A stretch of DNA of 64,000 nt from contig JAXCHI010000003.1 in NCBI GenBank assembly GCA_033977065.1, forward strand, positions 448,001 through 512,000, in the 5' to 3' direction. Within the stretch, counting starts at the first letter, position 1. Each line of letters starts with the position of its first letter. The position numbers and the translations under genes were made by a program. This document shows, piece by piece, positions 1 through 64,000 of the stretch. The notes beneath the pieces were generated by a model that was not told the DNA's origin, made no database searches, and worked only from the letters and a program-made list of their open reading frames with translations. The DNA is from Candidatus Algichlamydia australiensis. Its GTDB lineage: Bacteria; Chlamydiota; Chlamydiia; Chlamydiales; JAJFMI01.

Positions 1-1
1 T

Positions 2-241
2 TTGCTCATACACCCCATGCATTTTGTTCTTAATACTCCTCACTTCGGATTTATGCAGGAGATAAAAAAGAGGCTCTCTCGGAAGGCTTGGAAAAATTTA
101 GAAGAGATTGATCTGAAACGATTGAAGTATAGTGGTTGGGGTGTTCGCGATTTTATACTTGAACTTCTGCAAGAGGCCGAACAGTTCTCTTTTCTAAAAT
201 CGCATACTCTCCGACAACGCTCGCTTCAATTGCAAAATTAA
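2..241 (+). CDS. 3' end of a gene entering from the left edge; possibly WbmS-like polysaccharide deacetylase
   Basis: Frame open from window start; HPMHFVLNT resembles the C-terminal HP..xLNT motif of that family; overlaps the convergent ComB-family gene by 89 nt. Confidence 0.3.
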   Translation: MLIHPMHFVLNTPHFGFMQEIKKRLSRKAWKNLEEIDLKRLKYSGWGVRDFILELLQEAEQFSFLKSHTLRQRSLQLQN

Positions 242-818
242 AGCGTTCAAGCGTTGTACAAAGAGGATAATCTTCTTCGGGATACTGCCACTGATCTTCT
301 TGGAAAAAATAGCGGCCAGGGCCAGCTTTAATTGCTGAAAGATGAGAAGAAAGATCCCACTTTTTTCCTTGGAGAGATGCGGAAAAGTAGTCCGCGCAAA
401 GATTATCCTCTAAGGAGGGTCTTTCACCTTCGTGACCCATTGGAAAGAGTGCTATCTCTGCTCCTGAAAAAGTTTGAATATGGTTTGCGGTGGCCTTGGC
501 GTTCCCGAACCCAACGGCAAAAATAAGATCAGCTTTTGTTGCAGCAAGAATTCCTTTTGATCCCGCTTCTGTTCTATGAATAATTACACGATCCTTTATC
601 TCTAGATCGAATGTACGCTTAGGAGAATTAGGGATGTCATATATGACAGAAGAGTTTTTTTGCGGCTTTCCAATAAGCAGAGAGTTCCTCCATTTTTTTT
701 TGAGATGGGAAACTACCTCACAACTTGTGCTGTAGAAATATGCTTCTGGTTGTTGCTCTAAAACGTATGCAGCAGTTGCAAAAGCGCGAAAAGCATCAAT
801 GACTACAGCTATTTTCAT
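153..818 (-). CDS. comB: 2-phosphosulfolactate phosphatase (ComB family)
   Basis: VVIDAFRAFATA N-terminus, HRTEAG and SLEDNLCA motifs. Confidence 0.8.
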   Translation of the reverse strand: MKIAVVIDAFRAFATAAYVLEQQPEAYFYSTSCEVVSHLKKKWRNSLLIGKPQKNSSVIYDIPNSPKRTFDLEIKDRVIIHRTEAGSKGILAATKADLIFAVGFGNAKATANHIQTFSGAEIALFPMGHEGERPSLEDNLCADYFSASLQGKKWDLSSHLSAIKAGPGRYFFQEDQWQYPEEDYPLCTTLERFNFAIEASVVGEYAILEKRTVRPLAEVQV

Positions 819-837
819 GCTTTAAGACTTTACCAGT

Positions 838-2481
838 TTATCTAGATTTCCAGAAACGGGGAGTGAGGATAATCAAAAAGGCGTAGAATTCAAGGCGACC
901 AAGGAGCATGCAGAGAATCATCACAATTTTTGAAAAAGCGGGCATGAACGCGCAGGTGCTCATCGGACCTGCTGCATCAAAAGAGAGGCCAACATTATTA
1001 ATGCTGCAAGCGATTAAACCAAAAGAAGTGCGAGGATCAATCCCATCAAGTACGAGAAGAAGGGTGGCGATGGCAGCGAGTACAATGACGACCCAGAAAA
1101 AGATAAAAACTGAGGTAACAGTCTTCATCGGGATTTCACGATTGCGAATTTTCAGTGCGCGAACAGCTTCAGGGCGAAAGAGGGATTCAATTTTATGTTT
1201 GATTGTACGGAAGGAGATCAGATGGCGCACCATTTTAATTCCACCTGCTGTGGATCCCGACATTCCTCCAATAAACATGGAGAGCAGCATAACACTTTGA
1301 GCGCCCCAAGGCCAAAGATCGTAATTGGCAGTGAAAAATCCTGTTGAAGTGATGGATGAGAGAAATTGGAAGAGAGAAGTGCGTAGCTTATCAAAATAGG
1401 TCGACACTTCAGTAAGCAGAGATGCAGAGGCAAAATCGCTACGAAAAAGAAGGATGGAGATGATCGCAGCACTTGAAATGATCACACCAAGAAAAAGGAG
1501 TAGCTCGGGATCAAAGAGGCGATAGAGTTTTCCTCTAAGAGCGAAAAAGATCAGGCTAAAGTTGATCGCTCCTAAAAACATAAATAGCATGACGATCCAC
1601 TCGGTTGGATGGTGATTGTAAAAACCGATCGACTTTTCATGAATGCTAAAACCACCAGTCGAGATATTAGAAAAAGTGATGGTGATCGCATCAAAAAGTG
1701 GCATGCTGTGGTTGAAAACGCGCAGACAAAGAATTTCTAGGAGAGAGAGACCTAAGTAAATTTTCCAAAGGTAGGAGGCTGTCTCTTTAATCCGTGGCGT
1801 GAGAGCTTCTTTAAAAGGGCCCGTAATTTCAGCTTCATAGAGAAATTTTCCTCCAATAGCAAGAGCGGGAAAGATAGCGATAAAAAGGAAGATAATCCCC
1901 AATCCCCCGATCCACTGCATAAAACTGCGCCAAAAGAGAATCGGTTTGCTAACAGCGTCTAAGCCCTCTAAAATAATTTCGTGACCATCAGGAGTGCGAA
2001 GCGGAGTAATCGTACCATTAAACTGATACTCCTTTCCAACTAAACTCTTTGTTGTAACAGGCACCTCTTCATGAGAGACGTTATCAAAGGCCTTCGGATA
2101 GATAATTGTGGCCCCTGTAGTTGTAAGACCCGAGACAGATTCAAAAAGTGCATTTATGGGTTCTTTAATTGTTCCTGTGAAAACAAAGGGAAGAGCAGAG
2201 ATCACCGAAGTGATGATCCAAACAATGGGTACCAGAAGCAAGCTCTCTCTGCGATAGAGTTGCCCCTCTGTTTTCCGTCCAATAAAGCGTAACAGCAGTG
2301 CAAGCCCGAATGAAATTCCCAAAGTGCCGATAAAACTTACAGTCGCAAGGTAGGGAGGGTGTAGAGGGTCGACTTGAAAAAATTCAAAATAGATCGAAAC
2401 CCCGATTGGAATCAGCAGTACAGCTGAAAAGAGAAGAAGAAAATTGCTAATGAGCTTGCAAAGATCTCTCCAACGCATCAA
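838..2481 (-). CDS. trkH: Trk potassium uptake membrane protein
   Basis: FESVSGLTTTGAT, QWIGGLG, ISTGGFS, GGMSGSTAGGIK, LGRLE motifs; many TM segments. Confidence 0.95.
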   Translation of the reverse strand: MMRWRDLCKLISNFLLLFSAVLLIPIGVSIYFEFFQVDPLHPPYLATVSFIGTLGISFGLALLLRFIGRKTEGQLYRRESLLLVPIVWIITSVISALPFVFTGTIKEPINALFESVSGLTTTGATIIYPKAFDNVSHEEVPVTTKSLVGKEYQFNGTITPLRTPDGHEIILEGLDAVSKPILFWRSFMQWIGGLGIIFLFIAIFPALAIGGKFLYEAEITGPFKEALTPRIKETASYLWKIYLGLSLLEILCLRVFNHSMPLFDAITITFSNISTGGFSIHEKSIGFYNHHPTEWIVMLFMFLGAINFSLIFFALRGKLYRLFDPELLLFLGVIISSAAIISILLFRSDFASASLLTEVSTYFDKLRTSLFQFLSSITSTGFFTANYDLWPWGAQSVMLLSMFIGGMSGSTAGGIKMVRHLISFRTIKHKIESLFRPEAVRALKIRNREIPMKTVTSVFIFFWVVIVLAAIATLLLVLDGIDPRTSFGLIACSINNVGLSFDAAGPMSTCAFMPAFSKIVMILCMLLGRLEFYAFLIILTPRFWKSR

Positions 2482-3827
2482 AAAATCCCTTTAATTTCGT
2501 CAACGTGCTTGGGTGAGCAAATGATGATAACCGTATCACCTGGCGCAAAAATGCGGTTGCCCTTCGCGATCATGATTTGGCCCCGATTCTCAATCAAGGC
2601 AATCAAACAATCCTTTGGAAGTAGGTGCCCTAAGTCGCGTACCGGTACCCCTGCAATTTTCGTTCCAGAAGAGACCTTTAGCTCCATAATCATCACGCGA
2701 TTTTCATAGAGAGTGCGAGTTGAAATCGCACTCTCTGCGTGAATAAATGAGAGAATTCGAGAGGTGATGCACTCCTTTTCAGAAACCGCATAGTCAATGC
2801 CCAAGCGCTTAAGCAGATGCGAGTGGCGCATATCAGAAACAAGCGAATAGACATCTGAAACCCCCGCCTCTTGTGCAAGCGATGCCGTTAAAATATTGAA
2901 TTCCGTAGATGGGGTGGCAGCTAAAAAGACATCGGACTGGTCGACTCGCTCGGAGAGTAAAAATTTAATATTGGAGGGGTCTTGTTGAATAACAGTAATA
3001 TTTCCTTCAATTTTTGCTAATTGCTCACAACGAGGTAGATCACTGTCCATCACCTTCACACCAATCCCATGGCCAAGTAAAATCTTTGCTAAATGGTGCA
3101 CAACAGGAGAGCTCCCTGCTACAACAGCTGACTTGATCTCCTTACCACGCAGCCCAAACCGCGAAGGAATATTCATCATTGTCGATGTATCCCCAACAAA
3201 CGTTACCTCATCGCCCGGCTCAAGCTTGTCATCTCCGTGGGGAAAAATAATTTCGCCCCCATTCTCCCGTTTTCTGCGGATCATTCCGATCAACAGGTCA
3301 TCACCAAACTTCAGTTCACGTAATGTCTTGCCTCTTTCGGGAAATTCCGAAGGCAACACAATTGTGCGCATCTGCACCGCGCCGTGAGCAAAACTCTCAA
3401 CAGCAATACTGCCCGGATGCGAGAGACACTTAAATAATTCATGAGCCACAATCAGTTCTGGTGCGATTAGATGATCAACATAGAAGAGGCGGTCGATATC
3501 TAATCGAGATTGATCTAAAAAAGAGGCATTTGTGATGCGGCAAACAGTTGTTGGATACCCCAAATTTTTCGCAATCGAACACGCGAGCAAATTCGTTGCA
3601 TCGCAGGAACTCATCGCCAAAAAAAGCTGAGGCTTCTGCTCGACAATGCGATCAAGCAACTGCCAATCATGGCACGTGCCACAAACAGTAGCGACATCTG
3701 CACTGCGTGCAAATTGCTCTAACTTTTCCTCATCGGGATCAATGATAATGACATTTTGTTGTTCATCAGAGAGAACAGAAGCTAAATAGGTGCCGAGCTC
3801 CTCGGCCCCCGCAATGACAATACTCAT
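2478..3827 (-). CDS. trkA: Trk potassium uptake NAD-binding subunit
   Basis: Two RCK_N/RCK_C repeats, 449 aa, overlaps trkH start. Confidence 0.93.
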   Translation of the reverse strand: MSIVIAGAEELGTYLASVLSDEQQNVIIIDPDEEKLEQFARSADVATVCGTCHDWQLLDRIVEQKPQLFLAMSSCDATNLLACSIAKNLGYPTTVCRITNASFLDQSRLDIDRLFYVDHLIAPELIVAHELFKCLSHPGSIAVESFAHGAVQMRTIVLPSEFPERGKTLRELKFGDDLLIGMIRRKRENGGEIIFPHGDDKLEPGDEVTFVGDTSTMMNIPSRFGLRGKEIKSAVVAGSSPVVHHLAKILLGHGIGVKVMDSDLPRCEQLAKIEGNITVIQQDPSNIKFLLSERVDQSDVFLAATPSTEFNILTASLAQEAGVSDVYSLVSDMRHSHLLKRLGIDYAVSEKECITSRILSFIHAESAISTRTLYENRVMIMELKVSSGTKIAGVPVRDLGHLLPKDCLIALIENRGQIMIAKGNRIFAPGDTVIIICSPKHVDEIKGIF

Positions 3828-3892
3828 AAGTTTCCATCTTAACTGGATCGATTACAGGCTGACAAGAATTTATTTCAATCAAAGGGTAATTT

Positions 3893-3953
3893 TAGATAGC
3901 GTCGTCAAAAGGCTATAATCAGACTATTTTTCATGTTTGCAGCTTTTTTTCTA
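3893..3953. repeat. Truncated copy (left end) of the CTAG-ended palindromic element at 54050
   Basis: tagatagcgtcgtcaaaaggctataatcagactatttttcatgtttgcagctt nearly identical to 54051-54103. Confidence 0.85.
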
Positions 3954-4051
3954 TTCAAATTGACTCCATTTTTAATAATTAAATATTTTATTTAATAGTC
4001 GGGTGAACGCTTGAAAATAAACACGCTATGAGCGATGATAGGAGATTCCTT

Positions 4052-4125
4052 GCACCGGTAGCTCAATTGGATAGAGTACCCGGCTACGAACCGGGCGGTT
4101 AGAGGTTCGAATCCTCTCCGGTGCG
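4052..4125 (+). tRNA. tRNA-Arg (anticodon ACG), CCA not encoded
   Basis: GCACCGG/CCGGTGC acceptor stem, AGCTCAATTGGATAGAGT D arm, CCCGG-CTACGAA-CCGGG anticodon arm, GGTTCGAATCC T loop. Confidence 0.97.
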
Positions 4126-4758
4126 ATGTTTCTCAAATGCTTTCCCTCTGGCCCTTTTGCGACGAATGCATACCTAGTTGCTTGTCCTAAAACAAAAAAA
4201 GCTTTTATTATTGACCCCGCACCTGAAAGTTCTGCTGGCCTTTTACAGGAAGAGGACTGGGAAGTAGAAGCCATTTTATTGACACATAGCCATTGGGATC
4301 ATACTGGAGATTGCAAAAAGCTGAAAGAGAAGCTGCAGATTCCCGTTTATGTGCATAAAGATGATAAAGAAAATTTAGAAAAACCGGGAAGTGATGGCTT
4401 GCCACTCATGATCCCAGTTGAGGGTGTGGCAGCAGATTACGCACTGAAAGAGGGCGATTGTTTAGAATTAGGAGAATTAAAAATTGAGGTAATCGAGACG
4501 CCAGGGCATACGCCGGGTGGAGTCTCTTTCTATCTACCAGAAGAGGGTGTTTTGCTATCGGGTGATACTCTCTTTCAAGGTTCTATTGGAAATTTGAGCT
4601 TTCCCACCGCAAACCCTGAGGCGATGTGGACCTCACTTAAAAAATTAGAAAAATTGCCTAGGGAGACTAAGGTCTATCCAGGGCATGGGCCAGCAACTAC
4701 AATTGGTGATGAGAGTTGGCTAGCTAGAGCAAAAGAGATATTTGGAGATGAATCATGA
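4126..4758 (+). CDS. MBL-fold metallo-hydrolase (YcbL/glyoxalase II-like)
   Basis: THSHWDH, TPGHTPGG, SGDTLF, YPGHG motifs. Confidence 0.92.
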   Translation: MFLKCFPSGPFATNAYLVACPKTKKAFIIDPAPESSAGLLQEEDWEVEAILLTHSHWDHTGDCKKLKEKLQIPVYVHKDDKENLEKPGSDGLPLMIPVEGVAADYALKEGDCLELGELKIEVIETPGHTPGGVSFYLPEEGVLLSGDTLFQGSIGNLSFPTANPEAMWTSLKKLEKLPRETKVYPGHGPATTIGDESWLARAKEIFGDES

Positions 4759-5336
4759 GTAATTTAATTGGAAAAAAAGCGCCGGTATTTGCGGCAAAAG
4801 CGGTAGAAAATGGACAGATTGTAGACGATTTCTCTTTAGAGGATCTGAAGGGGCATTATGTGTTATTTTTCTTCTATCCTCTCGATTTTACGTTTGTTTG
4901 TCCAACAGAGCTACACGCTTTTCAGGAAAAGTTGGCCGAATTTGAAAAGAGAGACTGCAGGGTTGTAGGCTGTTCTATTGATAGTTGGTTTTCGCACTTT
5001 GCTTGGGTGAACACACCCAAAGAAAAGGGGGGCATCCAAGGGGTTACTTACCCAATCGTGTCTGATATTAACAAAGAGATTGCGCGCGATTATGGTGTAC
5101 TAAAAGAGAATGAAGGGATTGCTTACCGTGGACTTTTCTTGCTGGACAAGAGAGGAAGAATCCGTCACCAACTCATTAATGATCTGCCGCTTGGACGCTC
5201 TGTTGATGAGGCTCTGCGCATGGTTGATGCTCTCGCATTTTTTGAAAAAAATGGCGAGGTTTGTCCAGCTAATTGGAAAGAAGGAGAAAAGGCGATGGCT
5301 CCTACAAACGAAGGTCTTCTCAACTATTTTAGTTAG
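4755..5336 (+). CDS. ahpC: 2-Cys peroxiredoxin (AhpC/TSA)
   Basis: FYPLDFTFVCPTE and GEVCPANW motifs. Confidence 0.95.
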   Translation: MSNLIGKKAPVFAAKAVENGQIVDDFSLEDLKGHYVLFFFYPLDFTFVCPTELHAFQEKLAEFEKRDCRVVGCSIDSWFSHFAWVNTPKEKGGIQGVTYPIVSDINKEIARDYGVLKENEGIAYRGLFLLDKRGRIRHQLINDLPLGRSVDEALRMVDALAFFEKNGEVCPANWKEGEKAMAPTNEGLLNYFS

Positions 5337-5706
5337 TAAGATAGTCATACAAATCCTGCTCGGTTGTGATGAGTAGGGCGTGATGCATAGCGAGAAGGCG
5401 GTCGGAGACCCGAATGATTTCTTCATCAGCAACACCGGGCATGCAGAGGGCGGAGAGCGGCTCGCTCTCTTCTTCAAAACGGTAGAGCCCCCGCATATAT
5501 TCGGGCTTGCTGTAGCCCTCGTTTGGGACACGGATGAAAAGCACAAGCCTTTCGTAAAGAAGAGCTTGGATGGCAAAAGAGATTCCGCAGGAGTTTTCTG
5601 GGGGATTTCCCAGTTTATCGGCAAGTTCTGGAATGGAGGCGATGCGGTAGGGAATACCATATTCACCTTTCTCAGTTTCCCCCATTAGAGCAAGAGTATA
5701 TCGCAT
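5329..5706 (-). CDS. Conserved chlamydial hypothetical protein convergent on ahpC
   Basis: ORF from ATG 5706 (MRYTLALMGETEKGEY); fills the space between ahpC and an AT-rich spacer. Confidence 0.7.
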   Translation of the reverse strand: MRYTLALMGETEKGEYGIPYRIASIPELADKLGNPPENSCGISFAIQALLYERLVLFIRVPNEGYSKPEYMRGLYRFEEESEPLSALCMPGVADEEIIRVSDRLLAMHHALLITTEQDLYDYLTN

Positions 5707-5802
5707 AAAATTATTAATATTAAAAGTTAATATTAATAACAATAAACACGGTTAAGTTAATTATGTTTATTGTTTGTTTTGATTTTCTTTTTTTTGTTTG
5801 TT

Positions 5803-5948
5803 GGGTCGGGGCAAGCCCCCGCACCCCTTCGTCTCCATCTCGCTGCGCTAAACCGAAAAACAGCCGCCACGCCTTATTACTCATACTGTCATGGCAGCTA
5901 TTTTTCGATTTTGCTTTGCGATATAAACCCGCTAGGCCGCTTCGCGCT
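5803..5948. repeat. GC-rich multi-hairpin repeat, family C, copy 1
   Basis: ctccatctcgctgcgct...gctttgcga...gccgcttcgcgct aligns with 57034-57182 and the reverse complement of 58101-58249; preceded by hairpin ggggcaagcccc. Confidence 0.8.
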
Positions 5949-5968
5949 TAAATAGGATATTGTGAATT

Positions 5969-7249
<1,281 letters not shown>

Positions 7250-7283
7250 TCACATCCTAGGAGTTAGAAGCATTTTATTAAAG

Positions 7284-7337
7284 AATCAAGTTATTACCCC
7301 CCTTTCTCCTATGGAAAGAGGAGGTAGCAACTTGAGT
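7284..7337. repeat. 54-bp miniature inverted-repeat element, family B
   Basis: aatcaagttattacc ... ggtagcaacttgagt ends, same as 17110-17228. Confidence 0.65.
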
Positions 7338-7397
7338 TTAAAAGAAGGAGAGAACAAGTGCACTTTTTGATAAACTGGTTAGAAAGGTACGTTTGAA

Positions 7398-7787
7398 ATG
7401 AAGAAGAGAGAACATACCCTTTCAATGAAGGGAACTATTTTTTTAAAAGCGATCCGAGAAGGATCAAAAAAATTTGAAGGGAGAGTAAATGGAAGTCAGT
7501 GTCGTAAAATGCAGGTAGGAGATACTTTACGCTTCTTCGATCGTAGCGCAGGCTGGGGGATTCTCTGCGAGATTATTAGTTTGGATGCGTATCCAGATTT
7601 CCGTTCAATGTTGGAAGATAAAGGTATATTAGCGCTTCTTCCTCAATTAAAGAGAGAGAGCTGTTCCAAAGAAAAATTGATGGAAAAAGCTCTTGCAATC
7701 TATCACGGATTCCCGAAATCAGAAAGGGTTAAGAAGCTCGGAGCCGTTGCAATAGGCGTAAAATGGGTCAAAGATATTTCTGAATAA
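7398..7787 (+). CDS. ASCH/PUA-like domain protein
   Basis: FLKAIREGSKKFEGR and MQVGDTLRF motifs. Confidence 0.8.
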   Translation: MKKREHTLSMKGTIFLKAIREGSKKFEGRVNGSQCRKMQVGDTLRFFDRSAGWGILCEIISLDAYPDFRSMLEDKGILALLPQLKRESCSKEKLMEKALAIYHGFPKSERVKKLGAVAIGVKWVKDISE

Positions 7788-7790
7788 TTT

Positions 7791-8873
7791 TTAATATTTT
7801 TCTTTTTCGTAGCCCTCGATTTCATCAAGGAGAGCGAGGTAAGATTCATAGCGTAGGGGAGAAATTTCGCCTTTTTCAAGCGCCTCTTTCACGGCACAAC
7901 CTGGCTCATGACGGTGAGTGCAGTTGGGATATTTGCAGGCGATTTTGCGCTCATTAATTTCGGTAAAGTAGCTTTCAATTTCTTGGGCTGTGAGCTCCCA
8001 CATACCAAAACTTTTTATGCCGGGCGAATCGACACAAAAACCACCATTTTCAATGGGGATGAGGGTGGTGCTAGTTGTGGTATGAGCCCCTTTTTTTGTT
8101 TTCTCAATCACATCTCCGACAGTGATCTCAAGGCCGAGCGCTTTGTTGATAAGAGAGCTTTTCCCTACACCCGATTGACCTGAAAAAAGAGAGGTTTTCT
8201 CTCTCATCGCCTCTTTTAGCGTCTCTATTCCTTCGCCTGTTTCTACACTGGTCATGAGTAGAGGGATATGGAGAGCTTTATATATCTCTTGCACTTGTGT
8301 GAGAAGGGGTCTCTCTTTTGGCGTGAGGAGATCGCTCTTGTTGACAATGATGAGCGGCGCCATATTGCCTTTTTTTGCAGCAATGATGTAGCGATCGATT
8401 AAGGCAGGTTTGAGGGGCGGGATGCCTACGGAAACAACGATGAGAACTTGGTCGATATTCACAGCAAGTAGCTGCTCTTTTTTTCCTTTGAAGTGTTCAC
8501 GGCGGGAGAGGTAGGAGTGGCGTGGGTCGACATGAACGATCGGAGAAAGTTCATTCTCCTTCGGGTAGAAGCGCACAAAGTCTCCAACGGCAACAAGGTT
8601 GCGTAGCAACTTTTTCTCTTTTTTGAGTGTTCCCTTAAGGCAGCACTCAAAGATTTTTTCTTTCGTAGTGACTTTAATGATCTCACCGTGGATAGAGAGC
8701 ACGCGGCCGCGCAAAAGGTTAGGGTCAGTAGGAGCCTCTATATCCTTTTTCTGGTCTGTTTTTTTAAATTTCGAGCGATCTTTTTTAGATATGCGTTTGC
8801 GCTCTTCACGCTCTTTGCGTTTTTTTCCTTCTCTATGAAATTGCTCTTCAAAATCAAGATAGTCGTTGCTCAT
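7791..8873 (-). CDS. rsgA: Ribosome small subunit-dependent GTPase A
   Basis: NKSD, GQSGVGKSS, GAHTTT, DSPG, CKYPNCTHRHEPGC zinc finger. Confidence 0.97.
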   Translation of the reverse strand: MSNDYLDFEEQFHREGKKRKEREERKRISKKDRSKFKKTDQKKDIEAPTDPNLLRGRVLSIHGEIIKVTTKEKIFECCLKGTLKKEKKLLRNLVAVGDFVRFYPKENELSPIVHVDPRHSYLSRREHFKGKKEQLLAVNIDQVLIVVSVGIPPLKPALIDRYIIAAKKGNMAPLIIVNKSDLLTPKERPLLTQVQEIYKALHIPLLMTSVETGEGIETLKEAMREKTSLFSGQSGVGKSSLINKALGLEITVGDVIEKTKKGAHTTTSTTLIPIENGGFCVDSPGIKSFGMWELTAQEIESYFTEINERKIACKYPNCTHRHEPGCAVKEALEKGEISPLRYESYLALLDEIEGYEKEKY

Positions 8874-9595
8874 AAAGACCTCAATTGGTGGAGAAGGATT
8901 GAGCCGGCAATGGCCACGTTAAGGGAGTCAATCTCTTTGCGCATCGGGATAGTGATCCTTTCTCCGATTGAGGCAAGTTCAGAGCTTGGTCCGTGTGACT
9001 CATTCCCCAAGATAAGAAGGGCAGGTGTTTGCGGTTTTGTGAGTTGCTTGCCATCTAGATCAGCAATAAAAGTCGGGATTTTTTTGGAAAGTTCAAGCAG
9101 TTCTACCAGAGACCCTTGCTGGATGGCGATAAGAAACGTAGCGCCTTTGGCAGCGCGAAGCGCTTTGTCATTAAAAGGATCAGCAGAGCCTTCTGTAAGG
9201 AATACACCATCGGCTCCAAAGGCGTAGGCGGTGCGTATCAGGGTGCCGAGGTTACCGGGATCGGAGATCTTGTCGAGGGCGAGAAGGAGTTTTCCAGAAA
9301 TTTTTTGGTTTTTAGGAAGAGCGACTTCTGCAGCAATCGGTTCTGGTGAGGGAGTACCACTAATTTTTTTGAGAATCTCAGGAGTGACGATCAGCTGCTC
9401 CTCTGCTGAAAACTCCGTTTGCTCGTTAAGTGTCACAACGCGATTAAGTTGCGTGTGCGGAGCAATCGTTTGGACCATGCGTCTACCTAAGACAAAAGCG
9501 CTCTTCTGCTCCTCACGGTAGTGGCGCTTTTCCCGCAGTTTAACGAGGTGTTTGACAAGAGGATGTTGTAAACTCCCGATCTTTCGTGTATTCAT
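8870..9595 (-). CDS. TrmH/SpoU family RNA methyltransferase
   Basis: DPGNLGTLIRTA, GNESHG, SLNVAIAGSI. Confidence 0.93.
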   Translation of the reverse strand: MNTRKIGSLQHPLVKHLVKLREKRHYREEQKSAFVLGRRMVQTIAPHTQLNRVVTLNEQTEFSAEEQLIVTPEILKKISGTPSPEPIAAEVALPKNQKISGKLLLALDKISDPGNLGTLIRTAYAFGADGVFLTEGSADPFNDKALRAAKGATFLIAIQQGSLVELLELSKKIPTFIADLDGKQLTKPQTPALLILGNESHGPSSELASIGERITIPMRKEIDSLNVAIAGSILLHQLRSL

Positions 9596-9604
9596 AAAAC
9601 TATT

Positions 9605-11491
9605 ATGGCAGAGAAGTGGATGGGTGACAAGAAAGAGGGATCGCTGGCCGCAAGAGTGGCGTGGATATCAATTCTTTTTTTGGTTGTTCCTCTTCTTATT
9701 TTTAGTTTTGTCGGTTATAAGATGGTCTACAACTCCCAGCTTCGTCACATTTTAGTGACAATGGAGATGCTAGAGCAGGGCGAGCGCGGTGTGATCGAAG
9801 AGTTTGTCAAAGGCCAAGATCAGGTTCTGGATGTTATGGCAAAAAATTTTGGTACAGATCCCATTACTTCTGAAGAGTTAGGAAGTTATCATGAGCTGAT
9901 TTCTGAGCATGAGGAGAGCCAAAACATCTTTTTTATTCAAAAGGGAATTTGCAAGGCAGCTTCGAATACAGCATTTGTAGGAAAAGATTTTACCGGCTTT
10001 TTGATGAATCGTACCCGATTGAAGGGAGGCCATGATCTCTTCACTTCCCCTCAATTTTTTAATCGAGGAGCGACGCTTCTTCTTGCAAAAGCGATGCCGC
10101 AAGGCTACCTAATGATCTCCTTTCCTCTTGATCGACTTTTGCGAGCGCACTCTATCGTTGATGATGAAGACTATCCTGTAAATTTCTCTCTTTTAAACCA
10201 ATTTGGTGAAGAGTTAGGCAGTACAAATCCTATCTTTGGTGAGCTTGTTTTTGCAGAGGGCGGAGTCCAAATGGAGATGATCGACTGGCAAAAAGTGCCT
10301 CGCATCAAGCAGGAAATTGACGCTTTTCGCTTCACTCTTGATGGAAAGAAGTGGGCGGGAATTATAAAACCTGTTGAAGATACAGGCTATCAACTTCTTT
10401 TTGCTATTGGTTCAGATTTTGCCTTTTTCTCTTTTGACCACTTTATCCGCATGCTTATTTTCTTTTTTGGCGCACTGATGTTGATTGGATTTCCCCTTGC
10501 CTACCTTTTTACCAAGCGGTTTTCAAAACCCCTAAAAGATCTATCGGAGGTTATGACTCTTGTGGGTAAAGGCAAGACGCATTATCGCTACGAGCCAGAT
10601 TCCTACGGTTTTGAGATCAATCACGCTGGACTTATCTTCAACGAAATGATTGATACTCTCCTTCATGCTCAGAGAGAAGGAGAAGAGCAACGTGTGGCCA
10701 ATCAGACGCTCTCAAAAGAGTTGGAAATTGGCCAAGAGGTGCAACAATCTCTAATTCCACAAACATTACCAGAAATCTCTGGTTTGCAGATGGTTGCGCG
10801 TTATCTGCCTGCAAAAGAAGTAAGCGGTGATTTTTACGATCTTTTTCAAAGAGAAGATGGCAAGTGGCTCATTGTGATGGCCGATATTTCAGGTAAAGGT
10901 ATTCACGCCTGCTTCTATGCTCTACTCCTGCGCAGTATGCTCCGCAGCTTTGCCAGCAAAAATGCGGATCTTGCTGAGATTGTCCAGCAGACAAATAAAT
11001 TGTTTGCCCTAGACACTGCGCCTCATGGCGTATTTGCTACGGTGTGGCTCGGAATTTTCGACCCCACAAGTTTCTCTCTAACGCACCTCAACTGTGGACA
11101 CCCTTCTGCCTATATTTTGCGCACCGGAGACAAAATAGAAGAGTTGAACAATCGCGCGATCTCACTTGGGGTAACAGAGCTCACCGATCTACCTATTCAA
11201 ACTACTGAATTGCAGCCAGGTGATCAGCTCTTTATTTTTACAGATGGTTTGTCAGAGATGCACAACTTAAAAAATGGGCTCTTCGGAGAAGAGCGTATAA
11301 AAGAGTTCTTAATTCAAAAAAGTGACCTCTCTTTTGAAGATTTTATTGCCGATCTTTTTGAGGAGCTTGCTTGGTTTTCTGAAGGTGCACCGCAGCACGA
11401 TGATCTCTCCTTCTTGCTCATCCGCCGGGCCAGTGAGAGGAGTCCCGAAGTCGTGCCACAATCTGATCCAAATCCTCTAGAGACTCATTAG
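9605..11491 (+). CDS. rsbU: Membrane-bound PP2C/SpoIIE phosphatase (RsbU) with periplasmic sensor and HAMP domain
   Basis: Two TM segments, EVSGDFYD, ADISGKG, TDGLSE, HDDLS. Confidence 0.9.
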   Translation: MAEKWMGDKKEGSLAARVAWISILFLVVPLLIFSFVGYKMVYNSQLRHILVTMEMLEQGERGVIEEFVKGQDQVLDVMAKNFGTDPITSEELGSYHELISEHEESQNIFFIQKGICKAASNTAFVGKDFTGFLMNRTRLKGGHDLFTSPQFFNRGATLLLAKAMPQGYLMISFPLDRLLRAHSIVDDEDYPVNFSLLNQFGEELGSTNPIFGELVFAEGGVQMEMIDWQKVPRIKQEIDAFRFTLDGKKWAGIIKPVEDTGYQLLFAIGSDFAFFSFDHFIRMLIFFFGALMLIGFPLAYLFTKRFSKPLKDLSEVMTLVGKGKTHYRYEPDSYGFEINHAGLIFNEMIDTLLHAQREGEEQRVANQTLSKELEIGQEVQQSLIPQTLPEISGLQMVARYLPAKEVSGDFYDLFQREDGKWLIVMADISGKGIHACFYALLLRSMLRSFASKNADLAEIVQQTNKLFALDTAPHGVFATVWLGIFDPTSFSLTHLNCGHPSAYILRTGDKIEELNNRAISLGVTELTDLPIQTTELQPGDQLFIFTDGLSEMHNLKNGLFGEERIKEFLIQKSDLSFEDFIADLFEELAWFSEGAPQHDDLSFLLIRRASERSPEVVPQSDPNPLETH

Positions 11492-12656
11492 CAGCAATGC
11501 GCTCCGCCTCTTCGAGCAGATGTCCCATCGACCTGCCGGGAGCAACGCCTTGCTCTTTGAGATGGTGAGAGCGGACGATTGGCTCGCGCATCTGGAGGCG
11601 CCAAATTGGTTTTTTTAACTCTTCAATGCGCGTTTTATGCTCTTGAAAAAGGCTTTCTCGCTTCTCCTCACTTTTTCTTGCTCCGATTACTTGTAAGATT
11701 AAAAGAAAGTGTTCGTGCGCATAGAGCTTTGCCCATTCATAGGCGTCTAGGATTTCTACTTTTGTTCCTAAAAGAGCCTCTTCAATTTTGTGGCTAAACT
11801 CTACAAAGGCACGATCTTTATTTGAGAGACGAAACATTTCGCAAACGGCTAGTTTTTCTTTAAGAGTAGCGCCAGGAAAGAGCTCGAGGACTTTGGCGAT
11901 GACAGGGGCATCGTCCGGAAATTCTGAGAGATGGCGCAGACGTGACTGGATCTCCTCCACGCTAGCTTCTTTGATTTCGGGAAAAATCTCTTGGAGGAGG
12001 TTGAGCCGGTGTAGTGTGACAAGTGCAGTATCAAAGTGGGCAAAGCGCGCCATTTTCACAAATTCTTGCCAGATGCGTTCATAGGCAACAGAAGGAAACA
12101 GTTGGTCAGCGTGGACTAAAATAGCCTGCATAGTGTCAGACTCAATCGGAAAGTGGAAGCGGCTGGAATAACGCACGGCTCGAATCATGCGCAGGCGATC
12201 TTCCAAAAAACGCTCATGCGGATTGCCAATCGCTCGTACAACACCTTTTTTTAAATCTTCTTTGCCGCCAACAAAGTCGTGCAGCTCTTCTTCAATCGGA
12301 TCGTAAAACATTCCATTGATCGTAAAATCGCGTCGCTTCGCATCCTCCTTTGGATCAGACGGCTCAATTCCCATCGGCCGACGCCCATCCTCATAGCCCA
12401 AATCTCTACGAAAAGTCGCCACCTCAAACTGGTGTTCATCTTCCACAACAACGACAATTCCAAAATTGACGCCGACAGGAATGGTTTTGGGGAAAAGGGC
12501 GATGACCTCATCTACGGAGGCACTTGTGGCAATATCGATATCATCAGAAGGGTGCTGCATCAAAAAGTCGCGCACCCAGCCGCCCGCAATATAGGCGGTA
12601 TGGCCGTGCTCCTTAAGCTTCTCGATAATGGATTTGGCTGTATTAAGTAGGCTCAC
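11418..12656 (-). CDS. CCA tRNA nucleotidyltransferase / poly(A) polymerase family
   Basis: GGWVRD, DIDIAT, EVATFR, RRDFTIN, EDRLRMIRAVR. Confidence 0.92.
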   Translation of the reverse strand: MSLLNTAKSIIEKLKEHGHTAYIAGGWVRDFLMQHPSDDIDIATSASVDEVIALFPKTIPVGVNFGIVVVVEDEHQFEVATFRRDLGYEDGRRPMGIEPSDPKEDAKRRDFTINGMFYDPIEEELHDFVGGKEDLKKGVVRAIGNPHERFLEDRLRMIRAVRYSSRFHFPIESDTMQAILVHADQLFPSVAYERIWQEFVKMARFAHFDTALVTLHRLNLLQEIFPEIKEASVEEIQSRLRHLSEFPDDAPVIAKVLELFPGATLKEKLAVCEMFRLSNKDRAFVEFSHKIEEALLGTKVEILDAYEWAKLYAHEHFLLILQVIGARKSEEKRESLFQEHKTRIEELKKPIWRLQMREPIVRSHHLKEQGVAPGRSMGHLLEEAERIAANESLEDLDQIVARLRDSSHWPGG

Positions 12657-12679
12657 TTCCTCATTCTATCAGGGAAGAG

Positions 12680-13681
12680 TTATTGAAAGAAGAGGTGCGC
12701 TCGGGCTTCTTCTGCAGTAATGCGGTTTTCAGAATAGGGGTGGCCAAGTTTGTCAATTAGATCTTTTAATTTGGGGTTGATATAGGCTAGTGCGGGGTTC
12801 GTAATTAAACGCGGTTCTCGGAGATGGTAGAGGAGATAGTCCTGTTTGTCTTTGGCTCTACACACATGCCTTTTTGTTGCCATGTAAAAGAGAACGGTTG
12901 CAACTGAGTAGAAGTCTGCAGAAATATCGTACTCTGCTTTTTGCAACACTTCTGGTGCCATATTCGGAAGAGTACCGCATGAGGAGTAGCGTCTTTTATG
13001 GGATTTTTCAATGAACCGTGCCAAGCCAAGATCAAGTAACTTAATACCATCGGGTGTAATGAGAATATTCCGCGGTTTAATGTCGCGATGAATGAGTTGA
13101 AGGTTGTCTTTTTGGACATTGTGAATTGCTTGCAAACCCAGAAGAATTTCGCGAGCATATTTTTGGATTTGCGCAGAAGTAAAGCTGTTGCATTGGTTGA
13201 GTGTGATCGCTTCTGGGAAATACTCACTGATGGCTCCCACCAAAGTAAGGTTGAGATTTTGCTCACTCTTACTGTTTGCAAAAAGCTCTTGAAACTCCTC
13301 TGAATTCATCAATTTGAATTGAAGGATTTTGTGATCAAAGTAGAGGACGCGGAAGGTTTTCAAGACATGAGGCCCTAAATCAAGAAGAGAGAACCACTCT
13401 CCTCCAATCTGTTCATTTGTTACCTTGAAGCAGCGATGGTTTTCCTCTTTGGTTGCCGTCCAAAAGTTCACCATTTTGAATGCTGCTTGGGCTCTATTGC
13501 CTTCAGACGAAAGGTAGGAAAAGGAAAAAACTTTTGAAAAAGCTCCTTTTCCAATTTCCTTATTAAGCGTAATTTCGGGGTAAGCTTCCGCTAGTAGGTC
13601 TGTGATTTTTACAACCTCTTGAGTGCCTTCAGGAGGTTGTATAACAGCGTTGATGGCCTGGGCGGTTTCGACGCTAAGCAT
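12680..13681 (-). CDS. Eukaryotic-like Ser/Thr protein kinase
   Basis: GKGAFSKV, HRDIKPRN, DLG, GTLPNMAPE. Confidence 0.9.
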   Translation of the reverse strand: MLSVETAQAINAVIQPPEGTQEVVKITDLLAEAYPEITLNKEIGKGAFSKVFSFSYLSSEGNRAQAAFKMVNFWTATKEENHRCFKVTNEQIGGEWFSLLDLGPHVLKTFRVLYFDHKILQFKLMNSEEFQELFANSKSEQNLNLTLVGAISEYFPEAITLNQCNSFTSAQIQKYAREILLGLQAIHNVQKDNLQLIHRDIKPRNILITPDGIKLLDLGLARFIEKSHKRRYSSCGTLPNMAPEVLQKAEYDISADFYSVATVLFYMATKRHVCRAKDKQDYLLYHLREPRLITNPALAYINPKLKDLIDKLGHPYSENRITAEEARAHLFFQ

Positions 13682-14774
13682 TTACTTGAAAGAAGGGATG
13701 GTTTAGAGCTTCTTCGGCTGTGGGACGGTTCTCTGGCTCCTTCTGAGTCAATACCTTAATAAGATCGCGCAAATTGCTATCTTGAACAAGTTTTAAAAGG
13801 TTATTTTTTGCTTTTTCTTTTGGATCAGAAAGAAAGTTTCGAAGACAGTCGAGTGTATCTATGTTATTTCCATTCTCATCAAGGAGGGTATCTAGCCCTG
13901 TTGCCATAAACAGAAATGTGATTCCAAGAGAGTAGATGTCTACTTTGTAATTGTATCCTTCGTTAAAGAGTAATTCGGGAGCAGCAAATATGGGACTTCC
14001 TTTTATAGATTGTCTTTTTCGTTCTTTATCAGCCACTCGAGAAAACCCAAGATCAATAATTTTTACCTCTTTCCCATCTTGTGTAACAATAACGTTTTCT
14101 GGCTTCATGTCTCGGTGAATAATAGAGTGGCTATGAATGTCTTTCAAGCCTTTTAAGAGCTGTGTTCCATAGATTCGTACTTTTTCAGTTGATATTATTC
14201 CAAACTTATCTAGTGTTTTTGAGCCCTGAATATATTCGCTTACGGTACCAATAAGTGTGTAATGCAAATTTTCACGCTCTTCTTGAGAGATTTTCTGATA
14301 CTCTTGAAACTTTTCCGCGGAAAAAAGAAACACGTCCCGAGTTTTATTATTTAGAGCTATGGCATGTGAGGCCGACAGAACATGAGGACCGAATTTATCA
14401 AGTGCATTCCACTCTCCGCCAGGTCTTTTTCTTGTTAGACCAAATAGTTTTACATTTTTTTTACTTGTTGGATTAATTTCCGGCTTCACAAGTTTTAGTG
14501 CTTTATGCTCTCGGGTTTGTGTTTCTGGATTGAAGTGCTCCATAACAAGTACCTTGGAATAACTGCCTTCTCCAATTATTGTTTTCCCGAGTTTGCAGTT
14601 TGTGAAGTCCGTAAGCAGTCTGCTAGCTAACGTGTTTGGATAAGGGGACTTTCTGCCGTAAATAGTGTTTGCAAGCGTATTTGCTAAAGTTCTTTTTGCT
14701 CGCATATCTGCTAAATTTCTTCTGGAAGGGGGGCTAGCTTGACCTGTGGCTTGTAATGTTGTTAATGTTGTCAT
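13674..14774 (-). CDS. Eukaryotic-like Ser/Thr protein kinase, paralog of the neighbour
   Basis: GEGSYSKV, HRDMKPEN, DLG, GSPIFAAPE, DIYSLG. Confidence 0.92.
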   Translation of the reverse strand: MTTLTTLQATGQASPPSRRNLADMRAKRTLANTLANTIYGRKSPYPNTLASRLLTDFTNCKLGKTIIGEGSYSKVLVMEHFNPETQTREHKALKLVKPEINPTSKKNVKLFGLTRKRPGGEWNALDKFGPHVLSASHAIALNNKTRDVFLFSAEKFQEYQKISQEERENLHYTLIGTVSEYIQGSKTLDKFGIISTEKVRIYGTQLLKGLKDIHSHSIIHRDMKPENVIVTQDGKEVKIIDLGFSRVADKERKRQSIKGSPIFAAPELLFNEGYNYKVDIYSLGITFLFMATGLDTLLDENGNNIDTLDCLRNFLSDPKEKAKNNLLKLVQDSNLRDLIKVLTQKEPENRPTAEEALNHPFFQVNA

Positions 14775-14889
14775 TTTGTTTTATTGTTAATTATTTATTA
14801 ATTAAATTATAACAATATTTTAATTTTTATAAAACATAAATTATAAAGAATTTGTAATTCTTTTATTATCAGTTATTTATTAGTTAAGT

Positions 14890-15062
14890 CCTCTGTACTG
14901 GACAAAAATTTTGCCAAGAGGAGCAAAGCGAGCCAAAATCAAATCGAAGCAGCAGCGTTTCGAGCGACGAGTCCATAGCCCATAGTGCTATGGACGAGGA
15001 GGAGAATCGATTTGATAAAGGCGCAGCTCTCCCATTGGTGAAATTTTTGTCCAGTACAGAGG
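14890..15062. mobile_element. 173-bp MITE-like palindromic element, family A
   Basis: Perfect 22-bp TIR cctctgtactggacaaaaattt; 7-bp direct repeats GTTAAGT at 14883-14889 and 15063-15069; central hairpin gtccatagc...gctatggac. Confidence 0.85.
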
Positions 15063-15097
15063 GTTAAGTCTCGTAGTAGAGGGCCAACATGAGCAAG

Positions 15098-15117
15098 AGC
15101 TGGGTAGCAACTTGAGT
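15098..15117. repeat. Solo end of family B element
   Basis: agctgggtagcaacttgagt; 18/20 match to the reverse complement of 53996-54015. Confidence 0.65.
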
Positions 15118-15290
15118 TTGTTCAGTGTCCCGTGAGAGAAGAGTTCGCACAGAGTACAAAAGATATTTCTTAGAGACACTTTTTGGATCAATTATAATTA
15201 TTTTTAAAGGTTGTGTATTTTTTATTTTTCTTAAAAAAATTTGCAAATCTGTTAGACTCCGATCTATTTTACAGAAGAATAGGAGTTGTG

Positions 15291-15803
15291 ATGATGAGAA
15301 AGTTGTTTGTTTTTTTAGGGCTGATTTGTGTAAGTTTGCAAGCGATGTCAGCTGATGCCAAATTGCAATCTATCAAATCGTATCGAAGTTTACCGTTTTA
15401 CAAAGGCGCAGATAAAATTATTCACGAGATTGTTTCTACTACTGCTAAGAAGAATGAAATTGAGCTTGGCTTAAGATATAAGAAGCATTTGGAAGAACTT
15501 GGAGATCGGATTGAGTTTACAGTTCATCCATTGCGTTTTTTAGGGGCAATCTTTTCAGATCCTGAGTTAAAAGTTTGTATGAGAACAATCATGCGCGGGA
15601 CTTGGTTTAAATGGCCAAACTTCATGGGATCAACAAAGAGACGTGGTGTGGTTAAAAATATGACGCGTGAGATGCGCAAACATAATATTTTTCCTCACCT
15701 CTATGGTTTTGCCCAGCATGTTAACGCTGACTACGATCGTATTTTATACTATGTAGAGCGCGAAGATTACGAGGGCCTAGTCAAGTATCTTATTAAACAC
15801 TAA
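15291..15803 (+). CDS. Secreted chlamydial hypothetical protein
   Basis: AGGAG SD at 15281, signal peptide MMRKLFVFLGLICVSLQA, HPLRFLGAIF motif. Confidence 0.75.
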   Translation: MMRKLFVFLGLICVSLQAMSADAKLQSIKSYRSLPFYKGADKIIHEIVSTTAKKNEIELGLRYKKHLEELGDRIEFTVHPLRFLGAIFSDPELKVCMRTIMRGTWFKWPNFMGSTKRRGVVKNMTREMRKHNIFPHLYGFAQHVNADYDRILYYVEREDYEGLVKYLIKH

Positions 15804-17085
15804 CAAGTTTTGGGCTTTTTGGGAGGAAAAGCGAGGGGCAGCTCTGTTCGAAGCATTCAGCTGTAAGGATCTTTGCACCGCGCTTTTCTTGTAGATAGAA
15901 AGCATTTCCAAACTCCCATTTTGGCATACCGTGGTGGGCAAGTGTCGGATCACTCGCTTCTGAGTGGATGCAAATTTGTCCTTTCGCAACGGCCATAAGC
16001 TCCATGGAAGTGAGACCACCTGATCTTGTAAAAGTTGCATTTGAGCGAAAAAAGAGGGGGGCAATGACGGCGTCGTCCTGGAAGGTCATGGGAATAACAG
16101 TGAGTTTTTCAGGATAGACGCGACAAGTGGTGATCAGGTCGTGTACACGTTTAAGTAAGCTTTTGGCTCCCGGTCTATGCGCATTGCAGAAGACAAAGAG
16201 ATGGTAGGGCTCTGCGTCGTTAGGAAGTTTTCTTAGCGTTTTAATAATATGGCGGATGTAGCGCAGAGTAGTGCACTCGGCAGGAATACTTCCTAGCATC
16301 AATGTAAAAACATGGTCGTTGGGCTGAATGCAAAATTTAAGGATAGCGTCTTGTAGCTTGTAGGGCGCGCCTCCTTTTTTTACAGTCTCTTCAATCAGAT
16401 GCTCTTCTTCTTCAGAATGAATTTGAATATTCAGTGTGAGAGGCTCTTTGACGCTCTCTTCATGCATGAATTTTTGAAAAGAGGGACGAAGGGGAGGGCT
16501 GTCGTATTTTATGCGGTAAGAGGGGAGGTTGCACGCCTCTTTCCAGAAGCCCCGGCTCTCTTGCAAAAGAGGAAAAAAGGTAATCAGGTCGATGTGTTTG
16601 CGGTCATGTTTTGAGAGATGCTTAATGGGGTCAAAAAAATGGGAGCAGTAGGGGGTTGGAAGCTCTGTGACGATTTTCTCCATGTGGATTTTTCGTCTTT
16701 TTAGTCGCATAACAAGGCGAGCCGCCTTCATGATCGAGGGAGTGAAGTTAGGTTGAGTGTCGATGATCAGTTCAATGTTGTAGCGAAAGAGCACGTAAAA
16801 TGCGTGCAGAAACATAGGAATCCAAAAAAGAATTTCACTCAGCCACTGGTATCCGATTAGTTTTAGTTGCTCTTTGACATCGCCATTTGCTTGCGCTGAA
16901 TTCCAGCGACGTACGCAATAGCTTCCCATTCGCTCGCCCATCCAGTCGAGCATAATATCCCGGACGATGAGCTTATGATTGGGATAGCGTTTTTTTGCTT
17001 CGATTTTTTTCGCTCTTGCAGCTTGAATATGGCCGCTCCCTCCGGAGGAGGTGAGGATTAAGATCCCGCGCTTTTTTTTTGTCAT
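15793..17085 (-). CDS. GT-B fold glycosyltransferase (GT28/UgtP-like)
   Basis: SSGGSGHIQAA and TRSGGLTSMEL motifs. Confidence 0.75.
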   Translation of the reverse strand: MTKKKRGILILTSSGGSGHIQAARAKKIEAKKRYPNHKLIVRDIMLDWMGERMGSYCVRRWNSAQANGDVKEQLKLIGYQWLSEILFWIPMFLHAFYVLFRYNIELIIDTQPNFTPSIMKAARLVMRLKRRKIHMEKIVTELPTPYCSHFFDPIKHLSKHDRKHIDLITFFPLLQESRGFWKEACNLPSYRIKYDSPPLRPSFQKFMHEESVKEPLTLNIQIHSEEEEHLIEETVKKGGAPYKLQDAILKFCIQPNDHVFTLMLGSIPAECTTLRYIRHIIKTLRKLPNDAEPYHLFVFCNAHRPGAKSLLKRVHDLITTCRVYPEKLTVIPMTFQDDAVIAPLFFRSNATFTRSGGLTSMELMAVAKGQICIHSEASDPTLAHHGMPKWEFGNAFYLQEKRGAKILTAECFEQSCPSLFLPKSPKLVSV

Positions 17086-17109
17086 TAAGAACAAACAAAT
17101 AGGTTATTC

Positions 17110-17228
17110 ACTCAAGCTGCTACCCCTTTCCCCTTCTAGAAAGATCTTTTTTATGATCAGCGTGATTTAAAATTACATATCTCATCAAAAATCTCTCTCC
17201 ATAGAAGAAATTGGGTAGCAACTTGAGT
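17110..17228. mobile_element. 119-bp MITE-like element, family B
   Basis: 16-bp TIR actcaagctgctaccc / gggtagcaacttgagt (1 mismatch); 7-bp direct repeats GTTATTC at 17103-17109 and 17229-17235. Confidence 0.8.
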
Positions 17229-17266
17229 GTTATTCTTTTTTTAATTCAAATTGAGGAAGATTTCAA

Positions 17267-18658
17267 CTACTTCATTGTAAGGAGAAATTCCGCATTGCTA
17301 GATGTCTTTTTCAATCTTCCACTTAAGAGCTTCATTGCATCAACTGGAGAGAGATCGGCAAAGGCGCGGCGCAACTCATATATTTTATCCATCTCTTCAG
17401 GGTGGTAGAGAAGATCCTCTTTACGTGTTCCACTCTTTGGAATATTGATAGCTGGGAAGATGCGCAGTTCTGCCAAGCGGCGTTCTAGAACAAGCTCCAT
17501 ATTTCCGGTGCCCTTAAACTCTTCATAGATGACTTCATCCATTTTTGAGCCGGTATCGATCATTGCAGTAGCGATAATAGTTAAAGAACCGCCATTTTCA
17601 ATATTTCGCGCTGCACCAAAGAAGCGTTTTGGTTTGTGAAGGGAGTTAGCATCGACACCACCAGAAAGAATTTTTCCCGAATGAGGTTGGACGGTGTTGT
17701 AGGCGCGAGCAAGGCGTGTAAGGGAGTCGAGGAGGAGAACTACGTCTTTACCGCACTCAACCATGCGTTTTGCTTTTTCAATTGCCATATCGGCAACTTG
17801 CACGTGACGCTCAGGGGGTTCGTCAAATGTTGAAGAGACAACTTCTCCTTTTACAGAGCGCTGCATGTCGGTCACCTCTTCTGGACGTTCGTCTATAAGA
17901 AGAACCATAAGCTCGACGTCAGGATGGTTAACGGCAACAGAGTTGGCGATGCTCTGCATCAAAATTGTTTTACCCGACTTTGGCGGCGCAACGATCATAG
18001 CGCGCTGGCCCATTCCAATTGGGGCCACGAGATCGAGCACGCGCATGGAGATCTGCTCTTTTGTTGTCTCCATGATGTAACGCTTTTCAGGAAAGAGGGG
18101 GGTGAGGTTTTCAAAAAGGATGCGCTCACGTGAGAGCTCGGGGCTCTTCTCGTTAATGCGATCGACTTTATGAAGAGCAAAATATTTTTCCTTCTCTTTT
18201 GGAGAGCGGATGGTACCGTAGATATTGTCTCCTTTTTTCAGATCGAAACGGCGGATCTGCGCTGGTGAAACGTAGATATCTTCGGCAGAGGAGAGGTAGT
18301 TGTAGTTAGGAGAGCGTAGGAAACCGAAGCCGTCGGGGAGGACTTCTAAAATTCCCTCTGCAACAAGGATCTCTCCATGTTTTTGGGAGAGGCATTTGAC
18401 CACTTCAAAAACCATTTGGGACTTTGTGAGAGAGCCGAGATGGGTAAGACCTAGATTTTTAGCAAAGAGACTTAGCTGGTCAATATTCATGCGCTGCAAG
18501 TCGGCAATCCGCGTGATATTGGGCTCTCTTGCCGGCTCTTTTGGCCTTGCTTCAGCTTTCGGTTTTTTTTCAGGTAAATTTTCAGGGGGAGTCACAATTG
18601 GTGGGGGCGTTAAAGCGGGGGGAGGGGAAATTTTATGGTTAGAATTTTCTTCGCTCAT
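17267..18658 (-). CDS. rho: Transcription termination factor Rho
   Basis: [35 protein letters not shown]. Confidence 0.99.
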
Positions 18659-19242
18659 TTTATACCTAAATCTTCAATATGGGTTTTTAAAGTTTGCATG
18701 TTTTGATTGTTTTCTAAAACATGGTCGGCGCGTCTTGCTTTGTCTGCTTGTGAAAGCTGCCGAGCTGTTCTTTTTTTATACTCTTCCTCTCCCTTCCCAA
18801 AACGGTTAAGACAGAGGGAGGAGGTTGCAGTAACACAGATGGTAGCATCAAAGTATTTCTCCCAATTGACTTCAAACAGGAGAGGTACTTCTGCGACACA
18901 AAGTTTATGTTGTTTTTCTGCTTCTTTCATCTCACTTAAGAGGTGTTGGATAATTTTTGGATGAATTATTTTTTCTAATCGTTGTAATTTTACGGGGTCG
19001 GAAAATACGACTTTTGCTAAATTATCACGTAAATTCCCGGAAAAGACCTCTTGACCAAATTCATTTTTGATTTGTTGCCTAAGTTGGCTGTCTTGATTGA
19101 GCAATCTGTGGGTGATCTCATCGGCATCGACCCGATAAGCTCCTGATTCTTCAAATATTTTTGCGACTGTACTCTTTCCTGAGCCAGGCACGCCGGTAAT
19201 AGCAATCCTTTTAATTCTAACACTCTCCCCAATTTTTGCCAA
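18655..19242 (-). CDS. coaE: Dephospho-CoA kinase (start uncertain)
   Basis: [23 protein letters not shown]. Confidence 0.93.
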
Positions 19243-21886
19243 CTGAAATATCTACACTTAAAGGAACTTTCAGCTTAATAATCCCCTCCATAGTGGGTTT
19301 AACCACCTTCTCCAGGGAGGAGAGCTCGGAGTCGGGCACTTCAAAAATGAGCTCATCGTGAATTTGGAGGATCATCATCTCCTCCTCTTTTATTTTTTGA
19401 TCGATTTCAATCATTGCCATTTTAATGATATCGGCTTGTGTTCCCTGGAAGGGAGTATTGACCGCGAGACGTTCTGCTTGAGAGCGGATCATCGGGTTGC
19501 GGTTGTCGATGTCAGGCAGGGGACGCTGGCGGCCAGTCATGGTGGTGGCCATCTTTGTAGCGCGTGCCTCTTCTTTGCAGTGTTCCAGAAAGTCGCGGAC
19601 TTTTGGATATCGATCAAAATATTTCTTTATAAAATCGGAGGCCTCTTTGTGAGAAATATCTAATTCTTGGGAGAGGCCGAAGGCGCCCTGTCCATAAATT
19701 AAGCCAAAGTTCACAGCCTTTGCTCGATAGCGCATTTCGCGTGTTACTTGATCAAGAGGTCTGTCAAAAACGCGTGAGGCGGTGAAAGCGTGAATGTCTT
19801 CGCCTTCGTTAAATGCTTTTACAAGAGCGGGATCTTCGCTTAAGTGGGCCAAAATGCGCAACTCGATTTGCGAGTAGTCGGCAGCTAAAAAACTTGAAGA
19901 GGATTTTTCAGGGTGAAACGCTTCACGAATTTTTCTTCCCTCGCTTGAGCGGATCGGAATATTTTGCAGGTTGGGATCTGTGCAAGAGAGTCTTCCTGTT
20001 GCGGCAACTGACTGATTGAAACTGCAGTGGATCCGCCCTGTTTTTTCGTTGATCTGTTTGGGAAGGGAGTCAACGTAAGTGGAGCGCAACTTTTCTAAGC
20101 CTCGGTACTCTAAGATTTTTTCTGCGATGGGGTATTCGTGTGCGAGGGCTTTTAAAATTTCTGCTCCTGTCCCTACTGAGGTACCGCGCTTTTTTGGAGG
20201 GCGCTTGACTTCAAGCTTGGTGTAAAGAATGTGGCTTAGCTGCTTGGGGGAGTTAATGTTAAACTCTTCATTTGCCAGATTATAAATCTCTTTTTGCAGA
20301 CGACCTACCATCTCAACAAGCTCTTTTGATTTGACTTTGAGCTTTTCTGCATCGAGATAGATACCATTGCGCTCCATCTTTGCTAAGATTTTGATTAATG
20401 GTATTTCAATCTCATAGAGAATTTTTTTCAGCTTGCGGTGCGCAACTTCTTCTTCAAAAAGCTCTTTAAGACGGCAAGTAAAGTCCACATCTTCGCAGCA
20501 ATAATCCGATACTTCTTTAATCGGAACGTCAAGCATCGATTTTGCTTTTTTTCCTGTACCAAGAAGGCTTTTAATTGAGGTTTTGACTTTACCAAAGTGG
20601 TGCAATGAGAGGTGGTCAAGTCCGTGGCGATTCACTTGTGGGGCCAAAACATAAGAAGCGAGCATTGTATCAAAGCAAATTTTTTCAATTTCAATGCCTT
20701 CATTGAGTAAAACGTGATAATCATACTTTAAATTGTGACCATAAAAGCTACATTTGGAAAAAAGAGGCCTGAGTTTTTTTAACACAAGTTCTTTGTCCAA
20801 TTTCCCATTGACAGGGACGTAGTAAGCCTCTTTTGGTTTTACGGCAAAACCAACGCCTACAAGTTCTGCTTCTAAAGGGCGAAGCTTTGTTGTCTCTACA
20901 TCAACACAAATCTCTTGTTCTTTAGAGAGATTTTCAACAAGAATGTCTAGCTCTTTTTCGCTCTCTATCAAGTGATAAGAGGTTTTTTCTGTTGCTTCTT
21001 TTTTGTCGGAGCTCTCTGTCTCTATCCCTTGGGTGTCCGCTTTCATTTCGCGAAGCAGGGAGGAAAAACGCATCTCTTCGTAAAGAGCGGTCAACTCACC
21101 GATCTTTGGCTGAAAGCGTTCGTACTCACTCTCACTTGTAGGAATTTCTAAATTAAGGTGAAGAGTAGCGAGCTCTTGGCTGAGATACGCCTCTTTTTTA
21201 TACGTAATTAAATTTTCACCGCGCTTCCCAGAGACCTCATCAGCATGTTCATAAATTCCTTCCAAAGTGCCGTATTTATTCAAAAGATCTGCAGCAGCTT
21301 TAGGACCAAGGCCTTGAATTCCGGGGATATTATCAGACTTGTCTCCCACAATCGCAAGATAGTCGATAATTTGACTTGGCGTAACATCGTAGAGCTCTTT
21401 GACTTTTTTCTCATCAATGATGAGATTGCCCTTGTAGGTATTGAGCAATACGATATTTTCATTTACAAGCTGGCAAAGATCTTTATCACTGGAGCAGACA
21501 TAGCTTTTGGCCCCTTTTCTTTCTGCCCACTTAGCTACACAACCGATCACATCATCTGCTTCGACACCAGGAAGAGAGAGGGTGGGAATTCCTGCAAGCT
21601 TGCACCACTCAATTGCCCAATCAAGTTGAGGAATGAGATCTTCTGGCATACCGACGCGGTGCGCCTTATAGTGTTCATAGACGGCAACGCGCGCTTTTTT
21701 GTTTTCTGGGCCATCAAAAACAGCTACAAAATGAGCAGGAGAAAAGTCCTTAAAGAGTTTTTGAACCGTACGGATAAAACCGTAAAGGGCGTTTGTTGAT
21801 TCGCCCTTTGGATTCGTCATCTTCCCAATCGCAAAATAGGAGCGAAAGAGAGTATGAACCGCATCGAGAATATAGATATTTTTCAT
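19217..21886 (-). CDS. polA: DNA polymerase I
   Basis: 5'-3' exonuclease (EADD), TGRLSCTDPNLQNIP, DYSQIELR, QIHDEL. Confidence 0.99.
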   Translation of the reverse strand: MKNIYILDAVHTLFRSYFAIGKMTNPKGESTNALYGFIRTVQKLFKDFSPAHFVAVFDGPENKKARVAVYEHYKAHRVGMPEDLIPQLDWAIEWCKLAGIPTLSLPGVEADDVIGCVAKWAERKGAKSYVCSSDKDLCQLVNENIVLLNTYKGNLIIDEKKVKELYDVTPSQIIDYLAIVGDKSDNIPGIQGLGPKAAADLLNKYGTLEGIYEHADEVSGKRGENLITYKKEAYLSQELATLHLNLEIPTSESEYERFQPKIGELTALYEEMRFSSLLREMKADTQGIETESSDKKEATEKTSYHLIESEKELDILVENLSKEQEICVDVETTKLRPLEAELVGVGFAVKPKEAYYVPVNGKLDKELVLKKLRPLFSKCSFYGHNLKYDYHVLLNEGIEIEKICFDTMLASYVLAPQVNRHGLDHLSLHHFGKVKTSIKSLLGTGKKAKSMLDVPIKEVSDYCCEDVDFTCRLKELFEEEVAHRKLKKILYEIEIPLIKILAKMERNGIYLDAEKLKVKSKELVEMVGRLQKEIYNLANEEFNINSPKQLSHILYTKLEVKRPPKKRGTSVGTGAEILKALAHEYPIAEKILEYRGLEKLRSTYVDSLPKQINEKTGRIHCSFNQSVAATGRLSCTDPNLQNIPIRSSEGRKIREAFHPEKSSSSFLAADYSQIELRILAHLSEDPALVKAFNEGEDIHAFTASRVFDRPLDQVTREMRYRAKAVNFGLIYGQGAFGLSQELDISHKEASDFIKKYFDRYPKVRDFLEHCKEEARATKMATTMTGRQRPLPDIDNRNPMIRSQAERLAVNTPFQGTQADIIKMAMIEIDQKIKEEEMMILQIHDELIFEVPDSELSSLEKVVKPTMEGIIKLKVPLSVDISVGKNWGEC

Positions 21887-22899
21887 CGTCTCATAGGATA
21901 TTCAGCACGTGGCGTGCTATCTGCTTGCAGCAGGCTCTTCATCTGCTGGAACAAGGAGGCAGATGTGTGAATAAAATCTTGAAAAATGGGGCGATCTGGG
22001 ACGAGTTGAATCACTTGGTAAGAGCCCTCAATTTTCGCCTCTTTTGTCAACTCGCTCATCGCACCTTCATAGCTACTATCTGCAACATCAATGTAGCCAT
22101 ATTTTTGAGCTGTTGGAGCGTCGTAAATGCGCGCACCATACTCATTTTTCAATTCACTCTCAGTGATGCGGGGTCGTGATTTGGCAACAATAGCAACAAA
22201 TCGATCATAGAGATAAGTGATGAGGGGGTCAAGGGAAGCTGTTTCGTCAGGGCTCCACTTCTCATACGAGGATAGTACAACTTTATCCTTTCCTCGTGTT
22301 AGCGTTTTTTCTTTAACTCCATATTTTTCCATTAGGTCGTAGAAGTTAAAGTTAGGCCCCATTAGAACACCAACCGAGCCAATGATACTAGTAGGTGTAG
22401 AGAAAATTTTGTCTGCCCCACACGCAGAGTACATCGCACCAGATGCGCATAATCCATCAACAAAAGCGTAAACCGGAACTTGGTATTGCTCTTTGTAAGC
22501 CATAATGTGGCGATAGATATCATCAGATTGTGTGGCATCCCCACCAGGAGAGTTAATGTGAAGGAAGACCGCCTTCACGCGTCCTTTTTTTACAGAAAAG
22601 CCTTGTGAATCTAATAGCTGGCGTTTGATGTTTTTGGCTGTAGTGCTTTGCATACCAATTGCGCCATTGATGTTGACACGCAAAACTACGGGAACAGAGC
22701 TTGCAAGAGCCATGCGATTGCCCTCTGCATCAGGGGCGATGTGCACGCGTGTATTCTCGACAACTGCTTGTGAACTATTGAACATTCCGTAGAGAATGAG
22801 CAAAATAAATACCGCAATTGCTAAGCCGAAAGTTCCGAGGCAGACGCGAAAAAAAGCGCGCAGGCCAGACATAAAGATTGATTCACGTTGTATTTCCAT
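21883..22899 (-). CDS. S49 family peptidase (SppA/SohB-like)
   Basis: N-terminal TM, INSPGG, CASGAMY, GSVGV. Confidence 0.9.
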   Translation of the reverse strand: MEIQRESIFMSGLRAFFRVCLGTFGLAIAVFILLILYGMFNSSQAVVENTRVHIAPDAEGNRMALASSVPVVLRVNINGAIGMQSTTAKNIKRQLLDSQGFSVKKGRVKAVFLHINSPGGDATQSDDIYRHIMAYKEQYQVPVYAFVDGLCASGAMYSACGADKIFSTPTSIIGSVGVLMGPNFNFYDLMEKYGVKEKTLTRGKDKVVLSSYEKWSPDETASLDPLITYLYDRFVAIVAKSRPRITESELKNEYGARIYDAPTAQKYGYIDVADSSYEGAMSELTKEAKIEGSYQVIQLVPDRPIFQDFIHTSASLFQQMKSLLQADSTPRAEYPMRR

Positions 22900-23089
22900 A
22901 AACAATCATCCTACTCCTGGTTGGGGAGCTTAGTCAACAGATAAATAATAGATAGTCGAGGCTTTGACGTTAAAAAGAATAAAAAAATTTTCTGCCACAG
23001 ATTACTCGCCTCTGTTTTTTCAATTGACTGTTAAGTTTTTAAGTGAAAAATGGGTGTCACCAAGTAAATCTTAAATTTAGGAGTCTAAG

Positions 23090-23224
23090 ATGAAATTGAT
23101 TACTTTAAGCCTCGCTCTGTTTTGTGTGTGCGCAGGATTTTTGAGTGCTACGTATGCGAAAATTTGTCCAGAGGCAATCAGCACAGACTGCCCGTTTGGT
23201 AAAGGAAATAAAGGAAAAAAGTAG
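23090..23224 (+). CDS. Unannotated 44-aa secreted peptide with two Cys in the predicted mature part
   Basis: AGGAG SD 6 nt before ATG; MKLITLSLALFCVCAGFLSATYAKICPEAISTDCPFGKGNKGKK; hairpin downstream. Confidence 0.65.
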   Translation: MKLITLSLALFCVCAGFLSATYAKICPEAISTDCPFGKGNKGKK

Positions 23225-23240
23225 ATGGTTTTTTGCTCTC

Positions 23241-23265
23241 AGGACTCTCTTTTAAAGAGAGTCCT
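23241..23265. terminator. Hairpin between convergent genes
   Basis: aggactctcttt-t-aaagagagtcct perfect 12-bp arms. Confidence 0.6.
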
Positions 23266-23325
23266 CGGTTTGATTTCAAAAAGTTTTGCAGTCTCCTAGC
23301 CAATAGAAGACGGATTGCTACTTTT

Positions 23326-23746
23326 TCAGGTGTATGATTTTATTATACGTCTGAAGTTTATAACAGAGGGAAAAAGAGGCTCTGGCAAATTATCAAGATC
23401 AAACCACTCCCATGCTTCGCATTTGTGTGGCTCCATTACTTGAGGTGTACCAGTAAAACTTTCTACAATCATATGAATCGTGATGTAGTGCTTTTCCTCT
23501 TTTGCGAAGATCTCTGTTGTCCAGGGGCCGGGCTTTACTTTTTGCCGTAAGACCTGTCTCTTCTAAGAGTTCGCGCACTGCGCACTCTTCTGGCGTTTCG
23601 CCAAATTCAAGGTGCCCTCCCGGTGGAGCGTAGGCACCTGTTCCGTGGGCATTGATGCGCTTTCCAAGAAGAATTTTTCCTTTTTGTATTACATGAACAC
23701 CAATATCAACCAGTGGCTTTTTTGAAATTGTTGTTGCTTCTCTCAT
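23326..23746 (-). pseudogene. NUDIX hydrolase (NUDT15-like), frameshifted
   Basis: [29 protein letters not shown] box; continuation VKPGPW...[21 protein letters not shown] is in another frame; total length 3n+1. Confidence 0.8.
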
Positions 23747-24201
23747 TTTAAAGGAATCTTTTTGTTTTTATGTTTTTGTTTCACTATTTGATAACTTTCA
23801 GAAATTAAATGTGCTATTTGTGAGAATGATTTTTCTGAAGGATTGCAGATGGAGACCCAACACATCCAGCCGTAAACGGGATGGGGTGTTAATTGATTAA
23901 GTGAAGTAAAGTCGTAAGGTCCTTCGATAACTCCTCCTTTTGAAGGGCGTTTGGGGATAACTTCAAACAGCTCCAAAAAAGTAGGTTTTGAAATTCCAAA
24001 ATTTAATCGAAAAACGCCTTGTCGATCTAGGCTTGAAGCCTTGTCATTTTGCCCATCCTTCTCTTTGATGGTGCAAAAATAGGTGCCTCTTGGGCTTAGG
24101 TTATTTGGGTTATAAAAAAAGCTTGTTTCGCCCCAGGAATCAATCACTCGCAAATCATCAAACGTTTTTAATAAGTAGCAGGAAATAGCATTTGGGTTCA
24201 T
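23743..24201 (-). CDS. DUF6194-like protein
   Basis: [39 protein letters not shown]. Confidence 0.75.
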
Positions 24202-24293
24202 CAGTTTATTACTTTAGCATTTGAATCTAGAGAGATCAACTTCTTGATTTAGAAAAAAAGACAGGATATAGTTTGTTTTCTTAAAAGGTGTTT

Positions 24294-25163
24294 ATGAAAA
24301 AACTTGTTTTGTTTCTAATTTTAGTATTTTCATTAAAAGCAGAGGAAAACAAAATTATTTATCTTTTGTCTCCTCCTCGCTCTTGCTCAACTCTTTTTAT
24401 GAGGATAATTGCAAATCATGAGAGGATGGCAGTTTTTAACGAACCATCTCAGCGCTCTTACGTAAGGGTGCATCACCCGGAAGTAGAGCACTGGTGGCGA
24501 GAAGATGGCCCCAAAACTCACAAGGAGATGCAAAAGCTCCTCTATGAGCAGAGAAAAGAATCAAACGTATTTGTGAAGGAAATGAACTTTGCTGTTTATG
24601 ATTTGCTTCCAAATGAGCTGGAGTTCCTCCAAGATCCTAACGTCCATTTTGTTTTTTTAGTTCGCAATCCCCATGCCGTTGCAATTTCTATCTATAAAAA
24701 ATTAGAAAGTGTCTGGGATGATATGGATGATATCATGGGCATGAAGCAGTTATATGAGACATTTCAGCTTGCTAGAAGAGAGTCAGCAAATCCAGTAAGA
24801 GTTATTTTCAGTGAGCAAATTTATGAAAACCCAGAGAGAACAGTAAAGACTTTTTGCGACTGCTATAATTTTCCATTTAAAGAGAGTTTGCTGGAGTGGC
24901 ATCCTTATCCTGATGATTTTACTGGGGTAGAAGAGTGGCATGAATTTAAACGTTCTGATCAATTGTTTCACTGGCATGGAAATGCGATTCGTAGTAGCGG
25001 GATTGGTCGCCCCCAAGAGTATGAGCTAGACGAGTTGGGAAGACCCACATTTAATGAAATTAAAAATGAGTCTGACCGCGAAAAAACACGAGCCGTTTAT
25101 GAGAGGCAGCTTATTTGGTACAAAAAGTTTGTCAATAAAACTGGTCCATATTTAATCAAATAG
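24294..25163 (+). CDS. Secreted sulfotransferase-like protein
   Basis: Signal peptide; SPPRSCSTLFMR PAPS-binding loop, FNEP, FLVRNP. Confidence 0.75.
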   Translation: MKKLVLFLILVFSLKAEENKIIYLLSPPRSCSTLFMRIIANHERMAVFNEPSQRSYVRVHHPEVEHWWREDGPKTHKEMQKLLYEQRKESNVFVKEMNFAVYDLLPNELEFLQDPNVHFVFLVRNPHAVAISIYKKLESVWDDMDDIMGMKQLYETFQLARRESANPVRVIFSEQIYENPERTVKTFCDCYNFPFKESLLEWHPYPDDFTGVEEWHEFKRSDQLFHWHGNAIRSSGIGRPQEYELDELGRPTFNEIKNESDREKTRAVYERQLIWYKKFVNKTGPYLIK

Positions 25164-25225
25164 TCACAAACGAATATAGACTTGGAGCGTTTTGGCAAAG
25201 CTTTGCCAGGAATACGAACAGTTTT

Positions 25226-25256
25226 TTCAGTTGTACGATTAAATCGTACAACTGAA
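25226..25256. repeat. Palindrome P2, variant copy just after the Bro-N stop codon
   Basis: ttcagttgtacgatt-a-aatcgtacaactgaa, perfect 15-bp arms. Confidence 0.9.
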
Positions 25257-25257
25257 T

Positions 25258-26091
25258 TCATTCTATCTTAGGGCCATCAATAAAATTTGACGAGCTTAGT
25301 ACTTTTTTCCCGCTCTCCTTTTCGAGTTCATGTCGCGCATTTCCAGCAATTGTTCCGCCTGCTATAGCTGCTTCTCTGTTCTCTTCGAACCCTTGGGCAT
25401 CACGTTGAACGGATATTTCTGAAGTTGATGCTTCACCCAACATGGTAAAAATCAGCTCGAGATCTGTCATATGATCTCTTAAGTTTTCTCTTTTTAGGTT
25501 TTTAATTTTTTTATGTTCAGATGGTTTTACTCCAAAAGTTGCTTCAGAAATTTCAGCAGTAAGAATAGCATATTCTTTCTGCTTTTTTACACCTCTCTTT
25601 TCCCATTCCCCAGTAAGTTGCTCGCGAGTGGCAATCCCTCGCATCCTTCTTTCAATCCATTCATCGGGGTAGCCCTTTGCTTTGTAAAGTGCTCGCGTGC
25701 GCTTCGTTGCAAGCTCTGGATTTTCAATTTCTTTGATTCTTTCAAAGCCGACTCTTGCAAGCCATCGTTTTAGAGGTTCAGCTTTAGGCGATGGAATAGA
25801 TTGAATAATCCTAAAAAGCGTTTCTGTGTTGGCGGTATCGGTAGCCCTCATTCGTCCATCCGATGCTACTAATTTCAACCGTACGATTTTATCGTACGGT
25901 TGGATAAACCCTTCATCTTCAGTAAGTTTCTTCTTCAAGTCAGACCAATATCTTTTAGGGGTTAAGCTATCTGTTAATGTTTCAATGACATCAACGATAG
26001 AAAAATACCACTCGTCGTTGTAGATGATTTTTCGAATCCGTTTGCCCCGAAAAACTGCAATTTTGCCTGATTTTTGAATCTCTTGAATCAT
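25258..26091 (-). CDS. Bro-N domain protein (phage antirepressor-like)
   Basis: EWYFSIVDVI, YWSDLK, DGRMRATD, RIIQSIPSPKAEP, NLRDHMTDLEL; GGAG SD before ATG 26091. Confidence 0.88.
   Translation of the reverse strand: MIQEIQKSGKIAVFRGKRIRKIIYNDEWYFSIVDVIETLTDSLTPKRYWSDLKKKLTEDEGFIQPYDKIVRLKLVASDGRMRATDTANTETLFRIIQSIPSPKAEPLKRWLARVGFERIKEIENPELATKRTRALYKAKGYPDEWIERRMRGIATREQLTGEWEKRGVKKQKEYAILTAEISEATFGVKPSEHKKIKNLKRENLRDHMTDLELIFTMLGEASTSEISVQRDAQGFEENREAAIAGGTIAGNARHELEKESGKKVLSSSNFIDGPKIE
25876..25902. repeat. Palindrome P1 inside the Bro-N CDS (encodes QPYDKIVRL)
   Basis: caaccgtacgat-ttt-atcgtacggttg, perfect 12-bp arms. Confidence 0.95.
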
Positions 26092-26124
26092 ATTTTTCTC
26101 CAAAAGCGACTAAGGTTCAAAAAA

Positions 26125-26153
26125 AGGATAACTGTTAAGTTTGTTTTTTTCAA
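26125..26153 (-). promoter_or_regulatory. Predicted sigma66 promoter of the Bro-N gene; -35 box overlapped by palindrome P1
   Basis: TTGAAA-N17-TATCCT on the minus strand. Confidence 0.55.
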
Positions 26154-26180
26154 CCGTACGATTTTATCGTACGGTTGAAA
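26148..26180. repeat. Palindrome P1, exact copy upstream of the Bro-N gene
   Basis: 26148-26177 identical to 25873-25902 (30 bp); arms extend to 15 bp. Confidence 0.95.
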
Positions 26181-26181
26181 T

Positions 26182-27126
26182 TTACAAGCGGATGTAGACT
26201 TGTGCGCCTTTTGCGGGGCGCTCGTTTTGATGGTCCCAGTGGGGTGTTTTGGCAAAGTCTTGCCAGATGCGTGGGTAGTCCTTGCGGCCGTAAAGGCGAT
26301 CAAGCGCTTGTTTGGGCTGCGCTGGGATCCAGATGCGGGTTGGGCCAAAAGCGCACCGTTTGCGATTTTGAATTTGAGAAGCTGCGTAGGTGTCATTAGG
26401 ATAATCGCGGCGAAAAAAAGGAGAGCGATGGTAGTAAGTCTCTTCCTCTTTTCTAAAAAAGAAAATATCAATGAAGGGAAAGGTCCACTCGCTTCCCATT
26501 TTTTTTCCATTTAGCGGTGAGAGTTTATAAAAGTCACCTTCATCGAGGTAGTGCAGGGCAATGCCCTGGCCAAGTAGCTCTTTTTTTAAAGAGAGAAGGG
26601 TGGTCTCATCTTGCTCAAGCATGTAGATATCGAGGTCATCATCCCAGGGGATGAGGCCTTTGTGGCGCACGGCTCCAAGCAGAGTGCCACCGCCTGCCCA
26701 GTAGGTAAGATCGTATTTAGTAAAAAGTTTGTCGACTTTTGCCATGAAATTATAGAGTTGTTTGGCAGTTTCTTTTGGGAGTGGAGGAATGTCGTGAATG
26801 GTTTTGGGAAGTTTTGCACACGCTTTTTTGATACGATGTGCAGAGATTTTTTTTGGCGCGTAGTGTTTGTATCCTGTGCGATTGGCGAGGCTGCCTAATT
26901 CTTTTTTTGTGAAAGAGCTGTTGTCAAGGATCACAATGGGAGTGAGGTTGTGGTAATGGTCAAGTGCTTCGATTTCTCTTTGAATTTGCTTTAGAGTTTT
27001 GCCCTTGGGGTTAAGAAGTGTGGCGTCTGTCTGTTTAGCCAATTTTTTGGCGTGGGCGGGAGCGTTAATGAGTAGGCGCGCTTGGAGCTGGGCGAGCAGG
27101 AGTAGGAGAGGTAGGTACTTCAGCAT
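26182..27126 (-). CDS. LicD family nucleotidyl/phosphocholine transferase
   Basis: GGTLLGAVRHKGLIPWDDDLD, PFIDIF; N-terminal signal peptide. Confidence 0.88.
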   Translation of the reverse strand: MLKYLPLLLLLAQLQARLLINAPAHAKKLAKQTDATLLNPKGKTLKQIQREIEALDHYHNLTPIVILDNSSFTKKELGSLANRTGYKHYAPKKISAHRIKKACAKLPKTIHDIPPLPKETAKQLYNFMAKVDKLFTKYDLTYWAGGGTLLGAVRHKGLIPWDDDLDIYMLEQDETTLLSLKKELLGQGIALHYLDEGDFYKLSPLNGKKMGSEWTFPFIDIFFFRKEEETYYHRSPFFRRDYPNDTYAASQIQNRKRCAFGPTRIWIPAQPKQALDRLYGRKDYPRIWQDFAKTPHWDHQNERPAKGAQVYIRL

Positions 27127-28297
27127 GGTTAATTTCTTGGTCTACTATAGCTGTTACGCAACTATCTGACCAGACGTTAAGAGAGGTTTCTACCATGTCG
27201 AATATTGAATAGAGAGGAAGGATAAGCCCCATCATGCCAAGTGGTACGTTCAAGCCAACAAGAAGTGCAGAAGTGAGAAAGAAGCAGCCCATTGGAACGC
27301 CTGCATTTCCGACAGCAGCCAGGGAAGAGACGAAGACCCAAAGAAGTAGCATGGGAACAGAAAAGGTCAAACCGTTGCTGATGGCAACAAAGAGTGAGGT
27401 GATCAAGATGAAGGCAGCGCAACCATTCATGTTGATAACAGAGCATAGGGGAAAGGAGAATCCGGCAACTTTGCTATCGATTTTTGCCCGATTCTCGGCA
27501 CACTCTAAGGCAATAGGAAGTGTCGCGCTTGAGGATTTTGAGAAGAAGGCTGCGGTCAAAGCGGGTAGCATGCTCTTTCCAAGCCGAAGAGGGCTGATTC
27601 CTTTTGCTGTAAGAATCAGGGGTAGAACGACAAATCCTTGAATGATATTTGCACCAATGACACAGAGAGCATAGAGAAGTAAGTTGCGGATACTTCCCTG
27701 ATTTTCACGAAGCGAGTGCATTAAAATTTCAGAAAAGGCAAAGATTGCAATGGGCAATAGCTTGATTGCCCATGAAGTCATTTTTACAAAAGCGGCAAAG
27801 AGCTCTTGGCAAGCTGTGCTAATTACACCCTTTTTGTTGGTTTTTAGTGCGGCAAGGCTGAAAACAACAGCCATTGCCACAATAGCAATAACATTTTGAT
27901 TGAGGAATGCGGAGAAGGGATTTTCTGGAATAAGGTTGAGGAAGAGGGTGTAGACGCTCTTGTTTTGTTCTACTGTTGGGGAGGCTCCAAGAGGGGCGTG
28001 TGCTGGTCTAATAGTAAGAAATAGGATCAGACCAACTACAGCCGCAAGAAAAGTAGTAAAGAGGGTATATTTGGTAACTTTTTTAAACAGAATTTTTAAC
28101 TTGTCGAGCGTTTCGACATTGAGTAGGGTCGCGGTGATAGAGAGGAAAATAAGAGGCATGCTTAAAAGTTTAAGTATGCGCAGAAAAGCATCACTGATGA
28201 AGATAGATGCTTCATGAATTTGTGGCAGAGCAAAATAGCCTGCAATAAGACCGAGTAACAGGGAGACAGGTGTGGAGAAGATTCTTTTAAAGAGCAT
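27065..28297 (-). CDS. Dicarboxylate/amino acid:cation symporter (DAACS)
   Basis: SKSSSATLP, INMNG, GNAGVP, DMVETSLNVWSD. Confidence 0.92.
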   Translation of the reverse strand: MLFKRIFSTPVSLLLGLIAGYFALPQIHEASIFISDAFLRILKLLSMPLIFLSITATLLNVETLDKLKILFKKVTKYTLFTTFLAAVVGLILFLTIRPAHAPLGASPTVEQNKSVYTLFLNLIPENPFSAFLNQNVIAIVAMAVVFSLAALKTNKKGVISTACQELFAAFVKMTSWAIKLLPIAIFAFSEILMHSLRENQGSIRNLLLYALCVIGANIIQGFVVLPLILTAKGISPLRLGKSMLPALTAAFFSKSSSATLPIALECAENRAKIDSKVAGFSFPLCSVINMNGCAAFILITSLFVAISNGLTFSVPMLLLWVFVSSLAAVGNAGVPMGCFFLTSALLVGLNVPLGMMGLILPLYSIFDMVETSLNVWSDSCVTAIVDQEINHAEVPTSPTPARPAPSAPTH

Positions 28298-28814
28298 GCT
28301 TATTGCTCCTGGATTGACGGATTACCTGGAAGAGCTCAATGAACGCAAGGGAGCCTAGCAAGATAAAAAGTGGATAAAGCAGTGTTGGAAGAGTAAGGTT
28401 AAACGTGAGGGCAATCAGCACACAAAACTGTAGTGTTGTGATGATTTTTCCCCAACGAATTGCACGGCAGCGGTACTCTTTCCATTGGTCTGTGACTTGA
28501 AGATAGACCCCAAAAATGCAGAGATAAAAATCTCTTGAGATCATAGCGCATGCTTGCCAAAGAGCGATCCGGTCTTCAAAAAAGAAGATTCCAAGCGCCA
28601 TGAGAACAAAAAATTTATCCATTAGAGGATCAAAGACAGCACCAACGCGGGAGGCGAACTTGTAGCGTCTAGCTATGAAACCATCAGCAAAGTCGGTGAC
28701 CATCGCCAAAAAGATGGCGATGAGGCGCACCATTTGACTTTCAACAAGGAAGAGAAGCGCGAGTGGACCACGTAAAAATGTGATCGCGTTAGAGAGATTT
28801 AGGAGTTCTTTCAC
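28287..28814 (-). CDS. pgsA: CDP-alcohol phosphatidyltransferase (PgsA-like)
   Basis: TDFADGFIARR...GAVFDPLMDK. Confidence 0.85.
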   Translation of the reverse strand: MKELLNLSNAITFLRGPLALLFLVESQMVRLIAIFLAMVTDFADGFIARRYKFASRVGAVFDPLMDKFFVLMALGIFFFEDRIALWQACAMISRDFYLCIFGVYLQVTDQWKEYRCRAIRWGKIITTLQFCVLIALTFNLTLPTLLYPLFILLGSLAFIELFQVIRQSRSNKHAL

Positions 28815-29419
28815 GAAGGACGTTTTTTCCTCCTCTTATACCAGAAAAATCCAATTCCCGTCAGCCCGAACAGTGTAAAAATTATTATATTAAACTTTTT
28901 TATTACACTAGCTAGTACTTCAATATTACTCCCAATTGTATAGTAAATAGGAAAGAAAAATGCAGCCCATATGGTGCATGCAACAACGTCTCGCATAGCA
29001 AATCTTTTAAATGGTAGCCGCGACATCCCAGAGCTCATAAAGAGGCAGTTGCGTACGCCAAATGGGATAAATCTCCCAACAATTTGTGTCCAAAAACCGT
29101 ATCGCTCATAAAATGAGCGGACTTTTGCAATATTTTCATCGGATAGGGCCTTGCGGAAAAAACGCATATTTTTCAAGCTCGATCCTGCTAGACGTCCAAT
29201 CCAATAAGAGATCCAGGCAGCCAGGATGCAGCCAACCAAGACCGATGCAAAGAGAAGATAAGTGTACTCTGGAATTGTAGTGGCGGCTAAAACGGCACTT
29301 AAAGCGAGCAGAATGTCGATGCTAATGGGCACATTCATACCAGCAAGCAGTGATGCAGAGAAGACAACCCAGGGGGCATGCTTTGCATGCTCTGTAATAA
29401 GTGCAATCAACCCTTCCAT
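28811..29419 (-). CDS. DedA family membrane protein
   Basis: SYWIGR, FYERYG, GRFIPFGVR. Confidence 0.9.
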   Translation of the reverse strand: MEGLIALITEHAKHAPWVVFSASLLAGMNVPISIDILLALSAVLAATTIPEYTYLLFASVLVGCILAAWISYWIGRLAGSSLKNMRFFRKALSDENIAKVRSFYERYGFWTQIVGRFIPFGVRNCLFMSSGMSRLPFKRFAMRDVVACTIWAAFFFPIYYTIGSNIEVLASVIKKFNIIIFTLFGLTGIGFFWYKRRKKRPS

Positions 29420-29427
29420 AAAATATC

Positions 29428-30978
29428 CTAGCCTAGCTCAGGTTGTGCACTCTCTTTTGGATTGATGAGCGCTGGTTCTGGTTGGGTCTTGCTTTGGAAC
29501 TGTCTTCCTAGAGATCGCGTTGCAGCAATCCAGGCTCCGGCAATGAGTACAAAGCATCCCGCAATGTAGGGGGCGCTTGCTGTAACACTCTTTAGAGGGA
29601 TTAAGAAAGCTTGATGGATCAATGAGCTTCCCGATTTTCCTAAGCGAGAGCCGACGCCGTCAATAGCGGCTTTTCCTTTGAGTTTGCTCTCAGAATCAAG
29701 AGGGATGAATGCCATCTCTTTTGTTGCATCAAATAAGGTGTATTTGCAGGCACGCGCGATGCAATTTTGCATCGAACCAAAAAATACAGCTAAGGCAAGC
29801 GGCGTTGAGCCAAGCATAAGTGCCATCGAACCAAATCCTGATTCGCGGAAAAGGAGGAATGAGAAGAAGGCGCATCCAGTTATGAGGATCGCTATGGGAG
29901 AGATCATGGCGCTAAAGGTCCATCCAAAACGTCTAATGCTACTTCCGCAAATAAAGATGGAGATGAAAGTAGAAAAAGCTCCCATTACCATGAAAACTTT
30001 CCCCATATAAGCACTAAAGTCATTGGGGTCGGGAAGTAATTGCTTTAACTGATCTTTCCAGACAACTTCAATCATGTTGATCGAGACGTTATAGGTGAAG
30101 ACAATGATTGCAATGCAAATCAAATATTTTGATTTACTTAAGAAAGCGAAATTCTCTCGTAAGCCCATTTTAAATTTTGGCTTTCCTTCTTTGCGCGCAT
30201 TGCTGCAAACGGCGCTTGTATCAAGGCCATTTTTTGAGAGCCAGCGGTAAGCGAATAGGATCGCTACCCCGCTAATAAGAATAACAAGGGTGATTAAAGA
30301 AATCGTTTTTCCCCAAGGGTCTTGAGAGCTGGGGAAAAGAGAGGAGAGCGCTTTAGAGGAGAGCTGTAAAGAGATGAACCCTGCGATGAAAGAGGCGATG
30401 TTGGCGCCCATAAGCAGAGGCGCGTAGAAACGCTTTGCTCCGCCCACATTGATCATCTGGTTGGCAAAGCCCCAAAAAAGAACAGTCATTACAATTGTCC
30501 CCCAGAGCTCACTCATGCAGTAAAAGAGAGTGAAGGTCCAGTTGCGAAACAGGGAAATCAGGCCATTAAACCCATCGGGGAGCTTTGTCGCAAGGGAGTC
30601 GCAGAACCCGTGAGGGTGAAGAGCGTGAATATTGGGGTAGATTGCAAAGGCGAAAAGGGCAAAAAAACCCAAGAAAATCGAAACCATGATGTAAAAAACA
30701 CGGTCACGGCCATAGCGATTGGCAAAACGAGAGTAGATGGCGGTGAAGAGAAGAGCCATGGGGAGGATGGCCCACACCTTGATGAAAGGAAGAGCCTCAG
30801 CACCGGAACCTTTCGCTGTGATGACAAGAGCATCCTTTGCAGCGCGAAGGAGCGTGTAATTCATGCAAATTAAAAAATAAATTACAAACATCGGCAGGAA
30901 CGTACGAAGCTCACTGCGATAGATGGGCCAAAGAAAAGAGCGGATTTTACCAAGCCGCGGTTGGGCGTCGGTAGCCAT
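29428..30978 (-). CDS. Npt1/Tlc family nucleotide (ATP/ADP) transporter
   Basis: YTLLRAAKD, SELWG, FWGFAN, KYTLFDATKEMAFIPLD, KGKAAIDGVGSRLGKSG; AGGAG SD before ATG 30978. Confidence 0.95.
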   Translation of the reverse strand: MATDAQPRLGKIRSFLWPIYRSELRTFLPMFVIYFLICMNYTLLRAAKDALVITAKGSGAEALPFIKVWAILPMALLFTAIYSRFANRYGRDRVFYIMVSIFLGFFALFAFAIYPNIHALHPHGFCDSLATKLPDGFNGLISLFRNWTFTLFYCMSELWGTIVMTVLFWGFANQMINVGGAKRFYAPLLMGANIASFIAGFISLQLSSKALSSLFPSSQDPWGKTISLITLVILISGVAILFAYRWLSKNGLDTSAVCSNARKEGKPKFKMGLRENFAFLSKSKYLICIAIIVFTYNVSINMIEVVWKDQLKQLLPDPNDFSAYMGKVFMVMGAFSTFISIFICGSSIRRFGWTFSAMISPIAILITGCAFFSFLLFRESGFGSMALMLGSTPLALAVFFGSMQNCIARACKYTLFDATKEMAFIPLDSESKLKGKAAIDGVGSRLGKSGSSLIHQAFLIPLKSVTASAPYIAGCFVLIAGAWIAATRSLGRQFQSKTQPEPALINPKESAQPELG

Positions 30979-31327
30979 AGTCTCCTTTGAGGTAAGCCTG
31001 GGCAACTGCTCTTTTCGATACCCATTCAAAAATTGTTGCAAAATTTGCTTTGTAGAACGCAGCTAACTTGTTAAAAGTTAGCGAGTTCGAAAAGCAGATT
31101 TGGGTCAAATTTTGAAGTGGTATCGGAAAGTCTGAGTTGTTCAGGGTTTCCTCTAAATAAAATTGTTTATGCACAAATCTGTTCAAGGTCTTGACTGTTG
31201 GGGGGAATCGAAAAGAAAATTGTTTCGAACTAGCGTTCAAGGGGAGTCAAAAGCCTCTCTTTCTTATCTGCCTCACATTATACCCTATTTTGAGTTAAAA
31301 CCCAAACTTAAGAAAATATTATAAATA

Positions 31328-32470
31328 TTAAATATTTTCCGATAAAGCGTCGATGCCGGGAAGGGTTCCTTTCTCCAAAAATTCAAGCGAAGCGCCCCCG
31401 CCTGTTGAGATATGAGTAAACTTTTCATTTAAATTTAATTTTGAAATTGCAGAAATAGAATCTCCCCCACCAACAACCCGGATAGAGCGCATTTCGGCAA
31501 GCAATTTAGCAAGGCTTTCTGTTCCTTTTGCAAACTCAGGAAACTCAAACACCCCCATGGGGCCATTCCAAAAAATAGTATGACTCTCTTCCAAGATAGG
31601 CTGCCACTTAGCAACTGTTTTTGGACCAATATCCATCCCTTGCCAGCCATCTGGCACACCCTCTTTTAAACGAACTGTTTTCACCTCTGCCCCGTTGGAA
31701 AATTGGTTGGCAATGACGATATCTTCAGGTAGCACAAGGTTTGGTGCCTCGTCCAAAAATTCGCTTGCTAGTTCGAGGTGAGTCGGGTCATAAATGGAGT
31801 TTCCAATTGAAAGGCCCATCGCTTTCATTAAGGAAAAAATCATCCCCCCACCAACAAAAAGATGGTCAACTCGCGGTTGAAGGGCGTGCAGTATTGCGAA
31901 CTTTGTATCGATTTTTGCCCCACCCAAAATAGCAGAAAAGGGGCGTTCAGGATTTTCAACAAGTGGAGTGAGATTGTCGATCTCTTTTTCCATGAGAAAA
32001 CCGGCTGCACATTTTCCAGGAAAGTAGTGACAAATGGGTACAATTGAGGAGTGATTGCGGTGCGCCGCACCAAACGCATCATTGATAAAAATCTCGCCGT
32101 GGGAAGCTAACTCTTTAGCAAAACTGGGATCGCTATCTGGATCTTTTTCCGCTTTATGAAAACGCAGGTTTTCTAGCATGACAATTTTGCCCCGGTCCAT
32201 CGAGACCTCTTTTCTCAAAAGTTCTGAGAGTCTTTTTGCACACGGTTTCAAGGAGAATTTAGGATCGGGTTCGCCCTTCGGTCTTCCCAAATGACTCATA
32301 ATCGTAAGAGTTGCGCCCTGATCAAGAATGTAGTTGATGGTGGGAAGCGCCGCGCGGATACGCGAATCATCGGCGATCGTGCCGTCCTCTTTCAAGGGAA
32401 CATTAAAGTCGACGCGCAAGAGCACACGCTTATTTTTTAGATCGAGATTTTTTAGGGATAGCTGCTTCAT
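31328..32470 (-). CDS. pgk: Phosphoglycerate kinase
   Basis: RVDFNVP, SHLGRP, WNGPMGVFE, STGGGASLEFLE. Confidence 0.98.
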   Translation of the reverse strand: MKQLSLKNLDLKNKRVLLRVDFNVPLKEDGTIADDSRIRAALPTINYILDQGATLTIMSHLGRPKGEPDPKFSLKPCAKRLSELLRKEVSMDRGKIVMLENLRFHKAEKDPDSDPSFAKELASHGEIFINDAFGAAHRNHSSIVPICHYFPGKCAAGFLMEKEIDNLTPLVENPERPFSAILGGAKIDTKFAILHALQPRVDHLFVGGGMIFSLMKAMGLSIGNSIYDPTHLELASEFLDEAPNLVLPEDIVIANQFSNGAEVKTVRLKEGVPDGWQGMDIGPKTVAKWQPILEESHTIFWNGPMGVFEFPEFAKGTESLAKLLAEMRSIRVVGGGDSISAISKLNLNEKFTHISTGGGASLEFLEKGTLPGIDALSENI

Positions 32471-33213
32471 AAATCGGAAAAGGGAGTCGCTGCTTGAGCG
32501 AAGTTCTTCCTTTTCCTTTTACTGAGTTCGCTTTTAATCGAAAAGAGCAGATCCATATCAAAATCTTGATGGACCGCCCAGCGTAGATAATCAAGAGGGA
32601 TCTCTGAGAAGGGGCGCGCCTTGTGTTTCCCGAGAGGCATCTGCCTCATTAAGATCGGTTTTTTCAACCTTTCAAGAAGCTCTTTAGCAGTGCGGAAATT
32701 CTGTGAAAGAAATTTGAAAACCTCAATATTGACAACCACATCGCTCATCGCGCGATGCGCTCCCTCTTCGGGAATGTTAAAGTGTTGTCTTAGTGCCTGC
32801 AGAGAATTTGTGGGACTCTCGCCATAAAGTCTTGCAAGGCGCAGAGTGTCGATGCGCTTGTTGTTTTCAATTTCGCAGGGAACTGTGTGACGCTTTGCTG
32901 CATTTTGCAAAATATCGATATCAAACCCAATCCCATGACCGACAAGAATATGATTGCCAATCAATTTCACAATCTCTTTTAAAACAGAGCCGATCATAGG
33001 CTTGCCTTGGACCATCTCATTTGTAATGTGATGAATTTGCGTTGATTCTTCAGGAATCGGACAACCCGGATCGATCAAGGTCTCGTAGGTTTCCAAGATC
33101 TCATCAAAAGTAAATTTTACAATAGCAATCTCAATGATCTGATCTTTTTTTGTATCAAGGCCTGTCGATTCAATATCAAAGCAGATGAAAGGCTGTTTAG
33201 TGAGTAAGGACAC
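32467..33213 (-). CDS. dnaQ: DEDDh 3'-5' exonuclease (DnaQ-like) with C-terminal extension
   Basis: FDIESTG, GHGIGFD, HRAMSD, MPLGKHK. Confidence 0.85.
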   Translation of the reverse strand: MSLLTKQPFICFDIESTGLDTKKDQIIEIAIVKFTFDEILETYETLIDPGCPIPEESTQIHHITNEMVQGKPMIGSVLKEIVKLIGNHILVGHGIGFDIDILQNAAKRHTVPCEIENNKRIDTLRLARLYGESPTNSLQALRQHFNIPEEGAHRAMSDVVVNIEVFKFLSQNFRTAKELLERLKKPILMRQMPLGKHKARPFSEIPLDYLRWAVHQDFDMDLLFSIKSELSKRKRKNFAQAATPFSDL

Positions 33214-33796
33214 GGGCAATTTCCCTTTTTAATAAGTCGCGATAAACGCCACTTTTGATTGAGTATAAGACGTGAGGAAGTTCTTTTAAACCTGTCGCCT
33301 CTTGTAAAATTTTACTATTGCGCTCCTGCGCTCGATTTAGCTCGCTCTTTTTGAGCTTGTCTGCCTTTGTGAATACAATCAGCAGCTTTTTTCCATGATG
33401 CGCGGCCCACATTGCAAACTCCAAATCATTTTTTTGAGGCGGGTGGCGCAAGTCAATGAGCTGAACTAAAAGGCTTAAATTTTCACGCGACTGCAAATAG
33501 TGCTCGATCGCCTCGCTCCACTGTGCCTGCTCTTTTTTTGAAACTTTTGCATAGCCAAACCCGGGCAAATCAACAAAAACAAGCTCGCCAGGAATTTCAA
33601 AAAAATTGAGCGTCTGTGTCTTTCCAGGGCGTGATGAGATGCGAGCGAGTTTGCTGTTTTGTGTGAGGTGGTTGAGAAGAGAGGACTTGCCCACGTTGGA
33701 GCGACCAATAAATGCGATCTCGGGCAGATCACTTTGGGGATAATCCTCCTCAAAGAGAGCCGATTTGATGTAGCGACACTTCTCGAATTTTTTCAT
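33197..33796 (-). CDS. engB: Ribosome biogenesis GTPase YihA/YsxC
   Basis: GRSNVGKSS, PGKT, DLPGFG, TKADK. Confidence 0.95.
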   Translation of the reverse strand: MKKFEKCRYIKSALFEEDYPQSDLPEIAFIGRSNVGKSSLLNHLTQNSKLARISSRPGKTQTLNFFEIPGELVFVDLPGFGYAKVSKKEQAQWSEAIEHYLQSRENLSLLVQLIDLRHPPQKNDLEFAMWAAHHGKKLLIVFTKADKLKKSELNRAQERNSKILQEATGLKELPHVLYSIKSGVYRDLLKREIARVLTH

Positions 33797-34196
33797 TTAT
33801 ATATTTAATTTCTACTTGGATGGCCCCTTCAGGAAGATTCGACCCTAACCTTTCAGCCCACTCAATAGCAGCAACGCCACTGCCGCCTAAGTACTCCTCA
33901 AAACCCAAAGCGTAAAATTGCTTAGCATTTTCCAATCGATAGAGATCGAAGTGGTAGAGAGGGACGCTGCCCTCATAAATGTTAAGATAGGTGAATGTGG
34001 GACTTTGCACTTCATTTGTCTCAACACCGCAAAGCGCTTTAGCAAGCCCCTTAACAAACGTTGTCTTCCCCGCACCTAAATCTCCGTAAAAAAGCAGAAT
34101 GGCTCCGGGAGAAAGAGTTTTGGCAAACTCCTCTCCAAGAGCCATCATCTCTTCGGTAGAAGAGATTCTTCTACTCTTCCATCCAGCTACTAACAT
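33750..34196 (-). CDS. tsaE: t6A biosynthesis ATPase TsaE
   Basis: GDLGAGKTT, VQSPTF, HFDLYRL, IEWAE. Confidence 0.95.
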   Translation of the reverse strand: MLVAGWKSRRISSTEEMMALGEEFAKTLSPGAILLFYGDLGAGKTTFVKGLAKALCGVETNEVQSPTFTYLNIYEGSVPLYHFDLYRLENAKQFYALGFEEYLGGSGVAAIEWAERLGSNLPEGAIQVEIKYINEKIREVSLHQIGSL

Positions 34197-34890
34197 AGCT
34201 TTCAAATTCCTTGTGCGTGCCTAAGTCTTCAACGAAGGCAGAGATTTGCGATTCATCTAGCTGCTTTTGCAAAAACTCCATGAAGTCCTCTTCAATCTCA
34301 AAGCGATTTTGAGAGGGAACATCGATCAGATCAATTGCCTTAATCTGATTTTTTTTGAAATCATCAATCACCGATTTTTTCGTATTGAACAGCTTGCCTG
34401 TGATTGCAGAAGAGTAGACCGTTTTTGTGACCGCGGCCTTCTCTTTTTTAATGTAATTTTTAATGACTTCCGAATCTTCGGAAATATGAAAGCGCTTGAC
34501 TTTCATGCCCTTGTCCATCTCGGTGTTTTCTGGGCAGCTTGCAACCCAATCATAGATCGCATCTTGGGGGTTTGGGTGCGTGTTATCGCCAAAAACTTTC
34601 CCTGTAAACGGGCAGATATAGATGCGTTTTGTCTCAGCATTGACACTCTGTTGGCCATACTGAATCTTGATCTGTGTTTCGCGCCAGACCTTGCCCTCTT
34701 TTTCCAGCTTCGCGAGCAGCTCATCCGCACTTTGATAGATCTTGCGTTCACGACCGAAAATAACGGGATGCAATTTAAATTTTTTCTCCAAAAAGAAGAA
34801 ATATGTCGTGAGAAGGTCAGCCTTCTTATTTTTCTTTAAAAATTTATCTAATAGCTCTACGAGCGAATCTGTAACAATCTTCGTTGCCAT
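34171..34890 (-). CDS. Chlamydia-specific DUF2709 protein
   Basis: IYICPFTGKVFGDNTHPNPQDAIYDWV. Confidence 0.85.
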   Translation of the reverse strand: MATKIVTDSLVELLDKFLKKNKKADLLTTYFFFLEKKFKLHPVIFGRERKIYQSADELLAKLEKEGKVWRETQIKIQYGQQSVNAETKRIYICPFTGKVFGDNTHPNPQDAIYDWVASCPENTEMDKGMKVKRFHISEDSEVIKNYIKKEKAAVTKTVYSSAITGKLFNTKKSVIDDFKKNQIKAIDLIDVPSQNRFEIEEDFMEFLQKQLDESQISAFVEDLGTHKEFESYVSSWMEE

Positions 34891-34994
34891 AACTACCTTA
34901 AAATATGATTTTTTAGGATACCATTAAGGGAGTAAACAAGCAAGAATTCCATTGTTTTTATAAAGTAAAATATTTATTTCACAATCGATTTTGA

Positions 34995-35023
34995 TAGACT
35001 TTTTATTAAAATTTGGGTAGAAT
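34995..35023 (+). promoter_or_regulatory. Predicted sigma66 promoter
   Basis: TAGACT-N17-TAGAAT. Confidence 0.5.
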
Positions 35024-35052
35024 TGCTATTAATAAAATTTGAGATTTAAAAA

Positions 35053-35961
35053 ATGTTTAATTTAGTAAAAGCTCACCAAGATCCTCGGCATGAAAGTAAT
35101 GGTCTCTTGCCACTATTCGGAAAACTTGAAGATGCCGCTATATTGATTGGCACATTTGCCCTCCCTGTAATGCTTTATCGCGGAGGTTTTTTTCAAAATT
35201 ACTCTTTACAAAATGCAACTAAGACCCGCGTTTTTGTTTTGACCTACGGAGTAGCACTTGCTCTACGACTCCTCGCTACCACAGTCGGAAGGGCAGTCCG
35301 CAGATCGTCTAAAAATACAGAAACTCCTCAGCAGTCTGAAAAGGTTAGCCTGCCGAAGCCTCCAGTAGAAAAACAACCGGAACAGAAAGAAACAACAAGC
35401 TGGTGGGTAAAAAGGTTGCTAAGTGAGGCCGAAGAAAAAGATCGGGAAATAGAAGTCTTGAAAGGGCAGTTGCGTACTGTAGATGACGAGAAAAGAAAAC
35501 TTCAAAGAGCAAATCGAGAACTTCCAAGAGAAAAAGCAAAAGTTGAGGAATTAGAAAAAGAGCTAGAGAGAGAAAAAAAAATCCATGCAGAAGTAGGATC
35601 AGACTTTGTAAACAAATTAGCAAGCCTTAGAACTCAGTTGAAAGAGAAAGGACAAGAGCATTTGGAAAGTCAAATTATTGAATTACAAGAGAAAAATGAG
35701 CAATTAGAGAGTAAAGTAGAAGAGCTTCGAAGCGAAAATATGCAATTAAGAAGTGCAAATATAAATTTACAGACTAGCCATAATGATGAGAAGAACAAAA
35801 TGGCGCGAGAAATTATTTTCCTAAAAGGAAAAATATCAGCTCAAGAAATAGATATTGCCTCCTTAAAGGGAAGAGATGCACTTCAAAAAAAATGGAGTGC
35901 AGTGAGTAGAGGACCCGGCATAAAAGAAGCTTCGAAGGAGAAGATTGAAGAGGTAGAGTAG
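35053..35961 (+). CDS. Orphan with two N-terminal hydrophobic segments and a long coiled coil (Inc-like)
   Basis: AAILIGTFALPVML and VFVLTYGVALAL segments followed by a long E/K-rich heptad region. Confidence 0.7.
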   Translation: MFNLVKAHQDPRHESNGLLPLFGKLEDAAILIGTFALPVMLYRGGFFQNYSLQNATKTRVFVLTYGVALALRLLATTVGRAVRRSSKNTETPQQSEKVSLPKPPVEKQPEQKETTSWWVKRLLSEAEEKDREIEVLKGQLRTVDDEKRKLQRANRELPREKAKVEELEKELEREKKIHAEVGSDFVNKLASLRTQLKEKGQEHLESQIIELQEKNEQLESKVEELRSENMQLRSANINLQTSHNDEKNKMAREIIFLKGKISAQEIDIASLKGRDALQKKWSAVSRGPGIKEASKEKIEEVE

Positions 35962-35991
35962 TTATAAAATAAAAAATAGATTTTCACAAAT

Positions 35992-36020
35992 TTGTATTTT
36001 CTACGAATTTTTGGTATAAT
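35992..36020 (+). promoter_or_regulatory. Predicted sigma66 promoter for ldh-argS
   Basis: TTGTAT-N17-TATAAT with TG extension. Confidence 0.65.
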
Positions 36021-36043
36021 TGCTGTAAAATAGTTGCATCACC

Positions 36044-37147
36044 ATGGAACCAATACTAGAAGAACTCGACATCCCCGGATATCACAGGGTTGTAAAAATT
36101 ACTGAGCCTACATGTGGGCTTGTAGGAATTATTTCAATTCACGATCTGACCATGGGGCCAACCCTTGGTGGGATTCGCTTCTATCCTTATCAAAGTTTTG
36201 ATGATGCGCTCTTTGATGTACTGCGCCTCTCTAAAGGAATGACGTATAAGTCGGCGATGGTTGAGCACGGCTGTGGTGGGGGAAAGAGTGTCATCATTGC
36301 TGATCCCAAGACGCAAAAAACACCTGAGCTCTTGCGCGCCTTTGCTCGCGCGATCCATAAGTTGGAGGGTATTTACATTGGTGCTGAAGATTCAGGCTGC
36401 ACGCCTGAAGATTTAGCACTCATGAGTGAAGAGACTCCTTATCTTGTCGGTTTGATGCATGAGAAGAGTTCTGGTCACCCGTCGCCGTACACGGCGTGGG
36501 GTACTTTTCGTGGGATTGAGGCAGCTTTGCAGTTTCGCTATGGCTCAACTGAGGTTGAGGGGAAACATTTTGCTTTCCAAGGCGTAGGCTCTGTTGGAGA
36601 AATCATTGCGGAGCATCTCTTTTGGCGCGGTGCCAAGTTGACTTTTGCAGATGTCAATGTAGAGAATTGCCAGCGTTTAGCAAAGAAATTTGGCGCTGAT
36701 GTGGTCTCTGTAGAAGAGATTGTTACGCATCCATGTGATGTTTTTGTGCCTTGCGCTCTGGGCGGTGTGATCCATAAAGAAAATATTCCACAGCTGCAGT
36801 GCGAAATTATTGCAGGCTGTGCTAACAATGTTTTACTAGAGGAAAGCGATGGCGATCTATTGAAAGAGCGCAATATTCTCTATGCTCCCGATTTTGTTAT
36901 CAATGGCGGGGGGTTAATCAATGTGGTTTGTGAGATTGAAAAAGAGGGCTATTCACCAGTGCGGACGAGAAAGACCACAGACCAAATTTTTGAGCGGCTT
37001 CTCTCGATTTTTGAAGAATCTAAGAAAACAGGTTGCTCTACGCATGCAGCAGCAATTAAACTAGCAGAATATCGTCTACAAAATAGAATAGGAAAACGTC
37101 CTTATGAGCCCTGTTTCCACCACGCAAGCTGCGAAGCTGCTCGTTGA
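36044..37147 (+). CDS. ldh: Leu/Phe/Val dehydrogenase
   Basis: GPTLGG, GMTYK, GGGKSVI, PCALGG, PDFVINGGG. Confidence 0.92.
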   Translation: MEPILEELDIPGYHRVVKITEPTCGLVGIISIHDLTMGPTLGGIRFYPYQSFDDALFDVLRLSKGMTYKSAMVEHGCGGGKSVIIADPKTQKTPELLRAFARAIHKLEGIYIGAEDSGCTPEDLALMSEETPYLVGLMHEKSSGHPSPYTAWGTFRGIEAALQFRYGSTEVEGKHFAFQGVGSVGEIIAEHLFWRGAKLTFADVNVENCQRLAKKFGADVVSVEEIVTHPCDVFVPCALGGVIHKENIPQLQCEIIAGCANNVLLEESDGDLLKERNILYAPDFVINGGGLINVVCEIEKEGYSPVRTRKTTDQIFERLLSIFEESKKTGCSTHAAAIKLAEYRLQNRIGKRPYEPCFHHASCEAAR

Positions 37148-38867
37148 AATTTTAAAGAAGCGCGCTACAAGCGCCATTCAAAAAGCCTTTCCCGATCTGC
37201 AAAATGAGATAGCAGAAGTCGTTCCTAGTACACAGGAGCGTTTTGGTCACTACCAGTGCAACAGCGCTTTGCGCCTTGCCAAGCAGATGCGCCAAAATCC
37301 ACGTGAGGTGGCCCAGGCGATCATGCAAAATCTTCCCAATGAAGATGAGCTTGCGATCAAGATGGAGATTGCGGGACCCGGCTTTATCAATATTTTTCTC
37401 AATCCAAGTTTCTTAAGCGAAAGGACAAATCATCTTTTGCATGATCCGCGTCTTGGTGTGCCGAAGCTAGCAAGTCCTAAGCGCATGGTCGTAGAATTCT
37501 CCTCTCCCAACATTGCTAAAGAGCTGCACGTCGGGCACTTGCGTTCGACAATCATTGGCGATTCGCTTGCGCGTTTAATGGAGTTTTTAGGGCATGATGT
37601 GCTGCGTCTCAATCACATTGGCGATTGGGGAACGCAATTTGGCATGCTCATCTCCTATCTCAAAGAACTTCAGCCCGAGGTTCTTGAGGGTAAAAAACAG
37701 GCGGCGCTTAAAGAGTTAATGGGCTGGTATCGCGATGCAAAGAAAAAATTTGATAAAGATCCCGGTTTTAAAAAGCGCTCGCAAGAAGAGGTTGTGCGTC
37801 TGCAAGGGGGAGATGAGCACTCTCTTTCTGCGTGGAAAAAGATTTGTGAAATTTCGCGCGACGCGTTTAAAGAAATTTATGGGTTGCTTGATGTAGAGCT
37901 TATTGAGCGCGGTGAGTCGTTTTACAATCCCTTTCTTGCATCGCTTGTAGAAGATTTAGAAAAGAAAAAATTGGTTACGCTTTCTGATGGAGCCAAGTGC
38001 ATTTTCCTCGAAGGTTTTGTGAACAAAGAGGGCGATCCACTCCCAATGATCGTGCAAAAATCGGATGGCGGTTACAACTACTCGACAACGGATATGGCGG
38101 GTATGCGTCATCGCATTGAAAAAGAGAAGGCTGAGCGCATTGTTGTGGTGACAGATGCAGGACAGAGCTTGCACTTCCAAATGATTGCTGCTGCTGCAGA
38201 AAAAGCGGGCTATCTCGACCCAAAAAAGACCCAGTTCGATCACGTGCCTTTTGGTGTTGTGCTCAACACTTCTGGAAAAAAGTTTAAAACGCGTGAAGGC
38301 GCGACTGAGCCACTTGTCTCTCTTCTCACAGAGGGGATTGCTCATGCAAAAAAACTGTTATCAGAGCGTCTGCACGATGATCCTGAACTTGACCAATTGG
38401 CCACTATCTTGGGCATTGATGCGATTAAATATGCCGATCTCTCCTGCCATCGCATGAAAGATTATGTATTTAGTTATGATCGCATGCTCAATTTTGAAGG
38501 CAATACCGCTGCCTACTTGCTCTACTCCTATGTGCGCATCCAAGGGATTAAGCGCAAAGTAGGAAAAGATCTTGGTGAGGTGCAAGACCTTGCAAAAATT
38601 ATGTTAGAGCACCCAAGTGAGATTTCTCTTGGTCTCAAGCTCTGTCAGTTTGGAGAGACGCTTCGCGTAATGGAACGCGATCTTCTGCCCAATCGATTAA
38701 CGGATTATCTCTATAATCTTGCTGAGAGCTTTCACGCTTTCTTTCGCGATTGCCGCGTTGAGGGAGTCGATGAGGAGAATGCGCGTCTGCTTCTTTGCGA
38801 AGCGACCGCCCGCGTTCTCAAGCAGGGCTTAGAAATTTTAGGCCTTAAGACCCTCGATCGTATGTAA
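37104..38867 (+). CDS. argS: Arginine-tRNA ligase
   Basis: SSPNIAKELHVGH, GDWGTQFG, KSDGG, EGNTAAYL. Confidence 0.99.
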   Translation: MSPVSTTQAAKLLVEILKKRATSAIQKAFPDLQNEIAEVVPSTQERFGHYQCNSALRLAKQMRQNPREVAQAIMQNLPNEDELAIKMEIAGPGFINIFLNPSFLSERTNHLLHDPRLGVPKLASPKRMVVEFSSPNIAKELHVGHLRSTIIGDSLARLMEFLGHDVLRLNHIGDWGTQFGMLISYLKELQPEVLEGKKQAALKELMGWYRDAKKKFDKDPGFKKRSQEEVVRLQGGDEHSLSAWKKICEISRDAFKEIYGLLDVELIERGESFYNPFLASLVEDLEKKKLVTLSDGAKCIFLEGFVNKEGDPLPMIVQKSDGGYNYSTTDMAGMRHRIEKEKAERIVVVTDAGQSLHFQMIAAAAEKAGYLDPKKTQFDHVPFGVVLNTSGKKFKTREGATEPLVSLLTEGIAHAKKLLSERLHDDPELDQLATILGIDAIKYADLSCHRMKDYVFSYDRMLNFEGNTAAYLLYSYVRIQGIKRKVGKDLGEVQDLAKIMLEHPSEISLGLKLCQFGETLRVMERDLLPNRLTDYLYNLAESFHAFFRDCRVEGVDEENARLLLCEATARVLKQGLEILGLKTLDRM

Positions 38868-39794
38868 CCCTGCTTTTGGAATAAGCTTTAAGAGGGTTTC
38901 AGCTTCTACAGAATTGTTTTTGGCGTCATTTAGTTCTTGTGAAAGTTGTGTAGAGATGTCCCTTTTCCAGCGGTTGAATCCCCAGTGGGCGATCGACCGT
39001 AGTTTAGACCCGCTCTCTTTTGCATAGGCGCTTTCGATCATGAGGGCGTGCATTTCTTCTACATTGTCGAATTGATCAAAGCGAGGAACGTCTTTGAATG
39101 CGGTAGGAATTTTATACTTGTCATATGTATGGGTTAACTCATGAAGTAAAATTTCTTTTAAAGAAGTTTGAGCTGTTCTGATATTTCCGTCTTGATTTAG
39201 AGAGACTCTCTCGTGACTTTTAGAAGTAAGAAGGATTTTGTAACTAGAAGGAAGTGCGTTAAAATATTTTTCTTTGGGAGATTCGGGATGTAGATATCTC
39301 CAGGGAAGAAAGAGTAGAGGAGCTAGCAAAATTAAGAAATTTACTTGAAGAAGATCGACAATTAAGGAGTTTGCCTCTTTGCAACAGGGAGCAGACTCGC
39401 TCATTTCTAGAATAATACGAGAATTTCTTTCGATAGCTCTGTTAATAACAAAATATCCTGTTTTTGTTTTGGCGATTTCCCTGATCGATGAGATTAATTC
39501 TGAAGAATAGATACCTAACTTTATTGATGTATTTCTAAAAAGGATTTCATCTACAAGAGCTGAAACTTCTTTTTCTGTCGGATTGCGGAGTTGCCCTAAA
39601 AATGAGTCGACTCCCTCTTCTATTTTTTCGTAATAAGTCTGAGACTCTTTTAAAAAAGATAGAGGGTCTTTTTTGCTTAATGAAAGATGAGACTTTGCAA
39701 CGTTTGAGGTCCGAGTGTCTAATTCTTTTTTCTCAAGATTAGGGGGGGGCGTGGGACTGCTGCTTTCTGAATATTGGCTAACTTTATTTATCAT
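38838..39794 (-). CDS. Putative HEXXH zinc metalloprotease (M91-like), effector-like
   Basis: ILLHELTH followed by EE..E..G..R; Ser/Pro-rich N-terminus. Confidence 0.55.
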   Translation of the reverse strand: MINKVSQYSESSSPTPPPNLEKKELDTRTSNVAKSHLSLSKKDPLSFLKESQTYYEKIEEGVDSFLGQLRNPTEKEVSALVDEILFRNTSIKLGIYSSELISSIREIAKTKTGYFVINRAIERNSRIILEMSESAPCCKEANSLIVDLLQVNFLILLAPLLFLPWRYLHPESPKEKYFNALPSSYKILLTSKSHERVSLNQDGNIRTAQTSLKEILLHELTHTYDKYKIPTAFKDVPRFDQFDNVEEMHALMIESAYAKESGSKLRSIAHWGFNRWKRDISTQLSQELNDAKNNSVEAETLLKLIPKAGLHTIEGLKA

Positions 39795-39825
39795 TTTATT
39801 TACATCATTAAAATATTATATAATT

Positions 39826-39854
39826 ATTATAATAAATAATTTAATTAAATTCAA
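39826..39854 (-). promoter_or_regulatory. Near-consensus sigma66 promoter for the HEXXH gene
   Basis: TTGAAT-N17-TATAAT on the minus strand. Confidence 0.65.
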
Positions 39855-39877
39855 TTATGTTTATAGTGTGTTGATAT

Positions 39878-40043
39878 TCAGTGGGATGTAATTCGATCTA
39901 TCTGACTGATTAAATAAAAGGGTAAAGAGAGAACGTTATTTTCTATGAGTTTTTCCAATTTGCCTTGCACCGCGTAAAAGAAGAGGTTTGTGTCTTTTTT
40001 CATTTTTCCATTTGAGTAGATCTTGTTCAATATCCCGCTTCAT
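39878..40043 (-). pseudogene. Internally deleted relic of an AAA_14/DUF4143 ATPase
   Basis: MKRDIEQDLLKWKNEKRHKPLLLRGARQIGKT joined out of frame to NVLSLPFYLISQIDRITSH*. Confidence 0.75.
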
Positions 40044-40075
40044 TCTTTTATAATAGCATAAAATTGCCCCCTGTT

Positions 40076-41026
40076 TTATGTAAGTTGCTCATTTACAGTA
40101 GTTTTGGATTTTTCACCTGCAAGCTCCTGAACATAGCGCGGAACGGCGTAGCCGGGAAGAGATTCGCGGAGTTGTGAGATGATTTCTAGGCCTTTTCTGG
40201 GAGAGACCTCAAAATGGGCAGCTCCCTGCACGCGGTCGAGTTGGTGCAGGTAGTAGGGGATGATCCCGTGGGCAATCAATTTTAAAAAAAGTTCCTTAAG
40301 GGTTTGAAAATTGTCATTTACGTCTTTTAGGAGCACGGTTTGGGTGAGCACTGGGCAAGGCATTTTTTTTAATGATGCTAGGACATCGTTGTCTAGTTCT
40401 TTGGGGTGATTGGTGTGCACAAGGAAGATGGTTTGCAGACGGCTTTTTTGCAGAATCTCAATGAATTCTTTTGTAATGCGTTCAGGAATTCCAATAGGAA
40501 AGCGGGTGTGGAAGCGCAATATTTGAAGATGAGGGACCTCTTCTAACTTTTCGATGAGTTGGGCTAAGCGTCGATCGCTAAGTGAGAGAGGATCGCCTCC
40601 ACTTAAAATGATTTCTATAGTTGTGGGATCATTTTTAAGAACTTCGATTTCTGCATCCCAGTTGTCCGCTTTTTCGTAATCATAGTTTTGACGAAAGCAG
40701 TAGCGGCAGTGCATGGGACAAACGCCAGTAGTGACAAGGAGGGCACGGCTCTGATATTTTTGCAAGAGTTTGGGGGTTTTTTGAAAGGAGCAGTCGGAAA
40801 CAGGGTCAGAGATAAAGTTGGGAAAGGAAATTTTTTCTTTTGATAGGGGAAGGAATTGTTTTAAGAGGGGGTCATTGAGATCGTTTTTGGCAATTTTTTC
40901 TGCGATTCGCCTAGGAAGGTTTAGGGGGAATGATGTATCGGTAAAACTTTTACGGTCTTCTATTTCTAGATAGTCTAGAAGGGTGGGAAGATCGCGAAAA
41001 TTTTCTCTAAGGATGCTTTGCCACAT
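40076..41026 (-). CDS. epmB: KamA-family radical SAM protein (EpmB-like)
   Basis: CPMHCRYCFR, SGGDPL, RFHTR, PYYLHQLDRVQGAAHF. Confidence 0.88.
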   Translation of the reverse strand: MWQSILRENFRDLPTLLDYLEIEDRKSFTDTSFPLNLPRRIAEKIAKNDLNDPLLKQFLPLSKEKISFPNFISDPVSDCSFQKTPKLLQKYQSRALLVTTGVCPMHCRYCFRQNYDYEKADNWDAEIEVLKNDPTTIEIILSGGDPLSLSDRRLAQLIEKLEEVPHLQILRFHTRFPIGIPERITKEFIEILQKSRLQTIFLVHTNHPKELDNDVLASLKKMPCPVLTQTVLLKDVNDNFQTLKELFLKLIAHGIIPYYLHQLDRVQGAAHFEVSPRKGLEIISQLRESLPGYAVPRYVQELAGEKSKTTVNEQLT

Positions 41027-41051
41027 AGTTTGTTATATCATACCAGAAAGT

Positions 41052-41561
41052 CTAAAATCCAAAACCATAACGGATTGATACCGATGGAAAGTTGACTCTC
41101 TCTTTGGGGTGACCATCGAGAAATGTACAAGGAACAAATTGCACTTCTAAAAAGCGTTTACGGCCCTTGCTTGTGCGGTATTGTTTTCCAAAAACAAATT
41201 CAGGGGAGACAAATGTGAGCGAAAAAGGTTGAACTGTTGAGACACCTACTCCTGCCCCAAAATAATATTCACTTCGTTGGTTTGGTCTAGGGTAATAGAG
41301 AAGAAGGGCGCTGCCATTTAAGGCGTAGACATCTGAAAAGAAAAGGGTTCCGTTGGCGCTTAAGTCAATACCGAGGTGCTTTGATTGCGCTCGCAAACCA
41401 AGTCCAAGAAAGGGGCGGGTGTAGCAAAGAATTTGCGTTGGAACATATAGACCAGTCGTTCCATAAACAAAAATATTTTTTGTCGAGGGGAGTTCACTCT
41501 CGTCAGCTTTTAGTGTTCCAAAGGCTGCTGAAAAGAAAAGCAGTAGTCCAAATTTTTTCAT
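41052..41561 (-). CDS. Small outer-membrane beta-barrel protein, paralog 3
   Basis: MKKFG signal peptide, YYPRP..YFGAG, SPEFVFGKQY, C-terminal YGFGF. Confidence 0.75.
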   Translation of the reverse strand: MKKFGLLLFFSAAFGTLKADESELPSTKNIFVYGTTGLYVPTQILCYTRPFLGLGLRAQSKHLGIDLSANGTLFFSDVYALNGSALLLYYPRPNQRSEYYFGAGVGVSTVQPFSLTFVSPEFVFGKQYRTSKGRKRFLEVQFVPCTFLDGHPKERVNFPSVSIRYGFGF

Positions 41562-41634
41562 AATTATTTCTACACAAATGGAGTGCTTTGTTGGTTAGAC
41601 GTCGACAAAGCACTTGTAATTTTAACAGAAGAAG

Positions 41635-42126
41635 TTAAAACCCGATACCATAGCGTAGGATTAGGCCGGGTACAAATGTTCCTTCACCCTGACTATTCAT
41701 GATGTAGGGTGTGATTTGTGCTTCAAAAAAGCGTCTACCGCCTGTATCGGGGCAGTACTGCTTTCCAACAACAAGCTCTGGTGAAAATGCCGCGGTTTCA
41801 TCTAAATTCACTGTCATAATTCCGGCCCCTGCTCCAAAATAAAACTGGCGTTTTAGGTTGGGTTTCGGATAGTAAAGAACTGTTGCATTTCCTTTTGCTA
41901 AAAAGATGCCTGGGATCCCTGTTCCCTGGATGCTTATATCAGAACCAATATTTCCGGACTGGTTGCGAAATCCAATTCCGACGATTGGAAACATGATGAG
42001 GGAGGCAATTGACCCCATCGAGCTATATACAAAAGCATCTTGTGTATAGGTTGAAATGCCTTCATCCGCTTTTAGTCTGCCAAAATTTGCTGTAAATAAA
42101 AGTAGTAGTAATCCGAATTTTTTCAT
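41635..42126 (-). CDS. Small outer-membrane beta-barrel protein, paralog 2
   Basis: MKKFG signal peptide, YYPKP..YFGAG, SPELVVGKQY, C-terminal YGIGF. Confidence 0.75.
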   Translation of the reverse strand: MKKFGLLLLLFTANFGRLKADEGISTYTQDAFVYSSMGSIASLIMFPIVGIGFRNQSGNIGSDISIQGTGIPGIFLAKGNATVLYYPKPNLKRQFYFGAGAGIMTVNLDETAAFSPELVVGKQYCPDTGGRRFFEAQITPYIMNSQGEGTFVPGLILRYGIGF

Positions 42127-42147
42127 TATTATAATCCTTATTGAAGT

Positions 42148-42182
42148 AAGAAAAGACGAGAGATTTTCTCTCGTCTTTTCTT
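42148..42182 (-). terminator. Intrinsic terminator after OMP paralog 1
   Basis: aagaaaagacgagaga-ttt-tctctcgtcttttctt, perfect 16-bp arms including A/T tails. Confidence 0.75.
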
Positions 42183-42213
42183 GAACCTATCTAGATAGGT
42201 TCTCGTTCTGAGC

Positions 42214-42843
42214 TTAGAATCCCCAGCCGTAACTTAGTGTTACAGATGGTGTCCAGCTGCGTGTGGTCCCTTTGAAGAAAGGTGTTTTCTCATCACCGTT
42301 TTCAGGGGTCTTAAACGCATCATTCGATTTTGAAACAACAAAAGGAGTGATTTGCGCTTGGAAGAATCGTCTTCCACCACCGTTTGAGATGTACTGTTTT
42401 CCGAGGGTTAACTCTGGAGCAACAGAGAGAACATCATGACGCTCACGAATCCACTTGTGATAGCGCTCACCGTTTCCGTTTACCCCTCTGTACTTCTCTT
42501 CAGTTGAAAGAGTTTTTGTTCTGTCAAAGATCTGTTTTACGCTAGCGCCAAGTCCCGCATAAAATTGTCCTTGAAGATTTGGTTGAAAATAGTAGAGGTA
42601 GCTCAATGCTCCTTTTACCATTTGTGTTTCGCCATACGCTGCACCTTGTGCATGCATGTCAAAGCCGTTGTGGCCTGATTGCCCGCGGAATCCAAGTCCA
42701 AATACTGGAAGAAGGTTTCCTGGCATTTCTGTACCAAGGCTGCCGTACACAAAACTATCGCTTGCATATTCAGTCTCGTTAGCGTTTGCTGTAGAAAATA
42801 CTCCAACAAATGCTAGTAGAAATAGTGTTCCAAATTTCTTCAT
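42214..42843 (-). CDS. Small outer-membrane beta-barrel protein, paralog 1
   Basis: GGAG SD, MKKFG signal peptide, APELTLGKQY, C-terminal YGWGF. Confidence 0.78.
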   Translation of the reverse strand: MKKFGTLFLLAFVGVFSTANANETEYASDSFVYGSLGTEMPGNLLPVFGLGFRGQSGHNGFDMHAQGAAYGETQMVKGALSYLYYFQPNLQGQFYAGLGASVKQIFDRTKTLSTEEKYRGVNGNGERYHKWIRERHDVLSVAPELTLGKQYISNGGGRRFFQAQITPFVVSKSNDAFKTPENGDEKTPFFKGTTRSWTPSVTLSYGWGF

Positions 42844-43021
42844 CGTTATTCTCCATTAGTTAATTAAATGGTACGTGATAATTTTATCACTAAATTAACA
42901 TTGAAGAATAGAAAAATTAAAGATTGGATAGATTTTAATTTTGAATAAAAAACAGATCCGAGAAAAAGTTAAAAAACAAAACTAGTTTGCTAGTTTTGCA
43001 ATCAGAAAAATATAAAAATAA

Positions 43022-44386
43022 TTATAATTTGTTGGAAGTGAGAAGAGATTCGAGCTTTTTAGTTGCGCGAACTCTCTCAATATTGGCACCTAAAGAGGCG
43101 AGTTTGCCCTCTAGGTTCTCATACCCACGGTCAAGAAAGCGTAGGCCAGTAATTTCACTAGTGTTAGGGGCGATAAGGGCTGCCATAACATAGGCAAATC
43201 CCGCTCTTAGGTCGGGGATATCAATTCTTTTGCCATAGAGAGGGGTTGGTCCTTTGACGATTAGGCTGTGATCAAAGTTTTGAGAGGCAAAGCGACAGCT
43301 CTTTCCGCCGAGGCATTGGGTGAAGAGTTCTATGTCTGCTCCCATCTCTTTAATTGTTTTCGCGTAGCCAAAGCGATTCTCATAGACTGTTTCATGAATC
43401 ACAGAGCAGCCACGGCTCTGAGTAAGTAAGACTACAAAGGGTTGCAACCAATCGGTTAAAAATCCAGGGTGGACGTCTGTTTCTAAATGAAGATTGCCTT
43501 GCAATGGTCCTTTGTAAAAAAATTCTATACCATTCTCTTTTACTAAAAAACCTCCGCCAATGGTGCGTAGTTTGTTGAGAAAGCTAATCATGTGGGATTG
43601 CTGTGCACCCTCCACAAAAACGCATCCCTTTGTTGCAATAGCTGCCATTCCTAAAGAGGCTGCTTCTATGCGGTCTGTCAAAACGCGATGTTCAGCTTCG
43701 AAAAATTCTTTTGTTTCTTGGATGTAGATTGAGCGGTTGATGTCTACACGAATGATAACCCCAAGCTTTTGTAAAAAAAGAATGAGGTCAATAATTTCTG
43801 GCTCAACAGCCGCATTCTTGATGAGTGTTGTTCCCTTGGCTCTACAACCCGCAAAAATAGCATTTTCTGTTGCTCCTACAGAGGGATAAGGGAGGTGAAT
43901 GATGCTTCCCTTTAACATTTTCGCTTGTGCTACGTAGGCTCTACCATCTTCTCGAGAGATAGAGTCAATTTTTGCTCCCATCTGCTCTAGAGCTTGAATG
44001 TGAAAGTCAACAGGACGCTTTCCAATTTTGCACCCTCCCATGGTAGGTACAGTTATCGGCTCTTGTGTACGTCCTAAGAGGGCTCCAAGCATCAAAATAG
44101 GGATGCGGTTGGCACCAGAAAAACGCTGATGAACTTCTGTACGGATGAGCTTTGGCGTGACAATTTCAAGTGCGCCTTTTTCACGGTCCCAAGTGATTTG
44201 CGCTCCGACCTCTTTACAGAGATCCACTGTTACCTCAACTTCTAAAATATTGGGAACATTTGTAAATTTTACGCTTTTATCAGAAAGTAAAGAGGCAACA
44301 AGCATTTTGGTGATCGCATTTTTCGCACCTGCTGCTTTAACGCTTCCCTGAAGAGGGGTTCCGCCTGTAATCTTGAAAAGCTCCAT
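43022..44386 (-). CDS. murA: UDP-N-acetylglucosamine 1-carboxyvinyltransferase
   Basis: GAKNA, GGCKIGKRPVDFH, SVGATEN, DRIEA, PDLRAG, DRGYE. Confidence 0.97.
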   Translation of the reverse strand: MELFKITGGTPLQGSVKAAGAKNAITKMLVASLLSDKSVKFTNVPNILEVEVTVDLCKEVGAQITWDREKGALEIVTPKLIRTEVHQRFSGANRIPILMLGALLGRTQEPITVPTMGGCKIGKRPVDFHIQALEQMGAKIDSISREDGRAYVAQAKMLKGSIIHLPYPSVGATENAIFAGCRAKGTTLIKNAAVEPEIIDLILFLQKLGVIIRVDINRSIYIQETKEFFEAEHRVLTDRIEAASLGMAAIATKGCVFVEGAQQSHMISFLNKLRTIGGGFLVKENGIEFFYKGPLQGNLHLETDVHPGFLTDWLQPFVVLLTQSRGCSVIHETVYENRFGYAKTIKEMGADIELFTQCLGGKSCRFASQNFDHSLIVKGPTPLYGKRIDIPDLRAGFAYVMAALIAPNTSEITGLRFLDRGYENLEGKLASLGANIERVRATKKLESLLTSNKL

Positions 44387-44391
44387 TCACT

Positions 44392-45309
44392 TTATACTCT
44401 AACAATCGAAAGGTTTTTCCGATAGCCAGCAGGCAGAAGATTCCCATGGGAGCCGTATGTAAGTTTGATGGGATAGCCCAATTTTTTTGCAATCAGAACG
44501 GCAATGGAGCTCATCGTATGTCGTGGATTGATTTCAACAACGGGGTGAATGCCTTCTTCATAAACAAAACTATCGATACTGATCGGACCAAAAAATCCCC
44601 TTTTTTGGATTTTTTGCAGAAGGGGGAGATGATCAACTTGGGGAGTATCTGCATCTGTTGTGCAAGATAAAAAACTACCTCTTGCGCTATTTTGCATTGT
44701 AGTTTTTCCCACACATGTGATGCTTTCTCCGACTTCATAATGCGTACTAAAGTCAAGTGTACGCTCTACCCAAGGCTCTCCAATTAGGGGGAATTGTAAT
44801 TTTGAAATGTTGGCGTCTGCATGCCGTAAAATGGTGTGACCGGTGCCAGAAAAACCGAAAGGAGTTTTCAACACTTTTGGGAATTTTCCGACTGCCAACC
44901 AAGCTTTTGTCTCATCGAGACTATGTAAAATTTTACTGCCGGGAAGTTGTTGGGTATTTTCAAATGAGAAAACCTTTGATGTGATCTCTTCTACAAGATC
45001 AAGTGGTGGTATTTGATAGGGGATTTTTTTCTCTTTGGCCCACTGTTGAAGAGAGTGAGTAGGTGCATAAGAAGTAAGTTCAAAGTCAGAAAAATTTTGA
45101 TCAGAGAGAAGGTGGATTTTGGCTTGAGTAGGAAAGTTGCGAGGAGGCGCTTTGGCCAAAAGCACATGATCAGCAAAAAGAAGAGGGAGGTAATGAAGTT
45201 GAAAGAAGAGGGGGTGAGCTCTCAAACCCTCTTCAATTGTTACACTCTTTTTTTTATCTAGTTCCCACTCAAAAAAAGCGTTGCAGAAATAAAGCTTTTT
45301 TCTTAACAT
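44392..45309 (-). CDS. Hypothetical ATP-grasp-like protein
   Basis: AAGGAG SD before ATG 45309; VLKTPFGFSGTG, EPWVER, VEINPR. Confidence 0.7.
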   Translation of the reverse strand: MLRKKLYFCNAFFEWELDKKKSVTIEEGLRAHPLFFQLHYLPLLFADHVLLAKAPPRNFPTQAKIHLLSDQNFSDFELTSYAPTHSLQQWAKEKKIPYQIPPLDLVEEITSKVFSFENTQQLPGSKILHSLDETKAWLAVGKFPKVLKTPFGFSGTGHTILRHADANISKLQFPLIGEPWVERTLDFSTHYEVGESITCVGKTTMQNSARGSFLSCTTDADTPQVDHLPLLQKIQKRGFFGPISIDSFVYEEGIHPVVEINPRHTMSSIAVLIAKKLGYPIKLTYGSHGNLLPAGYRKNLSIVRV

Positions 45310-45337
45310 ACTCCTTATTAAACAGGAGTTGGCTCTT

Positions 45338-46009
45338 ATGTCACAAGCACGCAAATTTTTATTCGCTGCTGCCTTTCTTCTATTACACTGCACCCTCTAC
45401 CCGCATGAGATTTCTATTCGTCTCAAAGAGAAGTTAGAAATAAGGGTTCAAAGTGAGAATTTAGTAATCGAAAGTTTGAAATGCTCTGATATTCCCGCAA
45501 TGCAGGAGCTGCGCGCAAAAGAAGAGAATATGAGTCTTTTTGCTAACAGGAATCCTGTTTCCAAAGAGAAGACTCTTTTAAGATGCATCAACTGGATCAA
45601 AAGATGGGAGAGCGGCAATCCCTTTTCCGCTATGAGTATTTTCACAAGAGAGGGAGAGTTTATCGGGTATGCTGTGATGGGGTACGGAGATGATCCTGAT
45701 ACCGGTGAAGAGAATGCTCCTGGCCTATCAGAGTTTGCTATTATAATTGATTCAGATTACTGGGGTTTGGGATATGGAACAGAAGCTGCAGGTGTAATGC
45801 TATTTAAGTTAGCACCTGAGCTTAAAGATAAGAAATTTTCCCTTTCGGGTGCCCCCCTTCAAAGAGTTATTTTTACTACGAGTCCCGACAACCCAGGTAT
45901 GGTGCGTCTCTGCGAAAAACTGGGCATTGGAATCCAGCGTACTTTCGGTCCAAATGAGCCAGGAAACCCTTGGAATTTTGAAAAATACTTTTACGAATTG
46001 GAGATTTAA
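45338..46009 (+). CDS. GNAT (RimJ/RimL-like) acetyltransferase with signal-like N-terminus
   Basis: YWGLGYGTEA, DNPGMVRLCEKLG. Confidence 0.8.
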   Translation: MSQARKFLFAAAFLLLHCTLYPHEISIRLKEKLEIRVQSENLVIESLKCSDIPAMQELRAKEENMSLFANRNPVSKEKTLLRCINWIKRWESGNPFSAMSIFTREGEFIGYAVMGYGDDPDTGEENAPGLSEFAIIIDSDYWGLGYGTEAAGVMLFKLAPELKDKKFSLSGAPLQRVIFTTSPDNPGMVRLCEKLGIGIQRTFGPNEPGNPWNFEKYFYELEI

Positions 46010-46011
46010 AT

Positions 46012-46773
46012 TTGCTTCAGATTCAGCAGGTTACAAAGTCATATAAGACGAAAGGTCGTCCAATTAAACGCGCTTTAAAGGGTGTCTCCCTTGAAATCCA
46101 AAAAGGTGAAGTGCTTGGTTTATTGGGCGTTAATGGAGCAGGGAAAACGACTCTCTCCTCTATCATTGCGGGGTTGATTCCTCCTACATCGGGCGATTTG
46201 ATTTGGGGCGATCGCTCTATTTACAAAGATATTGTTGGTTACAAGCGCCATATTGGTTTTTGTCCGCAGTCGCCAAATTTGGACCAGCAACTGAATTTGG
46301 GCCAGAGCCTTCTTTTCACAGCACGCTGTTACGGTTTTTCTAAAGAGAGAGCAAAAAAACGGTGTGAAGAACTTACAAACCGCTTCGGCTTGGGCAATTA
46401 CTTAGAAGCTTCTCCCTTTCAACTGTCCGGTGGTTATAAACAGCGCTTCCTGCTTGCAAGAGCGCTGATTCATGGACCTGATCTTGTAATTTTAGATGAG
46501 CCAACAGTCGGACTCGATCCTCATATCCGTCATGAGCTTTGGGAAGAGATCAAAGGTTTGCGAAAAAGTGGCGTTGCTGTTTTGCTCACAACACACTATT
46601 TAGACGAAGCAGAAGAGCTCTCCGATCGCGTCTGCTTTATCCATAATGGTGAAATTCGCATTGTGGATAAACCGCAAAATTTAATTACAAAGTATAAGAA
46701 GAAAAACCTCGAAGAGGTTTTTTTAGAACTGGTTGATACTACTGAAATGGAGTTATTTAAGAGAGATGAATAA
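46012..46773 (+). CDS. ABC-2 transporter ATP-binding protein
   Basis: GVNGAGKT, LSGG, LDEPTVGLD, TTHY. Confidence 0.95.
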   Translation: MLQIQQVTKSYKTKGRPIKRALKGVSLEIQKGEVLGLLGVNGAGKTTLSSIIAGLIPPTSGDLIWGDRSIYKDIVGYKRHIGFCPQSPNLDQQLNLGQSLLFTARCYGFSKERAKKRCEELTNRFGLGNYLEASPFQLSGGYKQRFLLARALIHGPDLVILDEPTVGLDPHIRHELWEEIKGLRKSGVAVLLTTHYLDEAEELSDRVCFIHNGEIRIVDKPQNLITKYKKKNLEEVFLELVDTTEMELFKRDE

Positions 46774-47551
46774 GAGTTCTTTTTCCGTATTTGTGCAGCT
46801 ACTTTTTAGAGAGCTGACGATTTTTCGGACTCGCTTTCGCCAGCGCGTTATTAATATGTGCATGGTCTTTTTTACAAACGTAGTAGTGTTTAATTATTTT
46901 CTTGCTCCAATGGGGATGGGTCCAAACTATGGTCCATTTATCATGGTGGGGGCAATCGCTATTTTCGGACTATTTGATCTGATGATGTATGTTTCGGAGA
47001 TGGTGATGGACATGGAGGGAAACCGCCGGATTAATCACACACTCTCAATGCCCATTCCCTCAACTCTTGTCTTCATTTCAATCGGATTTAACTGGGCCGT
47101 AACCTCTGCGATTTTGATCGCTTTTCTGATTCCTGTTGGGAAGTTATTGCTTTGGAGCCAATTTTCTTTATCAGCAGTTTCATGGTGGCGTTTTGCTATT
47201 ATTTATCCGTTGATTCACCTCTTTTTTGGCTTTTTTGCCCTTTGGATCAGCTCGGTCTTTTCCAAGGCCTCGCAAATTGGGAACATTTGGACACGTGTTG
47301 TGAATCCGCTTTTTATGTTTGGAGCCTACTTTTTTCCGTTCTCATCTGTTCTAACAGTATCCCCAATGCTTGCAAAATTCTTTTTAATTAATCCTATAAT
47401 TTACGTTACAGAAGGACTGCGTTCTGCCATGCTTGGACCTTCAGAAGCGTCAATACCATTTTGGATTTGTCCGACGATGCTTATTTTCTTCAGTATGGTA
47501 TTTATCTGGCATTCAACAAAACGCTTTAAAAAGATTCTAGACTGTGTTTAA
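46766..47551 (+). CDS. ABC-2 transporter permease
   Basis: Six TM segments, NPIIYVTEGLR; overlaps the ATPase stop. Confidence 0.9.
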   Translation: MNKSSFSVFVQLLFRELTIFRTRFRQRVINMCMVFFTNVVVFNYFLAPMGMGPNYGPFIMVGAIAIFGLFDLMMYVSEMVMDMEGNRRINHTLSMPIPSTLVFISIGFNWAVTSAILIAFLIPVGKLLLWSQFSLSAVSWWRFAIIYPLIHLFFGFFALWISSVFSKASQIGNIWTRVVNPLFMFGAYFFPFSSVLTVSPMLAKFFLINPIIYVTEGLRSAMLGPSEASIPFWICPTMLIFFSMVFIWHSTKRFKKILDCV

Positions 47552-48020
47552 GACAGGACTTGGGCAGGACTCGCACCGCTTTTTAAAAGAAAAAACTGAT
47601 AAGTCTTGCGTTATTGGGGGCGTAGTTTTCCCCGATGCACCTGGGCTTGATGCAGACTCTGATGGCGATATCATTTTTCATGCGATTTGCAACGCCATTA
47701 CTTCTATAACACATGTTTCCATCTTGGGTGAGATTGCTCCTAAACTCTGTAAAGAGGAGGGAATTACTGACAGCCAAGTCTATCTTGATAAAGCTCTCGA
47801 TACATTAAAAGAGTGGAAGATCGAGCATGTAGCCCTTTCAATTGAGGGAAAACAACCACGATTTCAAAAACGCGCTCTAGATATTCGAAAATCTGTTGCA
47901 AAGGTTTTAGGTGTTCTTATAGAATCTGTAGGAATTACGTTTACCTCAGGTGATGAGCTTACAGCTTTTGGCCGAGGTGAAGGTCTGCAATGTTTTTGTA
48001 CTCTTACCCTTAGGAAGTAA
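47544..48020 (+). CDS. ispF: 2-C-methyl-D-erythritol 2,4-cyclodiphosphate synthase
   Basis: GLGQDSHRF, SDGDIIFHAICNA, GRGEG. Confidence 0.92.
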   Translation: MFKTGLGQDSHRFLKEKTDKSCVIGGVVFPDAPGLDADSDGDIIFHAICNAITSITHVSILGEIAPKLCKEEGITDSQVYLDKALDTLKEWKIEHVALSIEGKQPRFQKRALDIRKSVAKVLGVLIESVGITFTSGDELTAFGRGEGLQCFCTLTLRK

Positions 48021-48021
48021 A

Positions 48022-49569
48022 ATGTTTATTGTTAGTTTTTTTGCACTTGCCATCTCTCCAGCTGTTGAACAGCAAGATTATAATGAAATCGTAGAGCATT
48101 TTGAAGAGGTGCATATTTTAGAGTCTCTTTCAGGACTCGCGTACTGGGACCAGGAAGTTTACATGCCCAAAAAGGGCCTTGATTTGCGCACCAAGCAGCT
48201 CGCATATCTCTCAGGAGCGATCCATGAAAAACAGACAGACCCACTTTTGGGTGAAAAACTTGCAAAGCTGATTGATTTAGATACAGGGGAGATTCTTTCA
48301 ACATCTCTCTCTTCTTCGCAGATGATTGCCTTGCAAGAGTGGCGAAAGGATTATTTAAAAAGAGAGAAATTAGATCCGGATTTTGTAAAAGAATTAACAG
48401 CTCTAGTTTCACAGTCAATCCCTCGTTGGATTGAAGCTAAAGAGAATCACGATTTTGCTGCCTTTGCTCCACAGCTAGAACAGTTTGTTGAAATTTCACG
48501 AGAAAAAGCAGAGCTTTTGGGGTATGAAAAACATCCTTATGACGCTCTTTTGAATGAATATGAACCGGGAATGACAACAGAGAAGTTGGATGCGCTTTTT
48601 GCTTCGATCAAGCGACCCCTTATCGAACTAGTGAAAAAAAGCCGTACACAAGCTCCTTCACAAGAGACTTTTCTTGGGAATTTTAATCCAGCAAAACAGA
48701 TCGCCTTTTGTAATGAAATTTTGGAAACGATGGGACTCGATCTAGATCGTGCACGCCTTGATCGCACGCACCATCCCTTCACTTTAGGAATGCATCCAAA
48801 CGATATTCGCTTAACAACAACTGATCGCCCAAATGACATGAAGTCAGTGCTCTCATCTACAATTCATGAGGGGGGACATAGTCTCTACTACCAAGGATTA
48901 CCAGGTGAACTTTTTCATACTCCACTTGGTCAAGATGTTTCAACAGGAATTCATGAGAGCCAATCACGGATTTGGGAGACCTGTATCGGACTTTCCAAAC
49001 CCTTTTGGCAATATTTTTTTCCAAAACTACAGGCTAGTTTTCCCGAGTCATTTCAAGATCTCACCTTTGAAGAGTTTTATGCGAGAATGGTTGAAGTTTC
49101 TTCCTCTCTCATACGAATTGAGGCAGATGAACTTACCTACACATTGCACATCATTTTGCGCTACGAACTAGAAAAAGAATTAATCGCAGGAACCATGAGT
49201 GTCTCTGAGATCCCGGAGCAGTGGCGAGCAAAAATGCAGGAGTATCTGGGAGTTCAGCCGGAGCATGATGGAGAGGGTTGTTTACAAGACACACATTGGG
49301 CGGTAGGCTATTTTGGCTACTTTCCCACCTATGCGTTGGGCAATATGTACGCAGCACAACTTTTTCACGCCTTAAAAAAAGAACATCCCAACTGGGAAGA
49401 GCGTGTACGCAATGGAGACATGCATTTTATTCACGACTACCTTAAAGAAAATGTGCATCAGTATGGCCGCCGTTTTAGCCCAGAAGCCCTTGTGAAGAGA
49501 GCAACAGGCGAAAAACTCAATGCGCAATATTACATTGATTATCTCAGTACTAAATATGGGGGTGTTTGA
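48022..49569 (+). CDS. M32 family carboxypeptidase
   Basis: HPF, DIRLTT, HEGGH, HESQS, IRIEADE, GYFPTYALG. Confidence 0.95.
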   Translation: MFIVSFFALAISPAVEQQDYNEIVEHFEEVHILESLSGLAYWDQEVYMPKKGLDLRTKQLAYLSGAIHEKQTDPLLGEKLAKLIDLDTGEILSTSLSSSQMIALQEWRKDYLKREKLDPDFVKELTALVSQSIPRWIEAKENHDFAAFAPQLEQFVEISREKAELLGYEKHPYDALLNEYEPGMTTEKLDALFASIKRPLIELVKKSRTQAPSQETFLGNFNPAKQIAFCNEILETMGLDLDRARLDRTHHPFTLGMHPNDIRLTTTDRPNDMKSVLSSTIHEGGHSLYYQGLPGELFHTPLGQDVSTGIHESQSRIWETCIGLSKPFWQYFFPKLQASFPESFQDLTFEEFYARMVEVSSSLIRIEADELTYTLHIILRYELEKELIAGTMSVSEIPEQWRAKMQEYLGVQPEHDGEGCLQDTHWAVGYFGYFPTYALGNMYAAQLFHALKKEHPNWEERVRNGDMHFIHDYLKENVHQYGRRFSPEALVKRATGEKLNAQYYIDYLSTKYGGV

Positions 49570-49621
49570 TCTTATTTTTTTGTACCAGAATATCCAAAAT
49601 AATTGGATATTCTGGGTGAAA

Positions 49622-50326
49622 TTAGAGGCTTCCGTCTCCATCAACTGAAATCACTTGTCCTGTGATGTATCCCGCATCCTCAGAAAGAAGATAGATAATC
49701 AGAGATGCTACCTCTTCAGGGCGACCAATGCGATTCATTGGAATTGTTTGCAGAGTTTCTGCTTCTGCTGCACTTCCTTTTGGTCTTCCAGATCGAAATA
49801 GTTCTGTTTCAATGGGACCAGGTGCAACAGCATTTACCGTAATATTATCTTTTGCAAGTTCTAAAGCCCAAGTGCGTGTGCATCCGACAAGTGCGCATTT
49901 TGCTGCAGAGTAACTTGTACGATTTTTTGATCCAAAAATAGAGCGACTCACGACATTGACGATTCTTCCCCAGCCATTTTTCTGCATTTGTTTAAGAAAT
50001 GTCTATGCAATTTGGACAGCTGCTTGTACATTTACTTGATAGACCTGTTGTAGAGAATCGAGTTGAATTTCGCCAAAAGGCTCTGGTAGTACTAATCTAA
50101 CATTGTTGACAACTCCATCAAGTGAATATTTTTCGTGAATTTTGGCTAGAGTTTGTTCAGTCTGAGCTGTATCCGATAAATCGCAAGGAAACAAAGTTCC
50201 TGGAAAAGGCTCTTTTGGCTGATTGCGAGCAATGCCTACAATTTCATGCCCCAGTTCTTTAAGTTTTAAGCTAGTTGCAAGGCCAATACCTTTGGTGGCC
50301 CCTGTGATTAAGAATGTTTTTTTCAT
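49622..50326 (-). pseudogene. SDR family oxidoreductase with in-frame premature TAG at 50003-50005
   Basis: TGATKGIG and YSAAK halves are in the same frame, joined by AVQIA*TFLKQMQ. Confidence 0.85.
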
Positions 50327-50350
50327 TAATTTGCAGTATTGATTAACTGT

Positions 50351-51328
50351 CTAGTAGACGTCAAGAATGAGACGATCCGATTTACGCAACAATTTTACCT
50401 GCTCTTTGTCGCCAAGAATTTCTGCTAAGGTTGCTGTGACTTGTTTGGCCATCTGTTTCGCATCTCCACAGACATAGATGACAGCGCCTCTGCTAATCCA
50501 ATCACGCAGTTCTCCTGCCTGCTCAAGCATGCGGTGCTGGACATAGATTTTTTCTTCCTGATCTCGAGAAAAAGCGGTCGAGAGTTTGAGATGAGAAGAG
50601 GCGCAGTAGCGCTCCCAATCTTCTTTGTAATAAAAATCTTTTTTCTCTTGACGTTCGCCAAAAAAGAGCCAGTTTTTAGAGGGAGTCAAGCTGCGCTCCT
50701 CCATAAAACCGCGATAGGGGGCAATGCCTGTTCCTGGTCCAATCATAATAATGGGGGTATGGGGATCTTCAGGTAGAGAAAACTTCTCATTTGGTTGAAT
50801 GTAGCAGCGGAGTTTTGTCGTTTGATCGGCACGATGGCAGAGGAATTCACTGCCAAGTCCAGGAACTTCTTTATCTCCTCGCTTGTGAGTAAAAGTGACA
50901 ACCGTCAAATGAATTTCATTAGGATTCGTTTTGGGCGATGAGGCGATGGAGTAGAAACGGGGGAGTAGGGGCGAAAATTTTGGAATCTGGGAGGCGTTGT
51001 AGGGGTGCTGCTCGAGAAAAGAGAGAAGATCAGGTGCGTGCGTGTTGGGGTGCTCTTTGGCAAGTTCGCGAGGAACGCGTGAAAGGTTTATCTCTTTTGT
51101 TAACTTCTCTTCTAGAGAAGAGTCTCCGAGAATTTTGAGTAGGGCTTCCACTTCACTTGGGGGATTTTCGGGGTAGATGGCAATTGCGTCACCAACAGAG
51201 AAGGGAATGTTAGGCACCTCTAAAACAATATGATATGTGCGTTTGCTTGAGTCTTCTCTATTCAGAAGATAGCGTTTCTTTATCGAGGCGGTAAATTCAA
51301 CCTTTGTGGGGCTTGCACTAATTGCCAT
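50351..51328 (-). CDS. cysJ: CysJ-like FAD/NADPH reductase (FNR domains only)
   Basis: RFYSIASS, GPGTGIAPYRGF, AFSRDQ, YVCGDA, C-terminal DVY. Confidence 0.85.
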   Translation of the reverse strand: MAISASPTKVEFTASIKKRYLLNREDSSKRTYHIVLEVPNIPFSVGDAIAIYPENPPSEVEALLKILGDSSLEEKLTKEINLSRVPRELAKEHPNTHAPDLLSFLEQHPYNASQIPKFSPLLPRFYSIASSPKTNPNEIHLTVVTFTHKRGDKEVPGLGSEFLCHRADQTTKLRCYIQPNEKFSLPEDPHTPIIMIGPGTGIAPYRGFMEERSLTPSKNWLFFGERQEKKDFYYKEDWERYCASSHLKLSTAFSRDQEEKIYVQHRMLEQAGELRDWISRGAVIYVCGDAKQMAKQVTATLAEILGDKEQVKLLRKSDRLILDVY

Positions 51329-51348
51329 AAATTTTTATTAGTTAAAGT

Positions 51349-51474
51349 ATGCGCTACTTTGCTTTTCTATTCCTTTTTCTACTTGCTAGCTGTGAACAGG
51401 AGACGGCATGCAACCGTCCCTACATTATTTCGGAGCATCCTAGCGAAGAATCTTCAAGCATCGCTCTGGATTAA
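51349..51474 (+). CDS. Unannotated 41-aa small lipoprotein
   Basis: MRYFAFLFLFLLASC lipobox, then EQETACNRPYIISEHPSEESSSIALD. Confidence 0.55.
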   Translation: MRYFAFLFLFLLASCEQETACNRPYIISEHPSEESSSIALD

Positions 51475-52971
51475 TCCTTTACAATCTCCTGCTGCCCAAG
51501 CCTTTTCAAGCGCTGTAAGTTTTTTCTTGGAAATCCCACCTAAAAACTCCATCGCTTGTAAGAATCGCGCTCTTGTGCGGTCTTTTCCGAGCAATTCTAC
51601 AGAGTCAAAAAGTGGAGGACCAGTATGCTTTCCAGTAATGGTAGCATAGAGCAGGCGCATGACGACTTTCTTGTGGTTCACACCAAAGAGCCCTGCTACA
51701 TCACGTGACGCTTGCTCAAAACCACTCCGCCCCCAGTTTTCGCTCTTCTCCATGGTCCAAACCATTGTTTGTAAAAGCATCACAGCGACTTCGTTTGTCG
51801 TTTTGCTTCCAGGTGTGAGGAGCTCTTCACTGTAGGGAATGTGATTAATAAAGAAGAATTGGCACAGCTCCATAAATTCAGAAAAAGTCTTAATGCGCGT
51901 ATGGACAAGCGGCATCAGACGTTTCATAAATTCGTCAGAAAAGCCCCACTGCTGGATGCGGTCCCACAGCTTGTCTTCTGGGATTGTATTGATCATGTAT
52001 TGCTGATTGAGCCAGTCCAGTTTCCGCGTATCAAAAATGGCTCCGGAGACGCCCACGCGCTTTTCGCTAAAGCACTTAATAATTTCCTCAATCGGATAGA
52101 TCTCTTTGTCATCGCTCATGCTGTAACCCATGAGTGAGAGAAAATTGACAAAAGCTTCAGGTAAATACCCAGAATCGCGGTAGTAGAAAATAGACGTAGG
52201 GTTCTTTCTCTTAGAAAGTTTTTTTCCATCTGTGCCCAGAAGGAGGGGCATATGGAGGAAAGTCGGGGGTTCCCAACCAAAGGCTTCATAAAGCATGATG
52301 TGTTTTGGTGTGGATGAGAGCCACTCGTCTCCGCGGATGACATGCGAGATTTCCATCAGATGATCATCAACTACATTTGCCAAATGATAGGTGGGGTAAC
52401 CGTCTGATTTTAATAATACTTGGTCATCAATATCAGCCCAAGGAGTGGTCATACGCCCCTTGATGGCATCTTCGTAGACGCACTCACCAGTAAGCGGAAC
52501 TTTTAAACGAATGACAAAGGGCTGCCCTTCATCTTCGCGTTTTTTGATCTCCTCTTCAGAGAGATTGCGGTGGCGGCGGTCATAACCTTGGCGCTGCCCA
52601 GTTTTAGAGGCAATTTCTCGCATCTCTGCAAGCTCCTTTGCCGTGACAAAACATTTGTAAGCTTTACCTGCGGCTAAAAGATCGTAACAGTGCTTGCGGT
52701 AGATTTCTGTGCGCTCAGATTGACGGTAGGGGCCATGCTTGCCCCCAATGTCTGGACCTTCATCCCAATGCAAACCACACCATTTCAGCGCCTCAAAAAT
52801 ATTCTTTTCATACTCAGGACGTGAGCGTGTCTGGTCTGTGTCTTCAATACGAAGAAGAAAGTCGCCTTCATGGTGGCGAGCAAATAAATAATTAAATAGG
52901 GCCATGTAGGCTGTTCCTACATGAGGATCACCAGTAGGTGATGGAGCAATACGAGTTCGAACGCGTTTCAT
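51454..52971 (-). CDS. gltX: Glutamate-tRNA ligase
   Basis: APSPTGDPHVG, RIEDTD, KLSKR. Confidence 0.99.
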   Translation of the reverse strand: MKRVRTRIAPSPTGDPHVGTAYMALFNYLFARHHEGDFLLRIEDTDQTRSRPEYEKNIFEALKWCGLHWDEGPDIGGKHGPYRQSERTEIYRKHCYDLLAAGKAYKCFVTAKELAEMREIASKTGQRQGYDRRHRNLSEEEIKKREDEGQPFVIRLKVPLTGECVYEDAIKGRMTTPWADIDDQVLLKSDGYPTYHLANVVDDHLMEISHVIRGDEWLSSTPKHIMLYEAFGWEPPTFLHMPLLLGTDGKKLSKRKNPTSIFYYRDSGYLPEAFVNFLSLMGYSMSDDKEIYPIEEIIKCFSEKRVGVSGAIFDTRKLDWLNQQYMINTIPEDKLWDRIQQWGFSDEFMKRLMPLVHTRIKTFSEFMELCQFFFINHIPYSEELLTPGSKTTNEVAVMLLQTMVWTMEKSENWGRSGFEQASRDVAGLFGVNHKKVVMRLLYATITGKHTGPPLFDSVELLGKDRTRARFLQAMEFLGGISKKKLTALEKAWAAGDCKGLIQSDA

Positions 52972-53049
52972 GGGGCAGATTGTACCATTTTTTCTACTTG
53001 CTCGTCCAGATGCTGCTGAGGTAGTATGATAAAAAAAATACTTTATAAA

Positions 53050-53985
53050 ATGAAAAAATATCTACTTATTCCTTCTCTTATTTTTGCAAGCCCCTCTCAA
53101 GGATTTCAAAAAGCAGAAAAAAAGGCGTTTCCTGGCCTCTCATATGAAAATGAGAAGAATTGGAAAGAGCCGTTTTTTTTCATTCAAATGGCCGATTGTC
53201 AATTGGGATTTATTGAAGAAAACAGGTCTTGGGATGAAGAGATTCGACTTTTAGAAAAAGCAGTTGATCAGATTAATCAATTACACCCCAAATTTGTGAT
53301 TTTGTGTGGAGATCTCGTGCATGCTTTTCCGAGAGAGCCAATGCGAGAAGAACAGATTGCAGATTTTAAAAAAATTGCATGTCGTATTGATCCCGCAATT
53401 CCCTTAATTTGTCTCTGTGGGAATCACGACGTAGGCAACCAACCTGATCGCTCTACGATTGCCATGTATGAAAATGATTTTGGAGCGCACTATTTTTCTT
53501 TTTGGGTAGGAGGAACACAAGGAATTGTTTTGAATTCGAGTTTGATTTGGGATCCAACGAATGCGCAAGATTTATACGCAGAACAAATCGATTGGTTTCA
53601 AAACCAACTCGAGTTTGATCGAGAAAATCCTCCCGTGCATCGCTTTGTTTTTGCTCACCACCCTTGGTTTGTCAAAGATATTGAAGAAGAAGATTTTTAC
53701 TTTGTCATTCCCAAAAAACGTCGGAGAAAATTTTTAGATTTGATGAAAGAAGCAGATGTTTCAGCCTGTTTTTGTGGACACTATCATCGAAATGCCCTTG
53801 CTGATTATGACGGCATGCCTGTGATTACTACAAGTGCTGTCGGAAAGCAGTTAGGAGACGATGTTTCAGGTTTTCGAATTGTGAACGTTTTTGAAGATCG
53901 CATAGAGCATGAGTATGTTATTCTCGAACCAAACAAGATTGAGGACCTCTCTCCTTCTAGACTAGAAAATCCGCGTAACATTTAA
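53050..53985 (+). CDS. Calcineurin-like metallophosphoesterase, CPPED1-like
   Basis: ADCQLG, CGDL, GNHD, GHYH. Confidence 0.88.
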   Translation: MKKYLLIPSLIFASPSQGFQKAEKKAFPGLSYENEKNWKEPFFFIQMADCQLGFIEENRSWDEEIRLLEKAVDQINQLHPKFVILCGDLVHAFPREPMREEQIADFKKIACRIDPAIPLICLCGNHDVGNQPDRSTIAMYENDFGAHYFSFWVGGTQGIVLNSSLIWDPTNAQDLYAEQIDWFQNQLEFDRENPPVHRFVFAHHPWFVKDIEEEDFYFVIPKKRRRKFLDLMKEADVSACFCGHYHRNALADYDGMPVITTSAVGKQLGDDVSGFRIVNVFEDRIEHEYVILEPNKIEDLSPSRLENPRNI

Positions 53986-53995
53986 GAGTATGTTA

Positions 53996-54015
53996 ACTCA
54001 GGTTGTTACCCAGCT
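53996..54015. repeat. Solo end of family B element
   Basis: actcaggttgttacccagct. Confidence 0.6.
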
Positions 54016-54049
54016 TCTAATAAAGAAAACAGCTTTCTGTTACGGAGTA

Positions 54050-54241
54050 CTAGATAGTGTCGTCAAAAGGCTATAATCAGATTATTTTTCATGTTTGCAG
54101 CTTATTTTTGTGCGGAAATTGAAGCTGAATTTGTAAATTCCGCTTCATTTGAGCACAAAAATGGAGCCCAAACATGAAAAATAAGATGGTTGTATGCTTT
54201 TGACGACGCTATCTAGATAGCCTTTTGACGACACTATCTAG
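54050..54241. mobile_element. CTAG-ended palindromic MITE-like element (family D) with duplicated end
   Basis: 54050-54216 is an imperfect full-length palindrome; 54217-54241 is the exact reverse complement of 54050-54074. Confidence 0.85.
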
Positions 54242-56178
54242 GCCGCTTTTTCCCCGATAGGCTGGCGGAAGGAGGTTAGAGTGATCAAATCTTTCATTAC
54301 ATTCTTGGCTTCTTCGAGTTGAAGATCAGAGTCGTGAAAGAGAGTAAAGTCGGGATCCTCTTTTTTAATCTCAACTAGGAACTTCTGATAGTTTTTATTG
54401 GCGTCTATACGCATCTCTGCATTCTTCCGTAGGGTAGAGAGGTAGGGACCGTAGAGATCAACAGGCTCTTGTCGCCCATATTTGTACGTGCGTCTAATAC
54501 GGTGACGGTGGAAGGGGTGTACATCATCAAGTTCGTCTACAAATTGAGGGTCAATTGACTGGTTTTCTAAAGGGAAGGTAGCAAAGGCTTCTCCTACTTC
54601 TAGGTTTGCGTAGGGACCGGGTATGTTGAGGTCAAGATCCACGCCGTTAAGTTGGGGGCTTTTCCCAGAAGCGGTAAAGAAAATACCGCGAGTTACCTTG
54701 AATTCACCAAGCGGATTGATTTTGCTTGGGTTTGATCCGTCAAAGGTAAAAACTTGATAACTCCCTTTGCCGTAAGTTTGATCGCCCATAATGAGCGCGC
54801 GACCATAATCTTTTAAAGCGCCTGCCACAATTTCACTAGCGGAGGCTGAACCTCGGTTGACAAGAACAGTTAGAGGGCCATCCCAAACAGGTGTGTCGCT
54901 ATAGTTGCGCAATCGTTGAATTTTGCCGCTGCTATCCTTAATCGCACAGACAATACCTTTCTTTAAAAAGAGGCCGCTAACTGCAGCAGCTTGCGGCAGC
55001 AGGCCACCGGCATTGCCTCTTAGATCAAGAATAATTCCATAGAGCTTGTGCTCTTTTTTTAACTCTTTAATTGCTTTTTCAAGATCAGCAGCAGAGGAGC
55101 TTTGTGGGTCTTGGTAGAAGGTGAAGAGGCGTAGATGACCGATAATGCCATCGCCAAATGGCTCTGTTTTGACCTCAAAGCGCCCCTCTTTTAAGACGAC
55201 TTCATCACGCACTATATCGATATTAAGTTTTTCATCTTTCTCTCCCTCTTTCTCGCGCATGACCGTTAAGGTCACTTTGGATCCTTTGGGGCCGCGAATA
55301 AGCTCAACAGACTCTTCAATATCAAGACCGATCACAGGCTCGCCGTTCACAGCAATAATTCGATCATGGAGCTTAATCTCTTCATTGGCTTGGGCGGGGC
55401 TATCCTCTAAAAACCCAACAATGGTTAATCCATTTAAATCATCGCGTAACTGGGCGCCAATACCAAATAGTCGGGACTGTACACAGATCATAAAAGTATT
55501 CGCTTCAGAAGGCGTGAAGTAATGGGTATGATTGTCAAGAGAAGCGCAGACCGATTTAATAACGAGGGTTAAGAAGTGTTTTTCCTGTTTTTCTGTAGAT
55601 TCTCCTATGAGATGCTGCTCATGGTTCTGTCGGCGCTTGATCACACGCTCCATAAAGTTTTTTTGCAAATCTTCCGCAAATTCTTTAGAGACATCTAGTT
55701 GCAAGGCACGAATCTTCAAATTGCGCTGCAAAAGGGTATCCTCGCTCTCAGACCAATTGAGATCTTTAAGCTTTTCCGCTTTTGGATTTTTTGGAAGCTC
55801 CATACTTAGAATCTCTTCTTCTATTTTATGGCGCCGCTCTACAGCCCTAGACATTGTATCGAAAATTTCGCGAAAGACAGTAAAACTCTGTTTTTGGTAC
55901 TCATCGACAATTTGTGCAAGAAGTTCATCGGATGGGGTTAACCACGGTGCTACTTCCGGATTGATCATATAGGTTTTTGAAGGGTCGAGTTCATCAAGAA
56001 AATTGCGCAGAGCGCGCTTTGCAACTTCCTGATCGAAATTTTTATGTGAGACGTGCGCTTTTAAGATCTCTTCAATTCGTTTGTGGACAATTTGTGGAGT
56101 TAGATCTGCAGGTTTTGCAAGAAGAGGCGCGCAACCAAGCGCGATAAAAAATAGAAACTTAGGGAGTGTCTTCATCAC
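54238..56178 (-). CDS. tsp: Tail-specific protease (S41 family, PDZ)
   Basis: Signal peptide, GIGAQL PDZ, DLRGNAGG, SASASEIV, YGKG. Confidence 0.95.
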   Translation of the reverse strand: MMKTLPKFLFFIALGCAPLLAKPADLTPQIVHKRIEEILKAHVSHKNFDQEVAKRALRNFLDELDPSKTYMINPEVAPWLTPSDELLAQIVDEYQKQSFTVFREIFDTMSRAVERRHKIEEEILSMELPKNPKAEKLKDLNWSESEDTLLQRNLKIRALQLDVSKEFAEDLQKNFMERVIKRRQNHEQHLIGESTEKQEKHFLTLVIKSVCASLDNHTHYFTPSEANTFMICVQSRLFGIGAQLRDDLNGLTIVGFLEDSPAQANEEIKLHDRIIAVNGEPVIGLDIEESVELIRGPKGSKVTLTVMREKEGEKDEKLNIDIVRDEVVLKEGRFEVKTEPFGDGIIGHLRLFTFYQDPQSSSAADLEKAIKELKKEHKLYGIILDLRGNAGGLLPQAAAVSGLFLKKGIVCAIKDSSGKIQRLRNYSDTPVWDGPLTVLVNRGSASASEIVAGALKDYGRALIMGDQTYGKGSYQVFTFDGSNPSKINPLGEFKVTRGIFFTASGKSPQLNGVDLDLNIPGPYANLEVGEAFATFPLENQSIDPQFVDELDDVHPFHRHRIRRTYKYGRQEPVDLYGPYLSTLRKNAEMRIDANKNYQKFLVEIKKEDPDFTLFHDSDLQLEEAKNVMKDLITLTSFRQPIGEKAA

Positions 56179-56516
56179 TACAGCCTATCGAAAGGGCTTT
56201 ATTCGGGCTAGGGAAATTTTTGGAATTAGTAAATTAAAAAAATAAATACCTATATTTTTCAACACATTCAAAATGAATAGCTTGCGTAAATAAAAATAAT
56301 TTATACACATTTTGATAACACTTTTTTTACCTTATCTACGAAAAAATTGCAGAAAACCCTTGCTGTATACCCATTTTTATGTAATAATAACTAATCTAAA
56401 GGCAACGCAAGCTTAATTAAATAAGCGAACAACAATAAAGAAAGAAGCTGGGGAACAGTTTAAACACCTTTGACAACAAAGGGTTTAAGAAAAAACCCCA
56501 TTGGAGAAACAGAAAA

Positions 56517-56978
56517 ATGATGGAAGACGAAAATAAAAAAATTGCAGCTGAGATCGTTGACGAAGCGCACGCTCAGCCTAAGAAGCTAGTAACGATTACA
56601 GAAGCGGCTCGGATCAATGGTGTAACCCGTCAGGCCATCTACGTCGCAATTAAGCAGAAAAAACTAAAAGCGCAGAAAGATGCGACTCGTTGGTTAATTC
56701 GCTTAGAAGATCTAGAAGAGTATCGCAAAAACAAATACTCTCGTGCGAAATCTACTTTCGATGGCGAGCTTGTTTTTGATAACAACAAAGGTTTCTACTC
56801 TGTAAACCAAGTTGCTAAGATGCTTAACATTCCTGCGCAGAAAGTTTATTATGCTACTCGCATTGGTTTGATGAAAGCGATCCGTAAGGGTGCTGCATGG
56901 GTAATTCACATTGATGATATCAACGGTTATCGTGAGAATTATCTAAATAAAAGAACTACTAATTACGAAGTAATGTAA
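56517..56978 (+). CDS. euo: EUO developmental transcription regulator (tandem HTH)
   Basis: VTRQAIYVAIKQKKLKA, YSVNQVA, KVYYATR, KGAAWVIH. Confidence 0.93.
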   Translation: MMEDENKKIAAEIVDEAHAQPKKLVTITEAARINGVTRQAIYVAIKQKKLKAQKDATRWLIRLEDLEEYRKNKYSRAKSTFDGELVFDNNKGFYSVNQVAKMLNIPAQKVYYATRIGLMKAIRKGAAWVIHIDDINGYRENYLNKRTTNYEVM

Positions 56979-56999
56979 GCTAGTTGTAAGTTTTGTTTG

Positions 57000-57035
57000 A
57001 AAAGCCTCTGGTTTTAAACCAGAGGCTTTTTTTTT
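57000..57035 (+). terminator. Intrinsic terminator of euo
   Basis: gcctctggttt-t-aaaccagaggc followed by a T run. Confidence 0.85.
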
Positions 57036-57182
57036 GGGCCTCACCTCGCTTCCCAGAATGCAAAAACCGCCATCACGTCGTGTTATCTACACTGCCGTGA
57101 TGGCGGCTTTTGCATTCTGCTTTGCGACGATCGGCATCCTCTGTAGAGAATGCCTTGAGCCCCTGGCTGCCGCTATCGCTCT
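57034..57182. repeat. Family C structured repeat, copy 2
   Basis: Inverted homolog of 58101-58249 over about 150 bp, with two internal hairpins. Confidence 0.85.
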
Positions 57183-58038
57183 TTAAAACGAATGTGATCT
57201 CACGGCCTTGTAGTAGCGGACGTAAAGAAGATGATCTGTTTCCTATGTATTGCATAAGGTGGAGCATGGTCAATAGGCCAGAGAACATTCCGTTTGTGCG
57301 CTTTCGTACTTCTTCAAATGTTTTCGATAATCTAATGGGGGGAGGCGGTGAATGTATAGAAAGAAAGGCTGATTTTTCTTCTGCTGACTTAGGAAAAAAA
57401 ACGGTGTGAACTAAGGTTCTCCCCTTAGGGTCTGAAAATTGAAATACTGTTTTAGGAAGGATTTCTGCAGCTACCATGTTTGCATTCGTTACTACCATAC
57501 TAGACAAAAAAGCTTGTAATGGGGGAGCTGCGCTTTTATCAAGATGAAATTTTCGTCTATTAGAGAGATCCCTCATTAACTCATCTTTGTCTACCGTAAG
57601 AAGTCCTCCAATTGCAATCATTGGAGCTGAGCTTGCGTTATAAAAAATTTTTTTCTTTCCTGTCGTTACTTCCGTCTCAAAGAGGTCTTCACCAAGCCCA
57701 AGGCTATGGTTGTCTTTATGGAATCTTTCTTGGGGGTCTGCAAAGGGTTTTATCGCATAGTTTATACGGGGTTTTACTGCGTAGAACAGCCCATTTTCTC
57801 CTTCAGAATGTGCTAAAATGTACATCGGACTTCCTTCGTCAAGGTCACCAGGTAGTCTTCTGCCAGGATATGCAGCAACACACTGCTCGAAAATTTCTGC
57901 TATTTTTTCATTAGGAGTTGCAGTTTGTAGCCATGGTTTCTCTGGATCTACATTTGTAAATTGTAGTTGGTTAGTAAGATGATCAAATGGTTTTACGCCT
58001 TCTGGTAAAATGCTATCTGCTCCCATAGAATACCCCAA
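57073..58038 (-). CDS. Orphan hypothetical protein; C-terminus read from repeat copy 2
   Basis: 321-aa ORF, no recognisable motif. Confidence 0.6.
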   Translation of the reverse strand: MGYSMGADSILPEGVKPFDHLTNQLQFTNVDPEKPWLQTATPNEKIAEIFEQCVAAYPGRRLPGDLDEGSPMYILAHSEGENGLFYAVKPRINYAIKPFADPQERFHKDNHSLGLGEDLFETEVTTGKKKIFYNASSAPMIAIGGLLTVDKDELMRDLSNRRKFHLDKSAAPPLQAFLSSMVVTNANMVAAEILPKTVFQFSDPKGRTLVHTVFFPKSAEEKSAFLSIHSPPPPIRLSKTFEEVRKRTNGMFSGLLTMLHLMQYIGNRSSSLRPLLQGREITFVLKSDSGSQGLKAFSTEDADRRKAECKSRHHGSVDNTT

Positions 58039-58100
58039 TTATTAAGGTTGTGTTTAGGGCAAGTTATGTTAAGAACGGGTTTATGTCAACACTATATTAC

Positions 58101-58249
58101 AGCGCGATAGCGGCAGTCGGGGCTTCAAGGCATTTTCCGCAGAAAATGCCGGTCGTCGCAAAGCCAAAACGCAAAACAGCCGCCATGGCAGTATAGACGA
58201 TACGGTGTGGCGGTTGTTTTGCGTTTTGGCGAAGCGAGGTGGAGCCCAA
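58101..58249. repeat. Family C structured repeat, copy 3 (inverted)
   Basis: Hairpins ggcattttc-cgca-gaaaatgcc and gccaaaacgcaaaacagccgcca...tggcggttgttttgcgttttggc. Confidence 0.85.
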
Positions 58250-58264
58250 TTAAAAAAGGAGATA

Positions 58265-60001
58265 TTAAACCGCAGGTTTAATATCTCTTATCTGGAGTTG
58301 AATACTAGACTTATTTAAAAAAGTATTGATTTGAGGTGTAAAGGCGACCTCTACGGAGGTCTTCTTGCTGCGTATGTTCGGGCGCTTAGGGGCTAGGTTA
58401 AAGCCAATCCCTTCGAGATTGCGCTCCGACTCTTCCAGGTAAACTTTGAGATGATCTTTTCCGACGATTTTGGGCGACCAGATCTGATTCGCTTTGCAGT
58501 AGAGGAGGGGAGCTGGATTCTCTGTACCAAAAGGTTCAAGCAGATGCATCATATCCATGAAATCGTAGGTAAGGTCAGCAAAACTAACATGAGCATCGAG
58601 GTGCAGTTTGGGGTGAATATCTTTTTCCGTAATGACTTTTTCTGCAGCTACGATAAACTCTTCTCGGAATGCGGGGATGTTTTTCTCTTCAATCGCAAGG
58701 CCGGCAGCAAAGTCGTGGCCACCGAAGTTGATGAAGTATTTGGAGAGATTGTGGAGCACGGAGAGTAGGGGGAATTCGGGAATAGTACGGATCGAACCTT
58801 TGCCTATACCATTTTCTAAAGAGATGAGGATTGTAGGACGGTTGTATTGTTTTGCAATGCGAGCAGTGATGATTGGAATAATGCCCGGGTGCCAATCTGA
58901 TGAGTCAAGAACGATAGCGCGTCGCTGCAAGATTCGAGGGTCGTTTGCAATTTTTTTCTGGACATCGAAGGAGTTATTACGGTCGATTTTTTGGCGCTCA
59001 ATGTTGTTAAGATCAAGCTCATTTGCCAGTTTTTCTGCAGCGGCAGGATCGCGTATAAGAAGCAGCTCAACACCTTTTTGTGGGTCGGCAATGCGTCCAA
59101 GACTGTTGAGACGAGGGGCCACTTTTGAAGCGATGCTCATGGTGGTTACATCGCTCTTTTTAATTTCACATACGTCTAGCAATTTTGTAAGCCCTACACG
59201 CTTGGTTTTGCGCAACTGCCTAAGACCGTAGCGCACCATGATGCGGTTCTCTCCGACAAGGGCTCCCATGTCGGCGATGGTTCCCATGGCAACTAGATCG
59301 AGGTAGCGTTTGAGATCAATTTTTGTGGCGCTTATCGTTCCAGAACCAATTAGTGAGCTTGTGAGAGCATGAACAAGTTTGAAGGCGACACCTACACCTG
59401 TGATGTCGCGGTTAGGATAGGTGCTCTTGTGAAGTTTCGGATTGAGGGTAGCAATGCAGTGGGGAAGTTTTGCAGTAGGCTCATGATGGTCGGTGATGAT
59501 GACATCAACACCTTGACCGGCGATCTCCTCTACCTCTTTTGCTGCAGTAATGCCGCAGTCTACAGTAATGATAAGGGTGCAAGAATTTTTTTTAGCAAAC
59601 TCTAATGCATCAAGTAGGATGCTTTTTGTGGTTGAGCGATTTTGAATGTAATAGAAGGCGTTTAGGTCGATCTCTTTTAGAAATTCTGTAAGCAGTGCCG
59701 TACCTGTGATGCCGTCGACATCATTATCTCCATAAATGAGAATATTCTCTTTGTTGCGGATTGCCTTCAAGATACGATTGACCGCTTTTGCCATATCGGC
59801 AAACAGCTGCGGATCGTGAAGATCGGGGAGTTTTGCGTAAAGAAAGTTATGGACATCATTGAGGCTTTTAAAGCCGCGCGATGCGAGTACTTGAGAAAGG
59901 ACCGGATGCAAATTAAATTCTTTAGTAATTTGATCACACCACTCCTGCTTGTATGCAGGGTAGATCCACTCGGGCTCTGAATTTTCAGGCTTTCGCATCA
60001 T
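58265..60001 (-). CDS. recJ: Single-stranded DNA exonuclease RecJ
   Basis: YGDNDVDG, TVDCG, TDHH, GGHDFAAG, LEPFG. Confidence 0.97.
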   Translation of the reverse strand: MMRKPENSEPEWIYPAYKQEWCDQITKEFNLHPVLSQVLASRGFKSLNDVHNFLYAKLPDLHDPQLFADMAKAVNRILKAIRNKENILIYGDNDVDGITGTALLTEFLKEIDLNAFYYIQNRSTTKSILLDALEFAKKNSCTLIITVDCGITAAKEVEEIAGQGVDVIITDHHEPTAKLPHCIATLNPKLHKSTYPNRDITGVGVAFKLVHALTSSLIGSGTISATKIDLKRYLDLVAMGTIADMGALVGENRIMVRYGLRQLRKTKRVGLTKLLDVCEIKKSDVTTMSIASKVAPRLNSLGRIADPQKGVELLLIRDPAAAEKLANELDLNNIERQKIDRNNSFDVQKKIANDPRILQRRAIVLDSSDWHPGIIPIITARIAKQYNRPTILISLENGIGKGSIRTIPEFPLLSVLHNLSKYFINFGGHDFAAGLAIEEKNIPAFREEFIVAAEKVITEKDIHPKLHLDAHVSFADLTYDFMDMMHLLEPFGTENPAPLLYCKANQIWSPKIVGKDHLKVYLEESERNLEGIGFNLAPKRPNIRSKKTSVEVAFTPQINTFLNKSSIQLQIRDIKPAV

Positions 60002-60050
60002 TGGTAGATAGGAGAATTATCCCCTATGCTACCACGTTATTCTCTTGATA

Positions 60051-63000
60051 TCAATTGGTTCTTTTCGCCTGCGAACTATTTCCGTTCAAAACCTTACTTT
60101 CTCTCTCGTGAAACTTTAGCAGAAGCGGAGCTGCAATAAAGAGGGAAGAGAGGGTCCCGAAGATGACTCCGAGAAGCATGACGAAAGCAAAGCCAAAAAT
60201 TGAGCTTCCACCAAGGATAACAATCGCAAGTAATACAGCGAGTGTTGTGGTAGAAGTCATGACTGTGCGGCTCAAGGTTGCGTTGAGTGCCCCATTAATA
60301 ATGGTTTTAAATGAGGTGCGGTTTTTCAGCTTTAGGTCTTCACGTATGCGGTCGAAGATGATGATCGTATCGTTTAGGGAGTAACCGACGATTGTCATCA
60401 AGGCAGCAATTGTTTTGAGATCAATTTGCAGAGGCACTCCAACAAGATAGAGTAGTGCAAGGGCTCCTAGCGTTACGACGACATCATGTGCTAGGCAGAT
60501 TGTGGCACTAACTGCATATTTGAACTCAAAGCGAATGGTGATGTAGAGCAAGATGCAGAGAAGTGCTAAGCTGAGGCCAAAGAGGGCGCTTTTGCGCATG
60601 CTATCAGACATCTGGCCACTAATACTTGACCAGGTTTGGTCGAGCTCTTGCAGTGACTTTTGTGTAAGTTCCACGTTGGATTGCTCAAGTGCTCCCACTA
60701 CCCAGTTGATGCGTGGGTTATTTTGGTAACTATACTTGACATCGGAGTCGAGGATCTCAAGTGGCATTCCATAGAATGGCTTGCTTCCTGCATCCATGCT
60801 TGTTCCGAAGAAGAGGCGTAGATGGTTGGCGGGTGCGAGTACGCGTACGTCAAAATCATTTTTAGAAGCGCCAGCCGCAAGTAGGGCGTTTTCTACTTGC
60901 TTGCGGTAGTCTGTTCCCGCTTCCGGTTCCACTTCAACAGTTAGAGAGTAGCCACCTGTGAAATCCATTCCCATAAGGGTATTTCTTTTTGTGAAGAGGG
61001 TATAGCCACCGGATATTGCGATCACAAGTGCTACAGCAACACATGGTTTAAAGAGTTTGAGGAAGTTGATCTTCTTCGCGCTCTGTAAGAGGCTTGCCAT
61101 AGGTAATTCTTTATTTTTGGGGTTTTGTGCCCAGCGAGTAAAGAAAGTGCGCGTCATAAAGAGCGCGGTAAACATCGAGGAGACAATCCCCACAATAAGA
61201 GTGATAGCAAAGCCTTTAATCGGTCCTGAGTTAAAGTTTAGCAGGATAAGGGCTGCGATGATTGTTGTGATGTTAGAGTCGGCAATAGCAGAGAAGGCTT
61301 TGCGATACCCTGTATTGATCGCAAGACCGATACGTCCACTGTTTTTGAACTCTTCGCGAATACGTTCGAAAACAAGTACGTTTGCATCGACTGCCATTCC
61401 CATAGTGAGGATGATTCCCGCAATCCCGGCAAGAGTGATTGTTGCCTGAATATTTTGGAGAGTGGCCCACATAATTAAAATGTTAAAGAGCACAGCAACA
61501 GAGGCGATTACACCAGCAAAGCGGTAGTAGCCAACCATCAAAACAAATACAAGGCCAAGAGCAATCAACATGGCTACAATTCCTTGCATTCGCTCTTTTT
61601 GTCCTAGTTCTGGGCTTACATTTTGCTCAGAAAGAATTTGTGGCGTGAAGGTCAAGGATCCCGCTTTGAGGTCCGATTCTAAGCGGTTGACTTCACGTGT
61701 TGTAAAACTTCCATAGATTGAAGCGTTGTTACGCAGTGGCTCTTCTAGGCCGGGGGCACTTATAATGGAACCGTTGAGGATTACTGCCATGCGCCATCCA
61801 CGTCCGCCTGAGTAGTTGCTCAAAGCAGAGCTTGCTACGCGATCTTTTGAGAAGGTCGCTGTCCAATCGTAAAAATCGTTGCGCGCTCCACTTGCAACTT
61901 CGAAAGAGAGGAAGTTTCCTTTCATTGGATCGTAAGAGCCGCGGATGTTTTCTAAGTTTGCTCCTTCAAGCGCGTAATTTTTAAATACGATAAGAAGGGG
62001 GTGCGTCTGGTTGTGCCACTCAGTGAAGTTATCTCCACGGAAAAGGGCAATCTTAGAAATGGAATCATTGAACGCGCTGCTTGCTGTCGTGTCATTTACA
62101 GAGGCGAGGCGCAAACCATTTTTATAAAGCATACGGGCTGCTTCAGAGCGGTGCCCTGAAACATTGCTCTCGCTCCCTCCTTCACCATAGAGATGACGCC
62201 AAGCGATCTGATTGATACTTTCAATATCTTTTTTCCCTGTTACAACAGCCTCGTTCCACACCTCTTGTAAGAAACGACTTGTCGCTTCTGAAAGGTTGGA
62301 GTTGCCAGTAGAGAATTGCTCATTCACAACATGGAAGTGCATGGAGCTTGCCTTGATCAAGTCGGCGGCAGAGAGTCCTTGCGCTCCAGGAAAATCAAGT
62401 GTGATGTGAGAGCCTTCACGTCGGATGGAGACTTCTGAAACTCCCATTTTATTCACGCGGCGAGAGAGTTCGTTGATTCCTTGTGAGATATCAGCTTCAT
62501 CAGTGACCAGGCGGTTGCTTGTGTCGCGTAGAGCGATTTGTACCGTCTTTCCTCCAGAAAGATCGAGTCCCCAGTGCAAAATTTTTCGTTCATCTCCGCG
62601 AAAGTATTTTTTTGTGCTTAAGAGAAAATTTGCCCAAAGGGGATTTGTGGTCGGTTTTGGGACTTCGAGCTTTGCATCGAGATCGGGCTTGCTCTGAGCT
62701 GCACTGTAGCTATCGCGCCATTTAAGAAGCTCTTCATGTTCGGTTGTTTCGATACGATTAAGCGTGAGGATACGTTGCTTGACGTTAGAAAATTCAAGGG
62801 TAGCGAAGCGATGTGTTCCGGTTGCCTCAAAACTTTCACGCGTAGCGCTCAAAAGATTTTGGTAGTAGTCTTCTGCTTCAAAAATGTAATCCGCAGCAAA
62901 ACGGCTCCCGAGTGGATAATTTCTGCCTGAGTAACCAGTATAACCATTTTGACGCAGCAACTTTTGTAGGTTACCAAAATCACGAATAAAGCTCTCTGCT

Positions 63001-64000
63001 TGTGGTGATTGTGGGTCTGCCTCATATCGGCTAACGATCTCATCGATTCCTTTTGCAATGACATAGATCGAGCTGTTGCGCATGCCCTGTGGCGGTTGGC
63101 CCGCTTCAAGTACAGGTGCGTAGAGTACAAGACCTAAATGCTTCTGATTTTTTGGAAGTCTTGCAAAACTTTCTGAATCGTAGATAGGGAATGTCTCGCG
63201 GCGTAGATCTTGATGCTCAGGATTCCAATTTTTCTCTAAAAAACTTTTTAGTTGCGCCATCTCTTTTTCAGCAACATTCCCAAGTTTAAGGCTCAAGAAA
63301 CTGTTGCTCTCTCCAAGACTTGAGAGGGCGATTTGAAAGTTATCTAGATGAGGGCGTACATCCTCACCAGTCTCGCGTGTAATGCGGGCAATTTCGTTGT
63401 AGATAAGCTGATCGAGCTCTTCTTTGCGGTGGCGGTTTCCCCCGTTTTCAAGAGAGGCTTGCAGCTTAAGAATATCGTTATGAAGTTTTAATTCTACTTG
63501 TTCAGTAATCCAATCAATTTCAATGCTTTCGATCAAAGGGTTGTGCTTGCCAACAGCAAGTGTTTGCGTGGGACTTGTTTTTCCCGGTGTTGGAGCGCTT
63601 GCAAGAGAGGACTGGATTTTTGAAAATGTTAGGGGAGAGGCACTCGCAGTAAAACTATTTTTCTGACGAGTAATGATGGCTGCGGCACTAGATAGACGCT
63701 TTTCATAGCTCTCGATTGTGTCGAGCTTCTGCTTTTTCACAGAATCAAGAAAAGATTCTTGTTTGCGCAGGTTTTCCTGCTCTCTTTCCAAATTGATTCG
63801 CTCTAAGCGAAATCGATCTTTTAAGCCGTTTAGTGCACTTGATAATTGATCAACAGCTGCAGCGCGGTTGTCGAAGCGTCCTTGAGTAAAGCTTGCATAG
63901 TAACGACGTGCAGCGGAAGAGCTCTCTCCCAAGGTGTCTGCGGCGTTAATAATGTTGCGCGAAAGGAGAAGAAGGAAGTCCGTAGATCTTGGATCTTGTG
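60051..64000 (-). CDS. secDF: Fused SecD/SecF translocase (5' part lies beyond the window)
   Basis: GLDLSGG, GMAVDANVLVFERIREE, GMDFTGG, GYSLNDTIIIFDRIRE; frame open to the window edge. Confidence 0.95.
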   Translation of the reverse strand, partial: QDPRSTDFLLLLSRNIINAADTLGESSSAARRYYASFTQGRFDNRAAAVDQLSSALNGLKDRFRLERINLEREQENLRKQESFLDSVKKQKLDTIESYEKRLSSAAAIITRQKNSFTASASPLTFSKIQSSLASAPTPGKTSPTQTLAVGKHNPLIESIEIDWITEQVELKLHNDILKLQASLENGGNRHRKEELDQLIYNEIARITRETGEDVRPHLDNFQIALSSLGESNSFLSLKLGNVAEKEMAQLKSFLEKNWNPEHQDLRRETFPIYDSESFARLPKNQKHLGLVLYAPVLEAGQPPQGMRNSSIYVIAKGIDEIVSRYEADPQSPQAESFIRDFGNLQKLLRQNGYTGYSGRNYPLGSRFAADYIFEAEDYYQNLLSATRESFEATGTHRFATLEFSNVKQRILTLNRIETTEHEELLKWRDSYSAAQSKPDLDAKLEVPKPTTNPLWANFLLSTKKYFRGDERKILHWGLDLSGGKTVQIALRDTSNRLVTDEADISQGINELSRRVNKMGVSEVSIRREGSHITLDFPGAQGLSAADLIKASSMHFHVVNEQFSTGNSNLSEATSRFLQEVWNEAVVTGKKDIESINQIAWRHLYGEGGSESNVSGHRSEAARMLYKNGLRLASVNDTTASSAFNDSISKIALFRGDNFTEWHNQTHPLLIVFKNYALEGANLENIRGSYDPMKGNFLSFEVASGARNDFYDWTATFSKDRVASSALSNYSGGRGWRMAVILNGSIISAPGLEEPLRNNASIYGSFTTREVNRLESDLKAGSLTFTPQILSEQNVSPELGQKERMQGIVAMLIALGLVFVLMVGYYRFAGVIASVAVLFNILIMWATLQNIQATITLAGIAGIILTMGMAVDANVLVFERIREEFKNSGRIGLAINTGYRKAFSAIADSNITTIIAALILLNFNSGPIKGFAITLIVGIVSSMFTALFMTRTFFTRWAQNPKNKELPMASLLQSAKKINFLKLFKPCVAVALVIAISGGYTLFTKRNTLMGMDFTGGYSLTVEVEPEAGTDYRKQVENALLAAGASKNDFDVRVLAPANHLRLFFGTSMDAGSKPFYGMPLEILDSDVKYSYQNNPRINWVVGALEQSNVELTQKSLQELDQTWSSISGQMSDSMRKSALFGLSLALLCILLYITIRFEFKYAVSATICLAHDVVVTLGALALLYLVGVPLQIDLKTIAALMTIVGYSLNDTIIIFDRIREDLKLKNRTSFKTIINGALNATLSRTVMTSTTTLAVLLAIVILGGSSIFGFAFVMLLGVIFGTLSSLFIAAPLLLKFHERESKVLNGNSSQAKRTN

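Follow-up and report, generated by a model that had tools for sequence, protein, structure and literature searches.

A palindrome of 25 to 33 bp, held in codons 63 to 73, is a new and family-wide feature of DinD/PDC-S13 genes, in which selection keeps it at the nucleic acid level. We describe it from the Bro-N gene of Candidatus Algichlamydia australiensis, where two free-standing copies, P1 and P2, bracket the gene that carries the third. No such arrangement of a coding palindrome with two bracketing free copies was found in the portion of the printed literature covered, and at abstract level there was nothing relevant on a palindrome in Bro-N coding sequence or on a palindrome, inverted repeat or hairpin in dinD or pcsA. 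The whole stretch of DNA analyzed, hereafter the window, comprises 64,000 nucleotides.

The first-pass annotation had reported three copies of the palindrome, and all of them were found again, at 26148-26180, 25876-25902 and 25226-25256. The internal palindrome (25876..25902, no strand) has 12-bp arms and a 3-nt loop and corresponds to codons Q64 to L72 (QPYDKIVRL). P1 (26148..26180, no strand), whose 15-bp arms match perfectly around a 3-nt loop, starts 1 nt past the stop codon of a LicD-family gene, or 4 nt if the 12-bp core is considered, and a gap of 56 nt separates its end from the ATG of the downstream Bro-N gene. Its identity to the internal copy, which had also been claimed, extends over 30 of 30 nt (25873-25902 and 26148-26177). 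P2 (25226..25256, no strand; 15-bp arms) belongs to another class than P1 and, in agreement with the annotation, lies 1 nt past the TGA of the gene, differs by three compensatory pair changes and reads QLYDLIVQLK; 29 of its 33 nt are identical to the internal element of three chlamydial homologues (L007, L031 and L032). Both free copies are clean 33-nt modules devoid of adjoining gene sequence, and their 15-bp arms exceed those of the coding copy. The core GTACGATNNNATCGTAC occurs three times in the window, against 0.01 expected, and none of 100 shuffles gave three occurrences. These three are also the only exact matches in the whole 1.8-Mb genome, which has one further site with one mismatch on another contig, and among its 111 perfect palindromes (arms of at least 10, loop of at most 5) only P1, the internal copy and P2 were of this type. 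A common dispersed genomic repeat unrelated to Bro-N, which the annotation had named as refuting its reading, was ruled out, the three copies sitting at a single locus. Folded as single-stranded DNA, the three copies gave -16.9, -13.0 and -14.1 kcal/mol (z = -6.1 to -7.2).

The gene itself (25258..26091, minus strand, ATG at 26091) encodes 277 aa; a TTG at 26103 is an alternative upstream start, giving a Bro-N protein of 281 aa. The Bro-N assignment was borne out by Pfam (PF02498, E 2.2e-9, 38.2 bits against a cutoff of 25.6, residues 19-112), and the gene is present in single copy in the genome. The PADLOC PDC-S13 model PDLC04920 matched residues 7-274 on profile positions 3-270 of 286 (E 8.9e-115), and the window protein scored 15.3 bits against the NCBIfam DinD equivalog NF008573, below the cutoff of 242. 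The window gene belongs to the DinD/PDC-S13 group, stands alone and is horizontally mobile. PDC-S13, which includes E. coli DinD (PcsA), with which the window gene has the Bro-N domain and the profile match in common, is so far a candidate phage defense family; its genes sit alone, often inside restriction-modification or CRISPR-cas operons. Our literature search found no paper on PDC-S13, and a term search of the main text of the preprint of Payne et al. (2024; 10.1101/2024.01.29.577857) gave no mention of Bro-N, PDC-S, DinD or palindromes.

The AF2 model of the protein (pLDDT 90.5) gave DdrC of Deinococcus radiodurans (PDB 7qvb, 7udi and 8u0g) as the sole significant fold match in the PDB, nearly over the full length (Foldseek E 3.6e-6, probability 1.0), with low TM-scores of 0.35 to 0.51. 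A profile search of the PDB returned no match at E <= 1, hence no sequence likeness to DdrC. The homodimer prediction score was 0.70, against 0.25 for the best control. Among proteins of solved structure, 20 of 30 pairs and 1 of 23 single chains attained that mark. The repeat predictions concurred in at least 70% of contacts, with a partner pLDDT of at least 78. Resemblance to the solved DdrC dimer may account for part of this score. The models thus predict a Bro-N winged-helix-like N-terminal domain followed by a helical C-terminal domain, with a DdrC-like fold and a symmetric homodimer. DdrC is described, in the part consulted of PMC11347143, as a homodimer that binds DNA breaks. What it shares with the window protein is the predicted fold and the homodimer, known for DdrC and predicted here; it differs in that it binds pairs of DNA breaks, that is, lesions rather than sequences, and has no defined site. 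The peptide encoded by the palindrome is placed within the Bro-N DNA-binding domain, where it forms a short helix and the first strand of the beta-hairpin "wing."

Bacterial, archaeal and viral-contig homologues, about 100 in all, carried the internal palindrome, the relatives examined being the best 80 of more than 520 in the window's clade and the best 80 of 233 in the dinD clade. Perfect arms of 6 to 14 bp around the same central codon were seen in 84 of 87 distinct homologue segments. Pair cells were paired in 91.8% of 870 cases, compared to 77.5% in shuffles, none of which (0/500) was as high, and sliding the pair partners lowered pairing to 20 to 35%. Nine of the ten pairs had changed on both sides, with 115 double-change cells where 23.3 were expected. 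Over 88 distinct coding sequences, synonymous sites were saturated except at codons 66-70 and 73, where TCC (94%), GAA (95%), AAA (98%), ATC (100%), GGA (100%) and AAA (94%) were conserved; the palindrome segment is the most conserved DNA of the gene and its sole synonymous-constrained spot. The same central 15 nt recurred in 46 of these 88 sequences, and homologues from viral contigs, at 44% protein identity, retained the same 33 nt. Amino acid pairs co-varied so as to retain the palindrome (Y/V, S/G, S/R, V/H and T/C), and these peptide changes look like passive consequences of base-pair upkeep. The palindromic constraint that the annotation had proposed to look for among homologues was thereby confirmed, while the hypervariability expected of the same segment was contradicted. 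Mismatch cells were G-T in 15 cases and A-C in 13 in the window's clade; this lack of a wobble bias, together with free copies lying in spacers and upstream of promoter-like sites, points to an element that acts as DNA rather than RNA.

An equivalent was found in the dinD clade, including the dinD gene of E. coli K-12. The E. coli-type DinD matched the PDC-S13 models PDLC04919 (E 2.4e-121) and PDLC04920 (E 2.2e-16), it has a Bro-N domain as does the window protein, and its model again gave DdrC as the sole significant PDB fold match (E 9.4e-5). The clade has its own, different co-varying palindrome, with 14-bp arms and 904 of 1,050 cells in Watson-Crick pairing (mismatch cells, 29 G-T and 30 A-C). 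It maps to that same structural element, in which the first beta-hairpin strand comes after a short helix. Since sequence homology between the clades is weak, the equivalence of the two palindromes is drawn from Bro-N profile coordinates and matching secondary structure; hhalign of the window protein to the dinD-clade alignment gave a weak match (probability 12%, E 0.0023) in the C-terminal part only.

At the window locus, the gene forms part of a one-gene cassette of 965 bp (25217..26181, minus strand) consisting of P1, a promoter-like site, the gene and P2, and delimited from repeats D2 and D4, the sequence and the tail translations. It begins 4 nt before the P1 core and stops 9 nt past P2, between duplicated tails of the LicD-family gene (26182..27126, minus strand; Pfam LicD, E 4.5e-19). 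The intact tail comprises the last 90 nt of that gene (26182-26271, minus strand; RIWQDFAKTPHWDHQNERPAKGAQVYIRL up to the stop codon), and the LicD orthologue of a same-genus genome (G001) has a like ending. The other tail is an orphan remnant (25164..25216, minus strand; WQSFAKTLQVYIRL up to the stop codon; repeat D2, 85%; repeat D4, 84%) that lacks 14 codons and whose frame is broken at the start. P1 and the internal copy still agree at 30 of 30 nt, though the LicD tails have diverged to 84 to 85%. By blastn of L015 against the window, a 3.27-kb stretch (22918..26193) holding a DUF6194 and a sulfotransferase gene (both by Pfam), small ORFs, the LicD remnant and the cassette was missing from G001, where LicD and SppA lie about 190 bp apart in a spacer that is unalignable to the window save for 8 nt directly past the LicD stop. 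A cassette-sized empty site was not found in G001, as the whole 3.27-kb stretch is missing there. We read the ORF at 23399-23746 within that stretch as putatively Nudix-like.

The statement of the annotation that no integrase or transposase is visible held for the whole window. The two tyrosine recombinases of the genome (open frames of 294 and 312 aa) lie outside it, far from the locus, and the genome, which is 93.4% complete, had no match to the Y1 transposase family PF01797. No excision or inversion joint of this organism was seen in the contigs of four runs, a search of contigs with little power. The contigs of run X1, which may be the source of the window sequence, span the locus as in the window; contig pieces of run X2 end at the 30-nt repeat shared by P1 and the internal copy, as short-word assembly would produce; and the few joints found stem from homologues of other organisms, at less than 95% likeness. 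In blastp clustering of 337 flanking ORFs no cluster exceeded four, so that no conserved partner gene emerged. The window gene has LicD and sulfotransferase neighbors and no defense operon beside it. Among 75 other loci, the gene lay between hsdM and hsdS (L035 and L103), next to other methylase or restriction genes (L057, L074, L087 and L098) or inside cas operons (L064, L066, L073, L076 and L086), and also in housekeeping surroundings; the Pfam search of nearest neighbors covered 150 of 161 ORFs, that is, all but ten from L005-L010 and one more. Imperfect direct repeats of 30 to 226 bp were present at about 10 of 88 loci, and these other loci had no terminal palindromes.

Flanking copies beside an intact gene occurred at 1 of 86 loci and, in a set of loci chosen by motif, at 3 of 122. 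Free copies, which are long perfect palindromes with 14- to 16-bp arms and take either loop orientation, were located upstream of genes, at points where genes are truncated, and in arrays lacking a gene. The upstream copy matched the class of its own gene in two cases (the window and L138) and was of another class in two (L264 and L186). The gene-less array at metagenome locus L263 holds at least nine palindromes in 660 nt, and those at L265, L266 and L248 hold two or three each, within spacers of 200 to 300 bp; such arrays mix palindrome classes. By our own reading, P1 has a 34-nt stretch in common with one array palindrome of L263. At 13 of 24 noncanonical sites the element lay within a gene copy that was degenerate, through truncation, rearrangement or otherwise, and in several instances the gene break coincided with the element (L144, L166, L195, L198, L213, L174 and L211). 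Genomes with free copies carry several paralogues and fragments, for example, eight matches in a 0.7-Mb genome, and fragments of a second allele with the element adjoin genes at L222 and L227. In the clearest chlamydial module swap (L033 and L085, 38% identity in the N part and 89% in the C part), no breakpoint at the element was seen, the break being near residue 90.

The promoter overlapping P1 that had been proposed was only partly upheld. The site, TTGAAA-N17-TATCCT (26125..26153, minus strand), exists with 9 of 12 matches, has its first hexamer in the right arm of P1 and is the only promoter-like site before the gene, but such sites were not enriched in this region (2 found, 2.1 expected in shuffles). 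P1 itself is upstream of the predicted transcription start. In a simple scan for intrinsic terminators, a GC-containing stem with a T-run behind it, P2 was terminator-like on the plus strand only, i.e., for the convergent sulfotransferase gene, and P1 on neither strand; both are trailed by A-runs on the gene strand. A LexA operator was ruled out for P1, as the 93.4%-complete genome had no match to PF01726. A known RNA family was likewise ruled out: the sole two Rfam matches, both at P1 (E 0.31 and 0.38), were at chance level and fell well short of the gathering scores.

We tentatively favor the reading that the element is a DNA-level hairpin, cruciform or palindromic cis-element inside the gene, a putative docking site of the gene's own dimeric product. 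We infer both the binding and its effect: the dimeric DNA-binding product would most likely dock on the internal palindrome, giving feedback control or sensing of the DNA state that recombination could not separate from the gene. P1 and P2 would be free-standing members of the same element family and mark both ends of a cassette inserted into the LicD 3' end. P1, which matches the internal copy exactly and extends into the promoter-like site, may in addition allow autorepression at the promoter, and P2, being of the other class, could be a relic, a terminator-type hairpin or both. Conservation, covariation, synonymous constraint, the lack of a wobble bias and the dinD-clade palindrome support docking, as do the DdrC-like fold, the predicted homodimer and the match of P1 to the internal copy at the promoter-like site. 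It is weakened by upstream copies of a foreign class in two of four cases, by gene truncations and rearrangements ending at the element in several loci, by the recognition of lesions rather than sequences by DdrC, by the low TM-scores and by a promoter-like site not above chance. The long perfect arms of free copies and the mixed-class arrays lacking a gene are less expected of an operator than of a hairpin or recombination element, and control of the P1 type cannot be the general function, since 85 of 86 loci have no promoter copy. The autoregulatory circuit of the first-pass annotation is plausible at this locus, where P1 equals the internal copy at the sole promoter-like site, but its allele-matched flanking copies failed to appear beyond 1 of 86 loci.

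Two alternatives stand beside docking. It is possible, though doubtful, that P1 and P2 are by-products of gene turnover or conversion which, if kept, act as ordinary terminator or stabilizer hairpins for the LicD, Bro-N and sulfotransferase genes; this covers the flanking copies only and can be combined with any reading of the internal element. The likeness of P2 to the element of other chlamydial alleles rather than to that of its own gene points this way, as do its terminator-like character on the plus strand, the foreign-class upstream copies (L264 and L186) and the second-allele fragments beside genes (L222 and L227). The element is, moreover, the longest DNA stretch common to diverged alleles and so a natural recombination anchor, and the duplicated-tail scar fits one-sided homologous recombination. 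Against this, both flanking copies are clean 33-nt modules perfected to 15-bp arms, P1 is followed on the gene strand by an A-run instead of a T-run, and it has stayed intact over 30 of 30 nt while the LicD tails decayed. A serious rival, if a somewhat unlikely one, is that the element is a site of recombination or mobility, a small hairpin module like attC or REP/BIME, with P1 and P2 as ends of a mobile cassette and the internal copy as a third site. The 965-bp insert ending at P1 and P2 between the LicD tails, the perfect 14- to 16-bp arms of free copies, the gene-less arrays (L263, L265, L266 and L248), the degenerate gene copies at 13 of 24 noncanonical sites, several of them broken at the element, and the paralogues and fragments in genomes with free copies all argue for it. 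Against it, only 1 of 86 (or 3 of 122 motif-selected) loci have extra copies by an intact gene, no recombinase is linked and no Y1 transposase was found, recombination between P1 and the internal site would wreck the gene, the mapped module swap breaks near residue 90, about 10 other direct-repeat loci lack terminal palindromes, and the features that define attC and REP are missing. The one-gene mobile cassette of the annotation fits this locus, with its 965-bp insert and P1/P2 ends, but not the general setting of the family, and it is limited by the lack of a linked recombinase and of an excision joint in the contigs.

A bolder form of this idea, which we consider unlikely, would make the palindrome an undescribed hairpin DNA module with two states, free or fused in frame into a pan-prokaryotic DinD/PDC-S13 gene whose DdrC-like product is its putative binding or processing partner; it would resemble REP-RAYT without an HUH transposase or integrase and move one-gene cassettes, so that P1 and P2 would be true ends and gene and attachment site one piece of DNA. 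An RNA hairpin in the mRNA, acting in translation pausing, stability or processing or as an inhibitory RNA like those of type III toxin-antitoxin systems, appears improbable. All homologues have a stable stem-loop about 190 nt into the mRNA, P1 and P2 each follow a stop codon and could lie within 3' untranslated regions, and one class (L111-L114) has a T-G cell in the sense strand, but neither clade has a wobble bias, where an RNA stem should tolerate G-U far above A-C; P1 is upstream of the predicted transcription start, free copies take either loop orientation and no Rfam family matched. Very improbable indeed is the proposal that the palindrome-coded peptide recognizes the very DNA that encodes it, with site and specificity altering in step, or that the copies serve hairpin-templated diversification of the peptide. 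The peptide does lie within the Bro-N DNA-binding domain and co-changes with the site by construction; the segment, however, is dominated by one DNA sequence and is not hypervariable, a result that also tells against the diversification put forward in the annotation. Its peptide changes look like a passive result of pair upkeep, flanking copies do not track the class of the gene, and the run contigs gave no sign of alternative alleles.

Several known systems resemble parts of this arrangement. The attC site of integrons is an imperfect palindrome of 57 to 141 nt that has extrahelical bases and whose R''/R' cores keep a fixed order. Like attC sites, including integrase-less attC clusters, the present elements are hairpins at the ends of single-gene cassettes, with variable sequence, constant shape and gene-less clusters, and by our own reading 6 of the 7 outer positions on either side of P1 resemble the attC core. 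In contrast to attC, they are perfect palindromes of 27 to 35 nt without extrahelical bases, one is in frame inside a gene, and the order of the outer motifs is reversed in P2 and many other members; the genome has no integron integrase, its only tyrosine recombinases being the two outside the window. REP/BIME elements with RAYT likewise combine short palindromes flanking the gene of a presumed binder with mosaic spacer clusters, but they number hundreds of copies, compared to three here, all at this locus, and the window protein is no HUH/Y1 enzyme and has the element embedded in its coding sequence. Rickettsia palindromic elements are also palindromic DNA read through as protein; those, as insertions, are dispersed over many unrelated genes within a single genus, whereas here one position of one gene family is occupied in bacteria and archaea under purifying selection. 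One-sided homologous recombination with tail displacement would also leave an insert bracketed by two diverged 3' ends of a neighbor gene, and differs in that palindromes between tails and gene are seen only at the locus described here. Closest in logic to docking are genes that hold the DNA site of their own product, such as pT181 repC, phiX174 gene A (origin) and P22 gene 3 (pac site), and lacO2 in lacZ as a further DNA site within coding sequence: the cognate site, in part a hairpin, stays linked to the gene. We know of no initiator, terminase or repressor activity for a Bro-N/PDC-S13 gene.

The element is a probable cis-acting DNA element within a coding sequence, kept across bacteria and archaea at a cost in amino acids, and as such a second layer of information in the gene. 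It occurs in a widespread family, linked to DNA damage through E. coli dinD and to candidate defense functions and common in defense islands, and the equivalent element in dinD of E. coli K-12 makes the question directly accessible in a common laboratory strain. A role as a recombination site, if true, would account for the spread of integrase-less single-gene cassettes between phyla and domains. If the protein binds its own element, this would provide a first handle on what DinD/PDC-S13 proteins recognize and a model of regulation that is not lost on horizontal transfer.

On the gene (minus) strand, the window reads in the order LicD stop, P1, promoter-like site, Bro-N gene (25258..26091), stop and P2, P1 and P2 being free-standing palindromes that bracket the gene. 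P1 (26148-26180), whose palindrome is perfect over 15-bp arms, is identical over 30 nt to the internal copy (25876-25902), which has 12-bp arms and occupies codons Q64-L72. P2 (25226-25256), also with 15-bp arms, differs in its loop and by three compensatory pair changes; its nearest match (29 of 33 nt) is the element inside the gene in other chlamydial alleles. The first-pass annotation had described all three, and its description was right in every detail checked. The core common to the three copies has three occurrences in the window, where 0.01 would be expected, and no further mismatch-free core was found in the 1.8-Mb genome, whose 111 perfect palindromes with arms of at least 10 bp include only these three of this type. 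Outside the window, the same genome carries a different, dispersed 40-bp perfect palindrome in three copies (contigs C2:110672, C3:95871 and C3:149625), with 28-bp shorter versions at C2:110271 and C4:453479. The element seems to interfere with short-read assembly: the 30-nt repeat common to P1 and the internal copy is the break point of assembled pieces in sequencing run X2, and a contig of the same-genus genome G001 (L011) ends within that genome's own Bro-N gene, near codon 57 and immediately ahead of the element.

We extracted the DNA under codons 58 to 76 from 101 homologues, giving 87 distinct sequences. Perfect arms of 6 to 14 bp around the same central codon were present in 84 of these, and the remaining three, all chlamydial, carried an imperfect palindrome. 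Over the central ten pairs, pairing was intact in 91.8% of 870 cells; shuffles gave 77.5% (none of 500 reached the observed value) and slid partners 20 to 35%. Changes on both sides were seen in nine of the ten pairs, and double-change cells numbered 115 against 23.3 expected. Some pair switches were synonymous (CAA CTG with CAG TTG, or the reverse), others entailed paired amino acid replacements (Y/V, S/G, S/R, V/H, and T/C), the resulting peptides spanning QPYDKIVRL, EVSEKIGQL, and QSVTNCHRL. Synonymous sites were saturated throughout 88 distinct coding sequences except at codons 66 to 70 and 73, each represented by a single codon in 94 to 100% of the sequences, and viral-contig homologues with 44% protein identity retained the same 33 nt. 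Mismatch cells showed no wobble bias (15 G-T versus 13 A-C), which favors the DNA over an RNA stem as the target of selection. We conclude firmly that the element is selected as a nucleic acid, at the level of the DNA. At abstract level, we found no published description of this in-gene palindrome.

The Escherichia coli K-12 dinD gene likewise contains a single palindrome whose arms reach 6 bp or more, at codons 61 to 66, extending to 14-bp arms over D59-V68 with one mismatch. In the dinD clade, 80 loci gave 75 distinct segments, in which 904 of the 1,050 cells of these 14 pairs were Watson-Crick, with several alternative pair types and wobble bias again absent (29 versus 30). The dinD palindrome differs in sequence from that of the window, and profile-profile comparison of the clades shows weak similarity (probability, 12%); yet both consist of Bro-N proteins, both match PDC-S13 models, and the models of DinD and of the window protein both have DdrC as best fold match. 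In both predicted structures, the palindrome encodes a short helix and the first strand of a beta-hairpin, after a long helix. The conserved palindrome is a feature of the gene family.

The window's Bro-N gene product, 277 amino acids with a Bro-N domain, gave a full-length match to the PADLOC phage defense candidate PDC-S13 (E value, 8.9e-115), while the NCBIfam DinD model scored only 15.3 bits, below its cutoff of 242. Its AlphaFold model, built from 79 sequences, reached a pLDDT of 90.5, and the sole significant matches in a PDB fold search were three Deinococcus DdrC entries (E values, 3.6e-6 to 9.3e-5). DdrC is described as homodimeric, with pairs of DNA breaks as its binding target (PMC11347143). 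A homodimer of the window protein was predicted with a score of 0.70 versus 0.25 for the best control; among proteins of solved structure, this mark was attained by 20 of the 30 known as pairs and 1 of the 23 known as single chains. Runs agreed on at least 70% of contacts, with a partner pLDDT of at least 78. This score may be partly owed to the solved DdrC dimer.

The element is firmly established as a module that exists outside the gene too. Allowing up to 6 substitutions in 27 nt, or up to 3 in any family 19-mer, extra copies no more than 2 kb from the gene were found at 1 of 86 loci, that of the window. The commonest 19-mer, scanned against the collection, gave at least 122 loci with 123 sites, 99 of them at the canonical in-gene position. 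Of the other 24, 13 lay in gene copies that were truncated, rearranged or degenerate in some other way, and several of these copies broke exactly at the element; 3 were upstream of an intact gene (L138, L186, and L235); 5 had no gene nearby and were mostly beside palindromes of other sequence classes; and 3 resembled chance or terminator hairpins, about 4 chance hits being expected. In metagenomes, the window's own 21-mer yielded seven loci: one canonical gene, one gene fragment, three isolated copies, L264, where a copy precedes by 7 nt the start of a gene carrying an internal element of a different class, and L263, with at least nine family palindromes in 660 nt, one sharing 34 nt with P1. 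No Bro-N gene was present in the 1.76 kb of L263 covered; its tandem palindromes (1100-1760) abut as class pairs in fixed order, and the array is open throughout in the gene's reading frame (plus-strand ORFs 1136-1339 and 1567-1758). Free copies occurred in 200- to 300-bp spacers alongside other family-type palindromes, in genomes with 0 to 8 protein matches, paralogues and gene fragments counted, and tended to have longer arms (perfect over 14 to 16 bp) than coding copies (7 bp in 44 of 87).

LicD and SppA are about 190 bp apart in G001 versus 3.27 kb in the window, where the stretch absent from G001 (22918-26193) contains genes for a DUF6194 protein and a sulfotransferase (both by Pfam), a putative Nudix-like ORF (23399-23746), and the cassette. 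The last 90 nt of LicD recur immediately beyond P2 as a decayed, shortened remnant, translating as WQSFAKTLQVYIRL and a stop, with repeat segments 84 to 85% identical; the 965-bp P1-gene-P2 piece (25217..26181) thus sits between two LicD tails. Imperfect direct repeats of local DNA, 30 to 226 bp long and the same kind of scar, bracket the gene in nine other loci of 88 tested (L062, L109, L085, L038, L080, L066, L082, L058, and L070), none with end palindromes. Both genomes have the 8 nt TTTCAACC after the LicD stop (window 26178-26185; G001 locus L015, about 1478-1488), the rest of the spacer being unalignable, so part of the left arm of P1 may predate the insertion.

The gene is single copy in the window's genome and patchy among relatives, being matched in 8 of 41 same-order genomes, the window's included. 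Five of the eight, from five different families, have near-full-length matches (46 to 77% identity), one with an in-frame TAG. The species-genome collection contained at least 520 relatives, the best 80 of which (58 to 80% identity) came from Chlamydiae, candidate-phyla-radiation bacteria, Omnitrophota, Planctomycetota, Proteobacteria, Bacteroidota, and DPANN archaea; viral-contig relatives numbered only 15. No conserved neighbor gene was found across homologue loci, the gene being solitary among housekeeping genes or within restriction-modification and CRISPR-cas operons. In two chlamydial pairs (L033/L085 and L006/L008) the N-terminal module is swapped, with residues 10 to 62 38% identical, residues 75 to 270 85 to 89% identical with nearly identical DNA, and the break near residue 90. 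The 0.7-Mb genome G043 has eight matches, most of them stop-containing fragments, which suggests that a very small genome has repeatedly acquired the gene and let it decay. Closely upstream of one homologue (L096, 1816-1927), beside an integrase gene, three 25-bp palindromes of one pattern stand in a row and look like operators of some other regulator; upstream of a chlamydial one (L085, 808-1526), a 22-bp palindrome occurs four times at 180- to 290-bp spacing.

A recombination site would fit the long perfect arms, the palindrome arrays, the gene truncation points at the element and the cassette shape of the window locus, but flanking copies are rare and no recombinase accompanies them, and we consider this unlikely. 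A role in RNA is disfavored by the pairing statistics and seems improbable. P1 and P2 themselves could be functionless by-products of allele turnover, an account that can stand beside every interpretation of the internal element and that we consider somewhat doubtful.

We tentatively favor the reading that the element is the cognate site of the gene's own predicted-dimeric, DdrC-like product, since this protein is the sole factor traveling with the element across domains of life, since the element varies in sequence between clades while keeping its symmetry, and since P1 is located on a promoter-like site. The role that we infer for the element is that of a sequence which the protein encoded around it would recognize.
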